A stretch of 64,000 bases of DNA from Thermoplasmatota archaeon (GCA_041601615.1 JBFIHX010000004.1:96001-160000); one strand, 5' to 3'; shown: positions 1 through 64,000, counted from the stretch's first letter. The notes: generated from the sequence alone by a model not told the origin. Numbers and translations: made by a program.

Positions 1-314
1 CAACTGCCGTGGTAGAACCATTTGAGGGGCTTGGGGTCGAAGGCGTGGTCTTGGAAGTACATTCGCATGACGGGTGCGGTCAGTTCCGGGCGGAGCGTCA
101 TTTTGCGCTTGCCCTTGTCTTCGAAATTGTATAATTCGGAGATGATGCCGTCGCCGCTTTTGGCGGTAAACAATTCCAATTCCTCGAAGGTGGGCGTTTG
201 GACCTCGTGGAATGCAAAGCGCCGAAACACGTCGCGGATGCAGGCGGCGGCCCAGGTTCGAGCGGCCATTTCGTCGGGCCCGAAGTCGCGGGTGCCTCGG
301 GGTCGGTTCGCCAT
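1..314 (-). CDS. hisS: Histidyl-tRNA synthetase, N-terminal part (runs off window)
   Basis: Manual translation from ATG 314: [16 protein letters not shown]...[50 protein letters not shown], with the HisRS PRGTRD and LRPELT motifs. Not in the ORF track. Confidence 0.95.
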
Positions 315-416
315 GCCGTGCGCACTTTGGGGGGTGTCAAATGCGTACCGGCCGAGACACTTGGGACCACTGCCTAGGTTCGCGCTTCTTTTATCAGGGC
401 TTTCGGTGGGAATTCC

Positions 417-1859
417 ATGGTCGTCCGGGCCCGTGGCCTCCCGTCCTTGCTGCTCCTGCTGCTTTTGCTTGCCCCCTTGGCGAGCGCGGGCTCTGTGGAT
501 GATCCAGAACTGACCGATCCTTCCGGTGACGCCGATGATGGCATTCCGAACACCGACTACACGGGCATTGACATCATCAAGGTCTGGGTTTCCTCCGAGA
601 ACGCCACGCATGTATTCGTGATGGTGCAGACCGTCGGCAACATCCAGGAAGGGAATCAGCAACAGTTCAGTTTCCAGCTTTTCTTGACGCACAATTCGAC
701 CGAGCAGAGGATTCCCGTGGAGCTTGCGGGCTCCACGCCGAGTGTTGGTTCCATCGCGGGCAACATTCTCGAAGTGCCGTTCTCCAAGGCGGACTTTGCG
801 GGCATCCGTCCTGGTGATGTTCTCGATTCTTTGTCTGTGATCTCCACCGGAACCACCGGGGCCTCGTCCATCAGCAGCGCTGGCGACCGTGCCCCTGACG
901 AGGACGCCGCTCCGGCTCGCAACTACACCGTTGGTTCGCAAGCGATTGCGGGCGTGGATTATGATGGCGATGGCCTCGATGACCGCGACGAGCTTCGCAA
1001 CGGGACGAATCCTGCCAAAGCGGACACCGACGGCGACGGGCTCAGCGATTCGGACGAGTTGAACCGGGGCACAGACCCGAACAACGCGGACACGGACGGC
1101 GATGGCCTTTCGGACGGCGCGGAGGTTGCTCTTGGCACCGATCCACTGCTGGCAGACTCCGACAACGATGGCCTTAGCGATGGCGACGAGGTCAACGTCC
1201 ACGGCACGGATCCCCTTAAGGCCGACACGGACGAAGATGGGATCTCAGACGCGGATGAATTGACCTTCCAAACGGATCCGACGAAAGCGGACACGGACGG
1301 CGACGGCATCGACGACAAGACGGAGCTGGAAAACGACCGTTTGAATCCCCGCGATGCAAGCGATGGCCTTGCGGACCCGGACGGCGACGGTGTGAGCACG
1401 GCCGATGAGTTGGCGGCGGGCACGGATCCGTTCACGAGCGACTTGGACGACGGCAAGCTCACAGATGCGGGCCCCGGTGGCATCGCCTTGTGGATCTGGA
1501 TCGCCCTCGCGGTGATTGTGCTGCTTCTGCTGGTGCTGCTGTTCGTGCTCTTGGCGCGTCGTCGCCGTGAGCCGAAGGAAGATGCGGTACCCGAGGACAT
1601 CGTCGAGGTGGAGGAGTACTCCGAGTTGGACGATGATGATGCGCCGTTTGTTTTGAGCGAGGACTACCTTCGCGAGGGACTTTCGGACGAAGAAGTGGAT
1701 GCTGCCCGCGCTCGTTTCATGGACCGTGAGAAGCGGTTCTGGGACAACAGCAACCCCGACCGAAGCCGCGAGCACGACGACGAGGACCTTCCGGCTCCTT
1801 GGGGCGACCACGCGGAAGGCAGTGCGCCTCGCCGGCTCTGGAAGAAGCGCGACGAGTAG
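417..1859 (+). CDS. Secreted, membrane-anchored protein with Ca-binding D-T-D-G-D-G-L-S-D (TSP3-like) repeats
   Basis: Signal peptide, about 7 tandem DxDGDGLSDxxE...GTDP repeats, C-terminal TM ([13 protein letters not shown]...RRRR) and an acidic tail. Confidence 0.85.
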
Positions 1860-1974
1860 TTCGATTTCCGTGGCTCCGGCCCGGTGAGGCTTGTTCAAGC
1901 TGCAAACGGGGAGCGGACGCTCAGGAAAGGACCTAGGTGCGCCGCGTGGGCGCATGATGCCGGTGGACGCTCGA

Positions 1975-3369
1975 TTAGAGGTCCTTGGTTTCGGCCATCA
2001 CTTGGTCGATGATTTCATCGACTGGGCCGACGTAGTTGGCGGGGTCTACGGCTTCGTGTACTCCGGCTTCTCCGAGCAAGCCGGTGATGATGGAGTGGCG
2101 AAGGAGCGCTTCGCGGTAGTGGCTGCCGTCTGCGATGGATTCCATGGCAGCTTCGCGGGCAACTTCGTGGGCTTCTTGGCGGCCCATGCCTTTCTCGGTG
2201 AGGGCAATCATCACGGCTTCGGCCATCATGAGGCCCTGGGCGCGTTCCATGTTGAGCGCCATGCGGTCGGGGCGGACGCGCAGGTGCGTGAAGACGTCCT
2301 CCATTTTGTGCACGCACCAGTCGACGAGGATGAACATGTGCGGGTGGATGAAGCGCTCGGGGGCCGAGTTGGCAAGGTCGCGTTCGTTCCATTGCACGGC
2401 GTTTTCCCAGCTTGGAATCAGCATGCTGCGGGCTAGGCGGGCCAGGCCGGAGACCTGCTCCGAGGTGATGGGGTTCTGTTTGTGGGGCATCGTGGAGGAG
2501 CCCACTTGTTTTGCTACGTCGAAGCCTTCGGCGACTTCGCCAATTTCGGTGCGTTGGAGGGTGCGGACTTCTGTGGCGAATTTCTCGAGGCTGGTTGCGA
2601 TGTTGGCGAGGTGCGAGAGAAGTTCGATGTAGCGGTCGCGTTGGATGATTTGGGTGCTGGCGGTGGTCGGGCGCAGGCCGAGGCGGTCGCAGACGATTTG
2701 CTGAACTTGGATGCCTTTGCCTCGGAAGGCGGCCATGCTGCCGGTAGCACCCGACATCATGCCGACTTCGATGCGCTTGCGCACTTCGGCAAGGCGTTGG
2801 AGGTGGCGGCCGGTTTCGCTGGCAAAGACGGCCATTTTGAGGCCGAAGGTGATGGGGACGGCACTTTGGCCGTGGGTGCGGCCGAGCATCGTGGTGTGGC
2901 GGTGCTCGTCGGCAAGCTTCAGGAGGGCGTTGCGCAGGGCGCGCAGGCGTTCGGCGACGAGGTTGGTGGCGTCGCGAAATTGCAGCGCGTTGGCGGTGTC
3001 GATGGTGTCGTAGCTGGTGGCGCCTTGGTGGACGTACTTGCCGGGCATCAGCTCGGGGAAGTCTTCGTCGGCGGCTTCGGTCATGGCTTTGACGACGGCC
3101 ATGAGGTCGTGGCGGATTTCGGCTTCGATTTCCTTGACGCGCTCTGGCGTGACGCGGCCGGGGTTGTCGGCGACTGCTTGCAGCGCTTCGGCGGCCGCAA
3201 GGGGCACGGTGCCGGTTTCGGCGTGTGCGTGGGCGAGTGCCGCTTCCACTTGCATGAGGTAGCGCAATCGGCTTTCTTCGCTGAAGACTTGCTTCATCTC
3301 AGCTCGGCCGTAGCGGTAGTCGAGGGGGCAAACCAGTCCGTCCACGAATGCGGCGAGGGGGCGCGCCAT
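1975..3369 (-). CDS. purB: Adenylosuccinate lyase
   Basis: GSSTMPHKQNP signature, GRTHGQ, HQGATSYD. Start placed at ATG 3369. Confidence 0.95.
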   Translation of the reverse strand: MARPLAAFVDGLVCPLDYRYGRAEMKQVFSEESRLRYLMQVEAALAHAHAETGTVPLAAAEALQAVADNPGRVTPERVKEIEAEIRHDLMAVVKAMTEAADEDFPELMPGKYVHQGATSYDTIDTANALQFRDATNLVAERLRALRNALLKLADEHRHTTMLGRTHGQSAVPITFGLKMAVFASETGRHLQRLAEVRKRIEVGMMSGATGSMAAFRGKGIQVQQIVCDRLGLRPTTASTQIIQRDRYIELLSHLANIATSLEKFATEVRTLQRTEIGEVAEGFDVAKQVGSSTMPHKQNPITSEQVSGLARLARSMLIPSWENAVQWNERDLANSAPERFIHPHMFILVDWCVHKMEDVFTHLRVRPDRMALNMERAQGLMMAEAVMIALTEKGMGRQEAHEVAREAAMESIADGSHYREALLRHSIITGLLGEAGVHEAVDPANYVGPVDEIIDQVMAETKDL

Positions 3370-3447
3370 GAAAGGGCTTCGACGGCTTGGTTCAGGGCGT
3401 GTACGTTGTGCCACAAGGGTCACATGACCGGATTCCTCCTCCGTTTC

Positions 3448-5211
3448 ATGCGCACACCCCGTGTCGTCTGGTTGGCCTCCTTGTTGGTACTAGTTGCTCT
3501 TGGCGGTTGCTTGACGAGCGACTCCAGCGCGGACCCATCGGATTCCGACTCCGAGTCTCCTGTTCGCCTTGGAGTGGAGGAATGGAAGGCACGGCTGTCG
3601 CAACCGATGTACGGTGCGGTGACGGAGTCCATTGTTGGGCTGACGGCCGAGGACGGGGCCCATCTGAGTTTGACACTGTTTTTGCCGGCGGGCCTGGAGG
3701 CGGGCGAGAAGGTTCCAACACTGATGGAATTGACGCCGTATCAGACCCTGGACCGGGGGCTTGGTGCGCTTTCCACTTCGCCCCATGCGGGCAGCGGTTG
3801 GCAGGAGATGGTTCTGCGGGGCATCGCGTTTGTTCGCGCCGACGCTCGAGGCACCCACAGTTCCGAGGGTTGCCTGGACTTTGGCGGCGAGATTGACCGC
3901 AGTGATGCTCGGGTGTTTATGGATTGGATTCGTGCGCAGCCTTGGAGCAATGGTCGCATCGTGACGGATGGCGTGAGTCATCCGGGGATGGGCAGTGTGG
4001 TGGCGCACGTGGCGGACCCACAGCTCACGGCGGCGATTGCCACGGCCCCCGTGGTCAGCTACTACATGGACGAGTGGTACCAGGGCGCAAAGTACGACAA
4101 CCAGTTCAACGGACCTGCCTATCAGGCCATTGAACTTGCGCCGACGACGTCCACGAAGCCGGACGATGTGGTGGCGCAAGCGGCACCGTGCACGGGCAAA
4201 ACCGCGACGGATTTTGGCATCGATGGCACCTGGGGCCCGTTGTGGCAGGAGCGCGACCTTGCCCTCACGCTCGAATCCGAACTGGAGGCCGGCACAGCGT
4301 ACTCGGCTCCGATTCTCATCAATCAAGGTTTTGCCGACTTGAACGTGCAACCGGATCACGCGCAAATGTACTGGGACTCGCTCCCGGATTCGTTCCCTAA
4401 GTCCATGATTCTGGGTTGGTGGTACCACTCTTGGCCCACCATGGAGGGACACCCGGCGGAGCATTTTTCGGACGTTCGCCAGCGATTCTTTGATCACTAC
4501 TTGCTGGGCATCGACAATGGCTGGGAAGCCGAGCCCCGCGTGGTCGTGGAGGACTCCCAGGGTACCTGGCATGAGAGCCATGATTGGCCTTTGGATGGGA
4601 GCGAGCGCTGGATGCTTTGGGCCTCTGAAGCCTTGGGACTCGCCCGACTCCCCACTGCGGATGGTTCTGCAAGCTACGCAGATCCGTTGCCGCGGGACCA
4701 GGACTCGGAAAGCGCCCGCCTGCGGTTTCGTGGCGATCCTGTGGAATCGGCGAAGTTGGTCAACGGGCAACCCGTGGTGGAGTTGGTCGCTTCGAGCAGC
4801 GGGTCCGAGACAAAATGGGTCGCGTTCCTTCTCGATGAGGCCCCCGATGGTTCCGTGGAACGCATCAGCCATGGCGCGACGGACAGCCACCGGTTGCACG
4901 AGCGCGACGAAGCGTGGAGTGCCTTGACGCCGAGAGAATCCAAGACTTGGACCATGAAGCTCCTGCCCACCGCGTATGTGTTGGAGGAGGGCCACCGCCT
5001 CGTCTTGGAAATCAGCAGCCAGGAGAGCAACATGATTCGTTTGGCGGATCGTTGCTGGGACGACCACCGAGGCGGCTCGTATTGTCCAAACGGAATCCTT
5101 CCCTCCGTCACAGCGGGCCGGGCCATCAATACGGTGCAGACGGGAGCCGAGGGCACAAGGGTCTTCGTGGATTTGGTGGACCCTGCGCTCAATGCGATCG
5201 GCCTCCACTAA
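3448..5211 (+). CDS. CocE/NonD family hydrolase (peptidase S15-like) lipoprotein
   Basis: Lipobox LGGC, TPY motif, DARGTHSSEG, G-V-S-H-P-G nucleophile elbow, C-terminal PepX-like domain. Confidence 0.85.
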   Translation: MRTPRVVWLASLLVLVALGGCLTSDSSADPSDSDSESPVRLGVEEWKARLSQPMYGAVTESIVGLTAEDGAHLSLTLFLPAGLEAGEKVPTLMELTPYQTLDRGLGALSTSPHAGSGWQEMVLRGIAFVRADARGTHSSEGCLDFGGEIDRSDARVFMDWIRAQPWSNGRIVTDGVSHPGMGSVVAHVADPQLTAAIATAPVVSYYMDEWYQGAKYDNQFNGPAYQAIELAPTTSTKPDDVVAQAAPCTGKTATDFGIDGTWGPLWQERDLALTLESELEAGTAYSAPILINQGFADLNVQPDHAQMYWDSLPDSFPKSMILGWWYHSWPTMEGHPAEHFSDVRQRFFDHYLLGIDNGWEAEPRVVVEDSQGTWHESHDWPLDGSERWMLWASEALGLARLPTADGSASYADPLPRDQDSESARLRFRGDPVESAKLVNGQPVVELVASSSGSETKWVAFLLDEAPDGSVERISHGATDSHRLHERDEAWSALTPRESKTWTMKLLPTAYVLEEGHRLVLEISSQESNMIRLADRCWDDHRGGSYCPNGILPSVTAGRAINTVQTGAEGTRVFVDLVDPALNAIGLH

Positions 5212-5408
5212 GAGGGAGCCAAACTCGGGCGGAAACCGGGAAGCGGCCCGGCGACTTTCTCCACTCATGTGCGCGCCATGCGTGCGCGCGCGTCCTGTTT
5301 TGATGCTGCCAGATCAGCGGCCGAAAAATGGTCGGCAGGAAATGCGCACGGCACCTTCGGATAACGGTCCAAGGCAGGGGAAGAAGGAGGGAAAAGGTTC
5401 GTTCGGGC

Positions 5409-8048
5409 TTACCAAGCGCCGTTGTCGCTCCACCAGTCGGCGCCGATGGAGAAGCTGTTGCCGGAGGTTGGCGTGGGCGGGCTCTTGCAGGGCCAGGTCA
5501 AGACGGTGCCCCAGAAGCTCGGGCCCAGAACACTTGGGCTGCCGAGGGTGGGTCCGGTGGGCCAGGTTCCAAGCAGGTAGCCGTTTTGTTGGCAGCCGTT
5601 GCGTTCGACGGCTTCCGAGTAGCTGTCTTGTCCGAAGACATCCACGAGAATGCCTGCGGCATAGATGTCCTGGGTGTTGGTCAGGCACTGGGGTTCGATG
5701 TCGCCAAAGGGAGGCTGCATCGCAATGGCCATGCAGACGTTTGCCGGATGCAGCGGGGTGGGCTGCGAGGCGTAGGAGTACGCTTGCACGTGGGTGTCCC
5801 ATGGCTGCGGCACACCATACTGGTAGGCATGGGCGTCGTAGGTGTCCGATCCGCCTACGGAGTACAGTTGTCCGATTCCGTTGACGCCGGCGCCTTGTCC
5901 TTTCACGTCGGTGACCGGCATGGGTGCGTCCGCGTCGGCTTGGAGCCAGTAGTTGTCGTGGCCGGCGAGGTCTACGAGGGTGCCGATGGGCGGCATGGTG
6001 TGGCCGGGCGTGCTTGCGGCCGCACCGGGGTTGATGGCCCCGATGTACTTGGTGAGGTCCTGCGCCATCTCCAACACCGATTGCAGGGTCAGATCTTGCA
6101 GGGAAATCTGTTTGATTTGGGGCGGCTTGATTTGAATCCGCGTCAAATCGAGGTTGGGCACGACCTTGTTTGCCATTCCTTGGCCGTACGTGATGGCGTC
6201 GGCTGGCCCGATGGGGTTCGTGGCGCGGGTGAAGGCATGGTAGTGGTCGTAGGCGTCGACGAGGCCGGTTCGCGTACTGCCAAGGTTGCAGGGCGTGGCG
6301 GCTGCCACAGCACTGTCGATGGCGCCTGATGCGAGTCCGAGTGGGCGGACCTTTGGCGGGTTCATGGCGCATCCGTCGGGTTCGATGGGGCCAAGCGATA
6401 GCAGGGCGCCGTGCACGTAGGAGGCGGGCCCGAAGCTCAGGTACGGCGAGTCAAACCGGTCGTACATGAGGTTGCCCGCGAAGCCTTGGACGTACAGGTG
6501 GGAGCTGGCCTTGCAGCCTTCGGAGCGGGCGTCGGAGTTGGCGTGGAAGCTGTCTCGGACTCCGTGGTCGGCGTCGAGCAGAATGCCTTGGCCGAACCAT
6601 CCGGAGGCGCCTTGTCCGACGCCGACGGCGCGGCTGGTCACGGTGCAGTATCCGGGTGAGTCGGAGGAGACGTCGATGTTGTACGAGTCGCTTCCGAGCA
6701 AGTCAGCCAGCAAGCCGAGGGGTAGTTCGCATTCGGCAGAGGTGCCGTCTGCGGCTACGACGCCTGCTTTGTTGGCGCTGCATGGGCTTGGTACGCAGAG
6801 CCTGGACATGTCGCTGTCGAGGGAGCAGTTTCCGCCCGCGTTGTTGAATTGCGGGTGGATGGCGCTCTCAAGGTTCACGCCTTGTGCGAAGACGTATGCG
6901 TGGCTGCCTTTTTGGCCGGATGCGGCGGAGGCGGAGGCGTGGGCGCCTGCGTAGTAGTGGTCGTCGCCTTCTTTGTCGGCGAGGATTCCGATGCCGCCGA
7001 TGGAGACGCCTTGTGCGTTTGTGTGGGCGTTGTTGTCGGGGTCATCGCCGCGTTCTTCGGTGTACGAGAAGTACGAGTCGTGGCCTGTGTCGTCGCCGAG
7101 GAGGCCAAAGCCGGCGTCCATGCCGACTCCTTGTACGAAGGAGTAGGAGAGGTTCCAGTGGCAGTTTTGTTGCAGAGTGTTGGCGTTGTAGGTGTAGTAG
7201 CGGTCGTCGCCGGATGCGTCGATGAGTGCGCCGACGCCGGCAACGCCCACGCCTTGGGCGTAGATTTGCTGGAGGTGGTAGCCCCAGCATAGGTTGGCTT
7301 GGTTTCCGAGGCTCATGTCGTAGCGGTCGTCGCCCCAGCGGTCAAAGAGAACGCCGATGCCGCCGATGCCGACGCCTTGGCTCCAGCCGGAGTCGCCGTG
7401 GTTGGGGTGTTGGCTTCCGGTGCTGTATCGATCGTTGCCGCCGAGGTCTGCGATGATGCTGACGGGTGCTCGGAGGTTCGACCAGGGGGTGCCGGTGGCG
7501 GCGTAGTTGTCGTAGCAGTCGTCGCCGCCTGTTTCGATGATGAGCATGCGCTCGACGAAGTAGCAGTCGCTGCCGGGTCCGCCCACTTCGATGGAGCCGC
7601 TTGGGTCGATCCAAGTGGCGGAGATGGTGATGGTTGGCAGCGCGTGGACGGCGTCGATGATGGCTTGTGCGGCGTCTTGCAGGGGTTGGGTGTCGAGGTT
7701 GTCCAGTTGGTCTTCGAGCCATTTTTGGTTCTCGATGCTGACGGCGGTGCGTTCTTTTTGGGGCACTTGCGCGTGTAGCAGGAGGTCCCAGAATCGGTCT
7801 GGGTCGTCGAGGTCTGCAAAGACTTGGGCGCGGGTTTCCACGGCGGCTGCGAGCGCTTCCACGGCGGGCGCTATTGCCGGGTCCGGCGCTTGGACGGTCT
7901 GCCGTGGGAAGTCCAGGGCGTCGTAGAGGTGATCGAATGCGCGTTGTGTGGGGTCCACGTTGGGCGCGGTGGGTGTGTTCATGGCCACTGCGGGGGTCAG
8001 TAAGAGTGTGACCAGCAGTAGGCTTTGGAGGGCGGTTCGGGGGTTCAT
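5409..8048 (-). CDS. Large secreted protein with QG...G.L.D..G.D.Y repeats, Cys-rich
   Basis: Signal peptide from ATG 8048 (MNPRTALQSLLLV...), repeated DxxGxDxY motifs, many paired Cys. Confidence 0.75.
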   Translation of the reverse strand: MNPRTALQSLLLVTLLLTPAVAMNTPTAPNVDPTQRAFDHLYDALDFPRQTVQAPDPAIAPAVEALAAAVETRAQVFADLDDPDRFWDLLLHAQVPQKERTAVSIENQKWLEDQLDNLDTQPLQDAAQAIIDAVHALPTITISATWIDPSGSIEVGGPGSDCYFVERMLIIETGGDDCYDNYAATGTPWSNLRAPVSIIADLGGNDRYSTGSQHPNHGDSGWSQGVGIGGIGVLFDRWGDDRYDMSLGNQANLCWGYHLQQIYAQGVGVAGVGALIDASGDDRYYTYNANTLQQNCHWNLSYSFVQGVGMDAGFGLLGDDTGHDSYFSYTEERGDDPDNNAHTNAQGVSIGGIGILADKEGDDHYYAGAHASASAASGQKGSHAYVFAQGVNLESAIHPQFNNAGGNCSLDSDMSRLCVPSPCSANKAGVVAADGTSAECELPLGLLADLLGSDSYNIDVSSDSPGYCTVTSRAVGVGQGASGWFGQGILLDADHGVRDSFHANSDARSEGCKASSHLYVQGFAGNLMYDRFDSPYLSFGPASYVHGALLSLGPIEPDGCAMNPPKVRPLGLASGAIDSAVAAATPCNLGSTRTGLVDAYDHYHAFTRATNPIGPADAITYGQGMANKVVPNLDLTRIQIKPPQIKQISLQDLTLQSVLEMAQDLTKYIGAINPGAAASTPGHTMPPIGTLVDLAGHDNYWLQADADAPMPVTDVKGQGAGVNGIGQLYSVGGSDTYDAHAYQYGVPQPWDTHVQAYSYASQPTPLHPANVCMAIAMQPPFGDIEPQCLTNTQDIYAAGILVDVFGQDSYSEAVERNGCQQNGYLLGTWPTGPTLGSPSVLGPSFWGTVLTWPCKSPPTPTSGNSFSIGADWWSDNGAW

Positions 8049-8061
8049 GGGTTTTCCTTTT

Positions 8062-8081
8062 GGTTGGTTGGTTGGTTGGTT
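8062..8081. repeat. (GGTT)5 microsatellite
   Basis: Direct reading. Lies between the 8110 stop and the 8048 start. Confidence 0.9.
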
Positions 8082-8109
8082 GGGTGTGGTGGTGTGTGAG
8101 TGGGATGCG

Positions 8110-9312
8110 TTATTCGGAGGCAGGCGGGTCTGGGTAGGGTGCTGTTGCCCAGGGTGAGAGGGTAACGGGGCCTCGTATTCGGTTGGTTTCGGGCGGGTCG
8201 TGGCCCCACCAGTTGTTGGGCACATGGAGCGTGGTTTCGCCGGTGTTGTCGAGTAGGATGCCGGAGCCGACGATGTTGTTGTCTTGAAGGAGGATGCCGG
8301 GGTGCGTGGTGAGGTTGAGGAGGGTGCCGTGGCCGGAGATGGAGGAATGGGTGAGTTGGACGGGGCCCCGGGCGCGGAGGGCGGTTTGAACGTCGGTGAT
8401 GTGGAGGCGGTCTAGGGTGGCGTTTCCTTCATTGAGAAACAGGGCGAGGTTGCCTCCTTGGAAGGTGGAGTTTTGCAACGTGAGGTTGCTTGCGAATGCG
8501 GTGATGCCGTGCCCACTTGCCTGGAACATGGTGGCTTGGATGGTGGCATCGCTGTCGCGCAGGTAGATGCCGCATTCTTGCAGAAAGGTTCCTTCCTGCA
8601 ATGCGAGGGTGCTGGATTCGAGGCGCAAGCCGTAGTCGAGGGTGGAGCGTGACTGGATGGAGCGCAATTGAAGCGTGGATCGTTCGGCGTGGATGCCGTA
8701 TCCGGTGATGTTGTCCCAGGTGCCTTGTTGGATGTGGATGTGACTGTCGAAGAGTCGTACCGCATTTCCTTGGGCGTTTTGGAATTGGATGTTTTCTGCG
8801 AAGATCGTGCCCCTCGTGGCGCGAATCAGTTCCCCGGGGCTGTCTTGGAGCGTGGTGTCAAAGAGGGCGAGGGAGCCATGGATTTGCAGGGCACCGGCGG
8901 AGAGGTGGATGGTGCTGTTGCGGATTTCTAGGGTGCCGTCGACAATGAAGCGGACATGGCGAAGGTTAGCGTGGTCCAGCACTAGGTGGACGCCTGGTGG
9001 GACATGCACCACGGCGGCGCGATCGTCGCCTGCGGCTGGTGCGAAGTCAAGGTGGTTCCATGTGGTGGATGCGGGAAGGGTGAACGATGCTCCTTGTTCA
9101 AGCATCGATGCCGCGGGGGCTGGCGCGCTGCAACCGGACAGCATACTGAGTGTGATGGCAAGGGCTAGAATCGTGGCGCAGGTGGCGGCGCGGGGCGTGG
9201 CGCGGGGGCCGGTGCGCAGAGTGGCGCCGGAAGTGGTGCTGTGGGTGATTGCGTTGCGCGCATGGCGGCACGTTGGGGATGAGCTCCTTCTTGTGCAATT
9301 GTTGGAACGCAT
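8110..9312 (-). CDS. Right-handed parallel beta-helix (NosD/pectin-lyase-like) lipoprotein; start uncertain
   Basis: Lipobox LSGC, repeated GIxxxxSxxxIxxxxF strands, terminal NNWWG motif. Confidence 0.7.
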   Translation of the reverse strand: MRSNNCTRRSSSPTCRHARNAITHSTTSGATLRTGPRATPRAATCATILALAITLSMLSGCSAPAPAASMLEQGASFTLPASTTWNHLDFAPAAGDDRAAVVHVPPGVHLVLDHANLRHVRFIVDGTLEIRNSTIHLSAGALQIHGSLALFDTTLQDSPGELIRATRGTIFAENIQFQNAQGNAVRLFDSHIHIQQGTWDNITGYGIHAERSTLQLRSIQSRSTLDYGLRLESSTLALQEGTFLQECGIYLRDSDATIQATMFQASGHGITAFASNLTLQNSTFQGGNLALFLNEGNATLDRLHITDVQTALRARGPVQLTHSSISGHGTLLNLTTHPGILLQDNNIVGSGILLDNTGETTLHVPNNWWGHDPPETNRIRGPVTLSPWATAPYPDPPASE

Positions 9313-9552
9313 CCTGGGACACTTCGTCAATTTGACTATCAGTGTATTCGTTGTTTTGTTCCCCCTTGATTTCGTGGATCGAGCCGGGAAACGGCCACCA
9401 AGGATGGGGAAATGCCAGGGGAGTCAGGGGTATTGCATCGGCGCTTGCTCGCGGAGCGCCGACTCCATGGATATGCAAAGGGAACGAAGGAAAAAGTGGG
9501 GAAAAGCACGGATAATGCAAGGGCCCTAGGGGCCCAAGATCAAGACCTCGAA

Positions 9553-11505
9553 TTAGCCCTGCAGGCTCTGCACGCAAGCCTTGACGTCACTGGTGCTGAT
9601 TTGCGTGACGGCCATGGCGGCGAGTTTGCGGCAGTCGGTGGTGTCCGGTACGCAGTTCTTGATGTCTGTCGTGGTCGGGGGCACTGCACTGAAGCAGGAC
9701 GTCACGTCGCAGGGGTCCGGGGAGAACGAGTCGCACGGATCAACCGGGCACAGAAGCTGAATGTTCAGCTCGCAGGGGTCCGGGTCGCAGCTCAGTCCGA
9801 GGTACTGCAAGAGTACGCAGGGGTCGACGGGGCAGTTGGCGGGTTTCTCGCAGGGGACCGTGCAGTCGAAGTCGATGAGGTTTTGGACAACGGGGCACGG
9901 GTCGGGGTCGCAAGGGTCGCCACCGGGCACACCGGGTCCGCCAGGCACAATGGGTCCAGCTGCGATGCGGGGAACCGGCAGGGAATCGGCGAGGCCCCGG
10001 GGTAGCTGCACGCCGTCCGTGGGGCAGCATTCAGCAGGAGGGGTGGGTCCACCGGGCAGGCCGGGGACGGCGACTCCGCCGGGGAGTCCGGCGCTTGGCG
10101 AGAGCAGGACGATGTCCTTGATGCCGCCTGGCGGGCTGACGGTGGACGAGCACACAGGCGGGCAGATGTCCACTTCGACGTCATTGGCGTGGTCCTGGCT
10201 GGGTTCCACTTCTTGGCCAATCAGGCACTTGGGGACAGCCGGGTCGTCGGTCGGGGGGTCGGAGTCGTCGATGCTGCCTTCGCCGCACAGAGCGCTGGCG
10301 TGGGCGTGGCTGACGATGATTTCGACAGTTTCGCCAAGAGGCAGGTCCAGGAAGACGTGCAGAGCGTTGCGGTAGACTTGGGAACTGCCGCTGGTGCTGG
10401 AGCCGACCACTTCGTCAAAGAGGACGTAGCCGAGAGTGCTCTGGGTGTTGAGAGGCGATCCGCTGACGGCAAGTTGGTTGTTGCGGATTTGCACACCAAG
10501 GGTTTCACCATCGGTGGTGTAGCCTGCGGCGCCGTTCATGGCGTAGGCGTCCACTTCGCTGCGAAGTACATCGACGCGCAGGAGGGCGGCGCCATTGTAG
10601 TTGATGCCGAAATCGACGATTTGGGCGCTGGCAGCGGAGTCCACGCGGTGCGTGCCGACGTCCACGGTGGCTTCGGCGTGGAGCACCTTGCCGAAGATGT
10701 CGACGTTGTTGACGGCGTAGTTGAAGGCCTGGACGTCGAGGTGTTCGTCGTTGGGTGCGTCGACGAAGTTGAGTTTGTCTACGCGGACGGCGGCGCCGCC
10801 GGGGTAGTTGGGCTCATTGACTTCGACGAAGAGGTCGTAGGCGTCTGCCATGCCCTTTGCCTTGCCCTTGAAGCTGTTGCGAATGTCATCGAACACATCT
10901 TGCAAGTCGCTGGCGGTGGTGGGGTTGTAGTAGTGGCTGGGGCTGGTCGCGGCGCCTTCTAGTTCGGCTTGGTTGACGTTGGGGCCAAAGCCGATGCTGA
11001 AGATGATGATGCCGTCGTTCTTTGCGGCGGTGGCGGCGGCGTGGGTGGCGGCCGTGTTGCCGGATACGCCATCGCTCAGAAGCACCATGAACCAGCCAAC
11101 GTTGGAGCGTCCATTGTTGGTGAATTCTTGGTGGCCGGTCTGGATGCCGATGGCGATGTTGGTGCCGCCGCCGGCGCTCATGGCGTTGACTGCGTACTCG
11201 GTGCTGGCCGTGTTGGTTGCACCCGTGTGGACGTTGTCAAGGCCCTTGTCGAGAGATGCGCTGCTGCTGTAGCTCACGAGGCCACTGTGGTCGCTGCCAA
11301 TGAGTTGGCCAAGCAGGAAGTTAGCGCCGGATTTGGAATCGGCGAGGGGTTGTCCGTACATGGAGCCAGAGCGGTCCATGACCAGCATGATGTCGGCGTT
11401 GCCGATGGTCTCGCATTCGGGATAAACCGGGTGGTCTGCTGCTGCATTGGGCAGGACGATCAATCCTGAAATTAGCAGCATGAACATCACAGAAATGGTG
11501 CGCAT
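9553..11505 (-). CDS. Secreted vWA-domain protein with Cys/Pro-rich C-terminus
   Basis: Signal peptide, MIDAS DRSGS, GGGTN, LLSDG, IFSIGFG. C-terminal CDPDPC/VDPC repeats. Confidence 0.85.
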   Translation of the reverse strand: MRTISVMFMLLISGLIVLPNAAADHPVYPECETIGNADIMLVMDRSGSMYGQPLADSKSGANFLLGQLIGSDHSGLVSYSSSASLDKGLDNVHTGATNTASTEYAVNAMSAGGGTNIAIGIQTGHQEFTNNGRSNVGWFMVLLSDGVSGNTAATHAAATAAKNDGIIIFSIGFGPNVNQAELEGAATSPSHYYNPTTASDLQDVFDDIRNSFKGKAKGMADAYDLFVEVNEPNYPGGAAVRVDKLNFVDAPNDEHLDVQAFNYAVNNVDIFGKVLHAEATVDVGTHRVDSAASAQIVDFGINYNGAALLRVDVLRSEVDAYAMNGAAGYTTDGETLGVQIRNNQLAVSGSPLNTQSTLGYVLFDEVVGSSTSGSSQVYRNALHVFLDLPLGETVEIIVSHAHASALCGEGSIDDSDPPTDDPAVPKCLIGQEVEPSQDHANDVEVDICPPVCSSTVSPPGGIKDIVLLSPSAGLPGGVAVPGLPGGPTPPAECCPTDGVQLPRGLADSLPVPRIAAGPIVPGGPGVPGGDPCDPDPCPVVQNLIDFDCTVPCEKPANCPVDPCVLLQYLGLSCDPDPCELNIQLLCPVDPCDSFSPDPCDVTSCFSAVPPTTTDIKNCVPDTTDCRKLAAMAVTQISTSDVKACVQSLQG

Positions 11506-11649
11506 AGCGCCGCAGATGGGTTTCGGCTGTTAGCTGTGGGCGTCACATTGTTACCCGGTTTTGGGCCGATATGAACCAACGCCTGCTCTCCGAACCGGGT
11601 GGGCGAGGCGCCCGGCAGGCTTCTACCTCGGGCGCGGCGTGCCCGTCGC

Positions 11650-13344
11650 ATGCGCGTTCTTGGTGCCGTTGCCTTGACGATCCTCGTGTCCTTTGCAGGC
11701 TGCCTTTCGAGCAATTCCACGACTCCCGATTCGGGCGCGGGGATGCAGATTCCGGTAACGGAGGGCGATGCGCAGCAACCGTTTGCGACGTTCCTTTGCA
11801 AGGACGGCTATGTGGCGGCCGGGGGGCTTACTGCTGCCAACTTGGATCGCTGCAACCACCGCGTCACCAAGCCCCTGTTGGATGCGTCCCGCTTGGATGT
11901 CGTCGGCCAGCATGGGCCCGCCAATGAGGTCAGCATTGCCATGAATCCGACAAACATCCTCAATGCGGCGGGCGGCGCGAAGGATTACACGGTCAGCTAC
12001 GTCAGCGACGACGCGGGGTGTGGCGAATTCACCGTCTGGATGGGCACCTATGCTACCTTCGATGGCGGCCTCACTTGGTCCAATGATTTGATGCCTGGAT
12101 TCCCCGGCGACGACCGACCCAGCCCGCTTTCTGGCAATGGCTGCAACACGGACCCGGTTTTGGTGTTCGACGACGACGGTACCTTGTACTACAGCGGCCT
12201 GAATTACCGGGGCGCTCGCGATGACTTATCCACCATCGATTTTCCGGGCACCGAGCACGACGCAGTCACCGGCAGCCAAGTGTACTTTGCCCGCAGCCAG
12301 GACGGCGGTGCCAGCTACGACCGGATTACGTTCACAAGCTTTGGCGACAACGACAACGTGTTCAACGACAAGCAATGGTTTGCGGCCCAGGCTGGCGGCG
12401 ACCACATGATTCTGACGTGGAGCGATTTCATCGGCCCCGGCCCCGTGATTCTGTACTCCGAGAGCCTTGATGCGGGCGCAACTTGGACCCCGCCTCGACC
12501 CATTCCGGGCGCCAACGCGCTCACGGTTTTGGCAGTTCAAGATTCCATGCCGCAGTACTTCACGGGCCCGGCCGGTGAGCAGCGCGTGGCAGCCACTTGG
12601 GTGAGCACGGGGGTTAAAGCAAGCCCCCACAGCGAAGGCCCCGAGTCGGTCATTGCCTACGCGGAGGGCATCGTCACTCCCGCCGGCGTCCAGTGGATTC
12701 CCGCCACAGCCGCATTTTCCTACAACCCGGTCCAATCTGGGCCCGGCCGCGACGGCAGTGGCCCAAGCACCTTCCGCTGGGGCACCATCCCCGTGCTTGC
12801 CGTAGACACCATTGGCGGCGCGTGCGATGGCCGACGCTATGTGGTCTGGGAGGACCAACCTGGGCCCCTGGACTCCGACGTGAACGTACTGCTTCGCTAC
12901 AGCGACGACGGCGTTGCCTGGTCCATGCCCCTGCGCGTCAGCTACACCGGCACCGGCGACCAATTGATGCCGTGGATTGAAACCGACGAGGAAGGCGGCG
13001 TGCACGTTGCCTACTACGACCGCCGCAACGATCCTGACAACCGCCTCCTCGACGTCTACTACGCATACTCCGAGGACTGCGCCGAGACATTCTTGCCAGA
13101 CATTCGAGTCACGGAAGCAAGCTTCGACGGCGACCTGGGCCACCACCAAAACGGCTCGCCCTTCATTGGCGACTACATTGGCATGGACGCCACGAGCGAA
13201 GCGGCGATGATCATCTGGGCCGACACGCGCCACACGGGAAGCCCCGGCCGCGAGGCAGGAAGCGACGTCTACACCGCGACGATTCTGCGGGACCTGGATG
13301 TTCGAGCCCAGTTCGACGCCGTGTTCAGCGAACCTCGGCCGTGA
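11650..13344 (+). CDS. Sialidase-fold (BNR/Asp-box beta-propeller) lipoprotein
   Basis: Lipobox FAGC. Asp-boxes TFDGGLTW, SQDGGASY, SLDAGATW, SDDGVAW. FIGDY motif. Confidence 0.85.
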   Translation: MRVLGAVALTILVSFAGCLSSNSTTPDSGAGMQIPVTEGDAQQPFATFLCKDGYVAAGGLTAANLDRCNHRVTKPLLDASRLDVVGQHGPANEVSIAMNPTNILNAAGGAKDYTVSYVSDDAGCGEFTVWMGTYATFDGGLTWSNDLMPGFPGDDRPSPLSGNGCNTDPVLVFDDDGTLYYSGLNYRGARDDLSTIDFPGTEHDAVTGSQVYFARSQDGGASYDRITFTSFGDNDNVFNDKQWFAAQAGGDHMILTWSDFIGPGPVILYSESLDAGATWTPPRPIPGANALTVLAVQDSMPQYFTGPAGEQRVAATWVSTGVKASPHSEGPESVIAYAEGIVTPAGVQWIPATAAFSYNPVQSGPGRDGSGPSTFRWGTIPVLAVDTIGGACDGRRYVVWEDQPGPLDSDVNVLLRYSDDGVAWSMPLRVSYTGTGDQLMPWIETDEEGGVHVAYYDRRNDPDNRLLDVYYAYSEDCAETFLPDIRVTEASFDGDLGHHQNGSPFIGDYIGMDATSEAAMIIWADTRHTGSPGREAGSDVYTATILRDLDVRAQFDAVFSEPRP

Positions 13345-14311
13345 TGTAGACCCAGCGCGCCGGAAATGAAGCACCGTCAAAAACGCGGTCGGCTGCCATG
13401 CGCAGCACCCGCAACCGATCCGAGACCGCCTCCGGGCTTGGTTCTGTGCCCTCGACCTTGGGGCTGCCACCCATCCAGCCAACGATGCCGTCGTGGTAGA
13501 CACCAAGGAACTCCATCCACTCACCCACATCCACGTCGAACACTTGTTCCCGCGTGGAGATGATCTCGAAGCCGGCAGCAACCAGCGCACTCGTGTAGGT
13601 CTTGAGCGGCCGCACCGGCAGGAAGTAGCGTTTGCGCAGCGCGTCGTGGCTCTCCATGCAAACGGCATCAGACAGCGCCGGTCGGTATGCTGCGAACGAG
13701 TCGTCCTCGGCCACAATTTTTGCCGCTTCGGCCGCAAGCGCGTGCACGGTTTCGTCGATGATCCATTCGCCCGTGTCCGGGTGCTCTGGGGCTATGTTGC
13801 CCGATTGAATCACGGCACGGCCGCCGGGTCGCAGCACGCGGCGCCAGGCACGCAACGTATCGGCAAGGTCGTAGTAGAGGTGGATGGCGTTGGCGCTGAC
13901 GATGGCAGCAACACCTCGAAGCAAGTGCATTCCAACGACTTCGTCCAAGGACTCCAAGCGACGCACCTCGGGTTGGTAGCGAATGAGTCGGAACGCCGTG
14001 CGCGGGTCGTTGCCGTGTTTTTCCAGGTCCAAGCGGAGGAATTTGGCCGAAGCATCCACGTTCAAGATTCCGATGCTGCGGTCGCCCGCGCGCGCCAGGA
14101 GCCTATCGCCGAGCAGGCCGGTGCCGCCGGAGTAGTCCACCACGATGTGGCCGTCGCCAAGAAATTCCAGCACTTCGTCCACCGTAGGGTTGAGGTTGTC
14201 GTACCAACCGTGGCCTCCCAACAAGTCATACCCCCGCGCCAAGTCCGACAACGGCTGCCGAGTCCAGGGGTCATCCTCGATGCGCTCAAAGCCCGCTGGC
14301 CAGACGTTCAT
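13325..14311 (-). CDS. Class I SAM-dependent methyltransferase
   Basis: VVDYSGGTG motif I, SANAIHL, RVLRPGG. Confidence 0.85.
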   Translation of the reverse strand: MNVWPAGFERIEDDPWTRQPLSDLARGYDLLGGHGWYDNLNPTVDEVLEFLGDGHIVVDYSGGTGLLGDRLLARAGDRSIGILNVDASAKFLRLDLEKHGNDPRTAFRLIRYQPEVRRLESLDEVVGMHLLRGVAAIVSANAIHLYYDLADTLRAWRRVLRPGGRAVIQSGNIAPEHPDTGEWIIDETVHALAAEAAKIVAEDDSFAAYRPALSDAVCMESHDALRKRYFLPVRPLKTYTSALVAAGFEIISTREQVFDVDVGEWMEFLGVYHDGIVGWMGGSPKVEGTEPSPEAVSDRLRVLRMAADRVFDGASFPARWVYITAEVR

Positions 14312-14415
14312 AGCGAACCGAAGACGCAGTACCAAATTAGGCCGTTCGATGGTTGCACAGACATCGCCATGGGTGCGAGGCAGGACATCGCGCCTGATTT
14401 GGCGCCGAAATGCTA

Positions 14416-14677
14416 GGCTACGCCCTCGGCAAACCTAGGGTTTTGGCAATCACCACCGTCCCGTGCAAGCACGGGCCGAAGGATTCCTCGGGCTTCGCCC
14501 TAGGCATCGCGAAAACGACTCCCCCTCGCTACGCTCGGGGCAACCCTAGCGTTTTCGCGATCCCCTTCGTCGCCGGACAAGCCGGCACCGAAGGTCCGCT
14601 CGCTGCGCTCGCTGATTACCAAAACCCGTTTCCCTCGGGCTACGCCCTCGGCAAACCTAGGGTTTTGGCAATCACCA
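14416..14677. repeat. 111-bp-period hairpin array containing three copies of the acyl-CoA dehydrogenase 3' end
   Basis: Perfect 40-bp direct repeat 14416-14455 = 14638-14677, plus a synonymously recoded middle copy at 14529-14561. Nested inverted repeats and GCGNAGC mini-hairpins. Confidence 0.9.
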
Positions 14678-15797
14678 TCCTCTGCACTTCCGACGAACCC
14701 TCGCCGATCTCACAGAGCTTGACATCGCGGAACATGCGCTCCACTGGGTAGTCCTTGGTGTAGCCGTTGCCGCCGTGGATCTGAATCGCCTCGGTGGTGG
14801 CCTTCATGCCGACTTCGGAAGCGTAGAGCTTGCCCATGCTAGCTTCTTGCGTGAACGGCTTGCCTTGGTCCTTGAGGACGGCGGCGCGTTGCAGCAGGAG
14901 GCGGGCCGCGTCAATCTGCGTGGCCATGTCGGCGAGTTTGAAGCTGATGGCTTGGTTGGCGGCGATGGGCTTGCCAAATTGCTTGCGCTCCTGGGCGTAG
15001 GCAAGGCTTGCGTCCAGCGCTCCCTGCGCGAGGCCAAGCGCGAGGCTGCCGATGGCGATGCGGCCAGCGTCGAGGGTCTTCATGGTGCCGACGAAGCCCT
15101 GTCCAATGCCGGCGTCGCCGCCAATGACGCGGTCGTCTGCCAGCCACAGGTCTTCAAAGTAGAGTTGGCTCGTGATGCTGCCGCGCATGCCAAGTTTGTC
15201 TTCCTTGTTGCCCATGTTGAGGCCTTTCTCGCCCTTCTCGCCAATGAACGCCGTGATGCCGTGCGCGCCCTTGGAGGGGTCCGTCTTGGCCATGATGGTG
15301 AAAGTGTCCGCGATGTGGCCGTTGGTGATGAATTGCTTCTGGCCATTGATGAGCCAGCCGTCGCCCTCGCGCACCGCCTTGGTTTCGAGGCCCGCCGCGT
15401 CGCTGCCCGCGCTCGGCTCTGTCAGGCACCAGGCACCGATTTTCTTGCCCTGCGCCATGTCCGGGATGTATTTTTGGACCTGCTCGGGCGTGCCTTGGCC
15501 GTAAATGTGGCTGATGCCGAGGCCGTTGTGGGCGGCGAGGCTCAAACTGAGGCTGCCACTGACGCGAGCAATCTCCTCGATGGCAATATTGTAGCTCACG
15601 GTATCGAGGCCGCTGCCGCCGTGCTCGGGCGCGACCGTCATGCCCATGAGGCCCATGGCGGACATCTCGGGGACCATTTCGGCGGGCCACCAATCCTCGG
15701 CATCCATCTTGGCTGCGATGGGGCCAACGCGGCTCTCGGCGAACTCACGCATGGTCTGGCGGATGAGCTCTTGCTCCGGCGTCGGTTGGAAGTCCAT
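14640..15797 (-). CDS. Acyl-CoA dehydrogenase
   Basis: [46 protein letters not shown]. Confidence 0.95.
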
Positions 15798-15919
15798 GAA
15801 ACGACCACGCAGGGTGTGGGTCTTGGGCGTTTCGCACTTGGCCGGCGCCTAAAGCAACGCTCGCGTCATGCTGGACTTGTCCCCAAACCCTTGTGGCGCC
15901 TGCTGCCGAGGAACAGGGT

Positions 15920-16795
15920 ATGAACAGACGCACTCGGTTCATGGTACTCGCCTTGTCGGCATTGCTGTTGCTTGCCGGCGCCTCCGCCATTCACCCCCAG
16001 GCCCTGCAAAATGGCAAAAACGTCATCTTCACGCACGGCGGCGGCAACGAATGGTGGGTTCAAGTGCGGCTCACCGGCACGGGCGGCGCGTCTGCCACTT
16101 CGGTGCAGGCGATGGACACGGGCGGCGGCTGGGTTCCGTTGAATTCCCAGACTTGGGGCGGCGACCACACCTGGTGGGCCGGCAGCTTCCACATCGAGCC
16201 TGGAAACAAGGTGATGTTCCGCGCCAATTTCCCCGGAGTCAACGAATTCCAGAGTTGCTGGTTTAGCCACCCGGCCGGCGTGGAAGATTGCGCCCCGCCT
16301 CCCTCGGGAACCCCTGGGCCGCCCGGACCCCCTGGGCCGCCTGGCCCTGCTGGTCCGATGGGTGCAAACGGAACTGATGGAGCGCCAGGCACCGCCGGCC
16401 CCCCCGGACCTCCAGGACCACCTGGACCGCCGGGCACCAACGGAACAAACGGAGCCCCAGGCCCCGCTGGACCCCCCGGACCCGCCGGCACCAACGGCAC
16501 GAATGGAGCACCGGGACCTTCGGGTAGTACCAAGGTAGACGGCACCCCATCCAACTCGGCAACCGGTGCCGCAAAAGGCACCCAAACCGCCGCCACGGCA
16601 TCCTGTGCCGCCGGCAAAATTCTGCTAGGCGGCGGGGCGGTTGTCACCACGACAGACACGGCCTTAGACAAGGTTGTGCTGGCCTCGTCCTATCCATCAA
16701 GCACGACTACTTGGACCGCCACGGGCACAGTGCTCGCCAATCTCAGCTCGGGCAAGATCATGACCGTGCAGGCCTTCGCCTTGTGTAGTCTCTAG
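15920..16795 (+). CDS. Secreted collagen-like protein (Trp-rich N-domain, Gly-X-Y tract, C-terminal beta domain)
   Basis: Signal peptide, over 20 uninterrupted G-X-Y triplets rich in GPP, C-domain [12 protein letters not shown]...SSYP...FALC. Confidence 0.85.
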
Positions 16796-17116
16796 CCAGC
16801 TCCTAGGGCACCTTCTCCTCCTTGACCTGCTTGTTTTTCCTCCAATTTCTCGTTCCCGCTTTGTTGGGCCGGCCCGCCCGTCCAAAACGGCCAGTAAGCC
16901 TCGGCCAGCTCGTTCAAACCAGACACCAACGATGCACATCAACGGCTCATGCATGGTCTGGACGGGAGTCCTGCACGAAGGATTTTGCAGGAGTGGACCG
17001 ATGGACGCTTGGCCTGCAGATGCCGACGCACATGCGGGCGTGAAAAGCGAACAGGCACAGCCCTCATCCGTGGAGGACCCACATTGAACCACGAACAACT
17101 CGATAGAACCAGCGTG

Positions 17117-17515
17117 ATGCGAACGATTCTTCGCCTGCTTCTGGGCGCTTTCCTGTTGGTTGCAGGACTCGGCCACCTTACCTGGGCGCGTACTGAATTT
17201 TTGGCGCAAGTGCCCTCATGGCTCCCCCTCGATGCGAACCTTGTTGTGGTCTTGTCTGGGGTCGTGGAAATCATCCTTGGATTGGCCTTGGTTGCGCTGC
17301 CTCGGTATCGGGCGATTGTGGGCGGTGCAACGGCGGCGTTTTTCGTCTTGGTGTTTCCAGGCAACATATCGCAGTTTGTCAATCGAGTGGATGCGTTTGG
17401 CCTGGACTCCGACTTGGCACGCGGGGTTCGGTTGTTGTTTCAGCCGCTTCTGGTCCTGTGGGCCTTGTGGTCGACCGAGGCGTGGAAGTCTTGGCGCAAT
17501 CGTAGGCGACGATGA
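17117..17515 (+). CDS. DoxX-like membrane protein
   Basis: AGLGH, SGVVEI, VFPGNI, RLLFQP motifs and 4 TM segments. Confidence 0.8.
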   Translation: MRTILRLLLGAFLLVAGLGHLTWARTEFLAQVPSWLPLDANLVVVLSGVVEIILGLALVALPRYRAIVGGATAAFFVLVFPGNISQFVNRVDAFGLDSDLARGVRLLFQPLLVLWALWSTEAWKSWRNRRRR

Positions 17516-17587
17516 TGCCGGCACGCTCGCACGATCGCTCGCCCCAGCCGATTGCTACGGAGGTTTGAACCGAATGGCCCCAGCGTC

Positions 17588-18907
17588 TCAGAACGTCCGC
17601 AGCGTCTCTGCCAAGGGCTGACGTCCGTGGCTGCGGAATGCAATCCACAAAGCAAGCGCGACGCTGCCGGCGGTGACGAGGACGGCGAGCACGATGCTGC
17701 TTCCGGTGGCGTGAAAATCCATGGGAAGCGGCAAGTCGCGGCGGCCGGGAAGGACTCCATGAAGGATGGCTCCGAAAACGCCTGTCGCGACTGCTGCGAC
17801 CACGATCGCAAGGGCGACCACCTGCACGACGAGGAGGCTGAGGGCGGTGCGGACGGTGCGGGGGCGGATGCCGATGGCGTGGCAGACGGCGATCTCGCGG
17901 TTGTGCGTCTCTAGTTGCCGAGTGACACCGTGGGTGACGAGGAATGCCGGAAGCAGGAACAGGAACGCTGCCATCAAAACGGAGAGTCCTCGCAGCACGT
18001 CCATGAGTTGCCCGAGGTAGCGTTGGGTGAAGGTTTCGCTGCCTTGGTGCGTCCAGCCATTGGCCTCGGCGATATCGTGGGCGCCGCTTGTGTCTCCGCC
18101 TCGCACCAGGAGGGCGTTGGCGATGGGTGCGCGGGGCTCGTGGCCCAGAAGCTGCCTTGCGTCTTCAATCGGGATGACGTAGGTGAAAGCGTCGAGCACG
18201 TCCACGCCGCTGTCGAAAATGGCGGCGATATGCCCGGGACGCCGGATGACATCCTGACGGCCTTCTTGCACGACCGCGGCTGTGAGTTCGAAGGTCAGGT
18301 CGTTGATTTCGGCCATGGGTGGCGGCCAGGAGGAAAGTTCCGACCGTTCCTTCGAGGTCAGGAACGCATCGAGCCGGTCGAGGCTCATGGTTACGGGGAT
18401 GCTGCCTTCCCCGGTGCCGGAATCAGGGAGCTTGCCGGCGACGATGTGTTCTTCGATGCGGGTGCGGCTGGCCGGGTCCTCCATCTGAATGCCAACGAGG
18501 GCCCCAAGGGTCACGACGCTGTCGCCGCTGCCGGCGGAACCGGGTGCATCGAGGTTGATTTGCGTATCCTCCTTGGCAGCATCGGCAAAGCTGCGGCGGC
18601 TCAGGATGCCTTGGGATTCCAGGTGGACAATGGGGTCGCCGCCGTGGCTTGAGAGTGCTGCGACGGCTTGCTGGAGGTCGGGAAAATTGCTGGGTGGGAT
18701 TGCGCCTTCGCCCACCACCGTGACCCGTACGTCTTCGGTGTAGAAGTCGCTGATGCGCGATTCGGTCTCGCTCTGCATGCCGGCAAACAGACCCGACACG
18801 AGCAAGAGGAGTGTTACGCTGCCCGCGAGCACCATGGCGGTGCTGACGTACCACTTGGTTGCACCTTTGCGCCAGCCTCGAGCCAAAACGCCAACGGGGT
18901 TCTTCAT
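17588..18907 (-). CDS. ABC transporter permease, FtsX/MacB-like
   Basis: N-terminal TM, large extracytoplasmic loop, 3 C-terminal TMs with REIAVCHAIG. ATGA overlap with the upstream gene. Confidence 0.75.
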   Translation of the reverse strand: MKNPVGVLARGWRKGATKWYVSTAMVLAGSVTLLLLVSGLFAGMQSETESRISDFYTEDVRVTVVGEGAIPPSNFPDLQQAVAALSSHGGDPIVHLESQGILSRRSFADAAKEDTQINLDAPGSAGSGDSVVTLGALVGIQMEDPASRTRIEEHIVAGKLPDSGTGEGSIPVTMSLDRLDAFLTSKERSELSSWPPPMAEINDLTFELTAAVVQEGRQDVIRRPGHIAAIFDSGVDVLDAFTYVIPIEDARQLLGHEPRAPIANALLVRGGDTSGAHDIAEANGWTHQGSETFTQRYLGQLMDVLRGLSVLMAAFLFLLPAFLVTHGVTRQLETHNREIAVCHAIGIRPRTVRTALSLLVVQVVALAIVVAAVATGVFGAILHGVLPGRRDLPLPMDFHATGSSIVLAVLVTAGSVALALWIAFRSHGRQPLAETLRTF

Positions 18908-20061
18908 GTATCGTCCTCCGCTGCACCGTTGCTGTCCGGTTCGTCCACGCTGCGTCGTGCTTTGGCCTTGGCAACAGTTTCCGCTTTCTTGGAGTCCACG
19001 TCCTTGTCTCGATTGCTTTTGGCCTTCTTTTTGCGCAGGGCCTTGACGGCCGCGACGTAGTTCGTGTGCCCCAAATCGCCGCCGCTCTTGATGTACTTCT
19101 GAGCGCGCTGGAACGTCTTGTCCAGGTGGCCAATGTGGACCACGGCGGTGCCAGGATTCACAAGGGGTGTCGTCGCGGTGCTCAGCACCACGCCGCCGTT
19201 GGGCGCAAAAACTCCGTCCACATGCTGACCAAAAGGATCGTTGATGGTGGCAAGGCGCTGGTTGGCCCGCACGAGATCGCCAGGGGCGACTTCCATGTAC
19301 AGGAGGCCGCCGTGGTCGGCGCGCACCCACTCGGTTTTGCGCACCAGCACTTGCATGTCTGGGCGGCGCACGCGCTTGTCGATCATTTCCAAGTGCTTCA
19401 TGACGCGCAGGATGCCCTCGGCGCCAATTTCCACGGCGTGCTCCTCGAAGCGGCCCGGTTCGCCGGCCTCGTAGATGATGCTCGGGATGCCGGCTTCGCT
19501 TGCGGCTCGTCGTAGGCTCCCCTTGGGTCCCGCGCCGTGCAGCATGATGGGCGTGCCGAACGCTTTCATCAATTCCTTGGCCACGGCGTTGTCGCCATCG
19601 CCGCGCACGTGGCAGAGGTTTTGTTGGCCAGCGGCGGCGGTGTGCAAGTCGATGAGGTGGTCGCTGCGTCGAATTACGCGCTCAAAGAGGGTGTGAGCGA
19701 TGCGGCTGGCCATGGGGCCGTCCGGGTCGCCGGGAAAAAACCGGTTCAAGTCGCGGCGGTCCGGCAGGTAGCGCGTCTGGCTCAGGAACCCGAATCGATT
19801 GACCACGGGCACGCCGACGACGGTGCCGCGCAGGGTCTCCGGTTCGAGCGCGTCAAGGATGCGGCGCACGATGGCGATGCCATTGATTTCATCGCCATGG
19901 ACGGCACCGGTCAGGGTCAGAACCGGGCCTTCTTCCGCGCCGCGCACGACCGTGATGGGGATGCTTGCGGGGTGGTGTGTGGTGGTCTCGCTGACCTTGA
20001 GGTTGATCTGGGCCACAGTGCCAGGTGCGACGCGGCGCCCGGCGATGATTTTGCCTTTCAT
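18904..20061 (-). CDS. Succinylglutamate desuccinylase/aspartoacylase family (M14-like) protein
   Basis: HGDEING, DLNRFFPG, IDLHT, YEAGE. Confidence 0.9.
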   Translation of the reverse strand: MKGKIIAGRRVAPGTVAQINLKVSETTTHHPASIPITVVRGAEEGPVLTLTGAVHGDEINGIAIVRRILDALEPETLRGTVVGVPVVNRFGFLSQTRYLPDRRDLNRFFPGDPDGPMASRIAHTLFERVIRRSDHLIDLHTAAAGQQNLCHVRGDGDNAVAKELMKAFGTPIMLHGAGPKGSLRRAASEAGIPSIIYEAGEPGRFEEHAVEIGAEGILRVMKHLEMIDKRVRRPDMQVLVRKTEWVRADHGGLLYMEVAPGDLVRANQRLATINDPFGQHVDGVFAPNGGVVLSTATTPLVNPGTAVVHIGHLDKTFQRAQKYIKSGGDLGHTNYVAAVKALRKKKAKSNRDKDVDSKKAETVAKAKARRSVDEPDSNGAAEDDT

Positions 20062-20948
20062 CGTTGCGCCTCGGCAAATTCAGCGGCATACGCAACGGCG
20101 GCGCCTGCGATGTCCTTGCCCGTGGCACGTTCCAAGCCTTGGAACCCTGGACTGGCGTTGACTTCGATGATTTTGGGGCCGACTCGCGACTCGAGGTAGT
20201 CGACGCCGGCCATTTGGAGACCCATGGCGTGTGCCGCTTCGATGACCGCTTGTTCGTCGTGGGGGCCGAGGCTGATGGGGCGCCCGAGCCCGCCGCGATG
20301 GATGTTGCTGCGAAATTCGCCGAGTTTGGCTTCTCGGCGCATGGCGGCGACCACTTTGTCGCCCACGACGAAGGCGCGCACGTCGCGGCCCTTGGATTCC
20401 TTGATGAATTCTTGCAAGAGAATGATGTGGCCGAGGCTCCAGAAGGCTTGCAGGATGGATTCGAGTGCTTCGCGGCTTTCGGCCAGCATCACGCCGATGC
20501 CTTGGGTGCCTTGCAGGAGTTTGAGGACACATGGCACGCCGCCCACTTGTTGGATTGCTTTGTCGATGTCGGAGACGCTGCGGATGACAGCGGTGCGGGG
20601 CATGTCGACTTTGCAGCGAGAGAGGACCTGGAGCGAGCGCAATTTGTCGCGGGCGCGCAGGATGGCTTGGCTTGGGTTGACGCAGGGGACGCCCATGACT
20701 TCGAATTGGTGCAGCACGGCGCAGCCATAGTCCGTGACGCTGGTACCGATGCGGGGGACCACTACGTCCACGCTGTCGATGTCGAAGGCGGCTCCTCGGT
20801 AGTACAGGTGTGGATCGTTTTGGTGCAGCACGAGGTTGGCTTTGGTTACGTCCATGGTGTTGACGCTGTGGCCGAGGTCCTGGCAGGCCTCGCGAAACCG
20901 CCGCATGGAGTACAGCCTCGGGTCACGCGTCAGGAAAAGAAACCGCAC
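20058..20948 (-). CDS. rimK: RimK family ATP-grasp alpha-L-glutamate ligase (copy 1)
   Basis: [40 protein letters not shown] start with TTTAAG 23 nt upstream. Confidence 0.9.
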   Translation of the reverse strand: MRFLFLTRDPRLYSMRRFREACQDLGHSVNTMDVTKANLVLHQNDPHLYYRGAAFDIDSVDVVVPRIGTSVTDYGCAVLHQFEVMGVPCVNPSQAILRARDKLRSLQVLSRCKVDMPRTAVIRSVSDIDKAIQQVGGVPCVLKLLQGTQGIGVMLAESREALESILQAFWSLGHIILLQEFIKESKGRDVRAFVVGDKVVAAMRREAKLGEFRSNIHRGGLGRPISLGPHDEQAVIEAAHAMGLQMAGVDYLESRVGPKIIEVNASPGFQGLERATGKDIAGAAVAYAAEFAEAQR

Positions 20949-21004
20949 GAGCGTCCATTCCAGGAGGAGACTTAAAGGCGGTTGGACAGAACGTGCGACC
21001 GCCG

Positions 21005-21130
21005 ATAGTCATATTGTTAAAATAATATCAACTTCTATTGTCATGTAATAAATATTGTGGCATATGCCCCATTTCTTATTGGTTCTTGCATTCCTTCGAG
21101 TAATAATGTGTTCACAAAAAACATCAAACC
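21005..21130. promoter_or_regulatory. AT-rich divergent promoter region
   Basis: Strongly AT-rich stretch in a GC-rich background, between divergent rimK and the small secreted-peptide gene. Contains the palindrome GGCATATGCC (21059-21068). Confidence 0.55.
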
Positions 21131-21177
21131 AGAGGGTTGTGTATGGGCCCTCCACAACCGTGGAGGAGTGAAAAACC

Positions 21178-21378
21178 ATGAACAAAGCAATCCTCATAGG
21201 AACCATGCTCGTGATTGCCGGAATCGGATTCCTGGCAGCAGAACCCGCGTCCGCACAATCCGACCACTGTGAATCCAGCGCCAAGATCACCGAGGGCACG
21301 TGGACCATCGGCTGCCGAGTCGGCGGTGTGGTCGTCTGCTCGAAATACGAAAACTTCCAGGACCAAGGTTGCAGCTGA
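21178..21378 (+). CDS. Small secreted 4-Cys peptide (66 aa)
   Basis: SD-like GGAGGAGTGA, Sec signal ending PASA, 40-aa mature peptide with 4 Cys. Confidence 0.75.
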   Translation: MNKAILIGTMLVIAGIGFLAAEPASAQSDHCESSAKITEGTWTIGCRVGGVVVCSKYENFQDQGCS

Positions 21379-21454
21379 CACGAGCCTACACTCGTTCCTC
21401 CCCCTACTCTTCCTCCCATCCGGGATTTCGGCGCCAGGTATGTGCCTCCAGGCC

Positions 21455-22300
21455 TCACGTCACACCAATGCGAAGCAACGCCTTGCCATCCTTGAAGATC
21501 CGAACCACGCCCGACTCGCTCACCGTCACCGCGATCGCCTTCGTCTCCCCGGTCACCGCAGCGCCCGCCAAGTGCCGCCCGCCCAAACCGCTGGGCAACT
21601 GCGTTGGGTCACGCACCTCAATGTAACGCCCCGCCGCCTCCACAACACCATCCTCGCGAATGATGATGGCGCCATCCACTTGCGCGAACTCCTTAATGGT
21701 CTCGTGCGTCGCCTGATCCAGCACATTGCGGTCCTGCGGCGGATGGCCAAGAAACGGATTCAGTACAATCTGACGACTATGCTTGAGCACACGATCCGTG
21801 TCGCCAATAACAAACAGCGCACCGACCGGATTCTTCTCACGCCCCTCCTTAGCAAGATCTCGGGCAATGTCCAACACCGCCTCCACCACGCGCACATCCG
21901 CACGGTATTCGAGGTCCTTGCGAAGCTTGGCCACACTCTCATCGTGCGCCATGTCAAACGCCAAGAAGCCGTGCCCGGCCTCGTCGCCCAACTGCACCAC
22001 GAACAAACGATCGTCTGCGCGCACCTGACCCTCCACAGTGGCCGCAAGCACCACATCGCGCAAATTGCGAAGTCCATTGATGCCGCCGCCCACACGGAAC
22101 CCCAAGGAAATCACGCGAATGTCCCCGTCCGTGTCCTCCAATCGGTCGCGCGCAGCAGGATGGGGTGTTGCGATGCGAAGCGGCGGACCCAGCGCCTCCG
22201 ACCAAGCCGTGAGTTGGTCCATGTCACTGCCGGTGACCATGGTGACGGTGGCCCCAAAGGCGTCACGAAACGCGCGTGCCTGCTCAAAGAGCGCCTCCAT
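21455..22300 (-). CDS. dacZ: Diadenylate cyclase, archaeal DacZ type
   Basis: DAC motifs VDGAIII and GLGGRHLAG, VSESG, EGRE..GALFVIGD. Confidence 0.88.
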   Translation of the reverse strand: MEALFEQARAFRDAFGATVTMVTGSDMDQLTAWSEALGPPLRIATPHPAARDRLEDTDGDIRVISLGFRVGGGINGLRNLRDVVLAATVEGQVRADDRLFVVQLGDEAGHGFLAFDMAHDESVAKLRKDLEYRADVRVVEAVLDIARDLAKEGREKNPVGALFVIGDTDRVLKHSRQIVLNPFLGHPPQDRNVLDQATHETIKEFAQVDGAIIIREDGVVEAAGRYIEVRDPTQLPSGLGGRHLAGAAVTGETKAIAVTVSESGVVRIFKDGKALLRIGVT

Positions 22301-22377
22301 CAAAGCTGCCTAGCAAGTGCGCGTTGAAAAGGCCAAAAGGTTCGGGTCCAAGGCCCCCGCGCCCGTCGCGCCAGCCA

Positions 22378-25300
22378 TCACTCCAAAGTGCCGCTGGCCG
22401 AACAATTGGGACAAACAATCGCCAACGGCCGAGCGCCCCGCGCCTGGAACCGATGCGTACACGCAGGACACGTGACGTCCACGGCGGGAACCGCACCCGC
22501 GCCGCCGCCAAACGGATCCACCACCGAATCATCATCGCCAAACACATCCGGCGACCCAGCGCCTTCGCCATCGAGCGCATGGACCGGATCACTGCCGAAC
22601 GGATTGTCCGGGTCATGCAGATCCTCGTCCTCGTGGAGCCAAGTTTCGTCGAGCCGCTGGTTGCGCAGGGCAAAGAACAGCACAAGTCCACCCACCACGA
22701 GCATCGCCACGACCGAAAGAGTCACCCAAGCCCACACAGGAACGCTGGGAGGATCAGCAATCAATTTGGCTCGGTTCGCGCCAAACGTAGCATTGGGCCC
22801 GCCGGGGTCGCTGCCATCCAGGAGCGCCGACTCGTCCCAGACAAAGCGGCACAAATTATCCGTAAAGTACGCAGTGACAAGGTACCCGTCGCCCTGACGC
22901 AACTTCAAATCGTCAAGGAAGCGACGCTGTTCGAAGCCATCCGCCGGCGCCTCCAGTTCCTCCCGCAACAACAGGCTTCCTTTGGCCGGGCGCATCCACA
23001 CTTGGTAGCCCACCAATTCGATGCCGTCGGGAAGCTCGCCGCGGTATTCGCCCCAAGTGACCGTGGTGCTACCGCGCTCGCGCACCGACACAATGTCGGG
23101 CATCAGCAAGTTGTCTGCGATGCAATCCACCGGCAACACCAGTTGCAGCGGGTAATGGAAAATGTCGCTCAAGCCACCGGGGCTCAGGGCCGCAACATGC
23201 AGCCACAGCGTCACCGGCGGACTGGCGTTGCGAAGATCAAAGCGAACCGCCGGCTCCGTGGCACGGTACAGCGTACCATTCGTGCCTCCGGGCGCCTCCG
23301 GCACCTCCACCGCCTTGGTCACGTTCTCGTCCTCGAACACCGTCGACTGCTTGTCGTCGATGATCCACACGTAGTCCAAACCGCACGCCTCGGGGTCCGA
23401 GAATCCCTCCAGTGCCACGCTACCCACGAGCTTGGTGCTCTCCTGGGCAACACCATTCTTGTCCAGAGGATGCGACGCACTGAGCAAACGAACCGAATCG
23501 CCGCCGACCGCGGGAGTCTCATCGTCCAGCGTCAGCAAGTCAGCCACCACGGCGAGATTGCTTGGGTTGCCAAAGTCATCGACGGCCTCCAGGCCAAAGT
23601 GGTAGGAGGTGCTCGGGCACAGGCCGCCGACGGTCACGATTTCGGGCAAACCGGGCTCCGCCGGACTAGCACCCTTCAAACTCAGCGTCGCCCACGCACC
23701 CTTGGCACGCAACGCAGCCGCTTGGGCTGCCGTGGGCTCGGCAGCAATCGGCTCCTTGGAAACGAACACCTGGTAGCCCGCAACCGAACCGGTCGCCGGA
23801 ATCCCCGCGTCGTCACTCGGAGCCACGAACGAAAAAGAAGCCGAAGTGACCGTCGTCTCCGCCGCCACCCCGTCCTCGTCAAGGCTGCCCGGGACCCCAG
23901 GCGGGTCCACGTCAAGGCGCAAGAGATGAATCGGCTCTCCGCTCACCAAGGCGCGGTCCTTTGCCGCATCTCCATTGGCCTCACGAATGTGCCCTTGGAC
24001 TGCCAACACAGCGTCGCCGCCGGTCGCATCCGCACTCAAATCCACGGCCGCAAGGGGCGCATTGAGCACTAAAAACGCCACTCGGTCCCCACGCGTATGT
24101 TTGACATCCGTGATGCCGGCAACACCGCCGCCCGCATCTTGATAGAAAAAGTCTGATTCCTGGAGATTGCGACCAGGTCCGCCCGAATCCGGGTCTACAC
24201 CCTCCACGGGCTCACTGAATTCAATGCGCAACCTGGTCTGGCCCACGTCGCCAAACACGCGAAGGATGCGCGGCCCAGCGTCGTCGATGTACTCGAAGAT
24301 GCCGCCATCGAAGCGCTCCAAGAGATTGCCGCTTGGATCACGCAGATCAGACTCGTTGTTGCCGCCCGAATACGTGATGCGCGGCAAATCACTGCTGCTG
24401 CCCTGCGGATCTTCCTCCAGCTCCAAAATGAGTGTGTCCGCCTCGTCCCAGATGCCTCCCGTGACATTCACGCCCCGCACGGTCCACTGATCCGAGCGGA
24501 ACGCCGACTGCACCAGCGGTTCGCTGAACTGCAAAACATACGCATCCATGAGACCGTCCTGGTCGCGGTCCTGGCTCGTGGCACGCAACACCACCGGCGA
24601 GGCGCCATCTGCTTCCTGGACACTGGCAAGTCCCACTGGCAAAACGTCGTTGCCTCGCACAGAATTGCCCGAACCGACCTCCGCAAGATCTTGGAACGGC
24701 ATCACGCCGTTGCCGCAAGTGCCTACAGTCAATTCAGGAACCAAGCCGGTATCCGAACCATGCGTAGAGCGCTCCTGCAACCGCACCAACAGCACCTTGC
24801 CGGCCGCGTCCACCGCCTTGGGAACCTGCCCCGAGCCATGATCCACCACATACGGAACCGAGCCACCATCGATGAACAGCGTCACCTTGATGCCCGGCTG
24901 CCCATCGCCACCCGTACAAGTGGAGACCGCCGGCTCGGACAACGTCACAAGCAGCGCGTCGAGCAAACCGTTGCGGTTGCGGTCCTGGGTCTGAACGCCC
25001 ACAACACGCGGCGCCGTCTCATCCTGAAGCGGCGCCCGGCTGGGCTGGAATGAAATGGTCTCACCATTGTGAATGCCCTTCGCCATGAACTTGTCCGGAC
25101 TCGACGACAAGGAAGCAGGCTCTAGGCTGCGAACATCCGACGGCTTGACCACAGACGTAAGGGTCACAAGCACCTCATCCGGGCTGCCGCCGCTCGCGAC
25201 AGCCAGCACACCCGCAATCGGATCGGCCGGTGGCTGGTCGTACACCACATCGAAGCTGCCGGCACCCGGCACACGCACCAATGGCACATTGAAGAACACC

Positions 25301-26016
25301 CGCACCACGTCGCTGCCAATGTCCGTAATCGCCGCAACAATGCGCGGCCCCCGGAGTGGCTGCGGCGCGATTCGGGCTGTGTTGCCCGCCAAATCTTTAA
25401 TCTGCACCGTCGCGGCCAAGGTGTCCTCGGCAAGGTCCTGAGCCGTCACCGGAGCATTGAGCGTCACGATGGTGTCCGTCCCGTCCGCCGCCACCTCAAT
25501 GATGGCCGTTGCACCTCCATTCGCCTCGCCGGTGTACTCAAGCTCCGTCGCCACAAACGGATCCGCAGCACCCTGCACCCGCTCCGTCCACCGCGCACGA
25601 ACATCCGCCTGCCCAGCTTGCGCCAAAACCGACACAAGCTGCGGCGGAGCACCGTCCACAGCCACCACGGAACCACTCGTCTTCTGGCCACCGCTTCCAG
25701 TCACCACATACTTGACGTTCGGCGTGGCACCCGAATCGAAGCCAGGCGCCTCCTGCAACAACAAATGCAGGATGCTGTCGGACGGCATCCGATACCCAAT
25801 GATGCTATGGGCTTGCACCGTAAATTCGGACAACCGAAGCGCCCGCTCACTGATGCGAGCATCAAAACTGAGCACAACCGCATCAATGCGGCCGTCGCCG
25901 TCCTCATCCTGCGTAAGCGCACTTGTCAACGCCGGAGCCGCTTGCGCCTGACCTGCCATCGGCATCTGGAGCCCCAGCAGCAGGGCGCAAAGTGCCACAG
26001 CAATGCGACGTTCCAT
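22378..26016 (-). CDS. Large cell-surface protein (beta-sandwich repeats, FN3-like, TM, C-terminal Zn-ribbon)
   Basis: Signal peptide, DxDxxGxxDA repeats, TM PVWAW..., CPAC...CPNC at the C-terminus. Confidence 0.8.
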   Translation of the reverse strand: MERRIAVALCALLLGLQMPMAGQAQAAPALTSALTQDEDGDGRIDAVVLSFDARISERALRLSEFTVQAHSIIGYRMPSDSILHLLLQEAPGFDSGATPNVKYVVTGSGGQKTSGSVVAVDGAPPQLVSVLAQAGQADVRARWTERVQGAADPFVATELEYTGEANGGATAIIEVAADGTDTIVTLNAPVTAQDLAEDTLAATVQIKDLAGNTARIAPQPLRGPRIVAAITDIGSDVVRVFFNVPLVRVPGAGSFDVVYDQPPADPIAGVLAVASGGSPDEVLVTLTSVVKPSDVRSLEPASLSSSPDKFMAKGIHNGETISFQPSRAPLQDETAPRVVGVQTQDRNRNGLLDALLVTLSEPAVSTCTGGDGQPGIKVTLFIDGGSVPYVVDHGSGQVPKAVDAAGKVLLVRLQERSTHGSDTGLVPELTVGTCGNGVMPFQDLAEVGSGNSVRGNDVLPVGLASVQEADGASPVVLRATSQDRDQDGLMDAYVLQFSEPLVQSAFRSDQWTVRGVNVTGGIWDEADTLILELEEDPQGSSSDLPRITYSGGNNESDLRDPSGNLLERFDGGIFEYIDDAGPRILRVFGDVGQTRLRIEFSEPVEGVDPDSGGPGRNLQESDFFYQDAGGGVAGITDVKHTRGDRVAFLVLNAPLAAVDLSADATGGDAVLAVQGHIREANGDAAKDRALVSGEPIHLLRLDVDPPGVPGSLDEDGVAAETTVTSASFSFVAPSDDAGIPATGSVAGYQVFVSKEPIAAEPTAAQAAALRAKGAWATLSLKGASPAEPGLPEIVTVGGLCPSTSYHFGLEAVDDFGNPSNLAVVADLLTLDDETPAVGGDSVRLLSASHPLDKNGVAQESTKLVGSVALEGFSDPEACGLDYVWIIDDKQSTVFEDENVTKAVEVPEAPGGTNGTLYRATEPAVRFDLRNASPPVTLWLHVAALSPGGLSDIFHYPLQLVLPVDCIADNLLMPDIVSVRERGSTTVTWGEYRGELPDGIELVGYQVWMRPAKGSLLLREELEAPADGFEQRRFLDDLKLRQGDGYLVTAYFTDNLCRFVWDESALLDGSDPGGPNATFGANRAKLIADPPSVPVWAWVTLSVVAMLVVGGLVLFFALRNQRLDETWLHEDEDLHDPDNPFGSDPVHALDGEGAGSPDVFGDDDSVVDPFGGGAGAVPAVDVTCPACTHRFQARGARPLAIVCPNCSASGTLE

Positions 26017-26202
26017 TTCGACTCCCCGGATGACGTCCGGTACGTGTCGACCCGACTCCCGGTTTATAGGCAGTCTTGTGGCATCGTTGAACCAATGCCA
26101 CCCACTGCCTCCGAAAGCGGGGCGGATGAAGGCGGTTGAAAAAAGAAGGAGGAAGAAAAAAGCGGGAAGAAAGCAGCGAGGAATGGAGCAAAGACCCGGC
26201 GA

Positions 26203-29200
26203 CTAGCGCAGGATGCCCTTCACGCCACAGTTCGGACACGTGGTCTGCAAGGGTTTGGCGCCGTGCGCCTCGAACCCGTGGTCACACTTGGGACACTCGA
26301 TGTAGTGCTCCTCTGCGTGCGCAGTGTCCGCACCAGAATCCGTATCCACGTCCGCGCCAGCGACCCAGGGGTCCGTGCCCCACGCAGAGTCGTCCCACTG
26401 CGCAGACTCGTCCCAACCAGCCTCTTGCTTGCCACGGCGGCTGAGTGCCACGGGAATCACGACGACGGCCACGATGCCGATCACACCAATGGCCACCAGG
26501 AGCCAGACCCACCAGGGCATGCCATCGCCACCGGCGGTCGCAGGCGGATTGCCCACGGAGCCGGTCGGCTTGACAGCGAGCGCATCCAGTTCGTCGCTGG
26601 TCTTGCCCTCATAGCCAGGCGCATTGTCGACGTCGTCCACTTGACCGCCCGCCGCGTCCGTTAGGAAGTACAGCGTTACGAGGTACTTGGCCGTCTCCGG
26701 CGCACCCTTGTCCACGAACTCACCGGAGATGAAGTCCACATGGGTCGCAGGCAAGTCCACAAGGAGCGTGTACGGACTGGTGCTGCGCCAAATCTGTAGA
26801 CCAGCGATGTCCAAGTCCGTGGTCGGCAGCGTCCAGCGAAGGATGTTGTCCGAACCGCTGCGCGTCACACTCACGGTCTTCTGCAGCGCTTCGTTGCCGT
26901 CCTTGATGTCCTCCGAGTCCGGAAGCACAACATCCGGATCAGTAATCAGAATCGGGTAGTGCGCCGTGGTGCCGTGGAAGCCACCTTGGCTCTCGCCGCG
27001 CACATGGAAGTACCAAGTGCCTGCGTCCACATCCGTGAAGCTCACCGTTTCCGCGACAACGCTTCCAGACCGCGTGCCTTGCACTTCCGTGCCATCCACT
27101 TCGTAGGTGGAAATCTGGTTCAAGGCGTAGTAGTAGGTGATGGTGCTCTCGCCGTCCGTCAGGCCCGACCAAGAGAAGGTCGGAGATCGGCTCGTGCTGC
27201 CCACACCCGCCGCATGCGTCGGAGACGTAACCAGCAGCTCGCCCACCGGGGGCGTGGTGTCCGGTGCCGCCGTCGTCGCGGTGACCGTGCCGGGCGTGCC
27301 CGTGAGGCCTGCCGCGTCCTTGGCTCGAACACCGAAAGTGTACTCCTTAGCAGGAAGGAGACCAGAGACAACGACGTTGACCTTCGTTCCGGCCGCAGGC
27401 ACCGTCGTAATCACGTTGCCCAGCGTGTCGGTCATCGTGAATGTGCCCACTTCGCCCTCGGTGAAGACCGCGAGGGTCGTGCCGAGTTTGTGGCGCACTT
27501 CAAACGCAGTCACAGCGACGTTGTCCGTCGGCACCGTAAGTTGCAAAGTAACGGAGTTACCGCCCGCAGTGACCAACACAAGGTCCGTCACCGCAGAGGG
27601 ATTCACCGTATCCTTCGGGTTCACCTTCGCCGATGCGGCGACCCCGTCCGAAGGCAGGCCCGCCGTATCCACAGAGACAACCAGGAAATGGTACGTCTTG
27701 TCCACGGGAAGACCCGTAACGGTCAGCGACTGGGCAGTGTTGCGAATCGGAGCCGGAGGCGTCGCAGAGTCGCCAATGGCACCAGCCGTGACAAGGTGGG
27801 TGCCCGTCTGGCCGTCCGGGTTGTTGGCGTCGATTGCACTGCCCTCACGGATGTAAATCCGCAGAGAAGCCAAGTCCGTGTCGCCGGAGGTGGTCCAGGA
27901 GAGCTTGACATTGCCCGTCGTCGCAGAAACTTCGATACCCGTGGCAGTCAAGCTGGAAACGTCCAACGGAGGCGTGGTGTCCGAGGGAGCACCACTCAAC
28001 TTGAAGCTGGGCCGCGTCGCCTTGTTGCCGACCAAGTCGTGAATGGACTTCAACACGATGACATCGTTGTCAATGTCCTCCTGGCTGAGCGTTGCATCCA
28101 GAACCAACTTCACGGAGGCCGAGCCAGCCACATGCGTGACACTGACAATGGCCGCAGCGCGGTCGTTGGCGCCCGTGTTGCCGTTCTGGTAGCTGAAATC
28201 AGCCGCCGTCAACGCAAGCGGAGCGCCCGGCGTGCTGCCCGACGCACCCACAGGTTCGCTGAACACAATGTTCACATCGTTGCGGCCAGGGACCGCATCC
28301 GGGTTGGGAGACACACCAATGTCTAGGTTGGGGCGAGCTCGGTCCACTTCCGCAATGGCATCGGAGCCAATCAAGGCCGCAAGCTCATTGCCTGCAAGAT
28401 CCTTGACGCCAGGAGCCACCGGGTCATAGGTAACACGGTAGACCTTGTCTGTGTTGGCCGTGCCAAGTTGCGTAATCAGAATGAGAACACGCTCGTCGTT
28501 GATGGTCGCACCCGTGCTGAATCCGCCATCACGCTTGGCGTGGTTTACAATGGTCCACTCGGCCGGATCAAACGTAGAATCGTCCATCGGCTCAGAGAAC
28601 ACCAGTTCCACCGCATCCAAGCGACCGTCCCCATTCAGGTCGCGGAACGCAGCCTCAGGGTAGATGACGGGGTTGGCGGCAGGGGCCGTATTGATGGGGC
28701 CACCATCCGCAGTCAACAACCGGGGAGCAGCGCCATCCTGACTGGTCTGCGCCGTGAAAGCGGCCATGACATTTGCCGGAGAGGCCCTGTCCTTGATTTG
28801 CAGGGAATTGGAATTGGGCGCGTACGCGACCTTGACTGCCTTCCCGGTGCCGAGCGTCAGCCCGTTTTGATGTGCAGCAATGTCCGTCAAGACGTCGTCC
28901 TCATCCAGTTCGAAGAAGATGCGAGCGTCGTCGTTGCAGGTGGTCCCGACGAGGTGGGACTTGATGCTCACGATTTTTGCCGGCTGGTCCAGGTAGGTTA
29001 GCTTCCAGTCTGCAGCTTCGAGGTTGTCGCAAGTCGCGCCGGTGCCATCGTCGATGTTCTCACTGAAGGTCACACGGACGTGGTCGAGTAGACCATTGCC
29101 ATCTGTATCCAGCGTGTGGATCGAAGCAACCGTAGGCGGAGCGCCGTCCGAGATGGCAACATCCGGCAGGGCCGCACCCGTGAAGCTGTTCTTGCGCAGC

Positions 29201-32200
29201 AAGTTGCCGGAGGCGTCCTTGAGCGTGCCCAAGACAGCGATCTTGTCCGTGCCAATGTCCGAAGCGTGCAGCGGAGCATTGAGGGTAATCGGTTGCGTTG
29301 CGCCGGAACGAATGCCGACCGACTTGATGTTCGAAGCGCCCTCGCCATTGCTGGTCTGGGTGTTGACGTTCAAGTAGTCCAAATCGGAGGTCGTAATCCG
29401 GTTGTCGTTCGGGTTCGCACTCAGCACTTCTTCACTGAAGCGGAGGCTGACAGCGGCACTGCCTGGGCTGCCACTGGCGACCAGAAGCAGAGGCATCGCC
29501 TTGTCCACGGACTGAATTTCGCCAGACGATCCCACAGGCACGCCGCCGTTGAGGCTGGCCAGGAAGTTGCTGTCGCCATCGTTGATGTATTTCAGCTTGG
29601 GAACCACGGCGGTGCTCCAAGGCTTGTCGTTCAAGGGGCCGTCTTCGTCGAAAATCAGGTAGACCACGGCGTCGTCGCGTGCCGCTGCTCGAGAAGCGCA
29701 AGAACCCGTGGTCCATGTATCGGATACGGACGGTTCGTTCGAGAGCTGGATGTCGGTTTCACCAAACAGAACCTCGTGTTCGTCGGTTCCTACGCTAATG
29801 GACCAGTCCCCAAGGTCGAGGTTGCTGCACGTGGAACCGCTGCCGTCGTCCACGGCCTGACTCAAGGTCACACGCAGAGTGTCGATGCGGCCATTGGCAG
29901 CCTTGGATTGTCCCGCAGCCGAGGTGGGATTGTCGAACAAATCCAGCGTCTCAACGCTCAGAATCTGCACGCCGGCTCCCGCCGTCAGAGCGTAGGCCCC
30001 AGGCTTGACAAAATTGCCCTCCAGGTCCTTCACAGTGGAAGTCGTAGAGCCTCCGGATCCGACGCGAATGTTGACCGAGTCGCCGCCCGTCGTCAAATCA
30101 CTATCCACGAGGCTGCCAACGAGACCAATCGTCACCGTCTTGGAGCCCGCAGTATGCGAGACACTGGAGATACCTTGTGCGCCCTGGTTGTTGGTGTTGC
30201 TGTAGGAGAAATCCGACGCACTCACCAATTGAATTGGCTCACTCAAAGTCATCACGGCGCTGCTCGTGCCCGTGCTGCCGAGCATCGAAACCACGATGGG
30301 CGCGGCCTTGTCGACGGTTGCATGAGGCAGCCGCGTGGGGCCGGTAACGTCATTGAATCCGAACGCCACCATGGAGCGACCGGCCAAGTCCTTGACGCCG
30401 CCCGCAGAAGCATCGTACGAGATGACCGGCGTGTGATCGGTGTCAGGGCTCGAACCGGCAGGGAACATTACATACAGAAGGTGCGGCGAAGTGTTGGGCG
30501 CCTTGGGAGCCACATACTTGCCACCCGTTGCAGCCACGGCCGTTCCGCCTGCGCCGTCGCGAATCATGAATCCTGCCGAGGCGATGTTGCCGTCCTGGAC
30601 CGCTTCCGACATCGTCAAAACAATCGAATCCAGTCGTCCATCCGGCTTAGGGTCCAAGGGATTGGATCCAACGTCCCCCGTGTGCACCCCCAAGACAGTG
30701 GGAGCGGCAAAGTCAAGCGCCGGGACCAACGTGAAGGGGCGGGCCGATTGCTCGCTGCCCGAGGGCGACTTTAGGACTTCCTTGATCCCAATACCACTCG
30801 AACTCAATTCAAGAGTCGCGCCCGTGCCCACGGAGGCCACAGGAGTGAAGCAGACGAACACATAGCGCGCATCCAAACCGGTAGGCATCGGACAGCTAGC
30901 CGAAGGCGCATCGCCAAAGTCGACGACGTTGGTGACGTCGAAGGCCGTGGTCGCCGCGGTCTTGTCCGCATTGCGCAGTTGAAGTTTGAAACTCGAAGCA
31001 GTGGTGCCGTCGGCAGTGACGCTCTGGTCGTACCGCACGCGCACGGCGTCCAGCACACCGTTGTTGTCGCGATCAATGGTAGCGACTTCTTCCACGACCG
31101 GAGCTTGATCGACGCCGAGGAACATGGCGCGGACCTTGTCCACCTCAGTGTTGGCGAACGTCTCCAGGCGATCGTCCAAAGGCACCTTGTGGACGCCCGT
31201 CAGAATCGCCGTCGTGGTCGTTCCAGCACCGCGCACGGCGCCGCTCTTGATGATGATCTGATCCGAAAGAATGTCTGCCGAGGAAACGCGGTTGTTGAGG
31301 GTGAGAAGAACGCGCTCCGATCCAGCCACATGCGAAACAGCCGAAATGCCGCTTGCACCCACCGTGCCACCCACATCTTCGTAGTCGAAGGCAGAAAGGG
31401 CGAGGGCCGTGCCGGTGGCAGATTCCACAGGGCCATCGAAGACCAGCACTGCCTTGTTGGAGCCGATGCTGGTTAGGACTTTGAGGTCGGTTGGGGTTTG
31501 GTTCCAGGGGAGTTCGATGGAGGGGTTGGAAATTAAGGTTCCAGCCGAGTCAACAAGTGCAGAAGAATTTTCGTTGCACTCGCCACTGGGCTGCAATTGG
31601 GTCCCAAGACTAGGTTTGAAGCCTTTCGCCCGATCATTCCCGTCGGGCGGCGCCGTGAGGGTCACTTGCGCCGAAGGAGTTGTGCTTGAGGGAACGAATG
31701 ATTCCACGGAGACAACTGTGGTACCCGGCACCACATCCAACCAGCAAACGGAGTTTTTGGCGTCGTTGGTAGGAGGCGATGTAGAAATGAACGTTTTTTC
31801 GGTGAAATGGTACACAAGACTCTTCGTTCCGGCCGGGAACACGCGAACTAGTCGAGGAGGGTAGTTTTCAACGCTCTCCGAAACATCAGCAGCGAGGATG
31901 TTGGCCATTGTGTCGCGGTCTTTGTCTCGAACCACTCCATTGGAGTAGGTTAGTTGGGGCAGCACGGAAGGCGCATCGCCAAAGGATACCAGTTCTGGGA
32001 ATGTGAGCGTGACTTCAGCTGTGGCACCCCGATTAGAATCGACGCCGACCACCGCTTTCGCCCCGCAGAACACATCATCAACAAGGACCTCCATGATACA
32101 GCCCGTCGCGGGGATGCCACCAATCAGGAAATCACTGGGACGAATGCTGCTGCGTAAGGGCAGATCGTTCATATTGTCGGCCTGCGAAAAAGAGAGCTTG

Positions 32201-32406
32201 ATTGCGTCCAGGTGGCCGTCACCATCACGATCCATGAACTGGGCAGCAGTCACCGAGGGACCGCTGCTTGACGCGGCGACCGAGGGCACTAGAAGTCCGA
32301 CTGCGGCGAGGCTCGCCACCATCAGGACCAGAACCGTCAATGCGGCGCTTGTGCGTGTAGGCCGAAGCCTGATTCCACCTGGAGAACTTGCAAACATGTT
32401 CAGCAT
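26203..32406 (-). CDS. Giant cell-surface protein (2067 aa), paralogue of 22378-26016
   Basis: Signal peptide, about 6 (D)xxGxLD repeats interleaved with FSEPV...DFSY...VSHxAGS units, FN3-like domains, TM PWWVW, CPKC...CPNC. Confidence 0.85.
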   Translation of the reverse strand: MLNMFASSPGGIRLRPTRTSAALTVLVLMVASLAAVGLLVPSVAASSSGPSVTAAQFMDRDGDGHLDAIKLSFSQADNMNDLPLRSSIRPSDFLIGGIPATGCIMEVLVDDVFCGAKAVVGVDSNRGATAEVTLTFPELVSFGDAPSVLPQLTYSNGVVRDKDRDTMANILAADVSESVENYPPRLVRVFPAGTKSLVYHFTEKTFISTSPPTNDAKNSVCWLDVVPGTTVVSVESFVPSSTTPSAQVTLTAPPDGNDRAKGFKPSLGTQLQPSGECNENSSALVDSAGTLISNPSIELPWNQTPTDLKVLTSIGSNKAVLVFDGPVESATGTALALSAFDYEDVGGTVGASGISAVSHVAGSERVLLTLNNRVSSADILSDQIIIKSGAVRGAGTTTTAILTGVHKVPLDDRLETFANTEVDKVRAMFLGVDQAPVVEEVATIDRDNNGVLDAVRVRYDQSVTADGTTASSFKLQLRNADKTAATTAFDVTNVVDFGDAPSASCPMPTGLDARYVFVCFTPVASVGTGATLELSSSGIGIKEVLKSPSGSEQSARPFTLVPALDFAAPTVLGVHTGDVGSNPLDPKPDGRLDSIVLTMSEAVQDGNIASAGFMIRDGAGGTAVAATGGKYVAPKAPNTSPHLLYVMFPAGSSPDTDHTPVISYDASAGGVKDLAGRSMVAFGFNDVTGPTRLPHATVDKAAPIVVSMLGSTGTSSAVMTLSEPIQLVSASDFSYSNTNNQGAQGISSVSHTAGSKTVTIGLVGSLVDSDLTTGGDSVNIRVGSGGSTTSTVKDLEGNFVKPGAYALTAGAGVQILSVETLDLFDNPTSAAGQSKAANGRIDTLRVTLSQAVDDGSGSTCSNLDLGDWSISVGTDEHEVLFGETDIQLSNEPSVSDTWTTGSCASRAAARDDAVVYLIFDEDGPLNDKPWSTAVVPKLKYINDGDSNFLASLNGGVPVGSSGEIQSVDKAMPLLLVASGSPGSAAVSLRFSEEVLSANPNDNRITTSDLDYLNVNTQTSNGEGASNIKSVGIRSGATQPITLNAPLHASDIGTDKIAVLGTLKDASGNLLRKNSFTGAALPDVAISDGAPPTVASIHTLDTDGNGLLDHVRVTFSENIDDGTGATCDNLEAADWKLTYLDQPAKIVSIKSHLVGTTCNDDARIFFELDEDDVLTDIAAHQNGLTLGTGKAVKVAYAPNSNSLQIKDRASPANVMAAFTAQTSQDGAAPRLLTADGGPINTAPAANPVIYPEAAFRDLNGDGRLDAVELVFSEPMDDSTFDPAEWTIVNHAKRDGGFSTGATINDERVLILITQLGTANTDKVYRVTYDPVAPGVKDLAGNELAALIGSDAIAEVDRARPNLDIGVSPNPDAVPGRNDVNIVFSEPVGASGSTPGAPLALTAADFSYQNGNTGANDRAAAIVSVTHVAGSASVKLVLDATLSQEDIDNDVIVLKSIHDLVGNKATRPSFKLSGAPSDTTPPLDVSSLTATGIEVSATTGNVKLSWTTSGDTDLASLRIYIREGSAIDANNPDGQTGTHLVTAGAIGDSATPPAPIRNTAQSLTVTGLPVDKTYHFLVVSVDTAGLPSDGVAASAKVNPKDTVNPSAVTDLVLVTAGGNSVTLQLTVPTDNVAVTAFEVRHKLGTTLAVFTEGEVGTFTMTDTLGNVITTVPAAGTKVNVVVSGLLPAKEYTFGVRAKDAAGLTGTPGTVTATTAAPDTTPPVGELLVTSPTHAAGVGSTSRSPTFSWSGLTDGESTITYYYALNQISTYEVDGTEVQGTRSGSVVAETVSFTDVDAGTWYFHVRGESQGGFHGTTAHYPILITDPDVVLPDSEDIKDGNEALQKTVSVTRSGSDNILRWTLPTTDLDIAGLQIWRSTSPYTLLVDLPATHVDFISGEFVDKGAPETAKYLVTLYFLTDAAGGQVDDVDNAPGYEGKTSDELDALAVKPTGSVGNPPATAGGDGMPWWVWLLVAIGVIGIVAVVVIPVALSRRGKQEAGWDESAQWDDSAWGTDPWVAGADVDTDSGADTAHAEEHYIECPKCDHGFEAHGAKPLQTTCPNCGVKGILR

Positions 32407-32641
32407 CCCTCACGCTGGTAGCGATAGACGCCACCGTATGCAGTCTGTCCAAGCGAAGCCGGGGTCTTAACCGCTCCGGGGTGGCTCTAGGAGAAAAATA
32501 GTGTCGCCAGCTCTGGCAGTTGGCCTGCCAGAATACGCGGGTGTCGCTATTGGCATGCGGGCCCCCAGAATTGGGCGACTTGACCCCGACGGTCGATGCC
32601 CTCATGTGAGGCGATGGTTTGCCGGGAGTCTTTGGCGGGGC

Positions 32642-33430
32642 CTAGAATGAAAAGGAGCGCCCAATAAGCGCGATGCGGACCAGAATTCCCAGGTCCCCGT
32701 TCCCCCCATAACAAACTACGTCGTTCTCAGACCCTGGTGTAAAACATTCATTGATGAAGCCTCCAGGAACATCCTCGCTTCGGTCATCCTCCCTTAACCC
32801 ATCACCATCCTTGTCGAGCCAGAGAGTCTCAGGAATCCCGTCATCGTTGGTATCGGCCAAGGGCAGTCCGGAAAACACCACACCTAGCAACGCCCCGACT
32901 ATGTCCTCGCAGGGAAATTCTGGAGCCGCTGGATCAGTGCAGGCAGGTGCCTCAAAATCGTCGCTCATGAGAATGAGCGTCGAGCCATCCATGGTCAATC
33001 GAATGCCAACAACCACCGGGTTTGAGCCCCCAGGACCAAAATCAAGGCACACAGGATCGTCGACAGCCTGAACCTCAGGATCTTCCTGAATTGGAACCGG
33101 CTGCGGCTCGATTGTCTGCTCTTCAACGATGGGAATGCCCAACAAGGCAACACGAGGGATGGTTACGGGAGGCGTGTAAATCGTCGCCTCGTCCGCCCCA
33201 CCAGAGCTACACCGTTCGCTCCATGTTTGCGTATCAGAAGGACTGCACGAATCAGAGTAACTGGATTCGGAGTAGAGCAAATCCACGAAAATCGTACCAG
33301 CTTCGAGTATCTCTTGTTCGGATGTGGGTTGGCCCGTGTACCAGCACCCATCGGACGCGGAAACATTCGGGGCGACCAGCAAGGCCCCTGCAATGAGAAT
33401 CCAGCCAATAGCATAATGACGTGAAGCCAT
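32642..33430 (-). CDS. Secreted acidic Cys-containing protein, tandem paralogue A
   Basis: Signal peptide. Near-identical centre to 33538-34329. ATTAAG 23 nt upstream of ATG 33430. Confidence 0.8.
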   Translation of the reverse strand: MASRHYAIGWILIAGALLVAPNVSASDGCWYTGQPTSEQEILEAGTIFVDLLYSESSYSDSCSPSDTQTWSERCSSGGADEATIYTPPVTIPRVALLGIPIVEEQTIEPQPVPIQEDPEVQAVDDPVCLDFGPGGSNPVVVGIRLTMDGSTLILMSDDFEAPACTDPAAPEFPCEDIVGALLGVVFSGLPLADTNDDGIPETLWLDKDGDGLREDDRSEDVPGGFINECFTPGSENDVVCYGGNGDLGILVRIALIGRSFSF

Positions 33431-33537
33431 GGCGATATAACGCAATGCCATCCTTAATGGTTCCTAAAGGGCTTCTTTCAAAATATTAATCCAACTGGCA
33501 TGGTTTGGGGGAGGGGGTCGAGGTTTTTTGGATCGAT

Positions 33538-34329
33538 CTAGAAGGCGAAGGTCCGGCCTAGCACAGGCTCCACCCGGACCTGAAACCCAATTGGTCCGCG
33601 TCCACCGAAACAAATCAAATCCGCGTGGTGACCTGGCTCAGAGCATTGATGAATCGGTTCTCCGAGCACATCTTCGCTCCCATCCTCAGCGCGTTCAGCG
33701 TCTCCGTCCCGGTCCAGCCAGAGGGTCTCAGGAATCCCGTCGTCGTCCTTATCGGCCAAAGGAAGGCCAGAAAACACGATTCCTAGCAGAGCCCCGACGA
33801 AATCCTCGCAGGGAAATTCTGGGGCAGCTGGATCAGTGCAGGCTGGCGCCTCAAAATCGTCGCTCATGAGAATAAGCGTCGAGCCATCCATGGTCAATCG
33901 AACGCCAACAACCACCGGATTTGAGCCCCCGGGACCAAAATCAAGGCATACAGGATCGTCGACCGCTTGAACCTCAGGATCTTCCTGAATCGGAACAGGC
34001 TGTGGTTCGATCGTCTGTTCTTCGATGATGGGAATTCCCAAAACGCTCAGGTACGGAACGGTCACAGGGGGCGTGTAGATTGTTGCCTCGTCAGCCCCAC
34101 CTGAACTGCACCGTTCGCTCCACGATTGGGTTTCAGCAGGATTGCACGATTCCGAGTAACGCGATTCAGCAAAGAGAACATCAGCAGAAATCGACCCGGA
34201 GGTGAAAATTTCTTGCTCCGATATCGCTTGGTCGGAATACCAGCACCCGTCGGACGCGGAAACATTCGGAACGACAAGCATTGCCCCAGCAATGAGTAAC
34301 CAGCCAATAGCATAATGACGTGAAGTCAT
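33538..34329 (-). CDS. Secreted acidic Cys-containing protein, tandem paralogue B
   Basis: As paralogue A, with its own ATTAAG box 23 nt upstream. Confidence 0.8.
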   Translation of the reverse strand: MTSRHYAIGWLLIAGAMLVVPNVSASDGCWYSDQAISEQEIFTSGSISADVLFAESRYSESCNPAETQSWSERCSSGGADEATIYTPPVTVPYLSVLGIPIIEEQTIEPQPVPIQEDPEVQAVDDPVCLDFGPGGSNPVVVGVRLTMDGSTLILMSDDFEAPACTDPAAPEFPCEDFVGALLGIVFSGLPLADKDDDGIPETLWLDRDGDAERAEDGSEDVLGEPIHQCSEPGHHADLICFGGRGPIGFQVRVEPVLGRTFAF

Positions 34330-34455
34330 GCAGTCTAATGGTGCTGAGCTACTTAATAGCTCCCAAGGTTACTAAATCAGAAGCTGCAAGGCGATACAAC
34401 ACTATTTGGTTGGGTAAACGAGTAGGTGGAGAGGGTTGAGGGCCGAGCTGAACCA

Positions 34456-36627
34456 CTAAATGGCGATCATCATCCCTAGCGGAGCTATGTAGAGGGTGTA
34501 GCCAAGGTCGCCCCGGCCACCCCTACAGATGGGGTCCGCGCGATGCCCAGGCTCAGAGCAATCGTGAATCGGATCCTGCGGCACATCCTCACTCCCATCC
34601 GCGTCGCGCTCTCCGTCGCCATCGTCGTCGATGAACACTGTGTCGTATTCTCCATCGCCGTCGGTGTCGGCCAGGGGCGGGTGGGTTGCGGTGTTGGTTA
34701 GAAGCTGGAGGAGTGCGAGGAGTTCTTCGTCGATCATCCAGCAGGGTTCTTCGGCGTCGCCCGCTTCCACGCAGACGTCGCCAATGATGGTGGCTTCGCA
34801 GCCGTCGGGGGTGCCGTCGTTGTCGGCGTCCTCGTTGTCGTCGAAGCCGGGGCAAACGTCGCTGCCGTTGGCGACGCCGTCGTTGTCGGAGTCGTTGAGG
34901 TAGGCGTCGCATGCGTCCCCGATACCGTCGCCGTCTTCATCGGCTTGGTCGGCGTTGGAGTCTCCGGGACAGTTGTCTGCACCGTCGGCGACTCCGTCGT
35001 TGTCCTGGTCTGCGATGGTCTCAGGCGCATTGCAGGGGTCGTCGGGGTTCTCGGGGTGGAAGATGCCGTCGTCGTTCATGGTGGGTTCCATGCCCACGAC
35101 GCAGATGCCGAGGTTGCCGCGCACAAGGAGCACGAGGCTTTCTTCGGCGGCGCTGCCGTTGACGTCGCCGACGCGCAGGGTGATGAAGGGGAGTCCGTTG
35201 GTTCCGAGGACGTAGACGGTGAATCCGTCGCTGTGGCCTTCGAGTTCGCGCGGCCCGGCGGGCGTGGTGTCGTCCTCTTGGGATTCGTCAAAGTCCACGT
35301 AGGCGATGTTTGCCTCGATGGCATCGGGGAATCCATTGGGCTCCTCGAAAACGCCGTCGTCGTCGGAGTCGTTCGGGTCGCTGACGTCCATGAGACTGGT
35401 CAGGAAATCGAGTGCTTCCTCGTCCGAGGTGGTGCAGTCGTCGCTGAACAATGCATCCATGAGGTCGCAGTTGGGGTCGAGGATGCCTGTAGGGAGGCCG
35501 CCGAGGGTCCGAATGGGAACTTCGGGGTCTAGATCATCCTCGTCGAATTCGGCTGGGATCATGTCGCCATCGGCGTCATCGTCGCAGGCGTCACCGTCGC
35601 CGTCTCCGTCAAGGTCTGCTTGGTCGGTGTTGGCGTCGAAGGGACAGTTGTCGTCCTCGTCGAGGACCGTGTCGTCGTCATCGTCAGGGTCGCAGACGTC
35701 ACCGAGGGCATCGCCGTCGTTGTTGGCCTGGTCTTTGTTGGGCGTGTCGGGGCAGTTGTCGGCGCCGTTGAGAGCGTCGTCGCCGTCTCGATCTGGGTCA
35801 CAGATATCGCCGACATCGTCCTCGTCGAAGTCGGCTTGGTCTGGGTTGTAGTTGTTGGGACAATTGTCGACAAGGTCGTTGTATCCGTCCATGTCGGCGT
35901 CGCCGACTGGGCCCGGGTCGGATGCGTCGAGCGGCCGGCTTCCCAGTGAGTTGACCTCTCGGCCGTCGCTGTACCCGTCGCCGTCCGTGTCAGGGTCCGT
36001 GGGGTCCGTGCCGTGGGTGTAGACTTCAGCGCCGTCGTCGAGGCCGTCGTCGTCGGAGTCGTGGTCGCGGGGGCTGGTGCCGAAGATGGATCGTTCTTTG
36101 TCGTCTTCTAGGCCGTCCGCATCTACGTCGTTGCAGTACGAGTCGGGGTTGAGGGGGTTGCTGAAACAGAAAATTTCATTGACGTCCAAGTGGCCGTCGT
36201 TGTCCAAGTCGCTGTAGGCGGCGAAGCGAGGATCGAAGGGAGCTCCCGAGTACGGCTCTCCAAGTTGGATGTAAATGGTGGTGACTTCGTATTCGGGGTG
36301 GCCCCAGATGTTGCCTTCCTCGAACAGGATGCTGATGGGCAAATCTACGGCGTAGGTGCCTGAGGGAATGGTTGGGATTTGTGCCGTCAAGTCCGTTAGG
36401 GCAGCATTGATGAGCGCTTCAAGGTCTTCTGGGCCGTCGCATTCATCGTTTGGCTCCGCGCTTGGCTCGGGCTCTGTGGCAACTACTGGGTCTGTGCAGG
36501 CGATACCCAATGCGATCGCTGCCGCCCGGGTGCCATCCAGTTGGTCTTGGGCATCCACCGGCATGGCTGCCAGGGGCGCAAGGAGCAGGATCAATGCGAT
36601 GAGAGCAGTGGTATTCTTGAACGACAT
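34456..36627 (-). CDS. Secreted thrombospondin type-3 repeat protein
   Basis: Signal peptide from ATG 36627 and multiple DNCP..N.DQAD.D.DG.GD.CD repeats. Confidence 0.9.
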
Positions 36628-36975
36628 GTGAAAATCCTCCCGGCTGGTCGACCCGGTAGTGCCGCGCTCGCCGTCCATCGATATCAACGTTGGGGACCGT
36701 TTGTCGAACGATGCGTTCGATTCAGGCTACATTGATCGTGGGTTCGGTTTTGACGGGGGCCGGGTTGCACCGGAAATGCAGGTTGTCCAGCATGTCGGAG
36801 ATACTTAACCATTGACACCTGCATCGGCAAGAGCTGCGTAGAGATTCGAGGCGATTTCTCCCGGAGCGGCGCACTCGATTTTGCCCGGGAGGACGTTCGG
36901 CCGTGGTGGGCCGGTGGCCGCTTCGCGTGGAGCCTCTGGACGATGGGCGTCACCGAACGACCCCGGGAGCGCGGC

Positions 36976-38724
36976 CTAGACCGTGAATTCGGCCACCAAT
37001 TTACCGGCCGGTTGGTCCCAGCGGAAGCCAAAATCCTTGCCGCCCACGGGGTTGGTGTAGGGAACGAAATCGACGGCATCGGGCGCCACGGCATCTTCGT
37101 AGGGGAAGGCAATCTCGACCGTGAAACTGGTGCCGCGAGCCGCAGACTGCACGAGCACCCCGTAATCGATGATTCGTTCCGTCACGCGCACGAAGTCTGA
37201 AACGATCCACTTGCCGCTGCAACTGCTGCTGTCGGTTGCGACCGTCCGCGCCAGGGTTTCCAGATCAAAACACAGCACGCCCACATCCTGGCGGCCCTGC
37301 ACTTCCACCGCTTTTTCGAACGAAATCCGGGGCTCTTGGGTGTCGGCCCCGTACTGGTACCGGCTGCTCAACGCGGTGCTCCATCCGGACACTTCGCCCG
37401 ACTCCGATATGACGCGCAGGGGCAAGTATTCGGGCAATCGGATGCCGAAACTCTGCATGGAAGTGCTTGGGCCACGCGGGGCGCCACTGGTGGCATCGTC
37501 CCAGCCGCCGTCGATCGGGCTCACGTCAACGGGCATCCAGGCGCTGGGGTTGCCAGCGCGATCGCCTGCATAGAACTCGATCCAAGCGTGGAATCCGTCG
37601 ACGGTGCCCGCAAGGTAGCCACTGACCAGCCGAGCCGGGACGCCGGCGGCACGAAGGAGGCTCACGTAGGTTGCGGCCAGGTCACGGCACACCCCGCCAC
37701 GCACGCCGTTGCCACTGCCGTCGTCTGCGAGGCCGTCGTCGCCTGCGTCCTGGTCACGTTGTGCTTCCGCATCCGGGTCTTCTAGGTCGTCAAGCACTTG
37801 ATGGGGCAGCATCAGGGTGTTGGAGGCGAGGCGTTGCTCGTCGTATTCGAGGTTATCAAACAGCCACTCGTAGAGCCGATAGGCAATCTGCACTGTGGAG
37901 CGATCATCGGGCTGCAGCGCCTCGGCCACGACCCTTTGGACACTGGAATCGGACGGAACGATCCCGTAACCCGCCCCGAGCCAGCGCCCACCGAGCGCGG
38001 CGCTTGCTTCGGAGGGAGTTACATAAGCCTCCATGTTGGCTAGGTCCCAGACGCGCACTTCGTTGGTGTACCGAGCGACGATTCCGAAACTGTAGGCGCC
38101 GGGCTCAAGCACCGCCGCGTCGCCCGCTCGAACCTGAATCACGCCGCTCCATCGGTTGCCCGCTTCGTCCGTCAAGGTGAGCGTGTAGGCGTACAGACCG
38201 TCGCCGAGGCCGCGCACTGTGTGGGGCAGCGAACGAGACACGAGCACCCCGTCCGGATTCAACAGTTCCACGCTGGCGTCCGCCGGGACCGTTGCCCCTG
38301 CGCCAATGGTGTACGCTCCGCCCACTGCGTCGCCGATTTTCTCCAATCCGGAAGGCTCCGGCGGCGTGCCATCCACGCGCACTCCCCTGAAGGTCTCCCA
38401 TTCATGACCGTCCACGAAATAGGTAACCTTCCAAGTGCCATCCGGCAAATCCAGAAAAACGGGATCGTCTGCCGTGGCGAGACCAGAGGCTTCCAAGGGA
38501 CCTCCGTCGCCCACGGCAACAATGCGAACAGGAGCCCCGCCCGGTTGGTGCACGAACACCATGAAACGCGACTCAGTGTTCCAATCGTTCTCCACCAAGG
38601 GCGTACGACTGACAGGAATGTCCGGCCGCTGTGCGGCGTCCACAAACTCCCGCAGCGCCGCGCAGCCGCTAAACGCGGGAAGCAGCAACAGCACGAGAAC
38701 AATCAAAGGAAGCCGGGAACGCAC
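36976..38724 (-). CDS. Transglutaminase-like domain lipoprotein
   Basis: Lipobox FSGC, GVCRDLA, GVPARLVSGY, HAWIEFY, WMPVD (Cys-His-Asp triad). GTG start inferred. Confidence 0.85.
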   Translation of the reverse strand: MRSRLPLIVLVLLLLPAFSGCAALREFVDAAQRPDIPVSRTPLVENDWNTESRFMVFVHQPGGAPVRIVAVGDGGPLEASGLATADDPVFLDLPDGTWKVTYFVDGHEWETFRGVRVDGTPPEPSGLEKIGDAVGGAYTIGAGATVPADASVELLNPDGVLVSRSLPHTVRGLGDGLYAYTLTLTDEAGNRWSGVIQVRAGDAAVLEPGAYSFGIVARYTNEVRVWDLANMEAYVTPSEASAALGGRWLGAGYGIVPSDSSVQRVVAEALQPDDRSTVQIAYRLYEWLFDNLEYDEQRLASNTLMLPHQVLDDLEDPDAEAQRDQDAGDDGLADDGSGNGVRGGVCRDLAATYVSLLRAAGVPARLVSGYLAGTVDGFHAWIEFYAGDRAGNPSAWMPVDVSPIDGGWDDATSGAPRGPSTSMQSFGIRLPEYLPLRVISESGEVSGWSTALSSRYQYGADTQEPRISFEKAVEVQGRQDVGVLCFDLETLARTVATDSSSCSGKWIVSDFVRVTERIIDYGVLVQSAARGTSFTVEIAFPYEDAVAPDAVDFVPYTNPVGGKDFGFRWDQPAGKLVAEFTV

Positions 38725-38746
38725 AAGGACCGAGATGGCTGTGGGT

Positions 38747-39631
38747 TCATGTCCCTTTTTCCGTTTCGATTGGGGAAGTAGCCGGCGATTGGCCTCGACG
38801 CACCGCCATCTCCAGTGCCCAAACCAATGCAGCGCCAAGCAGAACCACAAACAAGACCAGCAGAACGTTCCCCGAGGGCGACGCCGGTTGTCCCGCCGCA
38901 AATCCCGCTTCGGTTCGCCACGGCCACAAACGACCCAGCGAGCCCACGAGCAAGCCGACCATGGCGGCATGCGTCAACGACGACCGATTCTCCAACAACC
39001 AATGAAGCGCGTGCGAAAAGGACAGCAATCCAACGAATGCGCCCCCGCCCACCAGCACAACCACGACCAAGTCGAGCGCAGCCACTGCATGAATCACTGG
39101 CTCATACAAACCCATCAAAAGCAGCAGATACGCGCCGCTAATTCCAGGCAAAATCATTGCCACCGCCGCAATCGCACCCGCGAGCGGCAGGAACCACATC
39201 GCAGACGGCGCGGCAACGGGATGGACCGCAGTTACCGCCAGCGCAAAAAGCCCAGTCAGCAGCGCCCACAACCACGCGGAGCCCGTCCAGGTAACGCGAC
39301 GAGCGGGCGCGCGCACCCCCGCCACCACAAGACCAAGCAAGAACGCAGACAAGAATCGAGGCGCCGAATCGAGGGCCAAAACGAGCACCTTAGCGCCAAG
39401 CACCAGCCCCGAAACAACGCCAAGACCCAGAAGAACAAGGAATCCCAAATCCATCTCCCGCCAAGCACCTCGGCGCACCACATCCCAACGCAAATGGGCC
39501 AACGCACGAACCAGGCGCGGATGGATGCCCAGCAACAGCGCCATCGTGCCGCCGCTGATTCCGGGCACCGCATCCGAAAGCCCCATGGCCATACCACGAG
39601 CTGCAATGCGGGCGGGGCGAAGGTCAGACAC
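38747..39631 (-). CDS. DUF368 membrane protein (polyprenyl-phosphate translocase family)
   Basis: Duplicated motif DAVPGISGGT / MILPGISGA in a multi-TM protein. Confidence 0.9.
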   Translation of the reverse strand: MSDLRPARIAARGMAMGLSDAVPGISGGTMALLLGIHPRLVRALAHLRWDVVRRGAWREMDLGFLVLLGLGVVSGLVLGAKVLVLALDSAPRFLSAFLLGLVVAGVRAPARRVTWTGSAWLWALLTGLFALAVTAVHPVAAPSAMWFLPLAGAIAAVAMILPGISGAYLLLLMGLYEPVIHAVAALDLVVVVLVGGGAFVGLLSFSHALHWLLENRSSLTHAAMVGLLVGSLGRLWPWRTEAGFAAGQPASPSGNVLLVLFVVLLGAALVWALEMAVRRGQSPATSPIETEKGT

Positions 39632-39669
39632 GGGCAGCAGGAGACGAACGCGGACAAGAACGGGCCGGT

Positions 39670-39792
39670 CTATTCCGGCAGGACTTCGATGATGCCCTGC
39701 TCGCGGAGCCTTCGGGCCTTGAAATGGAGGTACCAGTCCCGGTCGCGACGGTTCTGCTCCATGACAAGTGCAACTTCCTCCGCTATGGTCAT
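39670..39792 (-). CDS. Small hypothetical protein (40 aa), coupled to the nucleotidyltransferase pseudogene
   Basis: Manual translation MTIAEEVALVMEQNRRDRDWYLHFKARRLREQGIIEVLPE. Its ATG overlaps the upstream TGA. Confidence 0.55.
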   Translation of the reverse strand: MTIAEEVALVMEQNRRDRDWYLHFKARRLREQGIIEVLPE

Positions 39793-40405
39793 AAGGTATG
39801 TCTCCGCAAATTCTCTACTACATGTGATGATACTTCCAAGGATTTGGCCGTTGCGGAAACCCGTGCCCAGTCGATTGCCTCCTAGGCGACGATGGCAATA
39901 TGCTCGGCATCTTCTAGATCCTTGCCAGATTCTCCCCTCGATAGATATAGCTTAAACGCGATTTGATCAGAAAGATCACTGATGCGCCCCTCAGTGCCCA
40001 AGAGGTCCAACGACCATGCATCATCCAATGCTTGTTGGCCCATTCGATCTTTGGCAAATTTTACCTCCATGTTTGGTTCGTCCGTTGCATCAATGGCGAA
40101 TCGAAGCGCAATCTGGTGACTCAAGGTGTCCCACGCAGTATCCACGGAGGAAGCCTGAAGACAGTAGAACCCGCATCATGGAGGCGAATCCACCAGGATC
40201 GAAATACGGATTCGCTGTGGGGCCTCAGCAACATATCAATGTCTTCAGTCATTCGAGTCCGCCCCAATACAATCGCTGAATAGCCCGAGACCAACACGCC
40301 TTCAACTTCACCCATGGTCTCAAGAAATTTCACCACGAAATCATCGTACGCGCTTACGCTCTCTTGGACCTCAATTCGACCCGGACGAACAACGACTTTC
40401 GCCAT
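39789..40405 (-). pseudogene. Minimal nucleotidyltransferase-like gene with a frameshift and an in-frame TAG
   Basis: VSGYSAIVLGRTRMTEDID (G...DxD motif) and KDLEDAEH. One missing base near 40168 restores AGFYCLQASSVDTAW. TAG at 39882-39884 is followed by a plausible continuation EAIDWARV... to TGA 39789. Confidence 0.75.
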
Positions 40406-41769
40406 CAATCCACCGACACGATCTCCTTAACCAAGTGCTCCGTCTGGTCTCGCTTCTCCTGATGTTCCTTCAAGAAACCGAGCAGAAGCTCTGCTGCTTC
40501 ACCCTTGCATCCACCACACAGCCGTTCGCCGCCGACGCACTCATCGTAGACTTGTTGGAGATGGTTGTCGTCCTTGGCCAAATGGTACAGGAATAACTCG
40601 TACACGGGGCACTTGTCTGCCTCGCCGCCCTTCTGGCGTTGCTCCTCGGCCGACCCACGACCACCCGTGACACTAGCCAAGACCTTCTTGGACGCGACCT
40701 TCGGCTCTTCCGTAAGAAACGCGCTGCTTTCGGGCTTGCTGCTGCTCATTTTTTCGCCCGTGAAGCCCGTCATGAAGCGATGGAATGTGGCACTGGGGCG
40801 GATGAATGCGAGGCCGCCTTTCTTGGCTTCCTTCTGGGCCAATGCAAGGTCCAAGTCCCGAACATCCTTCATGCTCATGTTGTCGCCCAGGTACAAGTGA
40901 CGGTAGGCGTCGTTGCGCACCCGATCCATGCGCGTGCCCATGCCTTGGTCTTCCAGGACGGCCTCGGCCATGTCGAGCCAGCGCTTCGGGTCTTCGTCGC
41001 CTCGAATGGCGATGGCCCAACCCGCCTTCGCCTTCGGCCCCTCGGCCTTGTCCGCGTGGTAGACATTGAAAGTACGCCATGATTGCGCAATGTCCCGAGC
41101 GAGCCGAATGTGCGGATCTTGATCTACACCCACAGGAACAAGCACCGGGCGAGGGCCGCCGAGATCCGGTCGTTGCACATGCAGGATATCTGCTGCTTGG
41201 ACAAGCGGCGCGTTGACGTGCGCAATGGTGGTTTTGTCGCCAAAACCGTACATCTGCTGCATTTGGCTCCACTTGACTTTGAGAGCGAATCGATCAGCCA
41301 GGTCCTTGACGCGGTGGCGTTTGGTTTGGAAATACACCTCCGCCGAGTTTGGATCCAACCCGAGTGCCAGGTAGTTGCGAACATATTGGTCGATGGCCAG
41401 CTCCTGCGCCTTCTCAATGCTGAGGTTGCGCGCAGCGACCGCTTCGAAGTCTGCCACCGCGATGTGCAAGTCGGCGCCATGCTGCTGATGAGCGATGCAC
41501 TGCTCGATGACCATTTTGTGACCGAGATGCATCAAACCCGACGGCATGAGGCCGGTCATCACCGACCAAGGCTCCTTGCGGCTGACGGCGTCACGGATGC
41601 GCTGAAAGTCACGGTGCCCGAAAACCACGCCTCGTTTCAGGAGCATATGTGGCGCATCGAACGCCTGCCAGTCCTCGGCGCCGAAGGGTTCGATGCCGAA
41701 CTCGGACCGTAGGCGGGCGTAGTCCTGGTATTGACTACTGCCCCAGGGATCAATGTGCACGCGTGGCAC
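40405..41769 (-). CDS. trpS: Tryptophanyl-tRNA synthetase (archaeal type)
   Basis: MPSGLMHLGH, QAADIL, PVGVDQDPH, KMSSS, C-terminal C..G...CG.CK. Confidence 0.95.
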   Translation of the reverse strand: MPRVHIDPWGSSQYQDYARLRSEFGIEPFGAEDWQAFDAPHMLLKRGVVFGHRDFQRIRDAVSRKEPWSVMTGLMPSGLMHLGHKMVIEQCIAHQQHGADLHIAVADFEAVAARNLSIEKAQELAIDQYVRNYLALGLDPNSAEVYFQTKRHRVKDLADRFALKVKWSQMQQMYGFGDKTTIAHVNAPLVQAADILHVQRPDLGGPRPVLVPVGVDQDPHIRLARDIAQSWRTFNVYHADKAEGPKAKAGWAIAIRGDEDPKRWLDMAEAVLEDQGMGTRMDRVRNDAYRHLYLGDNMSMKDVRDLDLALAQKEAKKGGLAFIRPSATFHRFMTGFTGEKMSSSKPESSAFLTEEPKVASKKVLASVTGGRGSAEEQRQKGGEADKCPVYELFLYHLAKDDNHLQQVYDECVGGERLCGGCKGEAAELLLGFLKEHQEKRDQTEHLVKEIVSVD

Positions 41770-41773
41770 AGGC

Positions 41774-42181
41774 TCATGCCTCTCTTGGCTGCTTCGCCCC
41801 GCGATGGGGCCACAGAAGACCCGTCAGAGCGCCAAGCGCCGCGACCACCGGGAGCCACGGAGCTTCCCACGCGGAGTCGTTGCCAGGAATCTTGGGCACG
41901 GCCGTCGCGGTCCAGCCAGGAACATAGGTAATCCCGTCGACCTGCGGCTCGGGCCGAGCTAGGACCGTCCACGCTCCGGGGTGCGGGCTGCTGGCTGTCA
42001 ACTCATGCGCTCCGGCGTCCACACGGATGGATTCGGTCTCGTTGTCTCCCGTGGTGGCGACCCAGACACCATCGAGGTGCCAGGAAACCGGAAGTCCCTC
42101 GGTACCGGAACTGACCAATCGGAGGTCCGTATCTTCCATGAGTACAGGTGAAAGGACCAGCAATGCGAGCAGGGGCATCAT
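41774..42181 (-). CDS. Small secreted, C-terminally anchored beta-domain protein
   Basis: Hydrophobic N-terminus, WHLDG...GAHELTA Ig-like strands, C-terminal TM. ATGA-coupled to the lamin-tail gene. Confidence 0.65.
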   Translation of the reverse strand: MMPLLALLVLSPVLMEDTDLRLVSSGTEGLPVSWHLDGVWVATTGDNETESIRVDAGAHELTASSPHPGAWTVLARPEPQVDGITYVPGWTATAVPKIPGNDSAWEAPWLPVVAALGALTGLLWPHRGAKQPREA

Positions 42182-43305
42182 GGGACCACCGTGAAGGAAG
42201 TGTGGTAGTTACCAGCCGGGAGTGGACTTGGGATGTCCAGGATACTCAGCATCACTTCGACTGCCTCCCCCGCAGCAAGCGGTGGCAGCGCGGTGAGTGG
42301 CGCATCGTAGGAAGTCCAAACCCATTCCGAATTTGCGTCAATTCGTGTGCCGATGCGCGCATGGCCTGCGACTGGAATGGTGCCGGGGCCTTGGAGATCG
42401 CTCAGGTCAATTCGAGGCGTTTCTTCGTCGGTTCCCTCATTGAAAATGTGGAACGACTCATCTGCGTCTACAGGGCCGCCGCCCGGCGGGAGGCTGGGAA
42501 ATCGAATCCCGCCCGGGGGAATGGAAACGCGTAGAGCTTCCTCGACCACGGACAGTGTCGCCGTGATCTGGTCTTCGTTTCCGGCCTCATCTTCGGCCCA
42601 CAGCGTCAAAACAACGTCGCCAGGGTCATCGAATCGAACCAGAAGCTCGTGCCTGCCAGATTCGCCCGCGTGGAGTACCGAGGCACCGTGCGCGAGCGTC
42701 CAGGAAGCGTCGTCGTCGTTCGGCTCGCGCACCTCAATGATGACGATGCCGGCCTCGCCGGGTCGAAGTTGATCGGGGACGGATGCAAATTCTACGACCG
42801 GAGGCACATCTTCTACGGTGATGGTCGCGGTGGAGACTTGTTCTCCCATGGCGCCACCGGGACTCGGGTCGTGTTCTGCCCATCCGTCGGCAGTGCGGTG
42901 CAGACTCTGGCCTTTGGGTGGTGCAGGAAGCTCGGAGGTGCCGTAGGATACGGCCTCGACCACGGCGCCCGCTGGATTCAGCAATTGTGCCGTGTCGCCG
43001 CCATTGTTCCATACGGTCCCGGAGGCTGTGGCGGGCCCCATGGCGTCGGCCGATCCGCCGCTCCACAAGACGACGTATCCTCGGGGCGCGATGGACCTGG
43101 AGAACGTGTATCCGTTCCCGGCGGAATCTTCGATGCGCCAGCCGGCCAAGTCGAATTCGGTGTTGGCGGGGTTGTACAATTCAATGAACTCGCGGCCCGT
43201 GTCTGGATCGGGGTAGATTTCACTGATCTGGGGCATTGCAGGATCCTGGCCCACGGCGGGAGGCACGAGGGCCAGGAGAAGCAGGAACGTTAGGGTTCGG
43301 TGCAT
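42178..43305 (-). CDS. Secreted lamin-tail-domain protein
   Basis: ISEIYPDP...EFIELYN...DLAGWRIED...WNNGGD LTD signature after a signal peptide (ATG 43305). Confidence 0.85.
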   Translation of the reverse strand: MHRTLTFLLLLALVPPAVGQDPAMPQISEIYPDPDTGREFIELYNPANTEFDLAGWRIEDSAGNGYTFSRSIAPRGYVVLWSGGSADAMGPATASGTVWNNGGDTAQLLNPAGAVVEAVSYGTSELPAPPKGQSLHRTADGWAEHDPSPGGAMGEQVSTATITVEDVPPVVEFASVPDQLRPGEAGIVIIEVREPNDDDASWTLAHGASVLHAGESGRHELLVRFDDPGDVVLTLWAEDEAGNEDQITATLSVVEEALRVSIPPGGIRFPSLPPGGGPVDADESFHIFNEGTDEETPRIDLSDLQGPGTIPVAGHARIGTRIDANSEWVWTSYDAPLTALPPLAAGEAVEVMLSILDIPSPLPAGNYHTSFTVVP

Positions 43306-43439
43306 GAGGGGTCCATGAAAGGGGGGTACAAAGGGAGCGTCGGCCGCACCGGGGCCGGTGCCGCACACACCAAGATCTGTGCCACTCAGGCCAAGAACCG
43401 GGCGAGTCCCTTCAAGTACCTGAAACCGTAGCGGGGCGG

Positions 43440-44009
43440 GTGTTGCATTCTCCTCGCCGAGCCTTGGTCGCTGCCCTGTTATTGCTGGGGCTTGGACAGG
43501 CCTGGCTTGCCGCCGTCGAGGTGCCCGAGGTGCCCATCGCGCAAGCGAGTCGCTACGAGGGCCAGGAGGTGGTCGTGCAAGGATTGGTGCGTTCTGCAAC
43601 CCGTTTCGACGATGAAGCTCGACTGGTGTTGGCGTCCGATGGATACGGATTGAAGGTGCAAACGACCGACTTGACCATCCAACAAGGTTCCCTGGTTCGG
43701 GCCGAGGGCCGACTTGTACGCTTCGGCACCGATCTCGTGCTGCTTGCCACAAGCGTCAAGGGCGAGGCGCCACCTTCGGCGCTTCCTGTTTCCCTTGACG
43801 CCCTGCTAGATCAATCCCCCGACCAACTCGTACGAGTGACGGGCACCATTCAGGACGGCTACCTGATCCAACACGGTACACGCGTGCAACTTGGGCAGGG
43901 TCCGTGGCCGGAGTCCGGCCGAGTTTCGGCCGTCGCGACCGCCATGCAAGACCCAAGCTGCGCTTGCCTGCGATTGCACGCCCATTCGGTGCAACCATGG
44001 ACGGAATGA
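43440..44009 (+). CDS. Membrane-anchored protein with putative OB-fold(s)
   Basis: N-terminal TM followed by EGQEVVVQGLV...GSLVRAEGRLV and LVRVTGTI OB-like strands. Confidence 0.6.
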   Translation: MLHSPRRALVAALLLLGLGQAWLAAVEVPEVPIAQASRYEGQEVVVQGLVRSATRFDDEARLVLASDGYGLKVQTTDLTIQQGSLVRAEGRLVRFGTDLVLLATSVKGEAPPSALPVSLDALLDQSPDQLVRVTGTIQDGYLIQHGTRVQLGQGPWPESGRVSAVATAMQDPSCACLRLHAHSVQPWTE

Positions 44010-45244
44010 CGCTGCTCGGCGTGGGACTGCTTGGTTCCGTTCTGGGACTTGTCACGGGGCTCGTGCCTGGCCTGCATGTCAATACGCTAGCCGCGGTTGC
44101 TCTTGCCAGCATGCCTTGGGCAGGTGATGCAGCGGCGCTCGCACTCGTGGCCATTGGTGTTGCCCACACGTTCGTGTCCATAATACCCGCGACCTACCTT
44201 GGTGCTCCCGGAGAGGACACCGCACACTCGGTGCTGCCGGCCCATAGGCTCCTCTTTGAAGGTCAGGGCCCGGCGGCGATCCACTCAAGCGTACACGCCA
44301 GTCTTCTCGGGCTTCTTGGCGCTTTGGCGCTCCTCTGGCCATTGCGTTGGTTGTTGGGTGCTCCAAACCACTTCGTCCAAGAGATGGACGGTGTCGCGCC
44401 GTGGTTGCTTGGGCTGACTCTGGTTGCGCTTGTGGCCATGGAAGTACCCCGAGGCCCGCATCGGTTGTTCTCGGCGTTGCTTGTGGGGGCCCTTGCGTCG
44501 TGGCTTGGCATGCTTGCGTTTCAGTGGCCAACGCGGGCCCTGTTTGATGTTCCTTCCTCGGCACTTTTGCCCCTTTTGGCAGGGCTTTTCGGCGTCCCTG
44601 GACTTGTCGTAGCGCTGCACACGGGGGCGCAAATCCCCCTTCAAGACCCATCACCCTCCTGGAGTGCCCGGTCCGCCGCAAGAACCATGGATATTCTGCC
44701 TGGATTGGGTGTGACAGCGTTCACGGCGGCACTTCCGGGGCTCACGGGTGCAGTCAGCACCAGCATGGCGCGCATCGGACGTCGCACCGACAATCCGCAC
44801 GCGATTCTCGCTACGTTGTCGGTTGTGAACACTGCGCACGCCGTTCTTGCGTTGGGAATGTTGTGGCTCGTGGGCCGGACACGTTCGGGCCTAGGTCAGG
44901 CGGTCGGCATTCTATCCCCTTCGTTGCCCTGGTCCACGGGCCCTCCTCCCAGTTTCATGGCAGCGGTGCTCGTGACGATTCTCTTGGCAGGGATTGTCGG
45001 CGCCGTGGGGACACTTTGGTTGGAGCGCCCCGTTCGGTTGTTGCTTGATTGTGTCCCCACGCGAGCGCCTGCGATTGCCGGCCTTGTGGTGCTGCTGGCG
45101 CTCACTTGCTTGTTGACAGGGCCTGCGGGCGTGCTCTTGTTGTCCATCGCGGCGATGGTCGGATCGGTGCCGTTGGTGCTGGGTGTGCGTCGGGTGCATT
45201 TGGCCGCCGCGTTGATTGTACCCATTATGGTGCGGATTGTATGA
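43997..45244 (+). CDS. Archaeal TctA-like (DUF112) membrane protein
   Basis: GLVTGLVPGLHVN, HTFVSIIPATYLGAP, SVLPAHRLL.EG.G, PLLAGLFG, GRTRSG. Confidence 0.85.
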   Translation: MDGMTLLGVGLLGSVLGLVTGLVPGLHVNTLAAVALASMPWAGDAAALALVAIGVAHTFVSIIPATYLGAPGEDTAHSVLPAHRLLFEGQGPAAIHSSVHASLLGLLGALALLWPLRWLLGAPNHFVQEMDGVAPWLLGLTLVALVAMEVPRGPHRLFSALLVGALASWLGMLAFQWPTRALFDVPSSALLPLLAGLFGVPGLVVALHTGAQIPLQDPSPSWSARSAARTMDILPGLGVTAFTAALPGLTGAVSTSMARIGRRTDNPHAILATLSVVNTAHAVLALGMLWLVGRTRSGLGQAVGILSPSLPWSTGPPPSFMAAVLVTILLAGIVGAVGTLWLERPVRLLLDCVPTRAPAIAGLVVLLALTCLLTGPAGVLLLSIAAMVGSVPLVLGVRRVHLAAALIVPIMVRIV

Positions 45245-45716
45245 TCAGATTCAGTTCCGCCTGGGCATCTTCTTGGACGTCCAATCCTGCGTCCCGGGAC
45301 GCCACCAACAGAGCCGGGTATGCGCCAAGGTGCCCTCCGAATCGATCTTGCACTAGGGTGACTGCCTCCATCGCCAAGCTAGGGTCGTCGCCCTTGGCGG
45401 CGGCTAGTCGTTGCAGCCAACCAGCGAATCCACCCTCAGGAACGGGTGCCGTTGGCGGCGGCGCTGGGGTGGCGTCGGGGTCCGGTCGAAACCGCCGTCC
45501 AATGGTCACTGTTGCCGGGTCGAGGGTAAGTCGAAGCTCGTCGCCGTCGGTTGCAAGCAGTCCAGCATCCTGGGCGGCGGCAACATACCGGCGCGCCTGG
45601 GCCGGTGTCATCCAGCCAAGCTCCAGACTCAGAATATGCGCCCAGCGTGCCGCAGGGAGCGTGCGAGTTGCCTGTCGAATCGCCACGAATGCGAACGCTT
45701 GGGCTGCTTCAGACAC
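45225..45716 (-). CDS. DUF2240 family protein
   Basis: ILSLELGWMTPAQARRYV...GLL...DPATVTIG.RFRP. GTG start with TTTAAC 23 nt upstream. Confidence 0.75.
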   Translation of the reverse strand: MSEAAQAFAFVAIRQATRTLPAARWAHILSLELGWMTPAQARRYVAAAQDAGLLATDGDELRLTLDPATVTIGRRFRPDPDATPAPPPTAPVPEGGFAGWLQRLAAAKGDDPSLAMEAVTLVQDRFGGHLGAYPALLVASRDAGLDVQEDAQAELNLIIQSAP

Positions 45717-45971
45717 GGCGCTGGCCACGTCGCCAGCGGTTAAAGGGGAGGTGGCGGTCCGCGACTTGCCGCAATGATGAATGAATCCAAAGCTGATCTT
45801 GATGACAAGACGGGCGGGCTGAGCGGCAAGGGTACAGTCAGCGAGTTCAAGGCACCCATGCCGTGACCTGGATGCCTGGAGCGCAAACTCGACAAGGTGT
45901 GGCGGCAAGGTGCCGCCAAATGCAACCGTTCTCACCAAAACGCTGATGGCGGAGCGCCCTCTCAGCCGAGT

Positions 45972-46493
45972 ATGAAGCGATTCGCCCTGCTGCTTGCCCT
46001 TGCAGTGCTCCTGCCCGGTTGCGCCAGCGAGAGTTCTCCCGAAGATCCCACGGAGGGCACGCCTGACAGCCCGGCTCCGACGGAAGACCTGCTTCCCGAG
46101 TCCACTCGAGGCAGTGCGGTGGTGACCGGCGCCGGCGTGGAAGGCGCGAGCGGCGGTTTTGGAGGCGCAGCGGCGACGATCACGGCACGCGAGGGAGCCA
46201 CACTTCTGTACGCCGAGATTCAGTGGGCGGACCCGGTGTTTGACATCGATCTCGCACTTTCCAGTCCTGCGGAGGACCACTCGGCCAATCCCGTCATGTA
46301 CGATCACACGGTAAGCGGCGGCAGCCCCGGCTCCCCGGACAGCCCCCACAGCATCACGATTCAAGCCCCCGCTGCGGGCGAGTGGTTGGGCAGTGCATTT
46401 GCCAATGGCGTCGGCGTAGAAGTGGCGTACGACGTGGCCCTGACCGTGTTCTATGGCGAGACAACTGTCCCCGATGGATACACCGGATTCTAG
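45972..46493 (+). CDS. Lipoprotein with PPC-like beta domain
   Basis: MKRFALLLALAVLLPGC lipobox, W...DIDLALSSP, PAAGEW. Confidence 0.75.
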   Translation: MKRFALLLALAVLLPGCASESSPEDPTEGTPDSPAPTEDLLPESTRGSAVVTGAGVEGASGGFGGAAATITAREGATLLYAEIQWADPVFDIDLALSSPAEDHSANPVMYDHTVSGGSPGSPDSPHSITIQAPAAGEWLGSAFANGVGVEVAYDVALTVFYGETTVPDGYTGF

Positions 46494-46562
46494 GCCTCCC
46501 GACCAAACCGCTCAAATATCGGGCCTTACTCGGCCGAATCCGCCCCTGATGGGGAATCGCAC

Positions 46563-46633
46563 GCGAGGATAGTGTAGTGGTATCACGGTGCCTTGCCAAG
46601 GCACCAACTCGGGTTCAAATCCCGGTCCCCGCA
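46563..46633 (+). tRNA. tRNA-Gly(GCC), copy 1
   Basis: Cloverleaf with anticodon arm GTGCC-TTGCCAA-GGCAC and T-loop TTCAAAT. No encoded CCA. Confidence 0.95.
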
Positions 46634-46667
46634 TTTTCATTTTCAACCGCAATTTCGGAGTCACCAC

Positions 46668-46738
46668 GCGAGGATAGTGTAGTGGTATCACGGTGCCTTG
46701 CCAAGGCACCAACTCGGGTTCAAATCCCGGTCCCCGCA
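46668..46738 (+). tRNA. tRNA-Gly(GCC), copy 2
   Basis: Identical to copy 1 at a 105-bp period. Confidence 0.95.
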
Positions 46739-46909
46739 TCTCCTTTTCCCTTCTTTGCTTGTTTCTTGATTTTTGTCTTGGACTGCGACAGGTTCGCCCC
46801 CGAACGCTCTTATGCCGCTTCGGGTGGCGTCGGACCTGTCCCGGACGCTTGGACCTCTTTGCGCCCGAATTCACCTTGGCTTCTGGTCTCGGTTCTCCCG
46901 GTTTTCCTC

Positions 46910-48445
46910 ATGTTCGATCTCTTTCGACCCCACTCGACTGCCAAGGGTGCTTGGACGCCCAAGGCGCTGCGCCAGAACGTGTTTTCGGGCCTCACGGTCG
47001 CGCTTGCAATGGTGCCGGAGGCGATCGCGTTCTCCTTCGTGGCCGGTGTGCATCCATTGGTTGGATTGTATGCTGCATTCCTGATGTGCCTCGTGACGGC
47101 GCTGCTTGGCGGCCGCCCGGGTATGATCAGTGGTGCCACGGGCGCGCTGGCGGTGGTGATGGTGGCGTTGGTGGCCGAGCATGGCGTGGAGTATCTGTTT
47201 GCGGCGGTCGTTTTGATGGGGCTGCTTCAGATTGCGTTCGGGGCGCTGCGGCTTGGTAAGTTCATTCGCATGGTGCCGCATCCGGTAATGCTTGGTTTCG
47301 TCAACGGCCTAGCCATCGTCATTTTTCTTGCCCAACTGGAGAGTTTCAAGGTGGGCGAGTCGTGGATTGGAGGCAGACAGCTCTGGACAATGCTTGGGCT
47401 GACGGCGCTGTCGGTGGGCCTCATCTACGGTATTCCGCGCATCAACAAGGGCCTCCCGGCGCCGCTTCTTGCGATTCTGGGCATTGCGTTGGTGTCGGTG
47501 CTGTTCGGGCTGGACACGCGCACGGTTTCGGACCTTGCAATCATCAAAGGCGGGCTTCCCACACTTGGATTCCCGAAGGTGCCGTGGCAACTGGATACAC
47601 TGCGCATCATCCTGCCGTACTCGCTTATTCTTGCGGCCATTGGACTCATCGAGAGCTTGTTGACGCTGAACCTCATCGACGAGATGACAGACACCCGGGG
47701 CCGGCCCAACAAGGAATGTCTAGCACAGGGCACCGCGAACATCGTCACGGGCTTCTTTGGCGGCATGGGCGGCTGCGCGATGATTGGCCAGTCGATGATC
47801 AACGTGGGCAACGGTGGCACGCGGCGCCTGAGCGGTGTCGTTGCGGCCATTGCGCTCATTTTGAGCATTCTGTTCTTTTACGAGTGGATCGGCATGATTC
47901 CGCTTGCGGCGCTTGTGGGTCTCATGGTTGTCGTGTCGCTGAAGACGTTCGCGTGGGCAAGTCTGCGGGTGCTCAACCGCGTGCCGCGCCATGATGCGTT
48001 CGTCATTCTCGCGGTAACACTCGTGACTGTGCTCACAGACCTTGCCGTGGCCGTGGTGGCCGGGGTCATCATCGCGGCACTGGTGTTTGCCTGGCAGCAC
48101 GCCAAAGAAATTCGGGTTGTTGCGCGCGACACGGCGGAGGGACGCATTTACGATGTGCAAGGGACGCTGTTCTTTGCTTCTACAGCGAGTTTTGCTGCGG
48201 CGTTTTCTCCACGCACCGACCCGGACGACGTCATCATTGAGTTCCAAGGCGCCAAGGTCATGGACCACTCGGCGCTGGAAGCAGTGGAGTCGCTCGTGGG
48301 TCGCTACGAGGCGCGAGGAAAGCGCGTGCGCCTGCGGCACCTTAGCCCGGATTGCCTAGAACTCTTGGACCGTGCCCGCAGCACGGCCGAAATTGATCCG
48401 GTGGGCGATCCTCACTACCATCCGGCGGTCAATGAGCTAGGTTGA
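46910..48445 (+). CDS. SulP family anion transporter with STAS domain
   Basis: ALAMVPEAIAF, GRPGMISGATG, GGMGGCAMIGQS, C-terminal STAS (LFFAS...DHSALEA). Confidence 0.92.
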   Translation: MFDLFRPHSTAKGAWTPKALRQNVFSGLTVALAMVPEAIAFSFVAGVHPLVGLYAAFLMCLVTALLGGRPGMISGATGALAVVMVALVAEHGVEYLFAAVVLMGLLQIAFGALRLGKFIRMVPHPVMLGFVNGLAIVIFLAQLESFKVGESWIGGRQLWTMLGLTALSVGLIYGIPRINKGLPAPLLAILGIALVSVLFGLDTRTVSDLAIIKGGLPTLGFPKVPWQLDTLRIILPYSLILAAIGLIESLLTLNLIDEMTDTRGRPNKECLAQGTANIVTGFFGGMGGCAMIGQSMINVGNGGTRRLSGVVAAIALILSILFFYEWIGMIPLAALVGLMVVVSLKTFAWASLRVLNRVPRHDAFVILAVTLVTVLTDLAVAVVAGVIIAALVFAWQHAKEIRVVARDTAEGRIYDVQGTLFFASTASFAAAFSPRTDPDDVIIEFQGAKVMDHSALEAVESLVGRYEARGKRVRLRHLSPDCLELLDRARSTAEIDPVGDPHYHPAVNELG

Positions 48446-48585
48446 GGCAGATCTTGCAGCTGCAGGGACAGCATCAGCGGCGCTGTCGGGGTTGTTCCCG
48501 CTGAACCGCTGGCCCTACCTCTTTGTTGCCGCCCTGTTGCCGCCTCTCCCGTGCGCCCTTCTGTGGCCACTGGGCAAGGTGCTCC

Positions 48586-50061
<1,476 letters not shown>

Positions 50062-50079
50062 GTTCGCGCCGCATCGATT

Positions 50080-50100
50080 TGTGAACACGGCATGTTCACA
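50080..50100 (+). terminator. Hairpin downstream of catalase
   Basis: TGTGAACA-cggca-TGTTCACA inverted repeat. Confidence 0.4.
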
Positions 50101-50222
50101 GCGCCCGACCCAGCCGTGCGCCCCCCGTCCTCCGCGCCCACAAGCACGAAGCGCATCATCCGCCCCAGGCCCATTCCCATCCCCTGCACCCGCTTATCCA
50201 TCCTGGGAGCCAAGCAGCCGTC

Positions 50223-51692
50223 ATGTCGCCGGAAACAGTGCTGCACCCGCCAGGATCCATTCTGCTCGGCGGCGCCCCCGTGCCACCCCACTTGCTGCTG
50301 AAATACGCCAACCGGCACGGCCTCATCACAGGCGCCACCGGAACCGGCAAAACAGTCTCCTTGCAAGTCCTCTGCGAAGGCTTCTCCCGCGCCGGCGTGC
50401 CCGTGTTCGTAGCCGACGTCAAAGGAGATCTCGCCGGCATCAGCCGCCCGGGCCGCCCCCACGCCAAAATCGACGCACGGGTACGCACCATCGGCATACC
50501 CGACTACCAAGCGCGGCCGTTTCCCACGGTGTTCTGGGACCTGTTTGGCGAAAAAGGCGTCCCGATCCGCACCACGATTTCCGAGATGGGCCCCGTGTTG
50601 CTTGCGCGCATGCTTGATCTCAACGAGGCCCAAGAAGGTGTTCTGAACATCGCCTTCCGCGTCGCCGACGAACAAGGCCTGCTCCTTCTCGACCTCAAAG
50701 ACCTTCGCGCCATGATCAGCTACGTCGCCCAAAACGCCAGCGAGCTCACCACTGCATACGGCAACGTCAGCACCTCCAGCGTCGGCGCCATCCAACGCCG
50801 CTTGCTCGTCCTGGACCAACAACGCGGCTCCCAATTCTTTGCCGAACCCGCACTCGACATCCACGACCTGATGCGCACCACGCACGGCGAAGGCAACGTC
50901 AACGTGCTCGCCGCCGACCAGCTCATGGAATACCCCAAACTGTACTCCACGTTCCTGCTCTGGTTGCTCTCCGAACTGTTTGAAGAACTGCCCGAAGTAG
51001 GCGACCCAGACCAGCCGAAACTGGTGTTCATCTTCGACGAAGCACACCTGCTGTTTTCGGATGCCCCCAAGGCCTTGGTGGACAAGGTTGCGCAGGTGGT
51101 CCGGCTCGTTCGCTCCAAGGGCGTCGGCGTCTACTTCGTCACCCAAAACCCCACCGACATCCCCGACGAAGTGCTTGGACAACTCGGCAACCGCATCCAA
51201 CACGCGCTTCGATCGTTTACGCCCCGCGACCAAAAAGCGGTGCGAGCAGCCGCACAGACCTTCCGGCCCAACCCAGAATTGGACGTGGAGCAGGTGATTG
51301 GTGAGATGGGTGTCGGCGAAGCGCTCGTGTCGGTACTGGAAGCCAAAGGCAGCCCCTCCGTCGTACAACGCACCCTCATGTGCCCGCCGCAATCACGCAT
51401 GGGCCCCATCACCGAAACCGAACGGCGCGACGCCATGCAACGGCAAACCTGGAACCAAAAATACAAGGCAACCGTGGACCGCGAATCCGCCCACGAAGTG
51501 CTCCTCGGCCGTGCCCAACTGCCCCGCGCATCTAGCAAGGTCCAGGCCAAACCCAAGCCCAAACGCAAGAGCCAACGGCAAACTTCGAGCCAGGCACTCG
51601 GCAAGTCCGCCCTACGGTCGCTGGGCACGCAACTAGGCAGTGGAATCGGCCGCAGCATCGTGCGAGGCCTGCTCGGATCCATCCTGAAATAA
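50223..51692 (+). CDS. HerA-like ATPase (DUF853/YjgR family)
   Basis: [46 protein letters not shown]. Confidence 0.92.
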
Positions 51693-51715
51693 ATCCCAGG
51701 CGCCAAGCTCCCGTC

Positions 51716-52705
51716 TTAGACCGCGCTCTTGACCGCACCCAGGTGAAAGATTCCGTCGCCACGATTCACACTCGGATTCAAGGCGTGTCCGATGACGAGC
51801 CGGTCGCCGGGACTGCGCACGCGCACCTCATGGCGTCCGTATGGATCCGAGATGACCCCGAGTTGCTGCCGGGCCGTGACCACGTCCCCGACCTTGACCG
51901 TCAAGCGCAACATGCCACTGGCCGGAGCCCGCAACCACGAATGGCGCCCCACCTCGACGCTGGAATGACGAAGCCGAGCCAATCGACGCGGCCGCATTCC
52001 GAGGGCAGTCATGACGCGAGCCACACCGCGCTTGCCAATCTTGATGGCCTCGTCGTTGAACCGCAGCGGCTCACCCGCCTCGAACAGCAAAGTCCGCACG
52101 CCAGCCTTCGACGCCGCATGGCGAAGCGAACCTGGGCGAAATTTGGAGTGCAGAAAGACGGGCGCGCCAAACGCCTCGGCCAAGCGCCGGGTTTCCTCAT
52201 CGTGCAAATCGGCGCGAATTTGTGGCAAATTGGTGCGATGGTGGCTGCCCGTGTGCAAGTCGATGCCGAAGTCCGAGCGCGCCAAGACCTCTGTGACAAA
52301 CAAGTGCGCCAATTGACTCGCGAGGCTCCCCCGGGCCGAGCCTGGAAACGACCGGTTCAAATCGCGCCGATCCGGCAAGTACCGCGACTGGTCCACGAAC
52401 CCAAACGCATTCACCACAGGAATTACCAGCAGCGTTCCGTGCAGGTGCGTCGGATCGGTCTGAATCAAAGTCCGACACACCTCGATGCCGTTGATTTCGT
52501 CCCCATGGATCGCCGCGCACACAAACAAACGCGGCCCCTCGTATCGACCATGAACGACCACCACAGGCATGGACAACGGCACACCCACAGGCAGGCGCGC
52601 CACAGCAAGATCAATTTGCTCCGTCGTGCCCGGCTGCACCGTCTGGCCGCCGAACTCGAAGGGACCCTGCCGCTTGGGTTTGGCCGATTTTTCAGCCCCG
52701 GACAC
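51716..52705 (-). CDS. Succinylglutamate desuccinylase/aspartoacylase family protein (copy 2)
   Basis: [26 protein letters not shown]. Confidence 0.9.
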
Positions 52706-53597
52706 GGTCCTTCACCTTGCCCGGCTTCGCATTGGTCTCTAGAAACTCGATGATTTTGCCGGCGACATCAATGCCCGTGGAGTATTCGATGCCCTCCAGG
52801 CCAGGGCTGCTGTTGACCTCCATCACGAGCGGCCCCTCGTCGCTTCGTAGGATGTCCACGCCGGCAACGTTGAGTCCGAGCGCTTTGGCCGACCGAATGG
52901 CCGTGCGACGCTCATCCGGCGTCAGTTTCGTGATCTCCGCCGTTCCGCCTCGGTGCAAGTTGCTGCGGAAATCTCCCGGTGCGCCCGTGCGCTCCATGGC
53001 CGCGATGACCTTGTTGCCGACGATGAAACAACGCACGTCCTTGCCGCCGGCCTCCTTGATGAACTGCTGCACGAGAATGTCGGCGCGCAGGCCCCGAAAC
53101 GCTTCGATGACCGACTGCGCCGCCTTCTTGGTCTCCGCCAGCACCACGCCGACACCCTGGGTGCCTTCGATGAGCTTGACCACGAGCGGAGCGCCGCCCA
53201 CGAGCTTGATTACGCCATCAATGTCGCTGGGGCTGCTGGCCATGCCCGTCACTGGCAAGCCGATGCCTTCGCGGCTCAAAATTTGCAGGCTGCGCAGCTT
53301 GTCGCGAGACCGCGTAATGGCTTGTGATTCGTTGGCCGGAAATACGCCCATCATCTCAAATTGACGCACCACCGCGGTGCCGTAGAAGGTGTGCGTGGCG
53401 CCAATGCGGGGAATAATCGCATCGTACAGAGGCAGGGGCTCGTCTTGGTACATGACGCGAGGTTTGTGACTCGTGATGTCCATGTAGCAACGAACGTAGT
53501 CAATCACGCTCGCCTTGTGCCCACGTTCTAGGGCCGCTTCGTAGAGCCGCCGAGTCGAGTACAGATGCCTATTTCGAGAGAGAACTGCAATGTTCAT
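52692..53597 (-). CDS. rimK: RimK alpha-L-glutamate ligase (copy 2, close to the canonical bacterial type)
   Basis: [60 protein letters not shown]. Confidence 0.95.
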
Positions 53598-54046
53598 GCT
53601 TTGCTCCATGTGCGAACCGCCTCCGGCGTGCCCCCTACGTTCGTCCTCCTACAGTCCACCAAGAATCGGTCCACAAGCGCCGTCCGACCCACCAGCATCC
53701 GGAAAGCCATCTCCTGGCGGTCAATAAGCGTCACTTCCACGTCTTGGTCCTCTCCGTTCATGCGCAGGGTCGTGCGAATCACGGGCCGCAGACTCGCCTT
53801 GGCTCCCGAATCGCGAACGATGCGCTCCTCCACAAGCGGCGCTTCCGCCTGCATGAAAAAGTCATCGCGGCCCTGAATGGTGTGCACCTTGAAGCGCACA
53901 ACGCCGTCATGAATCTCGATGTCGTAGGCGTGCAACGCGGAGGTCCGGGCCCCGGTGTCGATCTTGGCCTTGATGGGACCAATGTCCAAGTCCGGCAGGT
54001 GGACCCATTCGCGCCATCCGACGCAAGGCAGGGGGTGATTCTCCAT
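53594..54046 (-). CDS. RimK-associated retropepsin-like protease (RimB-like)
   Basis: [37 protein letters not shown] overlap with rimK. Confidence 0.88.
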
Positions 54047-54189
54047 CGTGAAGTGATGCACCGAACCGCCGGGGTTGAAGCTTGCCTTCGCGCTAGGCGC
54101 CAAAACCACCGGTAATGCAGGCGGCCCAATGCAAATCCGGCAGGTCCCCTCGGCACCGGCTCTAAATGGGTTGCCCCGGTCGCCGCATC

Positions 54190-55971
54190 GTGGCGGTCAT
54201 CGAAGCAGACGGACTCAGCAAGGGGTACGGGGGCAAGCGCCTGTTCGACGACGCCACGTTCCAGGTACGCGCGGGCGACGTGGTGGCCCTCATTGGTCCC
54301 AACGGCGCCGGCAAATCCACCCTGCTTCGCATCCTTGCTGGCCGCGAGCGCCCCGACGACGGCAATTTCCGCATGGCCGACGTCCGCGTCCACTGGTTCG
54401 ACCAGCACCCCAAGATTCCCAAAGGCGCCACGGTGGCTGACGTGTTGGCCTCCGACAAACCGGTGCCGCCCGCACTCCAACAGGAAAAGGACGCCTTGGA
54501 AGCCCGCATCTCGGACCCGAAACTGTACGAGGAGCCCGGCTACGAAATCGTTCTGGAACGCTACGCTGCCGTGGAGCAAGAAATCAAACGCGCCCGCGCC
54601 CCCGGGCCCATGGCAAGCGCCGTCATGGAAGAACTTGGCAATCTTCCCTTGGGCATGGACGCAAGCAAACTCAGCGGCGGCGAAAAGACCCGACTTTTCC
54701 TGGCCCGCGCACTCTCCGAAGCCAAACCTGGCGACCTTGTGGTGCTGGACGAACCCACGAACCACTTGGACGTGGACAGCATCGAGTGGCTGGAAGACTG
54801 GATCCGCGGCTTCGACGGCACCGTGCTTCTCGTGGCACACGACCGCGTGTTTCTGGACAACGTGGCGACGCGCATCTTCGAGGTCCAAGGCGGCGTCACT
54901 TGCTTTGAAGGCAACTACGAAGACTACGTGGAAGCCCGCGACGAAAACATCGCACGCCAAAAACGCGAACACGAAAAGGCCGGCGAGCGCATGGCGCAAA
55001 CCAAGGCCGTCATCATGCAGTTTCGCAAGCAGAAGCGCTTCGATGGCCAATACGCCAGCCGCATGAAGGACCTTGAAAAGTACCAAAAGGCGCTCGAACG
55101 CACACCCGACGCGGTGCTGGAAGGGTTCGCCTTCGGCCTCAAATTTGGCGCCACAGACAAGAGCAGCCAGGAAATGCTGCGCTTTACGGGCCTTTGCAAA
55201 TCCTACGACCAACCCGTCCTGCAAAACGCCGAACTGGAAATCCGCCGCGGCGACCGCATCGGCCTCGTCGGCGCCAACGGAGCCGGCAAATCTACGCTCC
55301 TTGGCATTCTCACCGGCAAAGTCCAGAAAGACTCGGGAACGCTCCACGCAGCCCCCGGCGTCAAGGGCATTTTCTTTAGTCAAGAACAAGACGACCTGGA
55401 AGCGACCCGCACCGTGCACCAGGAAGTCGTGGAAGCCCGCCCCGGCATGGAAGAACGCGACGTCAAGGCCCTGCTCGGGCGCTTTCGGTTCAACCCCGCC
55501 GTGGACATGACCCGCACCGTCAGCACCCTCAGTGGCGGCGAGCGCCAGCGCCTCATGCTCCTGAAGTGCGTGCTGCGACCAAGCAACCTCTTGATTCTCG
55601 ACGAACCCACGAACCACTTGGACCTCTGGGCCCGCGACGTGGTCATCGAGGCCTTGAACGCCTACCACGGCACCCTCCTCGTCGTCAGCCACGACCGGTA
55701 CCTGCTCGACGCCGCCACGGACACCACCGCCCTGCTGGACGAGGGCATCATCCGCACCTACCCCGGCAGCTTCACCGCCAGCCGCGACCAGCACGCCCGG
55801 CAGATCGCCAAGACCGTGACCACCCGCTACGTCGTGCGCAAAAAATTCACGGACTGGACCTCCAATACGAAGTACATGGCCGGAGACGAGCCGGACCTGA
55901 CAGAAGTCCAAGTCAAGTCCAGTGTGACCATGCGCAACGCCATCGAACAGGGCTGGCTAGAACGGGTCTAA
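54190..55971 (+). CDS. ABC-F family ATPase
   Basis: Two ABC cassettes (GPNGAGKST/LSGGE/LDEPTNHLD twice), inter-ABC linker, no TM. GTG start inferred. Confidence 0.92.
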   Translation: MAVIEADGLSKGYGGKRLFDDATFQVRAGDVVALIGPNGAGKSTLLRILAGRERPDDGNFRMADVRVHWFDQHPKIPKGATVADVLASDKPVPPALQQEKDALEARISDPKLYEEPGYEIVLERYAAVEQEIKRARAPGPMASAVMEELGNLPLGMDASKLSGGEKTRLFLARALSEAKPGDLVVLDEPTNHLDVDSIEWLEDWIRGFDGTVLLVAHDRVFLDNVATRIFEVQGGVTCFEGNYEDYVEARDENIARQKREHEKAGERMAQTKAVIMQFRKQKRFDGQYASRMKDLEKYQKALERTPDAVLEGFAFGLKFGATDKSSQEMLRFTGLCKSYDQPVLQNAELEIRRGDRIGLVGANGAGKSTLLGILTGKVQKDSGTLHAAPGVKGIFFSQEQDDLEATRTVHQEVVEARPGMEERDVKALLGRFRFNPAVDMTRTVSTLSGGERQRLMLLKCVLRPSNLLILDEPTNHLDLWARDVVIEALNAYHGTLLVVSHDRYLLDAATDTTALLDEGIIRTYPGSFTASRDQHARQIAKTVTTRYVVRKKFTDWTSNTKYMAGDEPDLTEVQVKSSVTMRNAIEQGWLERV

Positions 55972-56045
55972 AACCGTCCTCGCACCCCCGTCCGTTCGCC
56001 TGAACCGAGGACGCTGCTTGAAACCCCGCACAGCAATCATCCCTT

Positions 56046-58727
56046 GTGCCTGCCCCGGGGCCCTACACGACCTCCTCCGTTGAGGTCCTGGACCGTCTCC
56101 AAGTCGATGTTGAAACCGGACTGACTCCGGCAGAGGTCCAGGCACGGACTCGCCAATGGGGGCCCAATGAACTTCCCGAGAACGATTCCAGGAGCGCTTG
56201 GAAGATCCTCGCCCGGCAATTTTCCAACGTCTTGATCTGGATCCTCGCCGGCGCCATCGTCCTCTCCCTCGTACTCCAGGAAACCCTCGAAGCCATCGCC
56301 ATCACGGTCATCGCCGTCTTCACCATCATCCTCGGTTTCCTGCAAGAATACCGAGCCGAACGCGCAATGGACGCCCTGCGGCGCCTCTCAGCCCCTCATG
56401 CACGGGTCCTTCGAAACGGCGCCGCGACCACACTCCCCTCCAGCCAGATCGTCCCCGGCGACATCCTGCTCTTGGCCCAAGGCGATATCGTGGCCGCCGA
56501 CGCCCGGCTCCTCGACGCCGCAGACCTCGAAACAGCCGAAGCCTCCCTCACCGGCGAATCCACGCCCGTAACCAAGGACGCCGACCAAGAACTCACCGCA
56601 GACACCGCCCTGGCCGACCGCACAAACATGGTCTACGCCACCACCACCATCACCCGGGGCCGCGCCACCGCCGTGGCCACCGCCACGGGAACCCACACCG
56701 AAGTTGGCCACATCGGTCGTCTGCTTGCCACGGTCGAGACTCAAAAAACGCCCCTGGAAAGACAACTCGACCAATTTGGACGCTGGCTTGTCTGGGTCGC
56801 CGCCGCCATTGTCCTTGTAGTGGTCCTCCTCGGAATACTGCGCGGAATCTCCTGGATCGAGATGCTGTTCATCGGCGTCGCGCTCGCAGTCGCCGCCGTA
56901 CCCGAAGCACTGCCCGCCGTCGTCACCATCAGCCTCGCCGTGGGCGCCCAGCGCATGGCCCGCCGCAATGCATTGGTTCGACGCCTGTCGACCGTTGAGA
57001 CCCTCGGCTCCACCACCATCATCTGCACCGACAAGACCGGCACCCTCACCACTGGCATCATGACCGCCGCCGCCGTCGCCCTCCCCGGCCACGACATCAC
57101 CATCAAGGGCAGCAGCCTCGACCCCACAATTCGCCTAGCAGTCACCGTGCCCCCCGCCCAGCAAGACGCCTTCGAAACAATGCTCACGGCATGCGCCCAA
57201 TGCAGCGACGCAGTGCTCGAACACTCCGCCACAGACGGCACCTGGACGGTCACAGGCGACCCCACAGAAGGCGCCCTCGTCGCTTTGGCCGCCCGGGCAG
57301 GAAAGAACAAAGCCGACCTCGAAGACACAAATCCACGAATCGACGAAGAGCCGTTCGACGCCAGCACCCGCCGTATGATCACCCTGCACCAAGATGGCCA
57401 AGCTTACGCCAAAGGCGCCCCCGGCGCCCTTCTAGAAATCTGCGACCGGTACTGGAACGCCGGTACGGTGGTCCCGCTTGTTCCCGAGGTCCAAGAGCAG
57501 ATTCAGGCGTCCGTCCAAGTCCTCGCCGCCCACGGTATGCGCGTCATGGCGTTGGCATGGAAACCCGATGCAGCAGCCCAAGACATGGGACATTCCTTGG
57601 TATACCTTGGATTGGTCGGAATCCGCGACCCGCCGCGACCCGAGGCCGCCGCAGCCATCGCCACGTGTCATGATGCTGGTGTCCGGGTCCTGATGATCAC
57701 CGGAGACCATCACGAGACCGCCCGCGCCATCGCCCATGAACTCGGATTCCTCGAAAATGGATCAGACCATGTCATTGATGGCCGCGCCCTCGACGCCCTC
57801 GACCAGAAGAGATTCCAAGACACCATCACCAAGACCAACGTGTACGCCCGCGTCAGCCCCGAACTCAAACTGCGCATCGTCCAAGCGCTCCAAGCCCAAC
57901 AAGAAGTGGTCGCCATGACCGGAGACGGCGTCAATGACGCCCCCGCCCTGCGCCAAGCTGACATCGGCATCGCCATGGGCATCACCGGCACCGATGTGGC
58001 CAAACAAGCAGCCGATATGACACTGGCCGACGACGACTTTGCCACCATCGTCGCTGCAATCGAAGAAGGACGCGGCATCTTTGCCAACGTCAGAAAATAT
58101 CTGGTCTACCTCCTGTCCACCAATTTTGGCGAACTGATGCTCATCGCCGCAGCCTTGGCCCTAGGACTCCCCTTGCCCCTGTCGGCCGTGATGATCTTGT
58201 ACGTCAACATCGCCTCCGACGGCCTCCCCGCCCTCGCCCTCGCCGTGGACCCCCAACACCCCGGCGCCATGCAAAAAGCCCCCCGAGCCCCAGGAAGCGG
58301 CATCCTTGATCGCCCCATCATGCTCTTGATGCTCCTAGGTGGCCTCTGGTCGGCCGTTTCCAACATCGCCGTGTTCACCTGGGCGCTACAAACCGGAAGG
58401 CCCCTCGAATTGGCCATGACGACCACGTTCGCCTCCCTTGTCCTGGTCCAGTTCGTCAAGGCATACATTTTCCGCACGGAACTTCGCCCCATCTGGGACG
58501 CCCCCCTGGCCAACAAATGGCTCAATCGCGCCGTCGCCTGGGAAATCCTCCTGATCATCCTGTTGCTGTATCTCCCCGGACTTCAAGCCCTGTTTGGCAC
58601 CCGGCCACTGGGCGCTATCGAGTGGCTGGCGGTCGCATTGGCAGCTGTATCGATCGTGCCGGTGCTGGAGACCTTCAAGTGGTACATCCGCACACGATCT
58701 GTGAACCATCGCCCTGCCCGGGCATGA
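56046..58727 (+). CDS. P-type cation-transporting ATPase (P2A, Ca2+-type)
   Basis: TGES, VAAVPEAL, DKTGTLT, KGAP, TGD, GDGVNDAPAL. Confidence 0.95.
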   Translation: MPAPGPYTTSSVEVLDRLQVDVETGLTPAEVQARTRQWGPNELPENDSRSAWKILARQFSNVLIWILAGAIVLSLVLQETLEAIAITVIAVFTIILGFLQEYRAERAMDALRRLSAPHARVLRNGAATTLPSSQIVPGDILLLAQGDIVAADARLLDAADLETAEASLTGESTPVTKDADQELTADTALADRTNMVYATTTITRGRATAVATATGTHTEVGHIGRLLATVETQKTPLERQLDQFGRWLVWVAAAIVLVVVLLGILRGISWIEMLFIGVALAVAAVPEALPAVVTISLAVGAQRMARRNALVRRLSTVETLGSTTIICTDKTGTLTTGIMTAAAVALPGHDITIKGSSLDPTIRLAVTVPPAQQDAFETMLTACAQCSDAVLEHSATDGTWTVTGDPTEGALVALAARAGKNKADLEDTNPRIDEEPFDASTRRMITLHQDGQAYAKGAPGALLEICDRYWNAGTVVPLVPEVQEQIQASVQVLAAHGMRVMALAWKPDAAAQDMGHSLVYLGLVGIRDPPRPEAAAAIATCHDAGVRVLMITGDHHETARAIAHELGFLENGSDHVIDGRALDALDQKRFQDTITKTNVYARVSPELKLRIVQALQAQQEVVAMTGDGVNDAPALRQADIGIAMGITGTDVAKQAADMTLADDDFATIVAAIEEGRGIFANVRKYLVYLLSTNFGELMLIAAALALGLPLPLSAVMILYVNIASDGLPALALAVDPQHPGAMQKAPRAPGSGILDRPIMLLMLLGGLWSAVSNIAVFTWALQTGRPLELAMTTTFASLVLVQFVKAYIFRTELRPIWDAPLANKWLNRAVAWEILLIILLLYLPGLQALFGTRPLGAIEWLAVALAAVSIVPVLETFKWYIRTRSVNHRPARA

Positions 58728-58892
58728 CACAAAACCGCTCGGGCCAGACCATCGGTGCCGCACGACGACACGCAAGGCGCAATCGAACGATGACGCGGAA
58801 GGACCAAAGAGCCAGACCGGAAGCGGCCGGGCAGAAAAAGAAGGAATGAGATGACCTGAGAAGGCTACACGCCCAAGGCAGCAGCGCCCCGG

Positions 58893-59030
58893 GCTACGCT
58901 TGCTTCACTCCCACTTGACCGTGGCAGGCGTCACACTGGCCGTGAACGGCCAGCAATCACCCACCAACCGCGCAATGGTCGCTCGGCGTTGCCTTACTCC
59001 CATTCCACGGTTGCTGGTGGCTTATCGCTG
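58893..59030. repeat. Recoded duplicate of the guaAB 3' end, with an inverted copy and hairpin
   Basis: 58905-58928 encodes PATVKWE* against the gene end PATVEWE* (58994-59017). Arm 58951-58978 is imperfectly complementary to 59000-59030. Hairpin at 58936-58953. Confidence 0.75.
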
Positions 59031-59962
59031 ATGTCGTACACAACGCGGTTGACCTTGTCTTTGAGGTCCGCGTGGTTCGTGATGCCGCGACTGATTCGAG
59101 CCAGCACCTTCCACGGAATTTCCGTGGCCTGCGCCGTCATGGCGTCGAAGCTCTGCACCGCACGCACCGCCACGGTCTCGCCATAGGCACGAAGGTCTCC
59201 CTGGACACCGACGCTGGGGGTGTTGGTGAGCACCGCGAAGTATTGCCACGGCAGCTCCTCCATCTCGCCCTTTTCGACGGCTTTCACGAGCTCCGTCTCG
59301 ACGATGTGGCACGCCTCGCGAGCGATGGCTGTGCGCTCGGGCGTCAGGTCACCAATGACACGCACGGCGAGTCCGGGACCCGGAAACGGCTGGCGCTCGG
59401 CCACTTCGATGCCTTGGAAGCGAGCCACGGCGCGCACCTCATCCTTGTACAGGTCGTACAGGGGTTCGCACAGCTCCATCTCCATGTCGTCGGGCAGGCC
59501 GCCCACGTTGTGGTGCGACTTGATGGTGTCACGGTTGCCGCCGCCACTCTCGATCCAGTCGGGCGCAATCGTGCCCTGAACCAGGTACTTGGCGCCGGTC
59601 TTCTTGGCCTCGCGCTCAAAGATGCGAATGAACTTCTCGCCGATGATCTTGCGCTTCTGCTCCGGCTCGCTCACACCCGCAAGCGCCTCGAAGTATTCAT
59701 CGGCAGCGTAGACGACGGTGAGATTGAGGCCCATGCGCTTGTACATCGCCTCCGTCTCCTCCGACTCGCCCTTGCGCATGAAACCGGTGTCCACGTAGAT
59801 GGCGTGCAACTTGTCGCCGATCGCCTCCTTGACAATCTCAGCCGCGACGCTCGAATCGACGCCACCGCTTACCGCGATGACAGCGTGGTTGTCGCCGATC
59901 TGATCCTTGGCCTTTTGGACGGCGTCCCTGACAAATTCGTCAGCGTCAAACAGCATCTCCAT
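58994..59962 (-). CDS. guaAB: GMP synthase subunit B (ATP pyrophosphatase)
   Basis: SGGVDSS, LVQGTIAPDWIES, IKSHHNVGG, QPFPGPGL, KPPATVEWE. No GATase domain (archaeal split form). Confidence 0.95.
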   Translation of the reverse strand: MEMLFDADEFVRDAVQKAKDQIGDNHAVIAVSGGVDSSVAAEIVKEAIGDKLHAIYVDTGFMRKGESEETEAMYKRMGLNLTVVYAADEYFEALAGVSEPEQKRKIIGEKFIRIFEREAKKTGAKYLVQGTIAPDWIESGGGNRDTIKSHHNVGGLPDDMEMELCEPLYDLYKDEVRAVARFQGIEVAERQPFPGPGLAVRVIGDLTPERTAIAREACHIVETELVKAVEKGEMEELPWQYFAVLTNTPSVGVQGDLRAYGETVAVRAVQSFDAMTAQATEIPWKVLARISRGITNHADLKDKVNRVVYDISDKPPATVEWE

Positions 59963-60062
59963 GGGCGTGGCCGCCGACACGGGGATGTCGGATAAGGGTT
60001 GAGGGCCCCACGCTCCTTTTCCGTGACCGACAACGTTTTTCGACGCAGGCGGATTAGGAGGC

Positions 60063-60359
60063 ATGGAAATTCGAAAAATGGCGGTGCTTGTCTTGCTTGC
60101 AATCTCTGGATGGGTGGTTGGCGCCGTCGCGGGGACCCTTGTTGTGGAGGGGCTGGAAGAGGCCGCCATCAGCGACACGCCGGGAGAAGCGGGATGGTCC
60201 AAGTCAGCGCTCGCCGTGGCGCAGACGGTGGTTTTGTCGCTGCTGTTTCTGGGCGTTGCGGCGGCCGCAGGCGTGTCTTTCTGGCGGCATCGGCTGCGCG
60301 CTGGCTCGTTTTTGGGTGCGGTGCTGGTCGCGTTGCCCGTGGGCCTTTTGTTTGCCTAG
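60063..60359 (+). CDS. Small membrane protein (3 TM)
   Basis: SD-like AGGAGG before the ATG and three hydrophobic segments. Confidence 0.6.
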   Translation: MEIRKMAVLVLLAISGWVVGAVAGTLVVEGLEEAAISDTPGEAGWSKSALAVAQTVVLSLLFLGVAAAAGVSFWRHRLRAGSFLGAVLVALPVGLLFA

Positions 60360-60406
60360 CAAGTAACTGCGGGGACCTGTTGCGCGAGCCTTGCCTTCGA
60401 CGGACT

Positions 60407-61039
60407 CTACGTCGGGCGTGCTAAGGGCGCTCCAGTATCGGGGTCTTCTCCCATGGACACACGCATCCCCGCAGCACGCAACGAATCCCGAAGGAACCGC
60501 TCAGCATCCACCGCCGCTTGTCTAGAAGCGACCTCCATCGAATGAAGCGGCTCAGAGACATGGTTGCTGGATGTGATGCGAGCACCCCGCCCGGCCGCGT
60601 GTTCCCGGAGGCGCTTTTTCAAATCCCGGGTCTGGCCCACGTAGAGCGCCCCGTCATTGAGTCGAAGCAGATACACCTTCCAAGATCCAAAATGGTGCTC
60701 GTCGCCTTTTTTCCATCCCGGATGGACCGGTTCCGGATGCCGCGCCAGTCCCGGAGCAGCAGGCCGGTCCGCTGTGCAGAATCGCAAAAATTGGCCCGGA
60801 GTCAGCAGAAAGCTGCACGTTGCACCAAGGCACCAGCGCGTCTCTTCTCCAGTCGGCGCCCTCGGCGGCCACGATTCGATGTGCGGGTCCTGGTGAACGA
60901 TGGTGCTCCAACAATCGATGCAATAGTGGTACTCGGTGCGGCGCGTGTCCGCCTCACAGGCAATCGCCTCATGGTCTTGCCAAAAGTAGGCCTGACACTT
61001 TTTGGAGGGGTTGGAGGAGGAAGAATTCCGACGAGCCAC
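60407..61039 (-). CDS. GIY-YIG nuclease family protein with Cys-rich N-terminal extension
   Basis: KVYLLRLNDGALYVGQTRDLKKRLREH...G...AVDAE motif set. Confidence 0.85.
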   Translation of the reverse strand: MARRNSSSSNPSKKCQAYFWQDHEAIACEADTRRTEYHYCIDCWSTIVHQDPHIESWPPRAPTGEETRWCLGATCSFLLTPGQFLRFCTADRPAAPGLARHPEPVHPGWKKGDEHHFGSWKVYLLRLNDGALYVGQTRDLKKRLREHAAGRGARITSSNHVSEPLHSMEVASRQAAVDAERFLRDSLRAAGMRVSMGEDPDTGAPLARPT

Positions 61040-61094
61040 GGCCGGCCAGAATCATCAAACTTTGATGAATACTTGGATGGCTTTGCAGCCGCCC

Positions 61095-61577
61095 CTACGC
61101 TTCCACCGTGTTTTGGATGTCCTTGTCGTCCTGCAATACCTTTTCAGCTGCGCGGGCGCGCTGGGAAGCCACGCGCTCGGCGAGGGCGGCGTCGTTAGCG
61201 GCGAGGATTTGGGCGGCGAGGAAGCCTGCGTTGTCTCCGCGGTCGACGCCGACGGTGGCGACGGGGATGCCGGGAGGCATTTGGACGATGCTCAGCAGGC
61301 TGTCAAAGGGGACCTTGCCACCAACGGGGACACCGATGACGGGGCGGGTGGTCATGGCCGCGATGACACCGGGCAGAGCCGCGGCAACACCTGCGATGCC
61401 GACAAACACCTTGGCGCCACGGTTGTGCACAAGGTCCTCCACGTAGGCGGGGGTGCGGTGGGCGCTGGCGACGTGGATCTCGTAAGGGATGCCGAAATCG
61501 GTGAGGATCTTGGCGCACTTTTGGCCGACGGCAAGGTCGGATTTGCTGCCCATGATGATCATGACATCGGGGTTCAT
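61095..61577 (-). CDS. purE: N5-CAIR mutase / AIR carboxylase
   Basis: IIMGSKSD, SAHRTP, AALPGV, PVIGVP, SIVQMPPGIPVATV. Confidence 0.95.
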   Translation of the reverse strand: MNPDVMIIMGSKSDLAVGQKCAKILTDFGIPYEIHVASAHRTPAYVEDLVHNRGAKVFVGIAGVAAALPGVIAAMTTRPVIGVPVGGKVPFDSLLSIVQMPPGIPVATVGVDRGDNAGFLAAQILAANDAALAERVASQRARAAEKVLQDDKDIQNTVEA

Positions 61578-61891
61578 GCGGCGGCCACTGACAGGGGTTT
61601 CAAATGCCTACCTACGGGCGCCGCATAAGGGCCAAGGCGAGGCCAGCGGCGCTGGCGGCGATTCCCACAACTGGTGCCAATGCGCGACCAAGGAGGTTTC
61701 GCGGCGGGTCTTCGTGGATGGGCCCGTATGCTGTGTGGACTCCGAACACATTCACATGCGGTGCGGGCGAGAACGCGGCAGGCATGACATCCTAGTTTGG
61801 GGCCAGGACCACATATCCTTTGCCGGCTGTTTCCGGTGGAGCCCCGATTTCCCCTCCAAGTGGGCGGTTTTCCGACTCGGTGGGTGCTCGA

Positions 61892-62566
61892 TTACGCGCT
61901 CGCATCGGCAGCGGATGCGGCAATCAGGTCCTGGGATTGACGAATGGCTTGCTCGAACACTTCGACGGGTTGGGCACCAGAAACACCCAGCCGCCCTTCA
62001 AACAGGAAGAAGGGCACGCCTTGCACGCCCATGCTGCGCGCCTGCGCGATCTCCTGGCGAACATCCTCTGCAAACGCCTGGCTCGAAAACAACGCATCCA
62101 AGTGCTCCGTTTCGAGGCCCGCTTCCAGGCCGATGCGCCGGAGCGTCCCTTCGTCCGAGACATCCTCGCCAGCGGTGTGTTGGGCCCGCAGCAGTAGATC
62201 CATCACTTTGGCACCAAGGCCCTTGGATCGGCCCAAGTGATGCAAGCGGTGGGCATCGAAGGTGTTCACGGCAAGGGCGTGCTCAAAATCATAGGTCAAG
62301 CCCACGTCGGCGCCCATCGCCTCCAGGCGATCTTGCGAGGCCTGGATCCGTTCCGAATCTCCGTACACCTTGGCAAGATACGCTCGAACGGGTTGCGGCG
62401 ACCCGTGGTTCGGAGCCAACTGGTAGGAACGCATCTGCACTTCTGCTGCCGTCCCGGTTCGCTCCAGTGCTGCTCGCAGGTGTGCATTGCCAAGAAGGCA
62501 CCACGGGCACGCGACATCCGACCAGACATCGATGCGCAGCGGAGCCGGAGATGGGGCCATGGTCAT
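61892..62566 (-). CDS. DsbA family oxidoreductase (FrnE-like)
   Basis: WSDVACPWC, NTFDAHRL, GVQGVPFF, SGAQP. Confidence 0.92.
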   Translation of the reverse strand: MTMAPSPAPLRIDVWSDVACPWCLLGNAHLRAALERTGTAAEVQMRSYQLAPNHGSPQPVRAYLAKVYGDSERIQASQDRLEAMGADVGLTYDFEHALAVNTFDAHRLHHLGRSKGLGAKVMDLLLRAQHTAGEDVSDEGTLRRIGLEAGLETEHLDALFSSQAFAEDVRQEIAQARSMGVQGVPFFLFEGRLGVSGAQPVEVFEQAIRQSQDLIAASAADASA

Positions 62567-62794
62567 TGTTCATCGTCCGCAAGGCTTGGCCCTTTCCAAA
62601 GGAGCCGCCAGAGAGCACCGATGATTGCCCTGCGACACGCCGCAGATGCTCGCAGCACCGGGAGTCGGGGCGGGATTGAGTTGCTTGGCTACGCGACCAC
62701 ATGGCGCATCGCCGAGACAGACAATCGCACCTCGCGAAGCCATTCTCCACGGGCGGTCTGAACCTCCTTCTACCCGGGCTTCACTGCGCGCGTC

Positions 62795-63829
62795 GTGGCC
62801 CCGCCGCGTCTGCGTCGCCTGCTGCCCATCGCCGTGGCGATCAGCCTCCTGACGCTTGCGGCCATCTTGGTCTATTTTCGCTCCAAGCAAGACGTAGACG
62901 TGCTCTTCGATCTGCGCAGTCTAGACCCATGGGTGCCGGCGGCCGCAGTCGGGCTGCACATGACCTCGCACCTGGCATGGACCCTGCGCATCTACACCCT
63001 GGCGCGTGGCCTAGAAATTCGGCTCAGCCTGCCCGCCGCCTGGAGACTCGTGACGTCGGGGCAGTTTGCCGGCGCCGTAACCCCCGGGCGCGTGGGCGCA
63101 GAAGGCATGCGCTTGACCCTGCTGGTTCGAGGCGGAGCGCGGGGAGTTGCCGCAAGCCGCACCGTACTTGCCGACCGCACCAGCGACCTCGTGTTTTTCG
63201 GCACCCTTGGAACCCTCGGCGCCTTTGCCTTACCCATGGTGTTCGGCGCGGACGCGGGAATCCTTCGAGGCCTCGCTCTTGCCGCCGCTGCCGCGCTGCT
63301 TGGACTGATTGCGTTGCTTGGACTCGGCTTGTGGCGACCGATGCTCGTGGCGGCAGGCGCGGAACGGACCTGGAATGCATTGCGTCGCGTCGCTCGCCGG
63401 AGACCGGTGGCCGCAGCGGATCGTATTCGGGCGTTCTTGGACGACGTATGGCAAGGAATGGTATGCCTGGCACGCGATTCGCCGTGGCGCTTGCTGGTGG
63501 CAGCCGGTCTGAGCCTTGCTTTGTGGGTCCTTGAATACGGAGTGCTGTGGGTTTTGCTTCGCGGCGCCGGCGTCGAGATGCCTTGGATGGCGGTGCTCAC
63601 GGCAGGGGTGCTTCTGACCATGCTCGCGGCCGTCCCGATCAGCATCGGGGGCGCTGGCGTGGCCGAGGTGGCAGCGGTTTTGCTTCTGGGCCCGTGGGCG
63701 GGTGCCTCGGCGGTCGTGGTGGTGCTTTTGTGGCGCGCCTCCAGCTACTATTACGACGTAATCATTGGCGGAATCGTGGCAGCATGGAGCCTTCCGCGAG
63801 GTACGCCCGGCACGCCAACAGTGCAGTGA
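62795..63829 (+). CDS. Flippase-like membrane protein (UPF0104/LPG-synthase TM family)
   Basis: FAGAVTPGRVGAE, LADR..D, PISIGGAGVAE, LLWR. Confidence 0.85.
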   Translation: MAPPRLRRLLPIAVAISLLTLAAILVYFRSKQDVDVLFDLRSLDPWVPAAAVGLHMTSHLAWTLRIYTLARGLEIRLSLPAAWRLVTSGQFAGAVTPGRVGAEGMRLTLLVRGGARGVAASRTVLADRTSDLVFFGTLGTLGAFALPMVFGADAGILRGLALAAAAALLGLIALLGLGLWRPMLVAAGAERTWNALRRVARRRPVAAADRIRAFLDDVWQGMVCLARDSPWRLLVAAGLSLALWVLEYGVLWVLLRGAGVEMPWMAVLTAGVLLTMLAAVPISIGGAGVAEVAAVLLLGPWAGASAVVVVLLWRASSYYYDVIIGGIVAAWSLPRGTPGTPTVQ

Positions 63830-63871
63830 ACCGTCGTCAATGGTTTTGTACCCAGAAGCCTGGTGGCTCTC

Positions 63872-64000
63872 GTGCGGACCCTCCCGCTCGCCCTCCTGCT
63901 GATGGTGCCTCTCCTTTCAGGTTGCCTCGGCGAAGGTGCGGCAAATCCACCCGCAAACGCGCTGGACGCGGGCGCTGACGCCGATTGGACGGTCGCCATC
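63872..64000 (+). CDS. Lipoprotein, N-terminal fragment (runs off window)
   Basis: GTG start giving MRTLPLALLLMVPLLSGCLGEG (lipobox LSGC). Confidence 0.6.
   Translation, partial: MRTLPLALLLMVPLLSGCLGEGAANPPANALDAGADADWTVAI

Follow-up and report, generated by a model that had tools for sequence, protein, structure and literature searches.

Hairpin elements and duplicated gene ends behind an acyl-CoA dehydrogenase gene and other core genes of a Thermoplasmatota archaeon

The window analysed here is a 64,000-nt stretch (C4:96001-160000) of the metagenome-assembled genome (MAG; G000; 2.79 Mb in 30 contigs, 62% GC, 93% complete) of an uncultured Thermoplasmatota archaeon. Between two co-directional genes of this window, one encoding an acyl-CoA dehydrogenase (ACAD) and the other a weakly methyltransferase-like protein, lies a two-unit tandem array of what we term gene-end cassettes, with 111 nt per unit and the following components:

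14640..15797, minus strand: ACAD gene, 385 aa (ORF list; Pfam Acyl-CoA_dh_N/M/1, E 2e-52 to 2e-25)
14638..14677, minus strand: X1, the translated gene-end copy, with the last 11 codons, TAG (14640-14642) and 2 nt (first copy of a perfect 40-nt repeat)
14613..14639, minus strand: X1*, imperfect inverted copy of X1 (inverted repeat of 15 nt, 93%; fold)
14598..14612, minus strand: hp1, GCGAGCGCAGCGAGC mini-hairpin with GNA loop and tandem G.A (sequence reading; compensatory change in relatives)
14564..14594, minus strand: hp2, long hairpin CCTTCG...CGAAGG with CTTG-loop tip (fold; compensatory changes)
14529..14561, minus strand: X2, silent gene-end copy with 7 synonymous nt changes (minus-strand reading, repeat comparison)
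14503..14528, minus strand: X2*, inverted copy matching X2, not X1 (inverted repeat of 15 nt, 93%; fold)
14486..14505, minus strand: hp1', GCCTAGGGCGAAGCCCGAGG (90% like the X1 end hairpin, 14486-14506 against 14633-14653, with GTAG -> GAAG)
14455..14482, minus strand: hp2', composed of CCTTCGG, a CTTG-loop hairpin and ACGG (reading, repeat comparison, fold)
14416..14455, minus strand: X1', silent and exact 40-nt gene-end copy with stop at 14418-14420 and unique DNA beyond (repeat comparison)
13328..14335, minus strand: next gene, weakly methyltransferase-like (Methyltransf_12 27.1 bits, cut-off 30; Methyltransf_11 22.6 bits, cut-off 21.2, i.e. just above it and with no single stretch passing alone)

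On the minus strand the ACAD gene, orthologs of which are present in 34 of 41 related genomes, closes with ATT GCC AAA ACC CTA GGT TTG CCG AGG GCG TAG, and TAG stops recur at 14640-14642, 14529-14531 and 14418-14420, that is in steps of 111 + 111 nt (direct-repeat comparison, minus-strand reading). The first and the last of the corresponding gene ends are identical over 40 nt (14638-14677 = 14416-14455); the middle one (ATC GCG AAA ACG CTA GGG TTG CCC CGA GCG TAG) differs from X1 by 7 nt in 6 codons, all synonymous, AGG -> CGA among them. Minus-strand reading and repeat comparison thus confirm what the first-pass annotation of this DNA had described, namely three gene-end copies in 111-bp steps with a purely synonymous middle copy.

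Each 111-nt unit has four parts: the last codons with their stop (X), the inverted copy X*, a GCGAGCGNAGCGAGC mini-hairpin and a CCTTCG...CGAAGG hairpin. Every inverted arm matches its own version of the gene end, as had been claimed: 14613-14627 pairs with 14660-14674, and 14503-14517 with 14550-14564, in both cases over 15 nt with 93% complementarity. X1 and X1* together form, in the predicted fold, a long hairpin that puts the stop codon into its GTA loop, and the X1 gene end has a mini-hairpin form of its own (CCGAGGGC-GTA-GCCCGAGG), again with the stop codon in the loop. The common layout first proposed for the two spacers (inverted copy, small GCGNAGC hairpin, CCTTCGG, CTTG-loop hairpin) stands insofar as X*, the mini-hairpin and the CTTG hairpin occur in both, but two of its details had to be redrawn. 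CCTTCGG is not an element apart, being the 5' arm of one long hairpin (3' arm ACGAAGG) with the CTTG loop at its tip; the GCGNAGC part is indeed a hairpin, refined here to GCGAGCGNAGCGAGC, a sequence of 15 nt which has GNA as its loop and contains two G.A mismatches.

The two 111-nt units, taken as single strands, fold with -36.1 and -33.3 kcal/mol (z -7.4 and -4.3; none of 200 shuffles equal), the gene-sense strand being more stable than the antisense one (z -3.5 and -3.3). A covariance check on the core (hp1 + hp2; 10 sequences from 6 genomes) revealed compensatory changes at 7 of 13 consensus pairs, counts that do not represent independent events since the aligned sequences are related; at the inner hp1 pair, for example, 5 sequences have G-C and 4 have A-U. 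Conservation and covariation of these hairpins on the sense strand are suggestive of an element acting in folded, single-stranded form, be it as an mRNA 3' end or as DNA, and the same pattern would fit selection on the hairpin structure. An Rfam search of positions 13800-15200 returned no family at threshold (best RtT, 19.3 bits against a gathering threshold of 45, E 0.9).

The architecture is by no means peculiar to the ACAD gene. G000 was scanned for stop-to-stop ORFs (≥120 aa) with an exact 8-residue match of their last 15 residues recurring, in translation, within 450 nt downstream; this yielded 28 of 10,682 ORFs, compared to 0 in the antisense control and 2, 0, 2, 0 and 0 in five permuted controls. 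A looser scan flagged 69 ORFs, from which we dropped as false positives the shared tail of the L10/L12 stalk (C3:224285), low-complexity Arg/Pro-rich ORFs, intragenic repeats and tRNA duplications. Reading of the alignments, with a selection made partly by eye, gave 30 curated loci, all with the same succession of gene end, hairpin-rich insert and gene end again. The inserts are non-coding and measure about 45-120 nt (up to 182 nt); the duplicated stretch, which runs through the stop codon, covers 25-199 nt and repeats 63-271 nt downstream (at two other loci only ~12-18 nt are duplicated). Several loci are arrays of three or more units, sometimes 3-4. Short-period direct repeats also coincide with 13 of the 60 contig ends, and those that were read belong to the gene-end class or a similar one.

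At 27 of the 30 curated loci the affected gene carries Pfam domains of core genes. They include genes of translation and RNA metabolism (aRF1, EF-2, ribosomal proteins S7 and L24e, RtcB, class I and II aminoacyl-tRNA synthetases), DNA metabolism (PolB, PolII DP2, topoisomerase VI-A, ThyX), and central metabolism (phosphoglucomutase, GAPDH, PGK, PGI, a transketolase-like E1 beta, a dihydrolipoamide-dehydrogenase-like protein, three acyl-CoA dehydrogenases, ETF-alpha, an arginase-family protein), as well as H+-pyrophosphatase (PPase), NifU, glutaredoxin and the thermosome. The suspicion of the first-pass annotation that a tiny non-coding gene-end element accumulates in tandem is therefore borne out at many genes of G000, and its own counter-scenario, in which no similar architecture exists elsewhere, is contradicted by the ~30 loci in G000 and by those in relatives. 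One part of that proposal did not survive: the element enters at the stop codon or immediately behind it, and not within the last codons.

Some of the inserts belong to recognizable dispersed families. The 54-nt core of family A consists of GGGTGG, the mini-hairpin, GCCGCCC AAAA and a hairpin with a T-rich loop ending in GAAGGTCG. It is represented by 17 copies at E < 1e-5 in 12 loci of G000, with further copies in G002, always in sense orientation and either immediately following a stop codon or next to a tRNA gene. Wherever a downstream gene-end copy exists, the 3' end of the core directly abuts it. In family A, duplications reach up to 85 nt with no inverted copy present, and at four of the loci duplication is slight or absent. 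Of the 197 class genomes scanned, only G000 (6 matches) and G002 (2 matches) contain an 18-mer of this family. A 25-mer of the window-type core (up to 2 mismatches) is found in 9 of the 197 genomes, all of family f1 (reversed-pattern control 0), namely in G000 and in 8 of 31 other f1 genomes, and in 0 of 165 others. Nine of these 25-mer loci, from six other genomes, were read. Five display the layout X, X*, hp1, hp2, X: one in G046 (...NILSRRS*), those in G018 and G014 (three units of ...FDKPENVY*) and two in G021, one of them beside a tRNA gene. The remaining four (two in G009, one in G014 and one in G011) are without clear duplication. A metagenome scan with the window 25-mer core gave 0 matches. 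The family A 18-mer matched at least 120 metagenome stretches, which we regard as chance matches, the full element being present in 0 of the 80 loci examined. Overall, the cores lie at or within a few nt of stop codons, mostly of core genes, and are confined to one Thermoplasmatota family. They are lineage-restricted small hairpin repeats tied to stop codons, with gene ends duplicated around them.

The region downstream of ACAD was extracted from related genomes, where units were counted and presence, absence and variant ends were all encountered. Both units are found, as far as the contig runs, in G002 (97% protein identity), whose middle copy is recoded once more (ATC GCG AAA ACC CTC GGA CTT CCG AGG TCG TAG). 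G001 has one unit without the inverted arm plus a decayed copy (VLAKTRGLPRAQ), and G023 a probable decayed copy; the array is absent from the other 15 orthologs that could be judged (one was not judgeable). Divergence between G000 and G002 is uneven along this locus. The gene body is 88.3% identical, with 13/3/89 differences at the three codon positions, and unit 1 is ~95% identical (119/125), as opposed to ~55-60% for the X2 loop part plus arm; X2 itself differs at ~9 of 22 nt, with both versions encoding the peptide. The better conservation of unit 1 than of the gene body, whose differences sit mostly at third positions, is in keeping with selection on its structure.

Gain, loss and re-making of the duplications are apparent at other loci as well. 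Empty sites occur for GAPDH and a second ACAD gene (on C7) in both G001 and G002, and for the arginase-family gene in G002 (its gene end was not found in G001). PolB has the same element in G000 and G002 with a duplicated stretch of 48 nt in one and 78 nt in the other; since the lengths differ around one and the same element, this duplication has been made more than once. Decayed elements follow the last copy at the PolB and PPase loci. For the PPase gene and C2:181980 the element is present in both species, and the copies are alike within a species and different between the two (Ser TCG/AGC; F in place of V and P in place of A in both G002 copies). Copies thus evolve in concert at some loci.

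The most informative comparison is provided by a transketolase-like gene (C3:47086), where the architecture exists in 9 of the 14 family genomes that hold the gene (G000 counted), with differing inserts. The site is empty in G014, G018, G011 and G004, and the G001 contig stops 26 nt past the stop codon. Even within one genus (g4) the distribution is patchy, in that G005 and G021 have two different elements and G014 and G018 are free of them. Genus g11 shows reshuffling of whole units: their order is a (…QKVLAA*), b (…QRVMSA*), c, b in G012 and b, a, c in G020, the unit inserts being ~90-93% identical between the two genomes (counted by eye). The gene is thus joined to unit a in G012 and to unit b in G020; silent copies do become the expressed end. 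In G000 the expressed end of this gene ("alpha", RILAA*) matches the inverted arm of the element, and the downstream one ("beta", RILEA*) resembles the element-free genes of G014 and G018. The G002 arm matches alpha too, yet both G002 copies are beta. Finally, both copies of G021 carry the genus-specific residues VKIVAEVERIL.

Over 528 codons at the 30 loci the paired copies differ at 31/16/109 sites in codon positions 1/2/3 (109 of 156 in the third position; binomial p = 2e-20 against equal positions), corresponding to 100 synonymous and 36 non-synonymous codon differences. Identity of the pairs ranges from 71% to 100%. The most diverged ones are nearly all synonymous (synonymous:non-synonymous 13:0 at C5:82484, 14:1 at C5:112936 and 12:1 at C3:47086) and include switches between Ser TCC and AGC and between Arg CGC and AGG. 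Differences rise somewhat far from the stop codon (42/35/36/19/24 in five bins of the repeat). The first-pass annotation took a recoded replacement end to be a property of the insertion itself; however, the coding part is free of differences at 8 of the 30 loci and many other pairs are 92-98% identical, which argues that the host's own end was duplicated. Its view that the middle ACAD copy was once translated fares better in general than in particular: silent copies do become expressed ends in genus g11, but for X2 several origins are candidates, i.e. an earlier expressed unit, an imported unit, or an adjustment to its own hairpin.

Two further ideas about the copies were abandoned. A faster, AT-biased mutation of the expressed copy received 65 sites against 48 (p = 0.13), with a stronger bias in low-divergence pairs after post-hoc grouping only. 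We also do not claim that the element supplies the stop codon: upstream and downstream stops often differ, but TGA in the relatives at C2:181980 shows that there it was the downstream copy that changed.

The explanation we favour, to which we give about an even chance, is a small mobile hairpin element whose arrival at a stop codon duplicates the gene end, with later turnover of the arrays keeping silent copies coding. Where such an element sits, the last 12 to ~200 nt of the gene do recur on its far side; the gene stays intact, and its old end lies downstream of the element together with the native downstream DNA. The duplication probably arises upon installation, with the downstream copy retaining the native DNA behind it. 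Where this can be judged, the downstream copy resembles element-free relatives (LGA* for the C7 ACAD gene, RILEA* for C3:47086 and GAC ACC for the arginase-family gene). Arrays might then grow by repeated installation or by duplication of units. Recombination between units would reshuffle them and fuse other copies to the gene, a process seen at one gene of one genus (g11) and presumed for ACAD. Such turnover, together with gene conversion, could keep the silent copies readable as protein and their differences largely synonymous.

Several observations sit less comfortably with this proposal. Strong synonymous divergence combined with lasting coding integrity in a silent copy is not easily predicted, both at once, by simple population genetics. 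Some cores, moreover, follow stop codons with hardly any duplication or none. The history of X2 would be compatible with turnover only if its unit was recently expressed or imported. Expression of the X2 unit in each lineage until a recent arrival of unit 1 would fit, and such an arrival in turn fits with unit 1 being more alike between G000 and G002 than the gene body is. A simple stratigraphy with the youngest unit next to the gene does not predict that X1 equals X1' while X2 has diverged. No free or excised form of the element was seen. As for possible machinery, RVT_1, Y1_Tnp, the TnpB Zn-ribbon and Cas1 have no match in G000 (93% complete). Three tyrosine recombinase hits are located on C16, C13 and C8, none on the window contig C4; the strong one (C16, 16605-17162) shares its contig with attC-like sites at ~2.9-5.3 kb, which have at their centres the same mini-hairpin as the array.

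An alternative origin of the synonymous differences is divergence between donor and recipient. According to this scheme, a homing-like form of the first-pass proposal which we consider unlikely, a gene end with its arm and hairpins moves between related species by recombination at conserved genes, the donor copy becomes fused to the gene and the resident end is displaced. The transketolase-like locus C3:47086 looks much like that in G000, where alpha matches the arm and beta resembles the element-free ends, and likewise in G002, where the arm matches an alpha that is absent. Unit 1 of ACAD with its ~95% identity against 88.3% in the gene body, the patchy presence in genus g4 and the choice of conserved core genes, which inteins and homing elements are known to favour, all point in the same direction. 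On the other hand, the 8 pairs out of 30 with an identical coding part and the many at 92-98% indicate that a host's own end was copied; so does G021, both copies of which have the genus-specific VKIVAEVERIL, and concerted evolution within species also goes against import. Homologous spread alone would not bring one core to 12 unrelated loci, which takes insertion at new targets, and pairs at 71-77% identity are poor substrates for homologous recombination. The scheme is moreover without a known nuclease.

Template switching could, in principle, do without a mobile element. Stable gene-end hairpins would stall replication or repair and give rise to X...X and X*, with the hairpin block occasionally copied from another locus. 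The direct-inverted-direct order of X, X* and X, with X* covering the duplicated stretch, is what this process would leave behind, and the variable duplications (~12 to 199 nt, re-made with other lengths at one locus), the absence of a transposase-like gene from the above searches (RVT_1, Y1_Tnp, TnpB Zn-ribbon, Cas1) and the unstable arrays implied by 13 of 60 contig ends in short-period repeats are in accord with it. What makes it quite improbable as a full account is the dispersed 54-nt core of family A, always sense-oriented at 12 loci with a fixed 3' end abutting the downstream copy, and able to duplicate up to 85 nt with no inverted copy at all; compensatory evolution of the hairpins, too, fits selection on structure.

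We regard as very improbable a direct use of the copies, in which all of them are translated and selected because the element plus one copy is excised from the mRNA or else is bypassed or read through by ribosomes. Silent copies do keep the peptide and the stop position across species, the G002 ACAD frame is open between the first and the second TAG, and the copies of the C7 ACAD gene are in frame with no intervening stop (both by reading). Yet the periods are divisible by three in 13 of 35 cases, as expected by chance, in G000 a TAA follows 8 codons past the first ACAD stop, and a bulge-helix-bulge motif could not be drawn at corresponding positions in two copies. Decay has affected some of the downstream copies, such as that of G001 (VLAKTRGLPRAQ) and unit c of G012, which lacks a stop. 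Readings of the array as a bulge-helix-bulge intron, a C/D-box sRNA or a CRISPR were dropped on inspection by eye.

The genuineness of the array was assessed with contigs (k=31) of four DNA metagenome runs from one study, placed on the region. A 242-nt unitig (14426-14667), recovered with zero differences in 3 of the 4 runs, contains X2 together with the two spacers and reaches 30 nt into the 40-nt repeat at either end. With spacers on both its sides, X2 does not represent a strain variant of the gene end. Since k is smaller than the 40-nt repeat, the number of 222-nt blocks and the element-free alleles are unreadable from these contigs; a contig of run X4 that goes back 222 nt represents a graph cycle through this repeat and is no proof of a circle or a longer array. 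A chimeric assembly of gene-end alleles from two strains, the reading held in the first-pass annotation to be fatal to its proposal, was looked for and not seen, and its probability is next to negligible in spite of the genome being a MAG and of a repeat that exceeds the contig k-mer and leaves copy number unfixed, as X2 is bordered by spacer and not by gene or downstream DNA in the unitig of three runs, the ACAD array architecture recurs in the assemblies of two other species, and ~30 other loci and other genera share it.

Returning to the favoured reading of a mobile hairpin element, several known systems resemble it in part. REP/BIME sequences and MITEs are likewise short, non-coding, hairpin-forming, dispersed, located behind genes, often tandem and confined to lineages. 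They have, however, none or a short, fixed target duplication and depend on RAYT/Y1 or DDE transposases, whereas here 12-200 nt of a coding end are copied and the flanking repeats are long and variable. By reading, the ends of the array and family A elements (GGGTGG ... GAAGGTCG in family A and GCGAGCG ... CGAAGGGG in the window-type core) are not mutual inverted repeats, in contrast to those of MITEs. A derivation from REP/RAYT or from IS200/IS605 as a PATE finds no counterpart in G000, where Y1 (PF01797) and TnpB (PF07282) are without match while Y1 control genomes respond. The same holds for a SINE-like retroposon, with which the variable duplication length would fit: reverse transcriptase (PF00078) has no match in G000 and the controls respond. 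As to CRISPR, the "spacers" of the array are homologous to each other and Cas1 was not found in G000.

In their logic, the closest parallels are integrative and organelle homing elements that bring a substitute gene end, C-terminal modules displaced behind toxin genes, and DUP-TRP/INV-DUP template-switch rearrangements. Integrative elements that use a tyrosine integrase and enter tRNA or protein genes at the 3' end bring along, within attP, a substitute for that end. They are similar to the present case in that a second copy of the end keeps the gene intact and tandem insertions give att-like arrays. In contrast to these kilobase-long elements with an encoded integrase and a single fixed att core, the inserts described here are tiny and non-coding, and the duplicated sequences are specific to each of ~30 genes. 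Integron attC sites act as folded single-strand recombination sites, and the attC-like sites of G000 carry GCGAGCGNAGCGAGC at their centre. The R''/R' boxes (...AAC / GTT...) were read at those sites (ctaac...gttag) but not at the ends of the array hairpins; besides, attC sites flank cassettes, and array units flank gene-end copies.

In Allomyces, a mobile insert in atp6 reportedly brings a foreign C-terminal coding part and leaves the native part downstream. The likeness extends to the order of expressed end, mobile insert and displaced native end, to mostly synonymous differences and to conserved targets. However, the organelle inserts code for a homing endonuclease and use break repair to spread at a single site, whereas the gene-end inserts have no nuclease gene. 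Orphan C-terminal modules displaced behind CDI/Rhs toxin genes and the silent cassettes of pilS/pilE are downstream 3' copies that can recombine into an expressed gene; these serve to diversify a protein, in contrast to gene-end copies that encode the same or nearly the same peptide behind housekeeping genes. DUP-TRP/INV-DUP rearrangements and quasipalindrome template switches produce direct-inverted-direct segments around hairpin-prone DNA with no need for a transposase. Such events are, however, sporadic, in contrast to a dispersed family whose members share a conserved core at stop codons.

A full-text literature search, judged by its listings and abstract beginnings, turned up no account of an archaeal or bacterial small non-coding element by which gene ends are duplicated, in line with the remark in the first-pass annotation that no described element matches. 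As far as found, gene-end duplicating elements are thus a widespread and undescribed class. It is tempting, if somewhat unlikely in our estimate, to see in them a new class of prokaryotic selfish element: a hairpin module of ~50-110 nt would home to the stop codons of core genes, bring or make a spare end and an antisense copy, enter harmlessly and spread between species via the duplicated ends, with interchangeable recoded cassettes, and be installed by some enzyme or by folded-DNA/RNA-templated repair without any protein encoded by the element.

If this were true, it would break the expectation that small non-coding elements avoid coding sequence, as well as the expectation that untranslated coding copies decay. 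The genes of the release factor, EF-2, both replicative polymerases, RtcB and the thermosome would carry arrays of readable spare ends, offering a natural system in which silent DNA is under protein-level selection and stable GNA-loop hairpins are seen driving duplication and recombination. A parasite might thus occupy essential genes with neither an intein nor an intron mechanism. On a practical note, arrays of this kind break assemblies (hence the 13 of 60 contig ends), make false "small ORFs" and could mislead the annotation of gene ends in archaeal MAGs.

The related genome G002 has an ortholog of the ACAD locus (the acyl-CoA dehydrogenase gene with its downstream array) in which no stop codon interrupts the frame between the first TAG and the TAG of the middle gene-end copy, a distance of 37 codons. 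At the ACAD locus of the genome under study (G000), a TAA follows 8 codons past the first stop. Among the 30 curated G000 loci with a gene end duplicated around a hairpin element, the low-divergence pairs, a grouping made post hoc, showed a bias toward A/T in the translated copy versus G/C in the silent copy (roughly 30 vs 5 sites); across all pairs of these loci the same bias was not significant (65 vs 48 sites).

Short-period direct repeats terminate 13 of the 60 contig ends in G000, for example:

C9, start and end
C10, start
C14, end
C18, end
C22, end

It is therefore likely that near-identical gene-end arrays interrupt the assembly and that too few of them are counted in this genome.

Integron-like attC sites also occur in G000, as ctaac...gttag palindromes centred on one or two copies of the GCGAGCGNAGCGAGC mini-hairpin that the array units in the window also carry:

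C25, ~3.4-7.0 kb
C21, 0.9-6.6 kb
C16, 2.9-5.3 kb
C1, 1.9-2.9 kb
C5:16705, C4:186274 and C2:251457

A strong tyrosine recombinase match lies at C16:16605-17162.

Duplicated stretches flanked by hairpin cores of the gene-end element type were observed at tRNA genes too, in G000 and in the related genome G021:

G000, C2:114747-115102
G000, C14:35615-35768
G021, locus L279

At one of the tRNA-associated core loci, three 109-nt units lie just upstream of the tRNA gene, and the element there runs in the antisense orientation relative to the tRNA. Separately, a tRNA-like gene at C5:116251-116540 of G000 has a 122-nt tandem duplication and an internal CAAGGGGCGCTGCCCCTTGG hairpin, which may represent either an intron or an inserted element. 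At window 46560-46747 a single tRNA gene occurs twice in tandem (period 105 nt); this is an ordinary gene duplication, outside the gene-end element finding.

Opposite the ACAD start, a plus-strand ORF (window 15893-16792) matches the Pfam Collagen repeat (E 1e-14); it may encode a genuine Gly-X-Y repeat protein, or the match may be a composition effect.

Follow-up and report, generated by a model that had tools for sequence, protein, structure and literature searches.

Hairpin-bearing inserts that may displace the ends of conserved genes: the guaAB locus of a Thermoplasmatota archaeon and related sites

At the 3' end of the guaAB gene of a Thermoplasmatota archaeon, two versions of the last codons of the gene lie 89 bases apart, and this 89-base stretch is best read as a probable member of a family of hairpin inserts, which in this group occur at 3' ends of conserved housekeeping genes. 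The guaAB insert is assigned to the family because of its architecture and because homologous inserts occur in relatives; within its own genome it is a singleton (BLAST, no second copy). For the family as a whole we favor small, non-coding hairpin elements that displace gene ends, that would insert by way of a staggered break, spread horizontally and be lost by recombination between the copies, a reading to which we give a probability slightly above one half (roughly 0.55).

The window, i.e., the whole stretch of 64,000 nucleotides that was analyzed (G000:C4:96001-160000), belongs to a metagenome-assembled genome (MAG) of 2.79 Mb with 62% GC in 30 contigs, which is 93% complete and is called G000 here. 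All genomes compared are MAGs. The guaAB gene encodes the B subunit of a split GMP synthase, and its putative start is the ATG of MEMLF... at 59960-59962. The features of the locus, and the array at an acyl-CoA dehydrogenase gene elsewhere in the window, are listed in Table 1.

Table 1. Positions in the window of the guaAB gene end, its insert and the array at the acyl-CoA dehydrogenase gene.
Feature	Coordinates	Strand	Basis
'First array' at acyl-CoA dehydrogenase gene (14640-15797)	14418..14675	-	
guaAB (GMP synthase subunit B) CDS	58994..59962	-	Pfam GMP_synt_C 9.6e-33, translation
Copy 1, functional last 8 codons PPATVEWE, and 5' arm of hairpin 1	58997..59020	-	
Functional stop TAA, in apical part of predicted hairpin 1	58994..58996	-	
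Apical module: mini-hairpin GGC-AAC-GCC, then GAGCGA	58979..58993	-	
A', imperfect copy of copy 1 in inverted orientation; 3' arm of hairpin 1	58961..58978	-	Repeat search, 83% complementary; fold
Second hairpin CTGGCCG-TTCA-CGGCCAG, perfect 7-bp	58936..58953	-	
Copy 2, displaced end PATVKWE (CCT GCC ACG GTC AAG TGG GAG)	58908..58928	-	
Displaced stop TGA	58905..58907	-	
GCGTAGC motif directly after displaced stop, part of 10-mer common to the acyl-CoA dehydrogenase array	58893..58899	-	
CT-rich tract CCTTCTCAGGTCATCTCATTCCTTCTTTTTCTGCC, taken as native terminator-type 3' flank	58830..58864	-	

The functional end of guaAB reads CCA CCA GCA ACC GTG GAA TGG GAG TAA. Copy 2 begins 65 nt after this stop, with no ORF in between, and in a repeat search the two copies form a direct repeat of 29 nt with 72% identity and a start-to-start distance of 89 nt. 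The inverted copy of the gene end that lies between them pairs in two segments (58961-58978 against 59000-59017, 83% complementary; 58951-58966 against 59015-59030, 81% complementary); it complements copy 1, not copy 2, and the GC hairpin that comes next is separated from copy 2 by a spacer of 7 nt. In the predicted fold the functional stop is placed within the apical part of a long hairpin, and the 146-nt stretch is predicted to fold better than its shuffles, both as RNA (z = -3.2) and as DNA (z = -3.5). The apical module belongs to the GCGNAGC / GAGCGnAGCGAG motif class, which was also found after other affected stops. An earlier, sequence-only reading of the window had described the two ends, the inverted copy, the GC hairpin and a stop codon in a loop; all of these were confirmed, the loop as part of the predicted fold. 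It had also drawn attention to a 10-mer in common with the first array; this word, CGGGCTACGC, indeed occurs exactly twice in the window (14636 and 58890), with 0.10 occurrences expected for a given 10-mer, which is weak on its own because the 10-mer was chosen post hoc.

The longest identical run between the two guaAB copies is 7 nt (ACTCCCA, + strand), which would fit an overlap region of 6-8 bp but is equally expected because the WE codons are shared, and the differences between them are A/T, A/C, C/G, G/C, G/A, and A/G. The last eight codons have a GC3 of 0.50 vs. 0.82 in the gene body and contain the only two CCA codons (of 13 Pro) and the only GCA codon (of 35 Ala) of the gene. The description of the functional end as A-ending holds at guaAB, but an A/T-ending bias of new ends is not general (40 vs. 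29, p=0.23). The CT-rich tract downstream is shared with a convergent P-type ATPase gene that ends at 58727, and a scan for terminators and promoters of the bacterial type gave 0 sites. On its upstream side guaAB is adjoined by a GIY-YIG ORF (60410-61039), which is single-copy and does not track the arrays, since it is also found in G014, a genome without one. The guaAB structure recurs with 0 differences in Logan contigs of the runs X1 (whole stretch), X3 (58500-59072), and X4 (58500-59074); all of the runs stem from a single study, and X1 and X2 possibly represent the source sample.

To gauge the chance level in G000, the last 8 amino acids plus stop of 10,396 ORFs (at least 100 aa) were compared with the 400 nt downstream of each, with 6/8 or better counted as a match. 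This yielded 39 matches, 23 of them at 8/8, vs. 1, 0, 0, 0, and 1 in five permutations of the downstream regions (about 2 in 51,980 trials), a clear excess over these controls; shuffled intergenic sequences had been suggested for estimating the chance rate of such translated matches. Eleven rows were dropped, which left 28 pairs at 27 gene ends. Set aside as false positives were the shared tail of ribosomal P0/P1 (C3 121722) and a duplication of a tRNA 3' half (C5 116347), and further rows were removed as opposite-strand or low-complexity ORFs (C11 48709, C2 769, C23 5001, C30 1513, C4 151087, C7 135499, and C3 212731), as a contig-end repeat (C9 94079) or likewise as a second copy at C5 108335. 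At the DNA level, a search with an exact seed of at least 20 nt and a spacing of 40-400 gave 100 direct-repeat pairs, about 45 of which lie within repeat-domain genes and about 25-30 at gene 3' ends, as judged by reading; in 6 pairs exact identity stops between -2 and +4 nt relative to where the stop codon ends. Within 70 nt of the stop, 10 of 2,074 gene ends are followed by an inverted copy of their own sequence (score at least 24), vs. 1 and 0 in controls. Six loci have both the inverted and the direct copy: guaAB, aEF-2, S7, a DUF7121 gene, the acyl-CoA dehydrogenase gene of the first array, and a locus at a contig end. These counts speak for a probable general mechanism, tailoring the hairpin to each target, as the sequence-only reading had proposed.

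Only about 1-2% of the gene ends are affected. Nearly all of the affected genes are conserved housekeeping genes, and Pfam families were assigned in 18 of 20 tested; these include aEF-2, GAPDH, arginase, NifU, S7, a class II aminoacyl-tRNA synthetase and RtcB as well as H+-PPase, ThyX, ETF-alpha, aRF1, PolB, the large subunit of PolD (PolD-DP2), and phosphoglucomutase. Beyond these 20 there are guaAB, the acyl-CoA dehydrogenase gene of the window (Pfam) and three more ends with acyl-CoA-dehydrogenase-like tails. The differences between copy 1 and copy 2 are distributed over codon positions 1/2/3 as 29/25/106. Outside the 8 ascertained codons the distribution is 16/20/62 over 209 codons, with 62 of 98 differences at the third position (binomial p=2e-9 vs. 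one third), so that the downstream copies are young copies of the functional ends or have been kept like them. The new stop differs from the native stop in 14 of the 28 pairs, and the displaced copies typically precede CT-rich tracts resembling those after unaffected genes. Tandem arrays of 2-3 units also occur, and some MAG contig ends carry 100%-identical tandem repeats, which are possible assembler loops.

The polarity of the displacement can be read from sites that are filled in one genome and empty in another. At the aEF-2 gene, the empty site of G002 reads ...TAC GCC GAA TAG GCGTAATC...CTTTTTTCCTCCC, and the filled site of G000 reads ...TAC GCT GAG TGA, followed by a 104-nt unit and ...TAC GCT GGG TAG GCGAATTC...CTTTTTCCTCCC. 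This comparison indicates that copy 2, the native TAG, and the native flank are ancestral and that the insert brings its own TGA; the aEF-2 inserts of G000, G001, and G005 are all different. The DUF7121 gene is empty in G001 and carries an insert of the inverted-arm (A') type in G000 and one of family A (see below) in G002; copy 2 of G000 has AAG and TAG as in the empty allele, and copy 1 is recoded (AAA, AGT, GGA, TGA). S7 is empty in G005 and G021 and has three different inserts in G000, G002, and G014. The displaced S7 copy of G002 equals the functional coding of G000 over 24 nt, and its new functional end differs at six positions, all synonymous and including a change of Ser TCT to AGC, with an inverted arm that fits the new end (by eye). 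The arginase-family gene is empty in G002, G005, and G021. At these four loci, comparison of filled and empty sites shows the downstream copy, with its native stop, coding of the native type, and homologous CT-rich flank, to be the ancestral end, with the insert bringing the new end, the stop, and the matching inverted arm, although the empty sites could instead be revertants that arose by recombination between the copies. The ancestry of the downstream copy had been proposed for guaAB; there the polarity is inferred, and codon usage, the match of the arm, the CT-rich tract, the functional end of G001, and one contig of X4 all point to it.

Extra PATVEWE-type ends with stops (one to three) are present at 10 of 21 guaAB loci from the same family and at 0 of 8 loci from the same order or class but other families. 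In a set of genome contigs, extra copies are present at 6 of the 12 loci with at least 80% identity, largely from the same genomes as the family set. Two of 61 more distant guaAB loci have extra copies (L068 and L085). L068, from a Thermoplasmatales MAG (protein identity 60%), shows the architecture in full, with a GAGACC-CGAGCGAAGCGAG-GGTCTC hairpin as part of it; the duplication at L085, from a Bifidobacterium MAG, was discounted because it flanks a run of N. Among metagenome controls with an exact PATVEWE-stop end, a second copy was found in 0 of 80, of which 69 had at least 300 nt downstream.

The insert of G002 is homologous to that of G000, and identity is 92.5% from the gene end through the insert and across most of copy 2. 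Inside copy 2 the homology between both genomes is lost, and the downstream genes differ. The second hairpin is kept in G002 and is found with a CTTGC loop in G017, G012, and G020. In G001 the order is a beta-coded functional end, a new unit, an alpha-coded copy, a unit, and a beta copy; the 5' half of the second unit is homologous to the G000 insert, and the one extra unit lies on the gene-proximal side. The guaAB arrays alternate between the codings GTG GAA and GTC GAG, both of which are also native ends in insert-free genomes. The functional end of G001 is close to copy 2 of G000, with sense codons that differ only in GAG vs. AAG and with the stops TAA vs. TGA, and in one contig of X4 a related guaAB body is joined directly to a copy-2-like end and is 89 nt shorter. 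The relatives yielded no empty, orthologous guaAB site followed by the same gene as in G000. Inverted arms match their own unit: the 13 units that precede another copy have a mean score of 16.2, vs. 11.7 for the 21 ends that are terminal or single (p=0.0016, Mann-Whitney).

The first array shows the same elements in a longer series: the functional end, an inverted arm, a AGCGAGCGCAGCGAGCGGACC module, a hairpin, a recoded copy (14529-14555), an inverted arm of its own, a hairpin, and an exact copy of the functional end (14418-14444). The middle copies of G000 and G002 are separated by 9 nt differences, which leave the amino acid unchanged in six of the codons concerned and change it in one; the synonymous switches include Leu TTG/CTT and Arg CGA/AGG. 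The 77-nt spacer that precedes the middle copy has only 4 differences between both genomes, and the proteins are 97% identical. Drift cannot give such differences, and a functional end that diverged long ago must be the source of the middle copy. The two copies at C2 181980 are near-identical within G000 and within G002 and only about 75-80% alike between the genomes, and the left edge of copy 2 of G000 retains G002-like synonymous states, a pattern that fits gene conversion or recurrent duplication rather than transfer. Both inter-lineage exchange and concerted change seem to operate.

Inserts at unrelated genes share modules and can be sorted into families. Family A, which consists of GGGTGGC-CGAGCGnAGCGAG-GCCGCCC and then AAAATGATCGACC-TTTTnGAA-GGTCG, was recovered at 13 loci in 15 BLAST rows; at every locus a co-oriented stop precedes it by a few to about 60 nt, and at 6 of the 13 it is followed by a duplicate of the upstream flank (45-100 nt). 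The ends of family A (GGGTGGCC... / ...GAAGGTCG) are not inverted repeats (by eye), and its consensus had 0 matches in a viral contig collection. Families B and C are multi-copy as well, besides several singleton inserts. A third type of insert is made up of the stop, a G(G)GC-GNA-GC(C)C mini-hairpin, GAA(C), the inverted copy of the gene end, AGCGAGGCC-nnnn-GGCCGAGCGGACC, which forms a hairpin with tandem G.A pairs, and a GC hairpin. The module word GCCGAGCGGACC occurs 11 times in G000 vs. 0 for its reversed control, and G000, G012, and G020 have a high load of this module. Of 31 CGAGCGGAC sites, 7 lie 33-59 nt after a stop with an inverted gene-end copy in between. The motif GAGCGNAGCGAG (32 vs. 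11 in G000) is weak, as its reversed control is nearly the same word. There is no general enrichment of GNA-loop mini-hairpins after stops (the first 6-nt bin has 16 vs. a baseline of about 13), and perfect hairpins with a GCTTGC loop number only 4, of which 3 are near co-oriented gene ends. The inserts are 60-190 nt long and none of those examined holds an ORF; they are situated at the stop or within about 16 nt of it, between direct copies of the gene end, with duplications that vary in length between about 18 and about 100 nt. No terminal inverted repeats were seen in them, their loops are conserved while the stems vary, and their orientation is always that of the upstream gene.

Searches for enzymes and known families were largely negative. 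None of the 13 ORFs annotated between 40 and 64 kb of the window is a recombinase or mobile-element gene. In G000, PF00589 (tyrosine recombinase) has three matches, on the contigs C16, C13, and C8 only, and there are 0 matches to the Y1 transposase PF01797, for which a positive control matched in 6 of 14 genomes, and 0 to the reverse transcriptase PF00078. Self-BLAST of the 93%-complete G000 revealed no IS-like repeat of at least 300 nt and no multi-copy IS. Rfam 15 gave no credible match for 58700-59100 (best E 6.3) and 0 for four other loci at E<=1. A diversity-generating retroelement was rejected, with no reverse transcriptase match, and is excluded because the differences between the copies are not adenine-specific.

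Several other explanations of the duplicated ends have to be considered. Chance or an artifact of assembly could be suspected because the guaAB match is short (7 of 8 codons, stop counted) and because of the identical tandem repeats at contig ends and the run of N at L085, but the rarity of matches in the permutation trials, the agreement of the contigs from three runs, and the homologous structure in G002 make this explanation practically negligible. Some elements are known to integrate at gene 3' ends and to bring a replacement end of their own, and the gene order of G000 and G002 differs immediately after copy 2, so the two guaAB ends might be the attL/attR scar of an integrase-driven island or provirus that has since been deleted. 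Such a scar is very improbable, given the 65 ORF-free nucleotides between the functional stop and copy 2, an identical run of only 7 nt, the lack of an integrase among the ORFs annotated in the 40-64 kb region and the location of all PF00589 matches on other contigs; the same architecture at about 27 different genes, with only two PATVEWE-type ends in all of G000, also argues against it. The role of guaA as an integration hotspot, which the sequence-only reading had invoked, is accordingly not supported as relevant here, with no integrase or island present. A degenerate relic of a free-standing homing endonuclease, whose gene was lost after insertion, would produce the same outcome of a recoded C-terminus, an insert, and a native C-terminus that is described for fungal mobile ORFs (PMC3630166), and the conserved target genes and the GIY-YIG ORF next to guaAB would suit it. 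Yet no ORF is left in the inserts examined, about 27 loci would each need to have lost one, and the GIY-YIG gene is upstream, single-copy, and also present in the array-free G014, which leaves this origin with very little credit.

Without any mobile element, replication errors by quasi-palindrome template switching, kept as a useful hairpin over the stop (e.g., for mRNA 3'-end stability or termination), would yield the order direct-inverted-direct as the outcome of two template switches. They would also agree with the local codon choices in all three copies of the young aEF-2 insert, with the empty G002 aEF-2 site, where the stop already lies in the loop of a 7-bp hairpin (ATTACGC...GCGTAAT), and with the tandem arrays. 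However, local copying cannot supply modules that recur at unrelated genes, such as family A and GCCGAGCGGACC, half of the pairs have a new stop that differs from the native one, and the recoded ends with matching arms (S7 in G002, DUF7121 in G000) are not copies of the local ancestral end; replication errors as the sole source are therefore judged unlikely. The inserts may alternatively be 3'-UTR RNA structures of benefit to the host, which act in termination or stability or are bound by a protein, with the duplicates as by-products and the recoding as co-adaptation of the arms. The conserved loops and variable stems, the constant orientation, and the predicted folding beyond that of shuffles would be expected of such structures, as would the Ser AGC of the S7 end in G002, which creates a self-complementary AGCGCT predicted to pair across the stop. 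Their restriction to a small share of gene ends, their presence or absence at the same essential genes among congeners, and the lack of an Rfam match count against them, and the downstream direct copy with its own stop is left unaccounted for, so that this explanation, too, is held to be improbable as an alternative; it is, however, compatible with a mobile origin and not exclusive of it.

For the favored reading, mobile hairpin elements that displace gene ends, the following course of events can be envisaged. Each insertion would supply a new copy of the last 7-30 codons and a new stop in or beside a GNA-type mini-hairpin. An inverted copy of those codons in the insert would turn the gene end into the 5' arm of a long hairpin, and one or two further modules would be added, namely a GC hairpin and a hairpin that contains tandem G.A pairs. 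The original end, its own stop, and its terminator-like flank would be left intact downstream as a fossil. In a first insertion both target copies may be templated on the gene end, for example by fold-back or template switching at the mini-hairpin combined with a staggered break. Mini-hairpins of the GCGNAGC type are extraordinarily stable and would be a plausible fold-back point. Established inserts may then spread between lineages and be swapped by homologous recombination through the conserved coding flanks, and this spread and exchange would lead to functional and displaced ends that differ almost only at synonymous sites. Arrays would grow by repeated insertion or unequal crossing-over, inserts would be lost by recombination between the direct copies, and the enzyme responsible would act in trans.

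A bolder version, which we consider rather doubtful, would make the inverted arm a guide, with an arm of 16-26 nt that pairs with the last codons, directs the insertion to the stop, and sets the length of the duplication. If this were true, the elements would constitute a nucleic-acid-guided, reprogrammable insertion system for gene ends. They would be miniature homing elements without an enzyme of their own, served by a host or helper enzyme, in which the guide rests beside its target as a hairpin after insertion, and they would spread among archaeal lineages via conserved C-terminal coding sequence.

A search of full-text literature found no description in main texts of such gene-end-displacing hairpin inserts, but different known systems share parts of the pattern. 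Islands and proviruses with a tyrosine recombinase integrate at 3' ends of genes for tRNAs or proteins, among them guaA, and their attP carries a replacement end. As in these integrative elements, the gene end is directly duplicated and the element-borne copy is functional; unlike them, the inserts come with no recombinase, cargo, or identical core above 7 nt, have an inverted copy, and are related small inserts at many unrelated targets. Integron attC and the attP of CTX phage are folded single-strand recombination sites that use IntI or XerCD and have one fixed target. The likeness to these sites concerns architecture only: the stem mimics a duplex target, the structure is conserved while the sequence varies, integration duplicates the target, and an inverted arm resembling the target is enclosed; here, in contrast, the stem differs for each gene and no recombinase is linked. 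Template-switch (quasi-palindrome) mutation creates or perfects hairpins and would be a ready source of an adjacent inverted copy and of clustered multi-nucleotide changes that keep the arms matched, but it brings no dispersed modules, new stops, or displaced direct copy.

C-terminal duplications are also caused by mobile ORFs in fungal mitochondria, at atp6, atp9, cox2, and nad3 of Allomyces and Glomus, where an insert of about 1 kb encodes the endonuclease that drives mobility and a horizontal origin was inferred from synonymous divergence (PMC3630166). They resemble the archaeal inserts in that a diverged, protein-conserving C-terminus is inserted, the gene remains intact, the native C-terminus is displaced, the targets are conserved, and horizontal origin is argued from synonymous divergence. 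They differ from the inserts on this archaeal chromosome, which are far smaller (60-190 nt), lack an ORF, form a hairpin with an inverted copy and the stop in the loop, and occupy dozens of genes. With MITE, REP/BIME, and SPRITE elements, as presented in the accessible sections of a 2024 review on MITEs (PMC10969869), the inserts have in common that they are small, non-coding, hairpin-forming, multi-copy, post-genic, variable in presence, and presumably mobilized in trans. The same sections mention neither stop codons nor C-terminal duplication. The inserts described here differ in that no terminal inverted repeats were seen, the target duplication is 18-100 nt vs. 2-10, part of the insert carries, or is templated on, the coding end of the target and a stop, and no cognate transposase or RAYT was found.

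The phenomenon is systematic and conserved across genera. If the mobile reading is true, these archaea harbor a class of mobile DNA that is invisible to standard annotation because it has no ORF, terminal repeats, or Rfam family, and that would account for contig breaks and odd tandem repeats in the MAGs of this group. The mechanistic question would then be what places DNA exactly at the stop and builds the stem from the target; with target-derived stems and conserved loops, the system might be guide-like and programmable. For the organisms it would mean that the last codons and the stop of aEF-2, S7, aRF1, both replicative polymerases, GAPDH, and GMP synthase have been rewritten with the proteins unchanged, and that synonymous recoding and fossil ends keep a record of insertion and of transfer between lineages.

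Comparison of the source genome with its congener G002 shows that homology between the two stops within the displaced end of the GMP synthase subunit B gene guaAB (window 58905-58930 against locus record L002), and the genes that follow are unlike. At another gene end of the source genome with a downstream duplicate (C2 181980), homology to G002 likewise stops after the displaced copy and gives way to different genes, and therefore synteny breaks coincide with displaced gene ends. Directly upstream of guaAB lies an ORF that is present in one copy and keeps its position in G018, G021, and G014. In G025, a genome of the same order and another family, the C-terminus of guaAB is matched over 18 residues at two stray sites (G025:C7:36546-36599 and G025:C210:3-56), both apart from the full-length gene. 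A structure in a public Bifidobacterium MAG record (L085 2157-2256), in which identical guaA ends flank a run of Ns and so mimic a gene-end duplication, was rejected as a scaffolding or masking artefact.

Duplication is not limited to the ends of protein genes, since the 109-nt array includes the 5' end of a tRNA gene. The 122-nt repeat, for its part, resembles the att duplications classically produced by integrases. Within the window, two identical tRNA-Gly(GCC) genes stand in tandem (46563-46738; spacer 34 nt), forming an exact repeat of 75 nt at a spacing of 105.

Features near guaAB and repeats in the source genome (G000)
Feature	Location	Strand	Remarks
210-aa ORF, GIY-YIG domain	window 60410-61039	minus	directly upstream of guaAB
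109-nt array, 3.2 units	G000:C2:114747-115092		element like family A (a multi-copy group of hairpin-forming gene-end inserts) plus tRNA 5' end and upstream region; tRNA on opposite strand
122-nt unit, 2.2 repeats	G000:C5:116251-116518		tRNA 3' half inside unit
Contig-end tandem repeats	C9 1-209 and 94044-94181; C10 4-230; C12 72204-72362; C14 63346-63603; C18 31222-31454

Contigs of the source genome terminate in tandem repeats of 63-128 nt with 95-100% identity, some of which could be loops made by the assembler at elements of the gene-end insert kind. The contigs C9 and C12 probably adjoin, because the end of one is the reverse complement of the end of the other.

In G005, an array of about six hairpins lies 3' of an arginase-family gene (L137, on G005:C28). 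The stems differ from one hairpin to the next with compensating changes, and conservation is seen in the loop sequence, ACGACCAAGA, and in that of the linker, GGTGAGCAAnTGAnGCGGACC, making this array a further repeat of the 'variable stem, conserved loop' type within this family.
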